A DNA stretch of 32,000 nucleotides from Moraxella nasicaprae (GTDB lineage Bacteria; Pseudomonadota; Gammaproteobacteria; Pseudomonadales; Moraxellaceae): contig NZ_CP089977.1 in the NCBI RefSeq assembly GCF_025643275.1, positions 180,001 through 212,000 on the forward strand, in the 5' to 3' direction. Under the pieces are notes generated by a model that was not told the origin of the DNA, did not search any database, and saw only the letters and a program-made list of their open reading frames with translations. Each line of letters starts with the position of its first letter. Position 1 is the first letter of the stretch. The position numbers and the translations under genes were made by a program. Below are positions 1-32,000 of the stretch, in pieces.

Positions 1-537
1 CACATCTGGGTTAAAGTTTCTGGCGGTTTTGTTAAAAATCAAATTGCCTGCCTTATCCGCCTTGTACGCCTTAACCAGCGAGACATCAGCCGTCAAAGAC
101 CGCTCCATCAAATATTCTACGCCGTCAAATTCACGCACTTCTTTGCCTTCGGCAACCTTTGTGCCAACGCCTGTTTTGGTAAAAAAGGCAGGAATACCAG
201 CACCGCCAGCACGAAGTTTTTCCGCCAGCGTGCCTTGTGGGGTCAGCTCCACTTCCAGCTCGCCTGATAAAAACTGGCGTTCAAATTCTTTGTTTTCGCC
301 CACATAAGAGGCAATCATTTTTTTGACTTGGCGAGTTTGTAATAGCAGTCCAAGCCCAAAATCGTCCACGCCTGCATTGTTACTAATACAAGTCAAACCC
401 TTCACGCCACTATCACGCAAGGCATCAATCAAGGCTTCTGGAATACCGCACAAGCCAAAACCGCCCACCGCAATGGTTTGATTGTCCGCCACAATGTCCG
501 CTAGGGCAACTGTCGCATTTTCATAAACTTTTGACAT
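1..537 (-). CDS. scoA: 3-oxoacid (succinyl-CoA:3-ketoacid) CoA-transferase subunit A, N-terminal 179 codons. The C-terminus lies beyond the left window edge.
   Basis: This ORF is absent from the supplied track because it runs off the edge. The reverse-strand ATG is at 535-537 (CAT on the + strand) and the frame stays open to position 1. My translation is [123 protein letters not shown]... This matches the family I CoA-transferase A-subunit pattern ([41 protein letters not shown]). Confidence 0.85.
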
Positions 538-693
538 TAACAATTCCTTTTTTGTGAGAAAATACAGTCCTTTATACTAATCCGATACGCCCGACTTTGC
601 AAGCAGGATTTTTGTACAATTTATCGGAAAATTGGATAACTTGTTTCCAAAAACCATCAAACTAACGCCCTCAAACACCGCCATCAAATGATA

Positions 694-730
694 AAAGCCG
701 AACCGCTTATCTTAGAAACGGTTCGGCTTT
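694..730 (-). terminator. Rho-independent terminator downstream of xthA
   Basis: AAAGCCGAACCG (694-705) pairs with CGGTTCGGCTTT (719-730) around a 13-nt loop. On the minus strand the GC-rich stem is followed by TTTTAT. It lies 17 nt past the xthA stop. Confidence 0.6.
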
Positions 731-746
731 ACCAATCAATCAACAC

Positions 747-1565
747 CTATGCCAGCTGAAAACTCGCCCAAATCGGTGCATGGTCAGATGGTTTTTCCAT
801 CGCACGAATCTGATAGCTAATGCCTGCTGACTGGCATAAATCCGCCAACTTTGGGCTGCATAAAATGTGGTCGATACGAAGACCTCGTTTTGGTTCATCT
901 TCAAAACCACGAGAACGGTAGTCAAACCAGCTAAATTCATCATCACGCTGCCCGTGCAGATGACGATAAGTATCAACCAGCCCTGTTGCCAACAATGCTT
1001 GATACCACTCTCGCTCTTCTGGCAAGAATGAACACACACCTTTGGATAGCCAGCGTTTGGCATTGACCTCGCCAATCCCCACATCGCAATCCTCTGGCGA
1101 AATATTCATGTCGCCCATCACAATCAGCGTGCGATTTTCCTGATGAAGTGTCGTAATATAACGATTTAGGTCAGCATAAAATGCCTGCTTCATCGGAAAT
1201 TTAGTCTCATGACTTCTGTTTTCGCCCTGCGGAAAATAGCCATTGATGACATCAATCTCCTGCCCATCAATCACATATCGAGCATGAATTAAGCGTCTTT
1301 GGGCATCTTCATCGCCAAAAGGAAAGCCCTTTTGCACAAAAATTGGTGCCATCTTAGAAACCAACGCCACCCCGTAATGGGATTTTTGCCCAAAAAACTC
1401 CACATGATAGCCCAAATCTTGCACCATCTGCACAGGAAAAGCCTCGTCATGCACTTTGGTTTCTTGCAGACCAATGACATCAGCATCTAATATTTGTTTG
1501 ACCGCTTCTAGCTGATGCGGTCTGGCACGCAGCCCATTGATATTAAAACTAACAAAAGTCGCCAT
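747..1565 (-). CDS. xthA: Exodeoxyribonuclease III (AP endonuclease)
   Basis: The 272-aa ORF starts at an ATG (CAT 1563-1565). [24 protein letters not shown]...[15 protein letters not shown]...[15 protein letters not shown]...RIDHILCS...[10 protein letters not shown] carries the ExoIII/EEP family motifs (NING.R, QETK, GD.N, SDH.P). Confidence 0.95.
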
Positions 1566-1722
1566 AAATATTCATTCCAAAATAAACCAACTATAACAAG
1601 ATTACCAGCGATAATCAAGATACGCCAAAAGCGTCTTTGTGGCATTTTGTGCATAAAATGATTGAAAAATCAGGTTGTGCCAATTAGAATGAGTATCATC
1701 TGACCATCTTTTGGAAAAAATC

Positions 1723-2163
1723 ATGGCAATCTTTGAAAAAATTTACAAAGTCTATATCAATCACACCGACGCTGGCGGTATTGTTTATCACGCCAATCAT
1801 CTGACTTTTTTTGAAAATTGCCGAAGAGATTGGCTAACCACGCTAGGATTTGATGGTTATTTTTTTAACCTTGATGACACATCGCAAGCCAAACACGGTT
1901 TATCGGGTGCGGTTCATTTTGTCGTCAGTGAAGCCAATCTAAAATATCGAACACCCTTATTGGTTGATGACGAACTGTCTGTTCGCATTGATGAGGTCAT
2001 CATCAAGCCCGCCAGTTTAATTTTACACCAAAGCATTCATCGCCCCAATCAGGACAAAGCAGCCACCACAGGCATCATCACACTAGCCTGCGTGCGTAAT
2101 GACGGCAAACAAATCACGCCGTGCCGTTTGCCCAGCTCCTTTATCGCCAAAATGCTAGCTTAG
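1723..2163 (+). CDS. Acyl-CoA thioesterase, YbgC/4-hydroxybenzoyl-CoA thioesterase (hotdog fold) family
   Basis: The N-terminus IFEKIYKVYINHTDAGGIVYHANHLTFFENCRRDWL matches the YbgC-type catalytic region (Y..TD..G.VYH.NY...FE.AR). The track ORF starts at TTG 1711, and I prefer ATG 1723. Confidence 0.75.
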   Translation: MAIFEKIYKVYINHTDAGGIVYHANHLTFFENCRRDWLTTLGFDGYFFNLDDTSQAKHGLSGAVHFVVSEANLKYRTPLLVDDELSVRIDEVIIKPASLILHQSIHRPNQDKAATTGIITLACVRNDGKQITPCRLPSSFIAKMLA

Positions 2164-2174
2164 GATTGTGATTG

Positions 2175-2843
2175 ATGGTACTGGTGTCATTCGATGGTTT
2201 AAGCATGGTCAGTCATGGCAAAACCCTCATTAAGCACGCCACCGCTCAGATTATGGCTGGCGATAAGATTCTTTTGACAGGGCAGTCAGGTGCGGGCAAA
2301 TCGCTATTATTACAATTGCTTGGCGGACAGATTGGTCAGCATACTGGCACGCTATATCATCAAGGGAAAACACCAGAACAACTAACGCCTAGTGTGTGGC
2401 GACACCGTCTGGCTTATTTGACCCAAAATCCTCAGATGGTTGATGGTACTGTTTTGGATAATTTACAACTGCCATTTAGATTTTCTTATCACAGTCAACG
2501 CCAATTTGACCAAAAATTTCATACAGATATTTTATCAAAATTAAATAAATCGGCAGATTTTTTGACCGCTCCCATTGCACAGCTTTCAGGGGGCGAGCGA
2601 CAGCTGGTGCATTTGCTACGCACTTTACAGCTTAACCCGTGTGTCTTATTGCTAGATGAACCCACCGCTGCCTTAGATGTCAATACTGCCGCCCACATCA
2701 CCGCTCTGCTTAATACATGGGTTGATGCCAGTACCATTGATTGCCCTCGTGCTTATGTGTGGATTGACCATCATCAAACTCATGATGCCTACAACAAAAA
2801 ATGGCAAATGCTCAATCAGATGCTACACACGGAGATGTTGTGA
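2175..2843 (+). CDS. fetA: ABC transporter ATP-binding protein, FetA/YbbL-like (putative iron export)
   Basis: It has a Walker A (GQSGAGKS), an ABC signature (LSGGERQ) and a Walker B (LLLDEPTAALD). Its small size and colinearity with E. coli YbbL/FetA as I recall it fit the call, and it overlaps a YbbM/FetB-like permease gene. The track start is TTG 2172 and an ATG is at 2175. Confidence 0.7.
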   Translation: MVLVSFDGLSMVSHGKTLIKHATAQIMAGDKILLTGQSGAGKSLLLQLLGGQIGQHTGTLYHQGKTPEQLTPSVWRHRLAYLTQNPQMVDGTVLDNLQLPFRFSYHSQRQFDQKFHTDILSKLNKSADFLTAPIAQLSGGERQLVHLLRTLQLNPCVLLLDEPTAALDVNTAAHITALLNTWVDASTIDCPRAYVWIDHHQTHDAYNKKWQMLNQMLHTEML

Positions 2844-3607
2844 TGATGCTTGATGGTTTGGATATTATTTTTGCCAGCTTGCTGGTTGGCGTTGCCCTGC
2901 TGATTTCTTGGAAATTACACCTCAATCTGGGCAAATCCATCGTCATCGCCAGCATTCGTACCATTGTCCAGCTGAGTTTTGTTGGCTTGATTTTGGCGTG
3001 GGTATTTGCCCAAGAATCATCAATACAAGTGCTGAGTATTTTGAGTGTGATGACACTCATTGCCTCGCACGCTGTCAGTAAACGCATCAAAAAGCCCTAT
3101 CGTGGGCTATTTTTGGACACCGTGCTATCTTTGGCGATGGCGACCATGCTGGTGGTCTTTGCCGCCATGTTATTGATTTTAAATATCAAGCCTTGGTATT
3201 CGCCACAATACATCATTCCCATTGCAGGTCTGATTTTGGGAAATTCTTTGACCGCAGTTTCCTTGACCAGCAGCCAGATGATTGATGATTTATACCAACA
3301 ATCAACCAGCATTCGCATGATGCTCGCTCTATCTGCCACGCCCTTTGAGGCTTGCCACCACATCATTGTCAAAGCCATCAATCACGGCATGATGCCCACC
3401 ATCAATTCGATGATGGTGGTCGGCTTGGTTAGCTTACCCGGTATGATGACAGGGCAGATTTTGGCAGGAGCAGACCCCTCTCAGGCGGTACGCTATCAAA
3501 TCATTACGATGTTTTTTATTTGCACAGGCAGTGCCTTATCCTGCACCATCATCAGCTTGCTTATTCTAAAAAGATTTTTTAATAAAAACAATCAGCTCAT
3601 CTTATAA
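2843..3607 (+). CDS. fetB: UPF0014-family ABC permease, FetB/YbbM-like
   Basis: This is a polytopic membrane protein (LDGLDIIFASLLVGVALLISWKL...SIRTIVQLSFVGLILAWVF...). ATG 2843 overlaps the fetA TGA (2841-2843) in a TGATG arrangement, which suggests translational coupling. The track's longer 2801 start would overlap fetA by 43 nt. Confidence 0.7.
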   Translation: MMLDGLDIIFASLLVGVALLISWKLHLNLGKSIVIASIRTIVQLSFVGLILAWVFAQESSIQVLSILSVMTLIASHAVSKRIKKPYRGLFLDTVLSLAMATMLVVFAAMLLILNIKPWYSPQYIIPIAGLILGNSLTAVSLTSSQMIDDLYQQSTSIRMMLALSATPFEACHHIIVKAINHGMMPTINSMMVVGLVSLPGMMTGQILAGADPSQAVRYQIITMFFICTGSALSCTIISLLILKRFFNKNNQLIL

Positions 3608-3712
3608 ATGAGCTGACACCACCAAACACCATCAACAAAATCAGACTTTAAAAAACTCATCTTATCAATAGCAATCTAGCCAGTATTCAAATAAATCGCT
3701 TACCCAATGAAT

Positions 3713-3742
3713 AAAAAAAGACCTGTCCAAACAAGTCTTTTT
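3713..3742. terminator. Bidirectional Rho-independent terminator between convergent fetB and the SDR gene
   Basis: The sequence is AAAAAAAGACCTGT-CCAA-ACAAGTCTTTTT, a roughly 10-bp stem with one C/A mismatch. An A-run flanks it on the left and a T-run on the right, so it can work on both strands. Confidence 0.5.
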
Positions 3743-3756
3743 GTATCAAAAAAAGT

Positions 3757-4611
3757 TTAGATAAACTTCGTGATTAGTCTTAATGGTAAATATTTCATGC
3801 CAAGACCAATGGGCAACCAAGGCCATGCTGGAACATAAGCCTCATCAACTTTTGCCTCAATCGCCTTGATGATGACTTCCGCCCCCTCTTCTTCCTCAAC
3901 CTCAAACGGCAAATATTTTGCCCCGATATTAAGGTCGGTACGCACATAACCTGGATAGATGGTGGATACCGTGATGGGTAGTTTTTCTTTAATCATGTCA
4001 GCTCGAATGCCCTCAGCCAGACTTGCCAATCCTGCCTTAGCAGCCGCATAAGTCGTCAAATGTCGTGGCAAACCACGCACCGCTGACATGCTAGAAATCA
4101 CCACCAGATGACCGCTATTTTGCGAACGAAAAATCTGCATTGCCGCCTCGCATTGAGCCATTGCAGCAATAAAATTCGTCTCAGCGGTTGCACGATTGAT
4201 GTTAAAGCGACCATGCCCAATCACTCTACTATCGCCCACGCCTGCATTCACGATGATTTTATCAATCGTGCCAATTTCTTTGGTAAATTCGCCAAACACA
4301 TCAAAAATCTGGTCATAATCGGTCACATCTAGGCGTTTTGCATGCACCTTAATGCCATACTGGCTTTCAAGCTCCTCTTTTAGGGCGTCCAATCGCTCTA
4401 AGCGTCTGGCACAGATTGCCAAATCATAACCCAAAAAAGCAAATTTGCGTGCCATCATCGCACCCAAGCCACTACTTGCTCCTGTGATGAGGACGGTTTT
4501 ATTTGCACCAATGCCTCGAATGTCATTTAAGTCTTTGATTTTACTAAATTGATTGGCAATGACACGACCCAATTTATCGGCTCGACCAAACAACTCTTCC
4601 AGCTTTTTCAT
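3757..4611 (-). CDS. Short-chain dehydrogenase/reductase (SDR) family oxidoreductase
   Basis: It has the Rossmann motif TGASSGLG, NAG, and a Ser...Y...K catalytic pattern (SSMSAVRG...YAAAKAG). The substrate is unknown. The track start is TTG 4620, and I prefer ATG 4611 (MKKLEELF...). Confidence 0.85.
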   Translation of the reverse strand: MKKLEELFGRADKLGRVIANQFSKIKDLNDIRGIGANKTVLITGASSGLGAMMARKFAFLGYDLAICARRLERLDALKEELESQYGIKVHAKRLDVTDYDQIFDVFGEFTKEIGTIDKIIVNAGVGDSRVIGHGRFNINRATAETNFIAAMAQCEAAMQIFRSQNSGHLVVISSMSAVRGLPRHLTTYAAAKAGLASLAEGIRADMIKEKLPITVSTIYPGYVRTDLNIGAKYLPFEVEEEEGAEVIIKAIEAKVDEAYVPAWPWLPIGLGMKYLPLRLITKFI

Positions 4612-4675
4612 ATTTATCAATCTTCTAAAAAATTCGCTATTCTACATCAAATCATCAAAAGTTACAAACCACTCC

Positions 4676-5647
4676 TTATGGGCGAGTGAATTTGCTGGCT
4701 GCCTGACCCAATGCCTGTATCGTATGCTCAACCACACCCTGCACACTCAGCCCAGAGTCGGACAAACCCAACTTTTCCATCAAAGTCGGTTTACTGCGTG
4801 TATGCAGTGCATAGACATGATGATGATTTAATAAAGACAAAATATAACTGTCCGAAGTGCCAACTTCATCAATCAGTCCCATCTGCATGGCATCTGCACC
4901 AAGCCAAATCTCGCCTGTGGCAATCGCCTCGATATTTAAGTTTGGGCGGTGTGTTTTGACAAATTGCTTGAACAATTCATGAATGCGATTGATGTCTTCT
5001 TGATGTTTTTGACGGTCTTCATCGGTATTTTCGCCAAACATGGTTACCGTGCGTTTGTATTCACCTGCGGTAAACTGCTCAAAACCAATGTCATATTTTT
5101 TCATCAGTTCATGGAAATTCGGCAGCTGGCTGATGACACCCACCGAACCAATCACACCAAAATCACTGGCGATGATTTTATCAGCAACACACGCCATCAT
5201 ATAGCCGCCACTGGCGGCAATCTTATCCACACACACCGTCAAAGACAGTCCTGCTTGCTTAATACGCATCAATTGAGCGGCCGCCAAGCCATAGGCATTC
5301 ACTTGACCGCCGCCACTTTCTAGACGAAGTACAATCTCATCGCCTGCCTTAGCACTACTGATGATGGTGCTGATTTCCTCTCGCAGATGCTCAACTGCTG
5401 ATGCTTTGATGTCGCCATCAAAATCAAGCACATATACATTCTTTTTCTCAGAATGCAGCGCCTCTTTATCGTCAGATTTCTTATCTTCTTTGGATTTTTT
5501 GATGGCTTGGCAAATCTTAGCAAAAGGTGTACAGCCTGATTTTTCCTCTTTTTGAGCATCAGCAAGCTGCTTTTTGGCGGTTTCTTGAGCCTTGTTTAGA
5601 TGAATGATTTGTAATTCAACAGGTTTTTTTGATGAATAAAACAACAT
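4676..5647 (-). CDS. sohB: Peptidase S49 family protease SohB
   Basis: YVLDFDGDIKASAVEHLREEI...VVLRLESGGGQVNAYGLAA...VCVDKIAASGGYMMACVADKI is colinear with E. coli SohB as I recall it. ATG 5645-5647 follows an AAGGAAG SD. Confidence 0.85.
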   Translation of the reverse strand: MLFYSSKKPVELQIIHLNKAQETAKKQLADAQKEEKSGCTPFAKICQAIKKSKEDKKSDDKEALHSEKKNVYVLDFDGDIKASAVEHLREEISTIISSAKAGDEIVLRLESGGGQVNAYGLAAAQLMRIKQAGLSLTVCVDKIAASGGYMMACVADKIIASDFGVIGSVGVISQLPNFHELMKKYDIGFEQFTAGEYKRTVTMFGENTDEDRQKHQEDINRIHELFKQFVKTHRPNLNIEAIATGEIWLGADAMQMGLIDEVGTSDSYILSLLNHHHVYALHTRSKPTLMEKLGLSDSGLSVQGVVEHTIQALGQAASKFTRP

Positions 5648-5752
5648 ATTAACTTCCTTTATATCACATGATTGACTTGGTTTAATGGCTTATAATGGGT
5701 GCATCAATGCTGATTTTAAAGACAAAGAACACCAATATTACACAAAACACAC

Positions 5753-5795
5753 AAAAAAACAGAACAAAACCCGTTCAGACTTTGTTCTGTTTTTT
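5753..5795 (-). terminator. Rho-independent terminator downstream of nhaP2 (structurally bidirectional)
   Basis: CAGAACAAA (5760-5768) pairs with TTTGTTCTG (5781-5789) around a 12-nt loop. A 7-nt A-run precedes it and a 6-nt T-run follows. Confidence 0.65.
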
Positions 5796-5811
5796 GGCTT
5801 GGCAAGGCGGC

Positions 5812-7668
5812 TTAATCCTTATGGTAATTTTTTAGCCCCACCCCACGCAATCTGCCTTGACCATCAATATCACGCACAATCAATGACCAATGCTCATTAA
5901 GACGAATCTCATCGCCTTTGACAGGCTCAGTGGCAAATTCATTTAGCATAAATTCTTCCACCGTCATATTTTGCGATTTGGTCAAAGTATCAATCAGCTC
6001 ATCATCAATCCCCGTCAAGCTGGTTGCTGAGGGTGCTAGCGTGAATATCTCCCATGCTGCCGAAGTCTGCAAACGGCTCAAACGATTGCCATTGGTATTG
6101 AGCGTTTTGGTTGCCAAATTATAAAAAGGCAAATCAGCAATTTTGGCGTGTGGCGACAGTAGCCAATCGCCATAAAACTGGCTATTCTTTTGGTATTGAG
6201 CGGTTGAATTATTAAAAATTTTGGCAATACTTGCCGCATGGTCACCGCTCATCGCATACCACACCAAATCGCCCGTTTTAAGCGTTGTGTCATCATTGAT
6301 GGTCAGCAGTTTTTGGTGACGCACCAATGCAAATACCGAGATGGCATTAGGGCTTACCTTGCTAGAAATGCTCTGAGGGTGGCGATTGATGGCAAACGCA
6401 CCTGGCTTGACTTCAAATTCATACAGCGTGATGTTGGCTTGGTCACCCACCCAAATCTCATGCTCCGCCTTAGGCTCATTATCAGTTGGTACCCATACAC
6501 GAAATAATCTGGACATAAAAGGAATGGTTGTGCCTTGTGCCAATAAGGATAAAATCACCACACCAAAAGTGATGTTAAACGCCAAATCCGCACCTGGCAC
6601 TTTCATCATCACAGGAATAATCGCCAGCGTAATCGGTACTGCACCACGCAAGCCAACCCAAGAAATGAAACCAATCTCACGCAAGCTAAAATGAAATGGC
6701 AATAAAGAGGACGCCACCGCCCAAGGTCTTGCCACAAACAACAAAAACAAGAAAATCAGCAAAGAATAATGCCACACTTCAAGAATGTTTGATGGCATGA
6801 CCAAAAGTCCCAAAATCACAAACAACGCCGCTTGTGACAACCAAGCAAAGCTGTCCATCACACGCAGTACATGCTCTGTGGCTCGCACTTTGGTATTACC
6901 AATCACCACGCCTGCCAAATACACCGCCAAAAATCCTGAACCGCCCAGCAAGTTGGTCGCCCCAAAAACAATCATGCCTGCCGACATGATTAAAATGGCA
7001 TACATACCATCTGCCAGATAAACTTTTGGCAAAAGACGAGATAACGCCCAACCAGAAAGCAATCCTACAATCAAACCTGTACCAATCTGCTGCACCAACA
7101 TCACAAGCAGACTACTGATGCTTTGACTGTCTGGGTCAAGATTGAGGGCAATCATCGCTGTAACCAGCAAAATCGCCAACGGGTCGTTCGCTCCTGACTC
7201 AATTTCTAGGGTTGCTTGCACACGGTCATTGAGCTTGACACCACCATTTCGCAATAGAGAAAAAACCGCCGCCGCATCAGTTGAGCCAACAATCGCTGCC
7301 ATCAATAAACCCAATCGCCAGTCCACATCTAGCAGCCAAGTGGCAAAGATGCCCAATGCGGTTACTGTTGCCAACACACCCCAGCTTGCCAGTGTGATGG
7401 CAGGTTTTAGACCCACACGAAACGAATTGAGCGAAGTGCGAAGTCCGCCATCAAGCAAAATGCACGCCAATGCCGCCTGACCGATAAAGTTGGCAAGCTG
7501 ATAATCAGCAAAAGGAATGCCAAGCACACCCTCTTCGCCTGCTAGCATGCCCACGCCCAAGAAAAACAACAATAATGGCACACCAAGCCTTGCTGATAGC
7601 GTGCTGGTCATGATGCTAATAAAAATCAGCAATGATGCAACCACATATAAGGTATTTAAATAATCCAT
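5812..7668 (-). CDS. nhaP2: K+/H+ antiporter NhaP2/CvrA (CPA1 family) with a C-terminal TrkA-C-like region
   Basis: This is a 618-aa polytopic protein. GVPLLLFFLGVGMLAGEEGVLGIPF...IVGSTDAAAVFSLL...LEIESGANDP...ISWVGLRGAVPI is colinear with E. coli CvrA/YcgO as I recall it. Confidence 0.9.
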   Translation of the reverse strand: MDYLNTLYVVASLLIFISIMTSTLSARLGVPLLLFFLGVGMLAGEEGVLGIPFADYQLANFIGQAALACILLDGGLRTSLNSFRVGLKPAITLASWGVLATVTALGIFATWLLDVDWRLGLLMAAIVGSTDAAAVFSLLRNGGVKLNDRVQATLEIESGANDPLAILLVTAMIALNLDPDSQSISSLLVMLVQQIGTGLIVGLLSGWALSRLLPKVYLADGMYAILIMSAGMIVFGATNLLGGSGFLAVYLAGVVIGNTKVRATEHVLRVMDSFAWLSQAALFVILGLLVMPSNILEVWHYSLLIFLFLLFVARPWAVASSLLPFHFSLREIGFISWVGLRGAVPITLAIIPVMMKVPGADLAFNITFGVVILSLLAQGTTIPFMSRLFRVWVPTDNEPKAEHEIWVGDQANITLYEFEVKPGAFAINRHPQSISSKVSPNAISVFALVRHQKLLTINDDTTLKTGDLVWYAMSGDHAASIAKIFNNSTAQYQKNSQFYGDWLLSPHAKIADLPFYNLATKTLNTNGNRLSRLQTSAAWEIFTLAPSATSLTGIDDELIDTLTKSQNMTVEEFMLNEFATEPVKGDEIRLNEHWSLIVRDIDGQGRLRGVGLKNYHKD

Positions 7669-8078
7669 AACCGCACACCCTCATCAACCAGCAAAATAGG
7701 CACAACTAAGCCATCAAAGCACATCAAAACAGGATTTAACCCCATAAAAAATAAAGAAAATTTCTACAAAATATCAACCCACCAATCCTATCACAACTCA
7801 CCCCATTGTGCCATAAAAAATACAAAAAATTTTAATCAGTAAAGTATCAGCAAATCTTGTGTTTACATCTTGCTCACTCATCGCCAAGCACCATCTGACA
7901 CAAACAAGCTATCACAATCCTCCTAAGCGGTATCCATGGTATTAGTCACCAGTAAATACCCCTTTCATGCCTGGTGAATTTTGATGATGTTTGCTAAAAA
8001 TGATTTTTAATCCATCATTGCTCAATTTTAAATCAAGATAAAAATACAAAAACCTAATAAAAAAATCACTCGCACCCC

Positions 8079-8107
8079 TTGAACCCAAAACAATTACAAG
8101 GCATAAT
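8079..8107 (+). promoter_or_regulatory. Candidate sigma-70 promoter for aspS
   Basis: TTGAAC (8079-8084), a 17-nt spacer, then CATAAT (8102-8107), about 85 nt upstream of the aspS ATG. This is a sequence-pattern call only. Confidence 0.35.
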
Positions 8108-8192
8108 GTATGGTTTAAAGACTTAATTTGGCGACAATCTCGCCCAAAGATATTGATTGTTTTCGTTTAGATTTATAAATAAGGCAAATTCT

Positions 8193-9989
8193 ATGATGCG
8201 TACTGCATACTGCGGTTTAGTAACCGAAGAACTGATTGACCAAACCATCACCATTGCAGGTTGGGTGCATCGTCGCCGTGACCACGGTGGTGTGATTTTC
8301 TTGGACATGAGAGACCGTGAAGGCTTACTACAAGTAGTCATCGACCCTGATACACCAGAAGCCTTTGCTACTGCTGATGCTGCTCGCTCTGAATACTTGC
8401 TAAAAATCACAGGTCGTGTGCGTCGTCGCTATGCAGGCACCGAAAACGCCAACATGACCAGCGGTCAAGTGGAGCTTTTGGGCAAAGAGATTGAACTGCT
8501 TGCTAAGGCTGACACACCACCATTCCCATTGAATGACGAAAATATCTCTGTTTCAGAAGAGTTACGCCTAAAATATCGCTTCTTGGACATGCGTCGTCCA
8601 GAGATGCAAGAACGCATGAAGTTCCGTGCCAAAGCCACTTCTACCATTCGTCGTTATCTAGATGATCATGGCTTTCTTGATGTTGAAACCCCGATTTTGA
8701 CTCGTGCCACCCCAGAGGGAGCAAGGGACTATCTAGTACCATCTCGCACTCGTCCAGGTAACTTTTTTGCCCTACCTCAATCGCCACAGTTATTTAAGCA
8801 ACTACTGATGGTGGCAGGCTTTGACCGCTATTACCAAATCGCTAAATGCTTCCGTGATGAAGATTTGCGTGCTGACCGTCAGCCAGAATTTACCCAAGTC
8901 GATATCGAAACCTCTTTCCTATCTGACGAAGAGATTATGGACATTGCCGAAGGCTTGACCAAAGATTTGTTCAAAACGATGCTTAATGTTGAATTTGACA
9001 AATTCCCACGCATGACCTATGCCACTGCAATGCGTGATTATGCTTCTGATAAGCCAGATTTGCGTATCCCATTAAAATTGGTTGATGTGGCTGACATCAT
9101 GCAATCGGTTGAATTTAAAGTATTCTCAGGTCCAGCTGCCGACCCCAAAGGTCGTGTTGCCGCTCTACGCATTCCAAACGGTGCTGAAATGAGCCGTAAG
9201 CAAATTGACGATTACACCAAATTTGTCGGCATCTACGGTGCAAAAGGTCTTGCCTACATCAAAGTCAATGATGATACCAAAATCAACAATGGCGTGGACC
9301 AAGAATCAGGTCTACAATCACCAATCATCAAAAACATGACCGATGAAGTGTTGGTGGAACTCATCAAACGCACCGAAGCCAAGACAGGCGACATCATTTT
9401 CTTTGGTGCTGATAAAGCCAAAGTTGTCAATGACGCCATGGGTGCGTTGCGTGTCAAAATTGGTACTGACCTAAATCTATTCACTTGTGAATGGGCACCG
9501 CTATGGGTGGTTGATTTCCCAATGTTTGAAGAAACTGACGATGGTAAATGGACATCGGTTCACCACCCATTCACTCGTCCAAAAGGCTCGGTAGAAGAAC
9601 TAAAACAAAGTCCAGAAACCGCCCTATCTATCGCCTATGATATGGTGCTTAATGGCACAGAAATCGGCGGTGGTTCATTACGTATCAACACTGTTGAAAT
9701 GCAAGAAGCAGTTTTTGATGCACTTGGCATCTCAAAAGAAGAAGCTGAGCTAAAATTCAAGTTCTTGCTAGATGCACTGCGTTTTGGTGCACCGCCGCAC
9801 GGTGGCTTGGCATTTGGTCTAGACCGTCTGATTATGCTAATGGTAGGAGCAAGCTCAATCCGTGATGTGATTGCCTTCCCGAAAACCAAAACAGCAGAAT
9901 GTCCATTGACCGAAGCTCCTGCTGGTGTTGATGCTAAGCAACTTCGTGAACTTGGCATTCGAGTTCGTGAAAAAGAAAAAGCCGAATAA
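8193..9989 (+). CDS. aspS: Aspartate--tRNA ligase
   Basis: [44 protein letters not shown]... plus class II motifs ([28 protein letters not shown]). ATG 8193 follows AAGG (8181-8184). The track's 8157 TTG extension adds 12 non-homologous residues. Confidence 0.97.
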
Positions 9990-10003
9990 TTCACATTGAC
10001 CGT

Positions 10004-10933
10004 ATGGCTTTACATTTAATTAAATATGTGCCGTTGTCAGTCCTGCGTGGATTGGCAACGGTTTGTGCTTGCATCGCAAATACATTTCATCTGGGTATCT
10101 ATCGGAGCATTTGGGCAAACTTAACCCTCATCAATCCTGAGATGTCTGATGAACAAAAAACCAAACTTTCCAAAAAAATTCTAAAAAATCAGCTACTTAG
10201 CATAGTTGATACCCTAAAAAGCTGGGCAATGCCCCCAGCATGGTCTGTCAAAAAAATCAGCAAAGTTCATCAGCTCTCCATCTTGGAGGCAGGCTTTGCA
10301 CATCCCAATGGCATGCTCTTGGTTGTGCCGCATTTAGGCACTTGGGAGATGATGAATCCTTGGATTAATAGCTGGGGTTCGCCAACCATCATGTACAAGC
10401 CCATCAAACAACCAATACTCAACAACTTCGTGCTTGCCAGTCGAGAACGCACCAAGTCCACACTTGTCCCCACTGATGCCACAGGGGTAAAAGCAGTATT
10501 TAAAGCCTTAAAAAATGGCGAGTTTAGCGTGATTCTGCCTGACCATGTGCCAGATTTATCAGGTGGTGTGGTTGTGCCTTTTTTTGGCATTGAGACTTTA
10601 AGCAGCACCTTGACCAGTAAACTTGCTCAAAAAACCCATTGTGCCTTAGTGGGCTTATCATGCATTCGCACGCAGACGGGCGATTATGAGGTCTTCTGTT
10701 ATGAATTAGACGACCCACAGTTATACGATAAAGACATTCATGTTGCCACTGCTGCACTCAATCGTGCCGTCCAATCCATCATTGAACCGCATTTTGAGCA
10801 TTATATGTGGGGATATCGCCGATTCAGAGAGACCCCTTTGATAGACAACCCCTATCCACTTTCCATCGATGAGCTTACCTTGCTGGCAAAACAATTACAC
10901 GCCCGCACACAATCTAAGGATAATGAAGGATAA
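10004..10933 (+). CDS. Lipid A biosynthesis (Kdo2-lipid IVA) late acyltransferase, LpxL/LpxM (HtrB/MsbB) family
   Basis: The 309-aa protein has an N-terminal hydrophobic anchor and the acyltransferase H-box region LVVPHLGTWEMMN, comparable to HxxxxE/D in LpxL. Size and layout are typical of the family. I cannot say which paralog it is or its acyl specificity. Confidence 0.7.
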   Translation: MALHLIKYVPLSVLRGLATVCACIANTFHLGIYRSIWANLTLINPEMSDEQKTKLSKKILKNQLLSIVDTLKSWAMPPAWSVKKISKVHQLSILEAGFAHPNGMLLVVPHLGTWEMMNPWINSWGSPTIMYKPIKQPILNNFVLASRERTKSTLVPTDATGVKAVFKALKNGEFSVILPDHVPDLSGGVVVPFFGIETLSSTLTSKLAQKTHCALVGLSCIRTQTGDYEVFCYELDDPQLYDKDIHVATAALNRAVQSIIEPHFEHYMWGYRRFRETPLIDNPYPLSIDELTLLAKQLHARTQSKDNEG

Positions 10934-10936
10934 TAC

Positions 10937-11686
10937 ATGAATACAGAAACCAACTACATCATCTGCATGAAATGGGGGAAAAAATACGGTGCTGAATATG
11001 TCAATCGTCTGTACAATATGGTACAAAGAAACATCACCCTGCCCTTTACGATGGTATGCTTAACCGATGATAGCACAGGTATTCGTCCAGAAGTAGTCTG
11101 CTACCCAATTCCCCAACTTAATCTACCTGACAACTTGCCAGAACGGGGCTGGAAAAAGCTCACCACCTTCAAACCCGACCTTTATGGGCTGAAAGGCACG
11201 GCATTATTTTTGGATATTGACATCGTCATCGTGGGTAATATTGATTGCTTTTTTACCCATCAGGCATCACACGATGATAGTGTCATGATTATCCGTGACT
11301 GGAAAAAGCCTTGGCGAATGGTTGGTAATAGCTCCGTCTATCGCTTCAAAGTTGGTCAAAACACCTATCCTGATTTATTAAGATATTTTGAACAAAATTT
11401 TGAAAAAATTCGTCAGGAAGTTCGCCATGAACAAGCCTTTTTATCCAATTATCTACGAAAACACCATCATTTAGAATATTGGGATTCTAGCTGGTGTGTC
11501 AGCTTTAAATATCATTGTTTGCACAAAATTCCTTTTGCTTATTTTCTACCCCCCAAAAAACCCTCCGATGCCAAAATTGTCATTTTTCACGGAGAAATCA
11601 ATCCACCAGATGCCATCAAAGGTGGTGGTGGAAAGTGGTATCGCTATGTACTACCAAGCGACTGGATTAAAAAGGCTTGGCAATAA
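10937..11686 (+). CDS. Putative glycosyltransferase (GT-A-like, DxD), possibly involved in LOS/LPS synthesis
   Basis: This 249-aa soluble protein begins IICMKWGKKYGAEYVNRLYNMVQRNI...CLTDD and has a DIDIVIVGNID (DxD-like) element. Its start is 4 nt after the acyltransferase stop, behind a GAAGGA SD. The family assignment rests on motif recollection only. Confidence 0.45.
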   Translation: MNTETNYIICMKWGKKYGAEYVNRLYNMVQRNITLPFTMVCLTDDSTGIRPEVVCYPIPQLNLPDNLPERGWKKLTTFKPDLYGLKGTALFLDIDIVIVGNIDCFFTHQASHDDSVMIIRDWKKPWRMVGNSSVYRFKVGQNTYPDLLRYFEQNFEKIRQEVRHEQAFLSNYLRKHHHLEYWDSSWCVSFKYHCLHKIPFAYFLPPKKPSDAKIVIFHGEINPPDAIKGGGGKWYRYVLPSDWIKKAWQ

Positions 11687-11718
11687 ACCAACAAATCAAT
11701 TAACCTCGGACGAACATC

Positions 11719-11748
11719 AAAAAAGCGGATTATCAAATCCGCTTTTTT
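11719..11748. terminator. Bidirectional Rho-independent terminator between the convergent glycosyltransferase and protease genes
   Basis: AAAAAAGCGGAT-TATCAA-ATCCGCTTTTTT forms a perfect 7-bp GC-rich stem flanked by A- and T-runs. Confidence 0.7.
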
Positions 11749-11777
11749 GGCACATCAGTCTATCAGCAAGTCACACA

Positions 11778-13043
11778 TTAACGATTTTGCAACTGCTCTA
11801 ACTGACGAAGCAATTCTTCTACTTGGGCTTGATTGGCTGGCGGATTGTTTTGACGAGTGCCTTGTAGTTGCTCCAAATTCGGTCTTTCGACTGGCACAAC
11901 CAGTACCGTCAATGCCTGACCTTGACGCTCAATCTCCACATTTAACTGACTGCCTGGTGCTTTATTTGCCACCAAATTAACCAACGCATTGGCACTGCTA
12001 AGCGGTGTGCCATCAATGGACAGCAATACATCGCCACGCTGAATACCGGCTTGTGCAGCTGGTGAATTAGGCATGACATTGGCGACCAGTAAGCCCTTTT
12101 CATCATTTGGAATGGCAGAATCTTGATGAATGGCAAGCTCCACGCCAATCCAACCACGACTAACTTTGCCATCTTTAATCAAAGCATTCATGACCTGCTC
12201 AACCATCGTATTTGGAATGGCAAAACCAATACCCATTGAACCACCAGAACGAGAATAAATGGCAGTATTAACACCGATTAACGCTCCATTGGCATCAACC
12301 AATGCACCGCCAGAGTTGCCTGGATTGATGGCGGCATCTGTCTGGATAAAATCCTCAAAACGACTCACGCCAATGCCCATACGACCTGTTGCAGAAACAA
12401 TACCCTGCGTGACCGTTTGCCCCACACCAAAAGGATTGCCGATTGCTAACGCCACATCACCCACCTTGATGGGCTTGCTGCGAAACTCCATGGGGATTAA
12501 CCCATTCATTTGTACTTTGATGACCGCCAAGTCACTGTCTTCATCACTGCCAATGATGCTTGCCTTAGCTTTGCGTCCATCATTTAAAATTACCGTGATT
12601 TCATCTGCTTTGGCAATCACATGGGCATTGGTTACGATATAACCATCTTTTGAGACGATGACCCCAGAACCAAGATTATGACCGCCCTCTTTGGGTAGTT
12701 GTTCAAAAAATTGACTAAAAAATGGGTCATTGGCATACGGGTGCTGAGCAATTTGCTGCGTGGTGTAGATATTGACCACCGATTGAGCTGCTTTATTGAC
12801 CGCCTGATGGTAGGAGCTGATTGGTTCGGGCGTGTCTGGATTGGTGTTGTTATCCTGATTGGCAATTTTTGGTTGCCATGCTTGCTCGCTTGATGTGTCT
12901 GCCTGTGGTGCGTTTGAAGTTTGTAATTGCTTGACCTGTGGATAGACGAACCACATGATTGCCACCAAAGCAATACAAATCAGCCATGGCAACAAAATCC
13001 ACGCTGACAGACCCATTTGTTGATTTGGATTGGTGTGTTTCAT
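11778..13043 (-). CDS. Periplasmic serine endoprotease, DegS/AlgW-like (trypsin-like domain plus a single PDZ, N-terminal membrane anchor)
   Basis: The catalytic triad context is VTNAHVI, SDLAVIK and GNSGGALVD. One PDZ-like C-terminal region is present (GLLVANVMPNSPAAQAGIQRGDVLLSIDG), and the N-terminal TM helix is WILLPWLICIALVAIMWFVY. Confidence 0.85.
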   Translation of the reverse strand: MKHTNPNQQMGLSAWILLPWLICIALVAIMWFVYPQVKQLQTSNAPQADTSSEQAWQPKIANQDNNTNPDTPEPISSYHQAVNKAAQSVVNIYTTQQIAQHPYANDPFFSQFFEQLPKEGGHNLGSGVIVSKDGYIVTNAHVIAKADEITVILNDGRKAKASIIGSDEDSDLAVIKVQMNGLIPMEFRSKPIKVGDVALAIGNPFGVGQTVTQGIVSATGRMGIGVSRFEDFIQTDAAINPGNSGGALVDANGALIGVNTAIYSRSGGSMGIGFAIPNTMVEQVMNALIKDGKVSRGWIGVELAIHQDSAIPNDEKGLLVANVMPNSPAAQAGIQRGDVLLSIDGTPLSSANALVNLVANKAPGSQLNVEIERQGQALTVLVVPVERPNLEQLQGTRQNNPPANQAQVEELLRQLEQLQNR

Positions 13044-13275
13044 GTTATTTTCCCCAAAAAATAAACTTATCTCATTGTAGCACGACTTTTTTACACCTTG
13101 ATGAATTTTACCGCCCAGATTGTGTCAAATTATTATCAAAATTTACGCTGATTTTGCTCGCCAAAAAGCACATCAGTCCAATATATTATCCAATTTTTCA
13201 AGAGTCAATCAATAAAAACAAATTGTCAATCATGCCTTCTTTGCGGTAAAATGTTAAAAACATTGGAAGATTATC

Positions 13276-14040
13276 ATGACTAATATCACTGCTCATCAAT
13301 TAGTTCAATTCTGTGACGATTATTTATCCACGCACGAATTTCAAGATTATTGCCCCAACGGCTTACAAGTGGACGCAGACAGACCTATTGGTCGTATTAT
13401 CACAGGCGTGACCGCCAATCAAAAACTGATTGAGGCTGCCATCGCCAAACAGGCTGACGCCATCTTGGTGCATCATGGCTATTTTTGGAAAGGTGAAGCT
13501 GAGCCGCTGACTGGCATGAAAGGCAAACGCATTCGCCTATTGATGCAACACGGCATTTCGCTCATTGCCTACCATTTGCCCTTAGATGCCCACCCTGTGC
13601 TAGGCAACAATGCCATGTTGGCAAAAGAGCTTGATTTGACCATCACAGGGGCATTATATCCACACCAAAAGCACCCTATTGGCAACATTGCTAATTGTCC
13701 ACCCATTCGCTCATCAGATTTGGCAACCAAAATCGGTCAGGTGCTAGGTCGTACACCCTTACACATCGCCAATAATCCAGACCGCCTTGTGACCAAAATT
13801 GGTCTTTGCACAGGCGGAGCTCAGGATATGATTGAGCAAGCTGCCAAGATGGGCTGCGATGCTTTTATTTCAGGAGAAATCTCCGAACGCACCACGCACG
13901 CTGCCCACGAATTAAATATTGACTATTTTGCCTCAGGTCATCACGCCACCGAACGCAGTGGTGTTCGTGAGCTGGGCAATTTGATTGCTAAGCAATTTGG
14001 CATCTTAGTAGAATTTGTTGATATTGACAATCCTGCCTGA
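13276..14040 (+). CDS. Nif3-like dinuclear metal centre protein (YbgI / GTP cyclohydrolase 1 type 2 homolog family)
   Basis: DYCPNGLQV...AILVHHGYFWKGE...IAYHLPLDAHP..GNN...FISGEISE...ASGHHATE carries the NIF3 family motifs. ATG 13276 follows a GGAAGA SD. Confidence 0.9.
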   Translation: MTNITAHQLVQFCDDYLSTHEFQDYCPNGLQVDADRPIGRIITGVTANQKLIEAAIAKQADAILVHHGYFWKGEAEPLTGMKGKRIRLLMQHGISLIAYHLPLDAHPVLGNNAMLAKELDLTITGALYPHQKHPIGNIANCPPIRSSDLATKIGQVLGRTPLHIANNPDRLVTKIGLCTGGAQDMIEQAAKMGCDAFISGEISERTTHAAHELNIDYFASGHHATERSGVRELGNLIAKQFGILVEFVDIDNPA

Positions 14041-14311
14041 TGAGCATCAACCCTAACGACAAAATACACCCAGACAAGCCATGAATGGCACTGATTCTGC
14101 CTAAAAAATCAACACATTTGTAATGATTTGTAATCATCCATTTGGTCTTATTTTGTAGGAAAAACAAGGAGTTGGCATTAGTGATGGGTTTTTTCTTTAC
14201 TTTTTTCCAACGGAATTTTGTCAATATTTGGGGCATAATGAGCAATCTTGTAAATTTCATGCCGCTGTCATACTTTGATTTTTGCTCAAAGATGGTGCGA
14301 CAGGAGAAATA

Positions 14312-15604
14312 ATGCAAATTAAGCAAAATCGACCCAATACCCGCAAAAAATCGCTGTATCGCCCTACACCTGTACGAGCAAAATTTCGCAAAAAACCCTA
14401 CGCCAAACTGCTGTGGGCAGGTTTTTTGACCCATGTGGCTCGTCCTTTGCTGCAAGGTGGGCGATTTGTTGTGCGTCATCTGATACAGTTACATCGGACG
14501 CACCCAAAACATGCTCAACGATTTTGGCAGGTGCTGGTTTTGGCATTGCTCATCATTATTCCTGCTCGTATCTTGCTGACAGACAAACCACAAGTGCCAC
14601 CGCCAACCAATCTTAGCACAATTATTGAAAACAAAATCCTAACTGTCGCCTCCACCAATCAAGATGATGGCATCATCTACGACCACGATGGCTTGATGCA
14701 TGGTTTTGGCTACGATGTCGCTCGTCTGTATGCCAGCCATCTAGGAGCTCAGCTTGCGTTTGTTAATTATGCCAATGCGGATGAAGCCTTGCGTGCAGTA
14801 CAGTCTGGCGTGGCTGATGTCGCTTTATTGCACGAGTTGGATAAATTTAGCCAAGATGATGAAGCGGTTGATGTACATTTTTTGGCGTGTGATGATGCTC
14901 AAAAAGCTCGGGTAAAAAAAGCAGGTTTGAACGAAAAATTGGCATTCATCACAGCAGACAGCAAGTCAGATATTGCTGACAATGTCAAAGAATTTTTATG
15001 CACCGAGGATACCAAACAAGACATTTCCTACTTGGTGCAGTTTCACGACCAAAATTTACTAAAAAACGCCTACAACGCTCAGCATTTTGCCAGCTCCATC
15101 AAGCGATTGCCCCTGTATGAATATGGTTTTAAAATCGCAGCCGAAGAGTTTGAACAAGACTGGGAAGTATTGGCAATGGTTGCCTATCAAGAATCTCATC
15201 TAAATACCAAGACTCGTTCGCCGACTGGCGTACAAGGTATGATGATGCTGACCCAAGACACCGCCAAAGCAATGGGCATCAAAGACCGTAACGATGTCGT
15301 GCAAAGTATTCGTGGCGGGGCAAAATACCTTAATCAGCTCCAACAGCAGTTTGCCCACATTCCAAAGGCTGATCGACTGTGGTTCGTGCTGGCTTCATAC
15401 AACATGGGGCCAAATGCCGTCAAGCAGATTCAGGCTATCCTAAAAACACAAGGCAAAGACCCCAATCTATGGGTGAATGTCTATACCTATCTGAATCAAA
15501 ATGCTGAACAAAATAGCCGATATGCCCAATGTGTGCATTATGTTACCAATATCCGCAATTATCTTGAAGCCATCAAAAAACCCGAGCAGTCTTCATCAAA
15601 ATAG
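14312..15604 (+). CDS. mltF: Membrane-bound lytic murein transglycosylase F-like (solute-binding-like domain plus SLT domain)
   Basis: The C-terminal SLT catalytic region is MVAYQESHLNTKTRSPTGVQGMMMLTQDTAKAMGI...ASYNMGPN (ES...GLMQ-type motif), and the N-terminal half resembles the non-catalytic PBP-like MltF module. ATG 14312 follows AGGAGA (14302-14307). The alternative GTG 14471 would remove a roughly 50-aa basic N-terminal extension. Confidence 0.8.
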   Translation: MQIKQNRPNTRKKSLYRPTPVRAKFRKKPYAKLLWAGFLTHVARPLLQGGRFVVRHLIQLHRTHPKHAQRFWQVLVLALLIIIPARILLTDKPQVPPPTNLSTIIENKILTVASTNQDDGIIYDHDGLMHGFGYDVARLYASHLGAQLAFVNYANADEALRAVQSGVADVALLHELDKFSQDDEAVDVHFLACDDAQKARVKKAGLNEKLAFITADSKSDIADNVKEFLCTEDTKQDISYLVQFHDQNLLKNAYNAQHFASSIKRLPLYEYGFKIAAEEFEQDWEVLAMVAYQESHLNTKTRSPTGVQGMMMLTQDTAKAMGIKDRNDVVQSIRGGAKYLNQLQQQFAHIPKADRLWFVLASYNMGPNAVKQIQAILKTQGKDPNLWVNVYTYLNQNAEQNSRYAQCVHYVTNIRNYLEAIKKPEQSSSK

Positions 15605-15662
15605 TCGTTTGCACCACAGAATATGACCACACAATCACGACTGACTTTGAATTAAACACCAT

Positions 15663-15694
15663 AAAAAACGCACCAAATCACTGGTGCGTTTTTT
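15663..15694. terminator. Bidirectional Rho-independent terminator between convergent mltF and the MltD-like gene
   Basis: AAAAAACGCACCA-AATCAC-TGGTGCGTTTTTT forms an 8-bp stem flanked by A6 and T6. Confidence 0.7.
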
Positions 15695-15713
15695 GATTTT
15701 TTTGTCGATGAAA

Positions 15714-18464
15714 TCATCGATTTGGCACAGTCAAAACCTGTCCGATGCGTAGATTGGCAGATGGTTCAAGATGGTTCATCTTAGCCAATTCTTCGACAGA
15801 AATGCCATAACGGCGAGCCAAAGAAATCAAACCATCGCCAGCTTTGACGGTGTAGCTTGTGGTCAGTTTTGGTAGCTTAATCCCCTGTCCCACACGCAAA
15901 GAAGCATTGGCTGGCAAACCATTTAAACTTGCCAATTCCGTCAGTGAAACACCAGCACGATTTGCCAGTGCTGTCAAACTATCGCCCGCCTTAACGGTAT
16001 AATTTTCAGTAGCGATGTTGCGAGTATTACCTTTGGTAGGTTTGGCAGCCTCCACCCTCTCCACTTTCGCTGTCGAAACGGCTGGTTTTGCCTGAGCTGA
16101 TTGTCCTGCTTGTGATGGTAGTTTTAGAGTTTGTCCAATTTGTACGCCATCGGTGGTAGAAAGATTATTTTCACTTGCCAATGCAGGTAGACTGACATTA
16201 TATTTGCGAGCGATGACAGTTAGGTTTTCGCCTGCTTGTACCGTATGAGTATTTGGATTGGTGGTGGTTTTGGTTGGTGCTGGGGTATTAGCTGGTTTGG
16301 CTGGTTGAGCAGTTGGTTTTACTTTACCAGCAACAAGCCATAGACGCTGACCAATCAAAATATGGGCATCGCTGGCTAAGTTGTTATAACTTGCCAATTG
16401 TCCAACAGTCAGACCATTGGCAGCAGCAACAGAAGTTAGGCTATCGCCAGCTTTGACGGTGTAGCTTTCGGGTTTTGGTACATTTTTTGCCACTTCCACT
16501 TTCTCCACTTTTGCTGTCGAAACGGCTGGTTTTGCCTGAGCTGATTGTCCTGCTTGTGATGGTAGTTTTAGAGTTTGTCCAATTTGTACGCCATCGGTGG
16601 TAGAAAGATTATTTTCACTTGCCAATGCAGGTAGACTGACATTATATTTGCGAGCGATGACAGTTAGGTTTTCGCCTGCTTGTACCGTATGAGTATTTGG
16701 ATTGGTGGTGGTTTTGGTTGGTGCTGGGGTATTAGCTGGTTTGGCTGGTTGAGCAGTTGGTTTTACTTTACCAGCAACAAGCCATAGACGCTGACCAATC
16801 AAAATATGGGCATCGCTGGCTAAGTTGTTATAACTTGCCAATTGTCCAACAGTCAGACCATTGGCAGCAGCAACAGAAGTTAGGCTATCGCCAGCTTTGA
16901 CGGTGTAGCTTTCAGGTTTTGGTGCAGGCTTGGTTGTTTTTGGCGTACTTGCCTTGACAGGTGTAGCTTGCTCCGCTGGCTTGGTATGATTTTGAGCAGG
17001 TGGTAGCTGTGGCTTAACAGGTGCTTGTGGTGCAGAATTAGCAAAACTAATGCTCTTATTCTCGCCACGAGCGTCCAATACCGACTGACCGGTTTGTACT
17101 GCTTCTAGCTGAATATTGCCATCTTGTGGATTGACCGCCTGTACTCGTTCAGCACTTTGTGCTTGGATTTGAGCAGCGATAAAATCTCGCTCCTCTGTCG
17201 ATAAAGCAGGCTCCTGAATGATGGTGTTATTTGGCGTTACCTGTGCAATGGTGGTTGGCAAGGTATTTGACCGAATCAATTCTTGCTGAGAATTTTGGTT
17301 GCTGCCTGCACCTGATTTTGGCAAGACATAATCCACACTTTGTGCTGGTGCTGTCGCCACATAATCACCACCATAGCCATAGCCTGCCAGTGCAGACAAG
17401 TTGGCGTCAAGCGAATTTGGGACGCTGTCTGGAATGACAATTCGGTTTGGTCCTGCGGCATCGACCGTGTGATTTAATAAAGCTGGGTTTAATAGGCGTA
17501 ACTCATCAAATGACACGCCCGTGACTGATGATACTTCGCTTAGGCTCACACCATAATTGACAGGCACAGTTCTAAAATGACTGTGATTGGCAATGGCTGG
17601 CAAGTACACCCCGTAAGTCTCTGGCGAACTGACAATCTGAGATACCGCCAAAAATCTAGGCACATAGTTCATCGTCTCGGTTGGCAATCTTAGCGACCAA
17701 TAGTCGGTTGGCAATCCTTCGGCTTGGTTTGCTTTGATTGCCTTAGAAATGCGTCCAGGACCTGCATTATAAGCCGCCAATGCCAATTCCCATGAGCCAA
17801 ATTGATTATACAAACTGGTCAAAAAGTCATAAGCGGCACGAGTGGATTCAATCACATCTCGGCGACCATCGTAGCTATCACTTTGGTTTAGGCCATAGAT
17901 ACGCCCTGTGCTAGGGATAAACTGCCAAAGTCCAGCGGCTGCTGCATTACTGGTGGCTGATGGGTCGTAGGAACTCTCAATGATGGGTAGCAGTGCCAAT
18001 TCTGATGGAATGCCTCGTCTTTCTGCCTCAGCAACCGTGTGATGCAAATAGCGAGAGGCTCTGGCAGTCAAACGATCCAAATAACTTTGGCGAGTATAAA
18101 ACCAAGATTTTTGGGCTTCGATTCTGGCGTTGGTTGTCTCAGGAATACGATAGCCACGACGGATACGCTCCCATAAGTTGCCATAGCGTTGTACAGCAAG
18201 CTCGTCGCCCTCCACCATCGTCACATCAGAGGCTTCAAGCAAATCCTCCAACAAAGACAAAGTAGCTGGATCTAATTGACTATCTGCTGTGGTGGTTGAT
18301 GTGGTAGGTGGGCTTGCTGGCTTGCTTGTCACAACCGTCTTGGCAGGTGCGGATTTTGCTGGGGTTGTACCAGTGCTGCTACACGCCACCAAAATACAAG
18401 ACGAAATCGCCACAGTCAGTGGTTTTAGAAGAGGGAAATTGGCGGTAGTCTTTGGGCTAATCAT
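15714..18464 (-). CDS. mltD: MltD-like lytic transglycosylase lipoprotein with six C-terminal LysM domains
   Basis: The lipoprotein signal is LTVAISSCILVAC-SS. The SLT region is LLPIIESSYDPSATSNAAAAGLWQFIPSTG...LALAAYNAGPG. Six LysM units follow (YTVKAGDSL...IGQRLWL, HTVQAGENL...IGQTLKLP, those two repeated, then two more divergent units). E. coli MltD has two LysM domains. Confidence 0.9.
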   Translation of the reverse strand: MISPKTTANFPLLKPLTVAISSCILVACSSTGTTPAKSAPAKTVVTSKPASPPTTSTTTADSQLDPATLSLLEDLLEASDVTMVEGDELAVQRYGNLWERIRRGYRIPETTNARIEAQKSWFYTRQSYLDRLTARASRYLHHTVAEAERRGIPSELALLPIIESSYDPSATSNAAAAGLWQFIPSTGRIYGLNQSDSYDGRRDVIESTRAAYDFLTSLYNQFGSWELALAAYNAGPGRISKAIKANQAEGLPTDYWSLRLPTETMNYVPRFLAVSQIVSSPETYGVYLPAIANHSHFRTVPVNYGVSLSEVSSVTGVSFDELRLLNPALLNHTVDAAGPNRIVIPDSVPNSLDANLSALAGYGYGGDYVATAPAQSVDYVLPKSGAGSNQNSQQELIRSNTLPTTIAQVTPNNTIIQEPALSTEERDFIAAQIQAQSAERVQAVNPQDGNIQLEAVQTGQSVLDARGENKSISFANSAPQAPVKPQLPPAQNHTKPAEQATPVKASTPKTTKPAPKPESYTVKAGDSLTSVAAANGLTVGQLASYNNLASDAHILIGQRLWLVAGKVKPTAQPAKPANTPAPTKTTTNPNTHTVQAGENLTVIARKYNVSLPALASENNLSTTDGVQIGQTLKLPSQAGQSAQAKPAVSTAKVEKVEVAKNVPKPESYTVKAGDSLTSVAAANGLTVGQLASYNNLASDAHILIGQRLWLVAGKVKPTAQPAKPANTPAPTKTTTNPNTHTVQAGENLTVIARKYNVSLPALASENNLSTTDGVQIGQTLKLPSQAGQSAQAKPAVSTAKVERVEAAKPTKGNTRNIATENYTVKAGDSLTALANRAGVSLTELASLNGLPANASLRVGQGIKLPKLTTSYTVKAGDGLISLARRYGISVEELAKMNHLEPSANLRIGQVLTVPNR
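16041..16923 (-). repeat. In-frame tandem duplication inside the MltD-like gene, 2 x 444 bp (148 codons)
   Basis: Positions 16071-16469 are, by my base-by-base reading, identical to 16515-16913 (399 nt, offset exactly 444). The first mismatch is at 16470/16914 and the flanks are progressively diverged. Each unit encodes two LysM domains plus Pro/Thr/Ala-rich linkers. Confidence 0.95.
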
Positions 18465-18649
18465 TTTAGCTACTGTCCTATCAAAACATCAATCACACAA
18501 ATATGACAACAAAAGCGGTGTCATAAATGGTGCATAATGCCTGATTTTCAGGATTTTATCAACCAAGAAACCAGTAAAACCTGCCAATTTACATAAAGAG
18601 TTACAAATTATGCCTGATTGATACCAATACAAAGCATCGCATCAACATG

Positions 18650-19375
18650 CTAAACCACAAAATCCTTGCCCAAATACACCTTTCTAACCAGTTCATTATT
18701 AAGGATTTCGTCACTATCGCCCCAAGCAATAATAGTGCCCTCTGAAACAATGTATGCCTTTTCGCAAATTGACAAAGTTTCTCGCACATTATGGTCGGTA
18801 ATCAGCACGCCAATTCCACGATGTTTTAATGCGGTAATCACTTCCATAATATCACCCACCGAAATGGGGTCCACGCCAGCAAATGGCTCATCTAATAAGA
18901 TAAACTTAGGATTAGATGCCAAGCAGCGTGCAATCTCACAGCGACGACGCTCACCGCCTGACACGCTCATGCCCAAAGAGTGTCGTACATGCTCCAAGCT
19001 AAACTCTGCCATCAGCTTTTCAAGCTCGGCAAGCTGGGCTTGCTTATCCAAATCTTTGCGAGTTTGCAACACCGCCAAAATATTTTGTTCGATGGTTAAT
19101 TTACGAAAAATTGATGCTTCCTGAGGCAGATAACCAATCCCACAAGCCGCTCGTTCATGCATGGCTTTTTTGGAAATGTCTTGATTGCCCAGCATGACCT
19201 GACCACGATCCATCGGCACAAGCCCAATCACCATATAAAAACTGGTGGTCTTACCTGCACCATTTGGACCCAAAATACCCACGACTTGACCCTGTTCAAT
19301 CTCAAAAGACACATCTTTGACCACCCAACGCTGTCCATAGCGTTTGCCCAGATGTCGCATACTTAGCGTTGTCAT
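18650..19375 (-). CDS. lptB: LPS export ABC transporter ATP-binding protein LptB
   Basis: [53 protein letters not shown]... with LSGGERRR and [12 protein letters not shown] is colinear with E. coli LptB. The ATG is at 19375, and the track starts at GTG 19378. Confidence 0.95.
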
Positions 19376-19387
19376 CACGACTCCAAA

Positions 19388-19906
19388 TTAGCGTACGCCA
19401 CGCTGATTGATTTCGGTATTTGGTGGGAATACCAGCTCAACACGCTGACCGCCACCTGCATTAGCTTCCACATCGCCTAATTTTAGGCTATAACGAATGG
19501 TATTACCTGCAAAACTTGAACCCGCTTGCGTCAGCTTGGCATTGCCTGTTAAGGTAACAATGCCTGTCACTGCGTTATAATCGATGCGATTTGCCTGACC
19601 CTTTGCCAAACCCTTTTCTTGGCTGACTACTTGTTGCAAAGTGGCAGGACGACCTGTTGCCACGACCGAGTTAATGCTGCGGTTGCTTGGGTTGAGATTG
19701 ACAGTTAGGTTATCGGCAGCGATTTTTAGCGTGCCTTGCTCAATAGTAACATTGCCAGAATAAGTAGTAACACCTGTTTTTTCAACATAGGTGGCACGGT
19801 CAGCCAATAAGCGAATTGGCTGATTAGCATCAGACGGTAATGCTGAGGCAATCAATGGCATGCCAGCCAAGCAAATTAGGCAAAATAATTTATTAAAATT
19901 TTTCAT
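19388..19906 (-). CDS. lptA: LPS transport periplasmic protein LptA
   Basis: The 172-aa protein has a signal peptide (MKNFNKLFCLICLAGMPLIASA) and an OstA-like beta-jellyroll pattern (PIRLLADRATYVEKTGVTTYSGNVTIEQGTLKIAADNLTV...). It sits between lptC and lptB. Confidence 0.85.
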   Translation of the reverse strand: MKNFNKLFCLICLAGMPLIASALPSDANQPIRLLADRATYVEKTGVTTYSGNVTIEQGTLKIAADNLTVNLNPSNRSINSVVATGRPATLQQVVSQEKGLAKGQANRIDYNAVTGIVTLTGNAKLTQAGSSFAGNTIRYSLKLGDVEANAGGGQRVELVFPPNTEINQRGVR

Positions 19907-19927
19907 TTCAATATCCAGTATTACTTA

Positions 19928-20512
19928 TCAAAATAAAGATTTATCTTCTCGTTTTGGGGCATTAAACAGCACTTCGATGCGTTCAAAAGTATATTCGCCA
20001 GTCGCCAAATTTGCCGAAAAACCAGCCGCCTTAAATCTATCTTTGCCTTGCACCACTGTTAAGGGCTCTTGACTGCTGACGGTGCGTTGTTTGGTGTTGG
20101 CAGTTAATTGACGACCCTGAATGGTCAAGGCTGCTTTTTGGGAAGTGGCTTCACGCTGCATCGTAAAACCATTGGATAGATATAGCTCGCCAGTTTCTTG
20201 ATTCATTTGAGCTTTGTCGGCAGTCAAGATAAAACTTTCGCCCTGAGGTGGTTGCCAACGCACCGTTGCTCCACGCATTTCATCTTCGCCAGCATCATTT
20301 TTGACCAAAGAATCAGCCGTGACCGTGTATTCAGTTTGACCAGTTTCAGGATTGGTTTGCACCGCTTGAATCTGAGTAACCTCATAACTGGCTGTGGGTT
20401 TTTCGGGCAAGGCAGGCTTGATTGGCTCTTCTTGTTTGGAATAAAACCAAGCCGCCAATGCCAGTGCTGTTACGGCAAGAACCGCCAAAATACGAACATT
20501 CATCTTAGTCAC
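19928..20512 (-). CDS. lptC: LPS export system protein LptC
   Basis: It has a single N-terminal TM anchor (ILAVLAVTALALAAWFY) and a size and position typical of lptC, directly upstream of lptA. The start is either GTG 20512, abutting the kdsC stop, or ATG 20503. Confidence 0.75.
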   Translation of the reverse strand: MTKMNVRILAVLAVTALALAAWFYSKQEEPIKPALPEKPTASYEVTQIQAVQTNPETGQTEYTVTADSLVKNDAGEDEMRGATVRWQPPQGESFILTADKAQMNQETGELYLSNGFTMQREATSQKAALTIQGRQLTANTKQRTVSSQEPLTVVQGKDRFKAAGFSANLATGEYTFERIEVLFNAPKREDKSLF

Positions 20513-21064
20513 TCAGCCAAAGGTTGCAACCAAGTCGTCAAATTTACCCTGAGCCTGCAAAATCAGCTCGCAAATTTCACGCACCGCACCACGACCGCCT
20601 GTCTTAGTGGTCACAAAATCCGCCACCGCTTGCGTCTGCACACAGCCATTTGGCACACTCACGCCAAGTCCAGCCTCACGCACCGCTTTTAGGTCGGGCA
20701 AGTCATCTCCCATATAGGCACACTCTGACAACGATAGACCAAGTTTGTCTGCCAAAGTTTGCAAGGCAACAAACTTATCATCACGCCCTTGAATCAGATG
20801 AGCAACACCCAATTCTTTGGCACGGCGTTCCACCATGGGCGAGGTGCGACCTGTAATGATAGCAAGTGTCACGCCTGCTTGTCGCAATAGCTGTAAACCC
20901 AATCCATCTTGCACAAAAAATGCCTTAGTCTCAACACCGTTCGCATCATAGATGATTTGCCCATCGGATAAAATACCGTCCACATCCATGGCAAATAGCT
21001 TAATCTTGGCTGCTTTTTGATAAATCGCTTCGCTATGTTGTATGCTCATACTCGTTTCTGTCAT
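20513..21064 (-). CDS. kdsC: 3-deoxy-D-manno-octulosonate 8-phosphate phosphatase KdsC (HAD superfamily)
   Basis: KLFAMDVDGILSDGQIIY...E.KAF.VQDG.G...AIITGR...GDDLPDL are the HAD motifs I-III in the KdsC arrangement. The track start is TTG 21082. ATG candidates are at 21064 and 21049, so the start is uncertain. Confidence 0.88.
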   Translation of the reverse strand: MTETSMSIQHSEAIYQKAAKIKLFAMDVDGILSDGQIIYDANGVETKAFFVQDGLGLQLLRQAGVTLAIITGRTSPMVERRAKELGVAHLIQGRDDKFVALQTLADKLGLSLSECAYMGDDLPDLKAVREAGLGVSVPNGCVQTQAVADFVTTKTGGRGAVREICELILQAQGKFDDLVATFG

Positions 21065-21222
21065 TGGTTGATTGGCGGTCAAATCGCTTTTATCATCGGT
21101 TTGGCGTCATATCATAGCACATTTACCATCAAAATAAGATGAAAAATCCACCATGATAACCAAATTTTACATTTTAGGTAAGATTGACCAAAATGATTCA
21201 TACAACAAACACGCCAAATAAT

Positions 21223-21252
21223 AAAAAAACCTGTCCAATCGGCAGGTTTTTT
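21223..21252 (-). terminator. Rho-independent terminator downstream of hfq
   Basis: On the minus strand the sequence is AAAAAACCTGCC-GATTG-GACAGGTTTTTTT, an 8-bp stem including one G-U pair followed by T7. It lies 17 nt after the hfq stop. Confidence 0.7.
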
Positions 21253-21268
21253 ATGAATCAGGCTGATA

Positions 21269-21871
21269 TCAGACTTCGTAATCATCATCGCCAAATTTGA
21301 CATCGGTTTTTTGTTCAAATTTGTTATCAAAACCCGAACGATTAAATCCACGAGTGTCATTAGATTCAAACGATTTGCCATCAAAGCCACGCTCTTCGTA
21401 GCCTGCACGGTCAAAGCCTTGACGCTCAAAACCTGTATTGATGGCTGATGGATAGCCAGTTGGGCGGTCAAAACCTTGACGCTCAAAACCGCCAGAATGT
21501 TGTGGCGTGCGAGTAAATCCACCCGCTGGACGAGTATTTGGAAAACCGCCTGCACGGTCAAATCCTGCATTGCGGTCAAAGCCACCGCCTTGATAAGTAC
21601 CACTGCTCATCACACCAACATTTGGCGACTGATAACCTGACTGACCTGCACTTGGAGAATCGGTTCTTGGGTTACGAGTTGGGACTACGGTTGAAATGGC
21701 GTGCTTATACACCATTTGGCTAACAGTATTTTTTAGCAAAACGACATATTGGTCAAAAGACTCAATTTGACCTTGTAGCTTAATGCCATTGACCAAAAAA
21801 ATAGAAACAGGGATACGGTCTTTACGCAAAGCGTTCAAAAATGGATCTTGTAGGGATTGTCCTTTTGACAT
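21269..21871 (-). CDS. hfq: RNA chaperone Hfq with a long repeat-containing C-terminal extension (200 aa)
   Basis: The Sm core is [64 protein letters not shown]. It is followed by about 130 aa rich in G/F/R/D/E with GFDR/GFER repeats and an acidic end, DDDYEV. ATG 21871 follows GGAGA, and the track's TTG 21883 start would swallow the SD. Confidence 0.95.
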
Positions 21872-21916
21872 GAGATTCTCCAAATATCATTCGATATGCA
21901 ACACCAACAAGTCTGG

Positions 21917-23032
21917 CTAGACTTGTAATAATTGCTTTTCTACTTCTTTTATGCTATCAAATAAATCTATCGTCAGATTATTTATTGTTGGCTTGTTTAT
22001 ATCGGCAAGCTGTCTTAGCCAAGTATATTGGCGTTTTGCCAGTTGCCTTGTTGCATATAATGCCCTATTTTTCATGTCTTGGCAAGCCAAATCAACCGAT
22101 TGAGGGCTGATTTTGGTGATTTTTTTTGCAAAAATCTCAGTATGATTATCGTGATTTGTTAAAATATGATGTTTGTCAAATGATGATTGATTTTGTAAAT
22201 TATCTTGGATAAAGTGTTGCACGCTTTCATGATGAATCGCCAACAAATAATCCAACACTTGACGATAACCAACGCAACGCATCGATGGCAAATCTGGGGT
22301 CAATGTTGGGTATTTTTTTAGCAGTTCAATGACTTCTTCAACAAAACCACCCTTCCACATCATTTGCAATCGTTGGGCGATGCGTTCATGCAACCACACT
22401 CTGTCAGGCAATACACACAATCCATACCATTGCCATTTTGCATCATGGCTGATGGCAGTTTTGGGTGTCTGCTGCCAACTGCTCAAAGAACGACCTGTTT
22501 GTAGATGCACCTCCACCGCACGAGTAATACGCTGAGTGTCATTCACGCCAAATTTTTGGCAAAAAATCGGGTCATGCTGCTGCAAATACTCGTACAACGC
22601 AGCATTGCCTGCATCATCACGCCACGCACGCACCTGTTCACGCACCTGTTCATTGGTTTGCGGTACAGCAGAAATCCCATCAAGTAACGCCATGTAGTAC
22701 ATCATCGTACCACCAACCAGCAAAGGAATTTTGCCATTTTGATGAGTTTTTTCAATCAACTGCTTGGTATCGTGGACAAAATTGGCGACACTGTATGTCT
22801 GTGTGGGCAGAATAATATCCACCAAATGATGCGGATAAGAAATCAGCTCATCACTGGTGGGTTTGGCAGTACCAATATTCATGTCTTGATAAATCAAGGC
22901 AGAATCCACCGAAATCAGCTCAAAACGACCTGTATCATACAACCGAAATGCCAAATCTGTCTTGCCACTGGCGGTTGGCGACATTAGACAAACAACAGCA
23001 TTATCTGGCAGGTTTTTATAAAATAGCGACAT
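21917..23032 (-). CDS. miaA: tRNA dimethylallyltransferase MiaA (371 aa, with an internal insertion)
   Basis: It has the P-loop SPTASGKT, ISVDSALIYQDMNIGTAKPT, LVGGTMMY and ATRQLAKRQYTWLR, and it lies immediately upstream of hfq as in many proteobacteria. Confidence 0.95.
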   Translation of the reverse strand: MSLFYKNLPDNAVVCLMSPTASGKTDLAFRLYDTGRFELISVDSALIYQDMNIGTAKPTSDELISYPHHLVDIILPTQTYSVANFVHDTKQLIEKTHQNGKIPLLVGGTMMYYMALLDGISAVPQTNEQVREQVRAWRDDAGNAALYEYLQQHDPIFCQKFGVNDTQRITRAVEVHLQTGRSLSSWQQTPKTAISHDAKWQWYGLCVLPDRVWLHERIAQRLQMMWKGGFVEEVIELLKKYPTLTPDLPSMRCVGYRQVLDYLLAIHHESVQHFIQDNLQNQSSFDKHHILTNHDNHTEIFAKKITKISPQSVDLACQDMKNRALYATRQLAKRQYTWLRQLADINKPTINNLTIDLFDSIKEVEKQLLQV

Positions 23033-23037
23033 TAGGG

Positions 23038-23457
23038 CTACCCTTTTGTCAGGCGAATCTGACGACTGTCGTCATCAAGTCTATCGATGTGTATCAGCCA
23101 ATCAGGCTTTGGCAAAATACCATCAGCACGGCTTGCCCACTCAATGATGACCAGTGCATTTGGCTCATCAAAATACTCAAAAAAACCAATAAAATCAAGC
23201 TCTTCTGGGTCATTTAGACGATAAAGGTCAGCATGATACACAGACTTGCCATCAATACAATATGGCTCAACCAGCGTATAAGTGGGGCTTTTTACCGCAC
23301 CTGTATGCCCAAGTGCCAACAATAAATAGCGTGTAAAAGTTGTCTTACCCGCCCCCAAGTCGCCAGACAGCCAAATGCTACCCGTTGGATTTTGATGAGC
23401 AAAATGCTGAGCAAATCGCTTGGTGTCTTCTTCGTTGCGTAATATCTGCTGCATCAT
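23038..23457 (-). CDS. tsaE: tRNA t6A37 biosynthesis ATPase TsaE (YjeE)
   Basis: [35 protein letters not shown]...YHADLYRL is the diagnostic TsaE pattern. Its ATG overlaps the queD stop as ATGA. Confidence 0.9.
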
Positions 23458-24047
23458 TTGACCTGCAAATCCACCACAGGATTATAAAATTTCTCGCCAT
23501 TTTTTAGTTTGTCAAACAACAATGGGTCGCCCCATTCTGCCTTAACCTGCTCACTAAATTCAAAGTCATTCAAATCAAGCAAGCCCATTTTGGGGTTATC
23601 AATATCATGTGCAAAACATTGTGCGTAACCTGTGGCAGTCTCATGTACGATGACCGAATACACACTGATGTCTTGTTCGCCATTTTGCATCACAGTTTGT
23701 TTTAGGATATGACTTACCCAAAAAAATATCACACGGCTAAACTGCTCTGCTGATGGCGACACGGGTAAACTGACCCATCTGGCACTAAAATCTTTGCAAG
23801 CCTGAATGTAGTCTGGATTGTCTTTATCCCAAAAGGTGATGGCATGGTCAAAACTATCAATGATGTCCTTGATATGCCCTTTTAGCAATCCAAAATCATA
23901 GACCATCTGCCCATGATCAAGGGCATCAGCAGCCAAAATTAGCTCAACCTGATAACTATGCCCATGAATTGAGCGTTTGCATCGGTCAGAACTGCAATTT
24001 CGCACGACATGAGCATTTTCAAATTTAAATAACTTACGGATATGCAT
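23454..24047 (-). CDS. queD: 6-carboxy-5,6,7,8-tetrahydropterin synthase family protein (QueD / PTPS-like, long form)
   Basis: FKFENAHVV...[16 protein letters not shown] carries the Cys and His-x-His zinc/catalytic signature of the PTPS/QueD fold. At 197 aa it is longer than the about 120-aa E. coli QueD, so the exact activity is less certain. Confidence 0.7.
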
Positions 24048-24139
24048 AGCATTGCCTTGATTGTTTTATTATTTAAAAGGCATTATAGCAAAAATTGTGA
24101 ATTTTTAAAATGCACCATCATACACTGATTGACAAATCA

Positions 24140-24535
24140 TCAGTTTTGGCAGGATTTTTGAACAATGACATCAATCCAAGTGTTTGGCACCACAGGTCTG
24201 TACTTAACCAACATACCAGTATTAACTGCCAACATACGACCACTGCTATCATATTGAGTCATGCTCTTGATACCAACTGTTCTAGAATCGCAGTCAATAT
24301 GCCAATTATCCAATCGATACCCACCCTGCCCCATGTCGCTTGCGGCTAAGTTTTCAACCACTTCATTTTTTACCCAAACAGATTTTACATAGCGTCCACT
24401 ATCATAAACCCCCTTGGTTTGTTCATCAAGTATGCTCATGGAATAGCCGCTTAGACCGTCATAGCCAAGCTTGATTTCAGCAACCACCTGCTGACTTAGC
24501 CCAGCAAATAACAAACCTAGTAGTAATTTTTTCAT
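24140..24535 (-). CDS. Small secreted protein of unknown function (131 aa with signal peptide)
   Basis: MKKLLLGLLFAGLSQQVVA-EIK is a type I signal peptide with no lipobox Cys. The mature part has two Cys residues (HIDCDS, KSCQN). I chose the start at MKK (24535) and not the track's 24595. It appears monocistronic, with non-coding flanks of 92 bp and 212 bp. Confidence 0.55.
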   Translation of the reverse strand: MKKLLLGLLFAGLSQQVVAEIKLGYDGLSGYSMSILDEQTKGVYDSGRYVKSVWVKNEVVENLAASDMGQGGYRLDNWHIDCDSRTVGIKSMTQYDSSGRMLAVNTGMLVKYRPVVPNTWIDVIVQKSCQN

Positions 24536-24699
24536 AGGACAATCCTTAATTTTCACAATAAACTGTGGGTGTATTCTACATGATATACTGCCCATTTGTC
24601 ATCGCTTGATAGCACGCCTTTACGCTTAGTTTTGTATGTGTTTTTCAACAAATGTTTAGTTATTGTAACAATATAGCAACTCTTGTTTGACTAACTCAT

Positions 24700-24732
24700 A
24701 AAAAACACGCCCAATATTGAGCGTGCTTTTTT
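24700..24732 (-). terminator. Candidate Rho-independent terminator downstream of the carboxynorspermidine dehydrogenase gene
   Basis: AAAAAACACGC-(10 nt)-GCGTGCTTTTTT forms a short 5-bp GC stem, extendable through an internal mismatch, flanked by A- and T-runs. Confidence 0.45.
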
Positions 24733-24747
24733 ATGAATTTTGATGGT

Positions 24748-26004
24748 TTATAGGCTAAATTCAAGCAGTCTATCGCCCTCTTTGTCTTGAATGCGAGTAG
24801 GCAGACCCATTTGATTAAGCAGGTTAATAAATGGTCTGGCATCAAGCTCTTCGACATTGACCATTGTGCCAGCATTCCATTCGCCTGTGGCAATCAAAAT
24901 CGCTGCGGCAACTGGTGGCACGCCTGCGGTATAAGAAATGCCCTGCGACCCAACTTCTTCATAAGCCTCTTTGTGGTCAGCAATGTTATAGATAAAAATC
25001 TCTTCATCATTGCCATCTTTTTTGCCTTTGACTTTATTGCCAATGCAAGTCTTGCCTGTATAATTAGGAGCAAGGCTTGATGGGTCTGGCAATACCGCTT
25101 TAACCACTTTGAGGGGCACTACTTCCAAACCCTCGGCGGTCTTGATGGGCTGTTCTGATAATAAGCCTAAGTTTTTTAGCACCCCAAACACATTCATGTA
25201 ATGCTCGCCAAAACCCATCCAAAAACGAATGTTTGGCACATTTAGATTTTTATGAAGTGAATGCAGTTCGTCATGACCTGATAAATAGCTATTTTGTACA
25301 CCAACCACTGGCAAATCATCGGTGCGTTTGACCTCAAACATCTGATTGGTCTGCCAAGCGTTGTTTTGCCAAGAATACACCACGCCTGTAAATTCCCTAA
25401 AATTAATTTCTGGGTCAAAATTTGTGGCAAAATACTTGCCGTGACTACCTGCATTGATGTCAATGATGTCAATATCAGTGACGGTATCTTGGTCAAAATA
25501 CGCCACACCCAAACGAGCATACGCATTCACCACACCAGGGTCAAAACCCACACCCAAAATGGCGGTCACACCAGCTTTGGCAAAGGCCTCTTTTTTCTTC
25601 CATTCATAGTTGGCATACCAAGGTGGTGCTTCACAAATCTTGGCAGGATCCTCATAGATGGCGGTATCTAGATAGTGCGTTTTGGTTTCAAGACAGGCGT
25701 CCATCACGCTCATATTCACAAATGGCGAACCAACATTGATGACAATATGAGCATCAATCTGACGAATCAATGCCACCACCGCCTGAGTGTCTAGGGCATC
25801 TAGGGCGTGAGTATGTAGTACCGCCTCGTGTTTAAAACTACCCTTGTCAGCAACACTTTGGGCAATGGCATCGCATTTGGCTTTGGTGCGTGATGCCAAG
25901 TGAATCTGACCAAAGACATCGTTTGCCATCGCACATTTATGTGCCACGACTTGTGCCACACCACCTGCACCAATAATCAATACATTTTTTGCTTGTTTTG
26001 TCAT
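24748..26004 (-). CDS. Carboxynorspermidine/carboxyspermidine dehydrogenase (saccharopine dehydrogenase-like family)
   Basis: The N-terminal Rossmann motif is VLIIGAGGVAQVVAHK, the size is about 418 aa, and it is adjacent to the carboxynorspermidine decarboxylase gene. ATG 26004 follows AGGAGG (26011-26016). The track start at 26040 is an upstream extension. Confidence 0.8.
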   Translation of the reverse strand: MTKQAKNVLIIGAGGVAQVVAHKCAMANDVFGQIHLASRTKAKCDAIAQSVADKGSFKHEAVLHTHALDALDTQAVVALIRQIDAHIVINVGSPFVNMSVMDACLETKTHYLDTAIYEDPAKICEAPPWYANYEWKKKEAFAKAGVTAILGVGFDPGVVNAYARLGVAYFDQDTVTDIDIIDINAGSHGKYFATNFDPEINFREFTGVVYSWQNNAWQTNQMFEVKRTDDLPVVGVQNSYLSGHDELHSLHKNLNVPNIRFWMGFGEHYMNVFGVLKNLGLLSEQPIKTAEGLEVVPLKVVKAVLPDPSSLAPNYTGKTCIGNKVKGKKDGNDEEIFIYNIADHKEAYEEVGSQGISYTAGVPPVAAAILIATGEWNAGTMVNVEELDARPFINLLNQMGLPTRIQDKEGDRLLEFSL

Positions 26005-26227
26005 ACAAATCCTCCTTTGTGCTTGTTTGCCAAGCATCATTACTCAGTCAAACAGCAAACCACCAAAAAAACACCTGCGTAAGCTAAAAGGAAGACTTGC
26101 AGCAGCAAAGCCTACGCACCCAAAATCTTGACCGCACTGGTCATCATCGGTCAAGCACAAACCAACCATGATAGAATTTATTGTGATTTTTTTCAACCAA
26201 AATTTATCAAAAACAATGATTTATCCA

Positions 26228-27439
26228 TTAAGATAAACTGTTTTTGTAGTCTTCATAGCCAAATTGTTTTTGTACCACAATCTCGCCATTTTCACGAATA
26301 ATCACAATGGCAGGCATATCCACCCCATTAAACCAGTTTTTCTTGACCATCGTATAAGGTGCAGCATTGGCAAAAGCCACTTTATCGCCAATATTTAGAG
26401 GTTTGTCCAGTAAATAATCGCCAAAGATGTCGCCTGCCAAGCACGATTTGCCATAGATTCGCACCGCCACATCATCGGCAGTTTCTCCATCAAAATCCCC
26501 ACCAGCAAGCTCATAAGCCGTCTCATTGACAAAAGATAATGGTGCAGATTGACGATAAATCAGCAAATCAAGCATGTGTGCCTCAATGGACGCATCGACC
26601 ACCGCCAAAGGCTTGCCGTTATGCAAAGTATCCAAAACACTGGTAACCAAGACTGCCGTATGATGCACGCTCACTTCGCCTGGTTCAAGATATACCTGTA
26701 CATCATACTCGTTGGCAAATTGTTTTAGCCTATCAGCAAATGCCTTGACAGGATAATTGGGGTCAATAAAATGGATACCCCCACCAAAACTAATCCAATC
26801 CAGCTGATGGAACAGCTTACCAAAACGCTCTTCAATGTCATCAAGACTTTGGCAAAATGCATCAAAATCTGTATTTTCGCAATTATTATGAATCATCACA
26901 CCAGTGATTTTATCCGCCACTGCCATGATGGCATCAACATCATGCTCGCCCAGTCGGCTAAATGGTCTGGCTGGGTCGGCAATGATGAATGATGAATTGC
27001 TGGTTTGTGGATTTAGGCGTAATCCTACTGGGATATTCTTGGCAATCGCTTTATCGGCAAACTGTGCCAACTGATTAAAAGAATTAAAAATAATTTTATC
27101 GCTATACTGCAAAACTTCATCAATCTCATCACGACTGTATGCCACGCTGTATGCGTGCGTTTCTCCGCCAAAACACTCTTTGCCCAGTCGCACTTCTTTT
27201 AGTGATGATGAGGTCGTGCCATGCAGATAAGGCTTCATCGCCCCAAAGACACCCCAAGTGGCAAAACATTTGAGTGCCAATAATGCTTTTGCACCTGATT
27301 GCTGGCAGACTTGATCGATGAGCTGCATATTTTGAACAATCGCTCTTTCATCAATCAAATAAAATGGTGTCGGTAAAGCATTGACCTTCTGTCTTTGCTC
27401 ATCAGTTAGGTTTGCCAAAAAATCTCTATGAAAATTCAT
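26228..27439 (-). CDS. nspC: Carboxynorspermidine/carboxyspermidine decarboxylase (PLP-dependent, alanine racemase-fold decarboxylase family)
   Basis: TPFYLIDERAIVQNM...ALLALKCFATWGVF...GTTSSSL.E...EPGE match the NspC-type pattern as I recall it, and the gene is paired with the dehydrogenase gene downstream. I prefer ATG 27439 (MNFHRDF...). Confidence 0.8.
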   Translation of the reverse strand: MNFHRDFLANLTDEQRQKVNALPTPFYLIDERAIVQNMQLIDQVCQQSGAKALLALKCFATWGVFGAMKPYLHGTTSSSLKEVRLGKECFGGETHAYSVAYSRDEIDEVLQYSDKIIFNSFNQLAQFADKAIAKNIPVGLRLNPQTSNSSFIIADPARPFSRLGEHDVDAIMAVADKITGVMIHNNCENTDFDAFCQSLDDIEERFGKLFHQLDWISFGGGIHFIDPNYPVKAFADRLKQFANEYDVQVYLEPGEVSVHHTAVLVTSVLDTLHNGKPLAVVDASIEAHMLDLLIYRQSAPLSFVNETAYELAGGDFDGETADDVAVRIYGKSCLAGDIFGDYLLDKPLNIGDKVAFANAAPYTMVKKNWFNGVDMPAIVIIRENGEIVVQKQFGYEDYKNSLS

Positions 27440-27512
27440 CACAATATCCCATCGTTGTATCATGTCATTGACATGATGATTTTAACAAAAAGTTCAAATT
27501 GTTGCACGCCCA

Positions 27513-28922
27513 TCACTCAATCTCAAAAGCCTTACTAATGGCATTGTCCAATCGCTCTACGGCATAAATCTGTATGCCTTTAAATTGTTCGTTATCGTCC
27601 TTTGGAGCATTGGCAACAGGAATGATGGCGTGGGTAAAGCCATGTTTCATCGCCTCTTTTAGGCGTTCTTGACCGTTTGGTACAGGGCGTATTTCGCCAG
27701 ACAAACCCACTTCGCCAAACACACAAAGCCTTGATGGGAGCGGTTTTTCTTTGATACTAGACGCACACGCCAAAAGCACCGCTAAATCAGAGCCTGTCTC
27801 CATCACCTTGACCCCGCCCACGACATTGACATAGACATCTTGTCCGCTAGTGTGAATACCCCCGTGGCGGTGCATTACCGCAAGGAGCATTGATAGGCGT
27901 TGATAATCAAGCCCCAAAGCCATTCGCCTTGGCTGACCTTGCGAGTCGTCCACAAGGGCTTGCACCTCCACCAAAAGCGGACGAGTCCCCTCACGGCTAA
28001 CCATCACCACCGAGCCTGCAATCGGCTTATCATAACGGCTTAAAAAAATGGCGGACGGATTGGCAACTTCCTTTAAGCCTGTATCAGTCATTCCAAAAAT
28101 CCCAAGCTCATTGACCGCCCCAAAACGGTTTTTGACCGCCCGAATCATTCTAAAACGGCTATCTGACTCGCCCTCAAAATACAGCACCGTATCCACCATA
28201 TGTTCAAGCACCCTAGGACCTGCCAAAGCCCCTTCTTTGGTTACATGTCCGACCAAAAATAGAGCCGTGCCTGTTTGTTTGGCATAACGGGTCAAAATCG
28301 CCGCCGTTTCACGAATTTGAGCCACGCCCCCAGGAGCGGATTGTATCATTTCGGTAAACAAAGTTTGAATAGAGTCAATAACCGCCACCGCAGGTTGTTC
28401 AGCGGTGAGTGCCTGACAGATGGTTTCTACATTGGTTTCCGCCAAAACACGCAAACGGTCGGTCGGCAGTCCCAAACGCACCGCACGCATTGCCACTTGC
28501 GACAAGCTCTCTTCGCCTGTGATATAAAGGGCAGAACCTGAGAGTGACTGCCTGCCTGCCATAAAAATAGCGGTTTGGAGCAAAATGGTGGATTTGCCAA
28601 TGCCAGGGTCGCCACCAATCAAGACCACCGAACCTGCCACAAGCCCCCCGCCAAGCACACGGTCAAACTCGCCAATGCCTGTGGGCATACGGGTTTCTAG
28701 CGAAAAACCGACATTGTTTAGGGTCATTACGCCACTGGTCGCCCCTGCATAGTTACCTGTACGGGGGGTGGGCTTAGTGCTTTTGACTTTGCTGTGGTGG
28801 GGCAAGGCGACATTGACACTTTCTACCAAAGTGTTCCACTCGCCACAATCGGCACATTGCCCTGCCCATTTGCCATAATTGGCACCGCAAGATTGGCAGA
28901 CATAGGAGGATTTCTTGGACAT
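27513..28922 (-). CDS. radA: DNA repair protein RadA (Sms)
   Basis: It has the N-terminal zinc finger YVCQSCGANYGKWAGQCADCGEWNT, a RecA-like Walker A (GGDPGIGKST), the KNRFG motif and a Lon-like C-terminal domain. Confidence 0.97.
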   Translation of the reverse strand: MSKKSSYVCQSCGANYGKWAGQCADCGEWNTLVESVNVALPHHSKVKSTKPTPRTGNYAGATSGVMTLNNVGFSLETRMPTGIGEFDRVLGGGLVAGSVVLIGGDPGIGKSTILLQTAIFMAGRQSLSGSALYITGEESLSQVAMRAVRLGLPTDRLRVLAETNVETICQALTAEQPAVAVIDSIQTLFTEMIQSAPGGVAQIRETAAILTRYAKQTGTALFLVGHVTKEGALAGPRVLEHMVDTVLYFEGESDSRFRMIRAVKNRFGAVNELGIFGMTDTGLKEVANPSAIFLSRYDKPIAGSVVMVSREGTRPLLVEVQALVDDSQGQPRRMALGLDYQRLSMLLAVMHRHGGIHTSGQDVYVNVVGGVKVMETGSDLAVLLACASSIKEKPLPSRLCVFGEVGLSGEIRPVPNGQERLKEAMKHGFTHAIIPVANAPKDDNEQFKGIQIYAVERLDNAISKAFEIE

Positions 28923-29057
28923 AATAATTCATCGTTTGATTGATATTAACCACCAAATTGTAACACTTTTGGCAAAAAATAACGATGATAAATTCATCAT
29001 CGCAGTCATTAACTTGCCCAAAGAGAAAATTTTAACACCAGTTGTCGGCACACCACC

Positions 29058-29086
29058 AAAAAAATCAGGGCAAAAGCCCTGATTTT
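29058..29086 (-). terminator. Rho-independent terminator downstream of glnA
   Basis: ATCAGGGC-AAAA-GCCCTGAT forms a perfect 8-bp stem. On the minus strand it is followed by T7, 25 nt after the glnA stop. Confidence 0.75.
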
Positions 29087-29110
29087 GTGATGCTTATAAT
29101 GAACAGCTGA

Positions 29111-30520
29111 TTAGCAGCGATAGTACAAATCAAACTCCAATGGATGCACCGCCTCGTTCATTTTTTGTACTTCTTGCATTTTTAGCTCGATGTAAGCATC
29201 AATCATCTCTTTACTAAATACATCGCCTTTTAGCAAGAAAGCATGGTCTTCTTTTAGTGCGTTTAGTGCCACTTCCAGATTTTCAGCAACGGTTGGAATT
29301 AGTGCCTCTTCTTCTGGTGGCAGGTCGTACAGGTTCTTATCTGCCGCCTCGCCTGGATTGATTTTATTTTCAATACCATCAATGCCAGCCATTAACAAGG
29401 CTGCAAAACACAGATAAGGGTTTGCCGCAGGGTCAGGGAAACGCACTTCGATACGCACCGCCTTAGGGCTAGACACATGCGGAATGCGAATTGATGCCGA
29501 GCGGTTGGACGCAGAATACGCAAGTTTAATCGGTGCTTCAAAATGCGGTACCAAACGCTTGTAGCTGTTGGTTGTCGGATTGGTGATGGCGTTCAACGCT
29601 CTGGCATGCTTAATCACACCACCAATGAAATACAGTGCTGTGGTTGAAAGTCCTGCATACTCATCGCCAGAAAAAGTATTCACACCATCTTTTGAAATGG
29701 AAATATGCACATGCATACCAGAACCATTATCGCCCACCATTGGCTTAGGCATAAAGGTGGCTGTCTTACCAAATTGGTTGGCAACATTTTGCACCACATA
29801 TTTAAACTGTTGAACTTCGTCCGCTTTTTTAACCAAAGTATTAAACGATACGCCAATCTCCAACTGACCTGACGCCACCTCGTGATGATGCACTTCTACT
29901 CTGCCCTCGCCCATCACATCTTCGATGCGTTCACACATGACTGCACGCATGTCGTGATAATGGTCAATCGGTGCGGTTACCGCATAAGCACCCTTGACAT
30001 GCGGACGCTGAGCATTGTTGCCCCACGCATAATCCTTATCGGTCGACCAAGCAGCCGCTTCTGAAATAATGGTGCTTCTAGCACCTGATTGGTCAATCGA
30101 CCATTTTACTTCATCAAAGACAAAAAATTCAGGCTCTGGCCCAAAAAAAGCCGTGTCGCCAATGCCTGTTGATTTTAGATAGGTTTCGGCACGACGAGCG
30201 ATTGAACGAGGGTCTTTGCCATAGCCTTGCAAAGTTTCTGGCTCAATGATGTCGCACGCCACCACCACAGTTGGTGCTTCATAAAATGGGTCAAGATATG
30301 CCGTCTGTGGGTCTGGACGCAAAATCATGTCAGACGCCTCCACACCTTTCCAGCCAGCCACGCTTGAAGCGTCAAACATTTTGCCGTCTTCTAGCGTATC
30401 CTCATCAACACTACTCGCTGGAAAAGTTAGGTGCATTTCTTTGCCGTGCGTGTCCGTAAAACGAAAATCCACCCATTTTGCACCTGATGATTCAATCAAA
30501 TCAAACAACTTATTTGACAT
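29111..30520 (-). CDS. glnA: Glutamine synthetase, type I
   Basis: The protein is 469 aa. [15 protein letters not shown]...[10 protein letters not shown]...[17 protein letters not shown]...[13 protein letters not shown]... are GSI signatures, including the NLYDLP adenylylation-loop tyrosine context. Confidence 0.97.
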
Positions 30521-30580
30521 ATCTATTCTCCATTAAAAGCCACAACCACCCCATAGGCGGTTAGATTATTCTTTGGCTTA

Positions 30581-30849
30581 TATCATACGCTAATTTTGTG
30601 CATTCGTAAAGTCTTATCATAATAAAAACTTATTAAATCATAGGAATTATTTATAAATAAAATTTTAGGCGTTATGTTCACAAGCCATCAATGGTACAAT
30701 GACATAAATATCATAATATATTGATTTTATTATAAAAATTCTTATTTTATCAATATCATATTAATAATATTATAAAATAAAATGTTAATAAAAATATCAA
30801 TAGGTTATTTTTATCATATAAAATTATTATATCATAAAAAAATATGATA
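30581..30849. repeat. Cluster of TATCATA heptamers in an extremely AT-rich block of the glnA-cas12a spacer
   Basis: TATCATA occurs at 30581, 30615, 30709, 30754, 30812 and 30830. AATCATA is at 30636 and the inverted copy TATGATA at 30843. The last forward and inverted copies form ATCATA-AAAAAA-TATGAT (30831-30848). Confidence 0.6.
30582..30610 (-). promoter_or_regulatory. Candidate sigma-70 promoter for glnA
   Basis: On the minus strand TTTACG (30610-30605), a 17-nt spacer and TATGAT (30587-30582) lie about 60 nt upstream of the glnA ATG. This is a pattern call only. I did not see a sigma-54 (GG-N10-GC) element. Confidence 0.3.
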
Positions 30850-31029
30850 AAAATCTGCCAATTTCTTAAAGCCTGATAGCAGCTTATTTGACATACACCC
30901 CCTTGTTAAACCATCAGAATAAATACGACTACTCATACTACCTATGGTTGCAAATACATCACGCCTCCAGATTTGTTATTTTGCGACGGCAAGGCCTTGC
31001 CATAAAGTCACTGGTAATCATACAGTAAA

Positions 31030-31058
31030 TTGGTAAAGTCTGTTTTTTTATTATATAA
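31030..31058 (+). promoter_or_regulatory. Candidate sigma-70 promoter for cas12a
   Basis: TTGGTA (31030-31035), a 17-nt T-rich spacer, then a consensus TATAAT (31053-31058), 44 nt upstream of the cas12a ATG. This is a pattern call only. Confidence 0.4.
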
Positions 31059-31101
31059 TTTGTATCTCATTTCTATGTTTTTATCAATCAAAGGATTGTC
31101 T

Positions 31102-32000
31102 ATGCTATTTGCAAACTTCACTAAGCAATACCCACTTTCCAAAACCTTGCGTTTTGAGTTAAAACCAATTGGCAAAACCTTAGGGCACATTCAAGCCAAA
31201 AACTTTTTGGAGAAAGATGCAACCCTTGCCGAAAATTATCAAAAAATCAAACCGATTCTTGATGATTATCATCGTGATTTTATAGAGCAGGCATTAAATG
31301 ATGTGGCGTTGTTGGCGTTGGCAGATTTTCAAAGCCACTATTTAGCACTCAAACAAAATAAAAATGATGATAAGCTGCGTAAAGCCTTAGAAAAATCACA
31401 AGAGCAATTACGCAAAGCCATTGTCAAACAATTTAAAAAAGATGAACAAACCAAAGCCTTATTTGAAAGTTTATTCGCCAAAGAATTGTTTGGTAATCAC
31501 AAAGAATACGGAAATTTGGTTAAATGGATTATCCAAAAAGAAGGTGAAAACTCGCCAAACATCGCCCTTGTGCAACAGTTTATTGGTTTTACGACTTATT
31601 TTACAGGTTTTTATGAAAACCGTAAAAATCTTTATAGTGATGAAGCCAAGCATACTGCCATCGTTTATCGCTTAATTCACGAGAATTTACCAAGATTTGT
31701 GGATAATATTCAGATTTTAAGTCAAATTAAAGATAAATATGATGATTTATATCAACAACTTAAGCAATTAGATAGTCAAATCACTACTTATTTCGATGAT
31801 TTTAAGATTGATGATTTGTTGGATATTGATTTTTATAGTCGGCTTTTAACCCAATCTAGTATTACCGCTTATAATGCCTTATTGGGTGGAAAGGTTTTGG
31901 ATAATGGTACAAAGTTGCAAGGTATCAATGAACTGATTAACCTATTCAACCAAAAGCATAAAACCAAAATCGCCAAATTAAAATCATTACATAAACAAAT
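31102..32000 (+). CDS. cas12a: Cas12a (Cpf1) type V-A CRISPR effector nuclease, N-terminal 299 codons (WED-I plus REC lobe). The gene continues beyond the right window edge.
   Basis: This ORF is not in the supplied track because it has no stop in the window. ATG 31102 follows AAGGA (31091-31095), and I translated 299 codons without a stop: MLFANFTKQYPLSKTLRFELKPIGKTLGHIQAKNFLEKDATLAENYQKIKPILDDYHRDFIEQALN...FIGFTTYFTGFYENRKNLYSDEAKHTAIVYRLIHENLPRFVDNIQIL...SSITAYNALLGGKVLDNGTKLQGINELINLFNQKHKTKIAKLKSLHKQ. These blocks (Y.LSKT.RFEL.P.G.T, DYHR.FI, F..FTTYF.GF..NRKN.YS.E...TAI.YR....NLP.F..N, I..YN..LGG...G.NE.IN...Q......L..L.KQ) are the conserved N-terminal blocks of Cas12a that I recall from the Fn, As, Lb and especially Moraxella bovoculi enzymes. 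Confidence 0.93.
   Translation, partial: MLFANFTKQYPLSKTLRFELKPIGKTLGHIQAKNFLEKDATLAENYQKIKPILDDYHRDFIEQALNDVALLALADFQSHYLALKQNKNDDKLRKALEKSQEQLRKAIVKQFKKDEQTKALFESLFAKELFGNHKEYGNLVKWIIQKEGENSPNIALVQQFIGFTTYFTGFYENRKNLYSDEAKHTAIVYRLIHENLPRFVDNIQILSQIKDKYDDLYQQLKQLDSQITTYFDDFKIDDLLDIDFYSRLLTQSSITAYNALLGGKVLDNGTKLQGINELINLFNQKHKTKIAKLKSLHKQ

Follow-up and report, generated by a model that had tools for sequence, protein, structure and literature searches.

Cas12a (Cpf1), the effector of type V-A CRISPR systems, has been a well understood protein family since 2015. In its solved structures, the WED-I and REC1 regions help to hold the 5' handle of the crRNA and the heteroduplex of crRNA and target DNA. 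The 3' end of type V-A repeats forms a handle with the structure UCUACU-loop-GUAGAU, and a tracrRNA is not involved. The enzyme of Moraxella bovoculi, MbCas12a, belongs to the described members of the family, and published work has revealed that AcrVA5 acetylates a lysine of its PI domain.

The window, i.e., the whole stretch of 32,000 nucleotides of Moraxella nasicaprae DNA that was analyzed, ends with a stop-free frame of 299 codons, which translation revealed on the forward strand (31102-32000). It is missing from the list of open reading frames because it runs off the window end. The initial annotation had described both the 299 uninterrupted codons from the ATG at 31102 and the omission from the list, and it had assigned the frame to the N-terminus of a Cas12a. 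This assignment was verified by profile and structure searches. The sole Pfam match was the REC1 helical domain (PF18501), which was found at amino acids 47-299 of the fragment with 249 bits (cutoff 37.4, E=8.4e-74) and covered profile positions 1-249 of 250. The sole NCBIfam match was the Cas12a/Cpf1 equivalog TIGR04330 (E=3.2e-79, model positions 1-294 of 1288); the fragment alone reached 267 bits and stayed under the cutoff of 300 bits solely for lack of the other three quarters of the protein. In addition, the fragment could be aligned from residue 1 with 26 distinct solved Cas12a chains, and the best match was 6iv6_A (E=1.6e-90), the sequence of which is MbCas12a (the same as P0127, 1261 aa).

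The peptide blocks quoted by the initial annotation were all present in the order given, i.e., YPLSKTLRFELKPIGKT, DYHRDFI, FIGFTTYFTGFYENRKNLYSDEAKHTAIVYRLIHENLPRFVDN, and ITAYNALLGG...GINELINLFNQ...LKSLHKQ, and the M. bovoculi start that it had given (MLFQDFTHLYPLSKT) was correct according to the 6iv6_A alignment and to P0127. The WED-I strand presumably comprises about amino acids 1-25 of the fragment, a boundary that was adopted from published Cas12a structures. Taken together, the fragment is an ordinary Cas12a, and no departure from the family was found within the 299 codons. Judged from the sequence, the frame is very probably (about 95%) the 5' quarter of the M. nasicaprae cas12a gene, which would encode the effector of a type V-A locus inserted beside glnA.

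A Shine-Dalgarno-like AAGGA (31091-31095, forward strand) was read directly 6 nt before the ATG at 31102, at the site where the initial annotation had placed it. The MLF encoded from 31102 onward is also the start of the deposited protein described below and of all orthologues. A second in-frame ATG is located at 31075, nine codons upstream, and the nearest preceding stop codon of the frame is at 31015. Upstream of the ATG at 31075 no Shine-Dalgarno sequence was found. For one relative, P0111, the gene caller had taken the codon equivalent to this ATG (MFLSIKGLSMLF...), and because of the missing Shine-Dalgarno sequence the upstream start is probably an annotation artefact.

The fragment was identical at 299 of 299 positions to a deposited protein of 1264 aa, P0112, which is the Cas12a/Cpf1 of M. 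nasicaprae and is encoded in a record of 2,106,666 bp. It is available under the accessions UXZ05043.1 and WP_263076545.1 (type V CRISPR-associated protein Cas12a/Cpf1) as well as UniRef100_A0ABY6F4M0; it is the same gene as that of the window, and no difference was detectable. Three further proteins of the window were found in the same record with exact matches, i.e., GlnA (UXZ05042.1), RadA (UXZ05041.1), and a LysM protein of 916 aa (UXZ05029.1). No exact database match was obtained for two of the five window ORFs that were looked up, most likely because the ORF list takes the first possible start codon. About a quarter of the gene is present in the window, as had been estimated (299 of 1264 codons), and the gene extends past the window end at 32000. 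The frame very probably does not end shortly after the edge, as the identical deposited protein has the full length of 1264 aa. With the 299-aa query only proteins of at most 520 aa were returned, and P0112 was retrieved with the 1277-aa Cas12a of a relative (L002) as query.

The exact protein is thus already in GenBank, RefSeq, and UniRef under its correct name, and the value that the initial annotation had seen in a new ortholog did not stand. In a literature search no paper carrying an accession of P0112 was found, and the only papers found on M. nasicaprae were taxonomy papers. A metagenome scan with P0112 yielded no relative.

The PI, RuvC, and Nuc parts, which had been predicted to lie beyond position 32000, were all present in P0112. 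The full-length protein reached 1367.8 bits on TIGR04330 (cutoff 300) and covered model positions 1-1287 of 1288, and its alignments to the Mb, Lb, Fn, and As Cas12a proteins were significant. Pfam revealed REC1 at amino acids 47-300, REC2 at 316-554, PI (Cpf1_PI-like) at 629-719 (E=3e-36), RuvC_1 at 851-1263 (E=7e-102), and NUC at 1051-1209 (E=9e-52). The RuvC D/E/D triad is intact, with D878 in IDRGER, E972 in LEDLN, and D1219 in DADANGAY, and the same is true for the Nuc motif LRYSN with R1182. The lysine loop of the PI domain, GPNKMLPKVFF at amino acids 630-640, is of the canonical Mb type. A comparison of motif and spacing showed that H802, K811, and K828 have the same distances (+9, +26) as H843, K852, and K869 of FnCas12a, the RNase residues in the numbering of published work. 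The reference numbers for the RuvC, Nuc, and RNase residues are likewise those of published work on the Fn, Lb, and As enzymes.

By analogy with the characterized enzymes, the M. nasicaprae Cas12a would be expected to combine pre-crRNA processing with crRNA-guided, PAM-dependent cleavage of double-stranded DNA. First, it would cut its own pre-crRNA at the RNase site of the WED domain, which was assigned by motif spacing (H802/K811/K828). Second, a T-rich PAM would be read by the PI domain with its canonical Mb-type loop (630-640), together with WED and REC1. The target would then be unwound, and the R-loop would be held by REC1 and REC2. Last, both DNA strands would be cut by the single RuvC site (D878, E972, D1219), with the assistance of Nuc (R1182).

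Adaptation genes had also been predicted to follow beyond the window. Clusters of the Cas proteins of relatives were used, and they showed that the M. nasicaprae record with Cas12a also includes two adaptation proteins, a Cas4 of type V with 188 aa (UXZ05044.1) and a Cas2 with 89 aa (UXZ05046.1), the accession numbers of which come right after that of Cas12a. The accession run UXZ05041-UXZ05046 comprises radA, glnA, cas12a, cas4, UXZ05045, and cas2, and according to the consecutive numbers the genes would lie in this order. We infer that UXZ05045 is cas1 and that M. nasicaprae has a CRISPR array. In a Cas1 search no M. nasicaprae Cas1 was among the matches listed. This was rejected as evidence of absence, as the Cas1 of M. 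haemolytica, which exists, was also not listed under its own name. The Cas12a repeat handle, with two mismatches allowed, was found nowhere within the 32-kb window, which says nothing about the array because it is expected downstream of cas2 and, thus, outside the window. Rfam and tRNA scans of the window found nothing.

The further course of the locus could be read in three relatives, i.e., L016 (Logan SRR30679790), L002 (the Moraxella sp. metagenome-assembled genome NZ_JAUNDY010000019), and L017 (M. haemolytica CP089974). L016 shares the neighboring genes of the window, and its radA and glnA are followed by cas12a, cas4 (TIGR04328, E=2e-72), and a cas1 (TIGR04329) that is cut by the contig end. 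L002 and L017 contain complete cas12a-cas4-cas1-cas2 operons, and in both cases an array of 36-nt repeats lies directly after cas2. The repeat of L002 is GTCTAACGACTTTATTTAATTTCTACTATTGTAGAT with about 18 copies, and that of L017 is GTCTAACGACCTTCCTTAATTTCTACTATTGTAGAT with about 28 copies. The two repeats share the ending TCTACTATTGTAGAT, and both end with AATTTCTACTATTGTAGAT, which is the Cas12a handle.

The core-genome neighbor of cas12a is glnA (29111-30520, reverse strand), which encodes a type I glutamine synthetase with the domains Gln-synt_N and Gln-synt_C. The two genes are divergent, i.e., glnA is transcribed away from cas12a, and they are separated by a spacer of 581 bp with a G+C content of 26.5% (30521-31101). 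The cas12a frame has a G+C content of 32.5%, versus 46.2% for glnA, 51.1% for radA, and 44.3% for window positions 1-30520, and thus the higher AT content noticed by the initial annotation was confirmed. The spacer was 93% identical with that of L016 and only 65% identical with that of L001, a sister strain (Logan SRR23387594). The part of the spacer nearest to cas12a (30862-31078) had no similarity to the respective region L001:9844-9976 (216 bp versus 132 bp) and was 93% identical with L016; within this part lies a short inverted repeat of high G+C content (gcgacggcaaggccttgcc). A candidate sigma-70 promoter for cas12a consists of TTGGTA, a spacing of 18 nt, and TATAAT (31030-31059, forward strand), has 10 of 12 matches to the consensus hexamers, and ends 43 nt upstream of the cas12a start. 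In the AT-rich spacer six promoter-like sites were found versus 6.1 expected from shuffled sequences; this pair as cas12a promoter is put forward as a suggestion, not as a finding.

The nucleotide similarity between the window and L002 begins only at 31091, 11 nt before the start codon. In L002 the type V-A module lies beside cysG, and because the similarity to this copy starts at 31091, this position marks the left edge of the module. The similarity to the cas12a of L001 begins at 31078. Three chromosomal sites of the module were observed: M. nasicaprae shares the site by glnA with L016 and L001, in L002 the module lies by cysG, and in L017 it has an amino-acid permease gene on one side and a BCCT transporter gene on the other. 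In L016, L002, and L017 the module has a G+C content of 30-33%, versus 42-44% for its flanks. The cas12a genes of the window and L016 were 87% identical, the glnA genes 97%, and among the three genomes with the glnA site cas12a was generally far more diverged than its flanks. The low G+C content, the three sites, the similarity edge 11 nt before the start, and the divergence of cas12a all support the horizontal acquisition that the initial annotation had proposed, and they would fit a horizontally moving, recombining defence module.

The sister strain L001 has the same gene order as the window, i.e., hfq, miaA, tsaE, a queD-like gene, the genes for a saccharopine dehydrogenase and a decarboxylase, radA, and glnA, with 94-97% nucleotide identity. 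Between the queD-like and the saccharopine dehydrogenase genes, the window (24098-24697) carries about 500 bp that are absent from L001 and L016; an ORF of 151 aa in this extra segment (24140-24595, reverse strand) had no Pfam match. The cas12a of L001 (P0001, L001:10001-11338) is a complete ORF of 445 aa, which is 96% identical to the fragment on the amino acid level and 95% on the nucleotide level. Its frame ends with codon 445 (…SIADY-stop), exactly where the similarity to the full-length genes stops. Up to position 16859 it is followed by convergent unrelated genes, i.e., a formyltransferase-like gene, a DNA methylase gene, a gene with the endolysin-like domain Peptidase_M15_3, and a DUF4376 gene, which suggests a prophage end. 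Neither cas4, cas1, cas2 nor an array was found on the L001 contig. As far as can be read from these contigs, the type V-A locus varies between strains, and the module appears to have been lost from L001 by deletion or replacement.

The clear instability of the locus in this lineage bears on the question whether the M. nasicaprae system is complete. Its effector and adaptation genes could be intact and the system nevertheless orphaned or inactive, with an array after cas2 that is absent or vestigial, and the lack of a Cas12a-type repeat handle anywhere in the 32-kb window would agree with this. However, both relatives that are readable past cas2 have their arrays directly after this gene, and M. 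nasicaprae has kept Cas4 and Cas2 as intact proteins, which makes an orphaned system unlikely.

The relatives also differ in the PI domain. P0112 was compared with P0111 and with the Cas12a of L002 (10001-13834), and it was found that the 50-aa flanks of the PI region are 90-100% identical, while amino acids 625-697 are only 8-29% identical. At least three PI versions exist among P0112, P0111, L002, P0113, P0118, and P0119 (compared over P0112 amino acids 625-745). In the version of L002, P0111, and P0113 the lysine loop GPNKMLPKVFF is replaced; for L002 and P0111, the Pfam PI domain matched only over its C-terminal two thirds. The third version, that of P0118 and P0119, had no Pfam PI match. 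A literature search yielded nothing specific on natural PI-domain swapping in Moraxella. A tentative explanation, to which we give clearly less than even odds, would be that the Moraxella Cas12a clade swaps its PI domain as a cassette, in a locus that hops between sites and gets deleted. If true, PAM specificity would be diversified in nature through recombination, and the swaps might also serve to evade anti-CRISPRs directed at the PI lysine.

The mosaic structure of the related genes, with their very similar flanks and their dissimilar PI regions, also allows for the window to stem from another M. nasicaprae strain than the deposited record, with an identical N-terminus and a different downstream gene or locus, e.g., with another PI-domain cassette. 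The two window ORFs without an exact database match would be in line with this. On the other side, four window proteins distributed over 16 kb (the LysM protein, RadA, GlnA, and the N-terminus of Cas12a) have exact counterparts in one record, whereas relatives that share the gene order of the window differ from it in 3-7% of the nucleotides over the same genes. A different strain is thus very improbable, and P0112 is retained as the full-length product of the window's gene.

The 445-aa P0001 was also considered as a model for the gene of the window and was rejected, because the identity of 299 of 299 positions is to the 1264-aa P0112. Least probable of all is that the gene of the window is cut off and decaying, as in L001. 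P0001 is indeed closer to the 299 aa than any other relative except P0112, has the same neighboring genes, and breaks off where the similarity stops and unrelated convergent genes begin, but it differs from the fragment at 11 positions, whereas the 1264-aa protein is 100% identical. In addition, the record of the full-length protein includes exact counterparts of the window's GlnA and RadA under neighboring accession numbers, and Cas4 and Cas2 follow there. The edge frame is, thus, best read as the beginning of a full-length cas12a. Disrupted frames were observed elsewhere in this Cas12a lineage. On one Logan contig of 8030 bp the gene is split into two ORFs of 191 and 1078 aa (P0004 and P0114), and two further Logan ORFs (P0002 and P0005) continue out of frame after about 150-180 aa. 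Such sequences could be pseudogenes with frameshifts, or they could result from errors in assembly.

The significance of the gene as such is small, as the protein is deposited, was machine-annotated as Cas12a, and belongs to a well understood family. A modest value lies in the orthologue itself, which is uncharacterized in the searchable literature and, being 60% identical to MbCas12a, is a candidate for genome-editing surveys. A further modest value lies in the module, which has a low G+C content, is found at differing sites in Moraxella, is deleted in a sister strain, and has a mosaic PI domain in the relatives.

Among the known systems, MbCas12a (6iv6_A) aligned end to end with P0112. Both proteins are composed of the same five domains and begin alike (MLF..F..YPLSKT), and their PI domains are 79% identical, including the PAM-reading loop GPNKMLPKVFF. 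In contrast, the identity was only 54% over the 299 aa of the fragment and 60% overall, and the REC1 and REC2 helices were most divergent, with 30-50% in several windows of 50 aa. As the initial annotation had supposed, the M. nasicaprae Cas12a is a distinct orthologue; it is not a strain variant of MbCas12a. LbCas12a, FnCas12a, and AsCas12a (e.g., 5xus, 5nfv, and 5b43) belong to the same TIGR04330 family and have WED, REC1, REC2, PI, RuvC, and Nuc in the same order. Their similarity was much lower; the E values were 1e-274 to 1e-193 with the full P0112 and only 5e-51 to 1e-41 with the N-terminal fragment, and their RuvC D/E/D, Nuc arginine, and RNase His/Lys/Lys motifs are conserved in P0112. 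The Cas12a proteins of L016, L002, and L017 were 78-82% identical overall; L016 shares the glnA site with M. nasicaprae, and both L016 and L002 carry a different PI-domain cassette.
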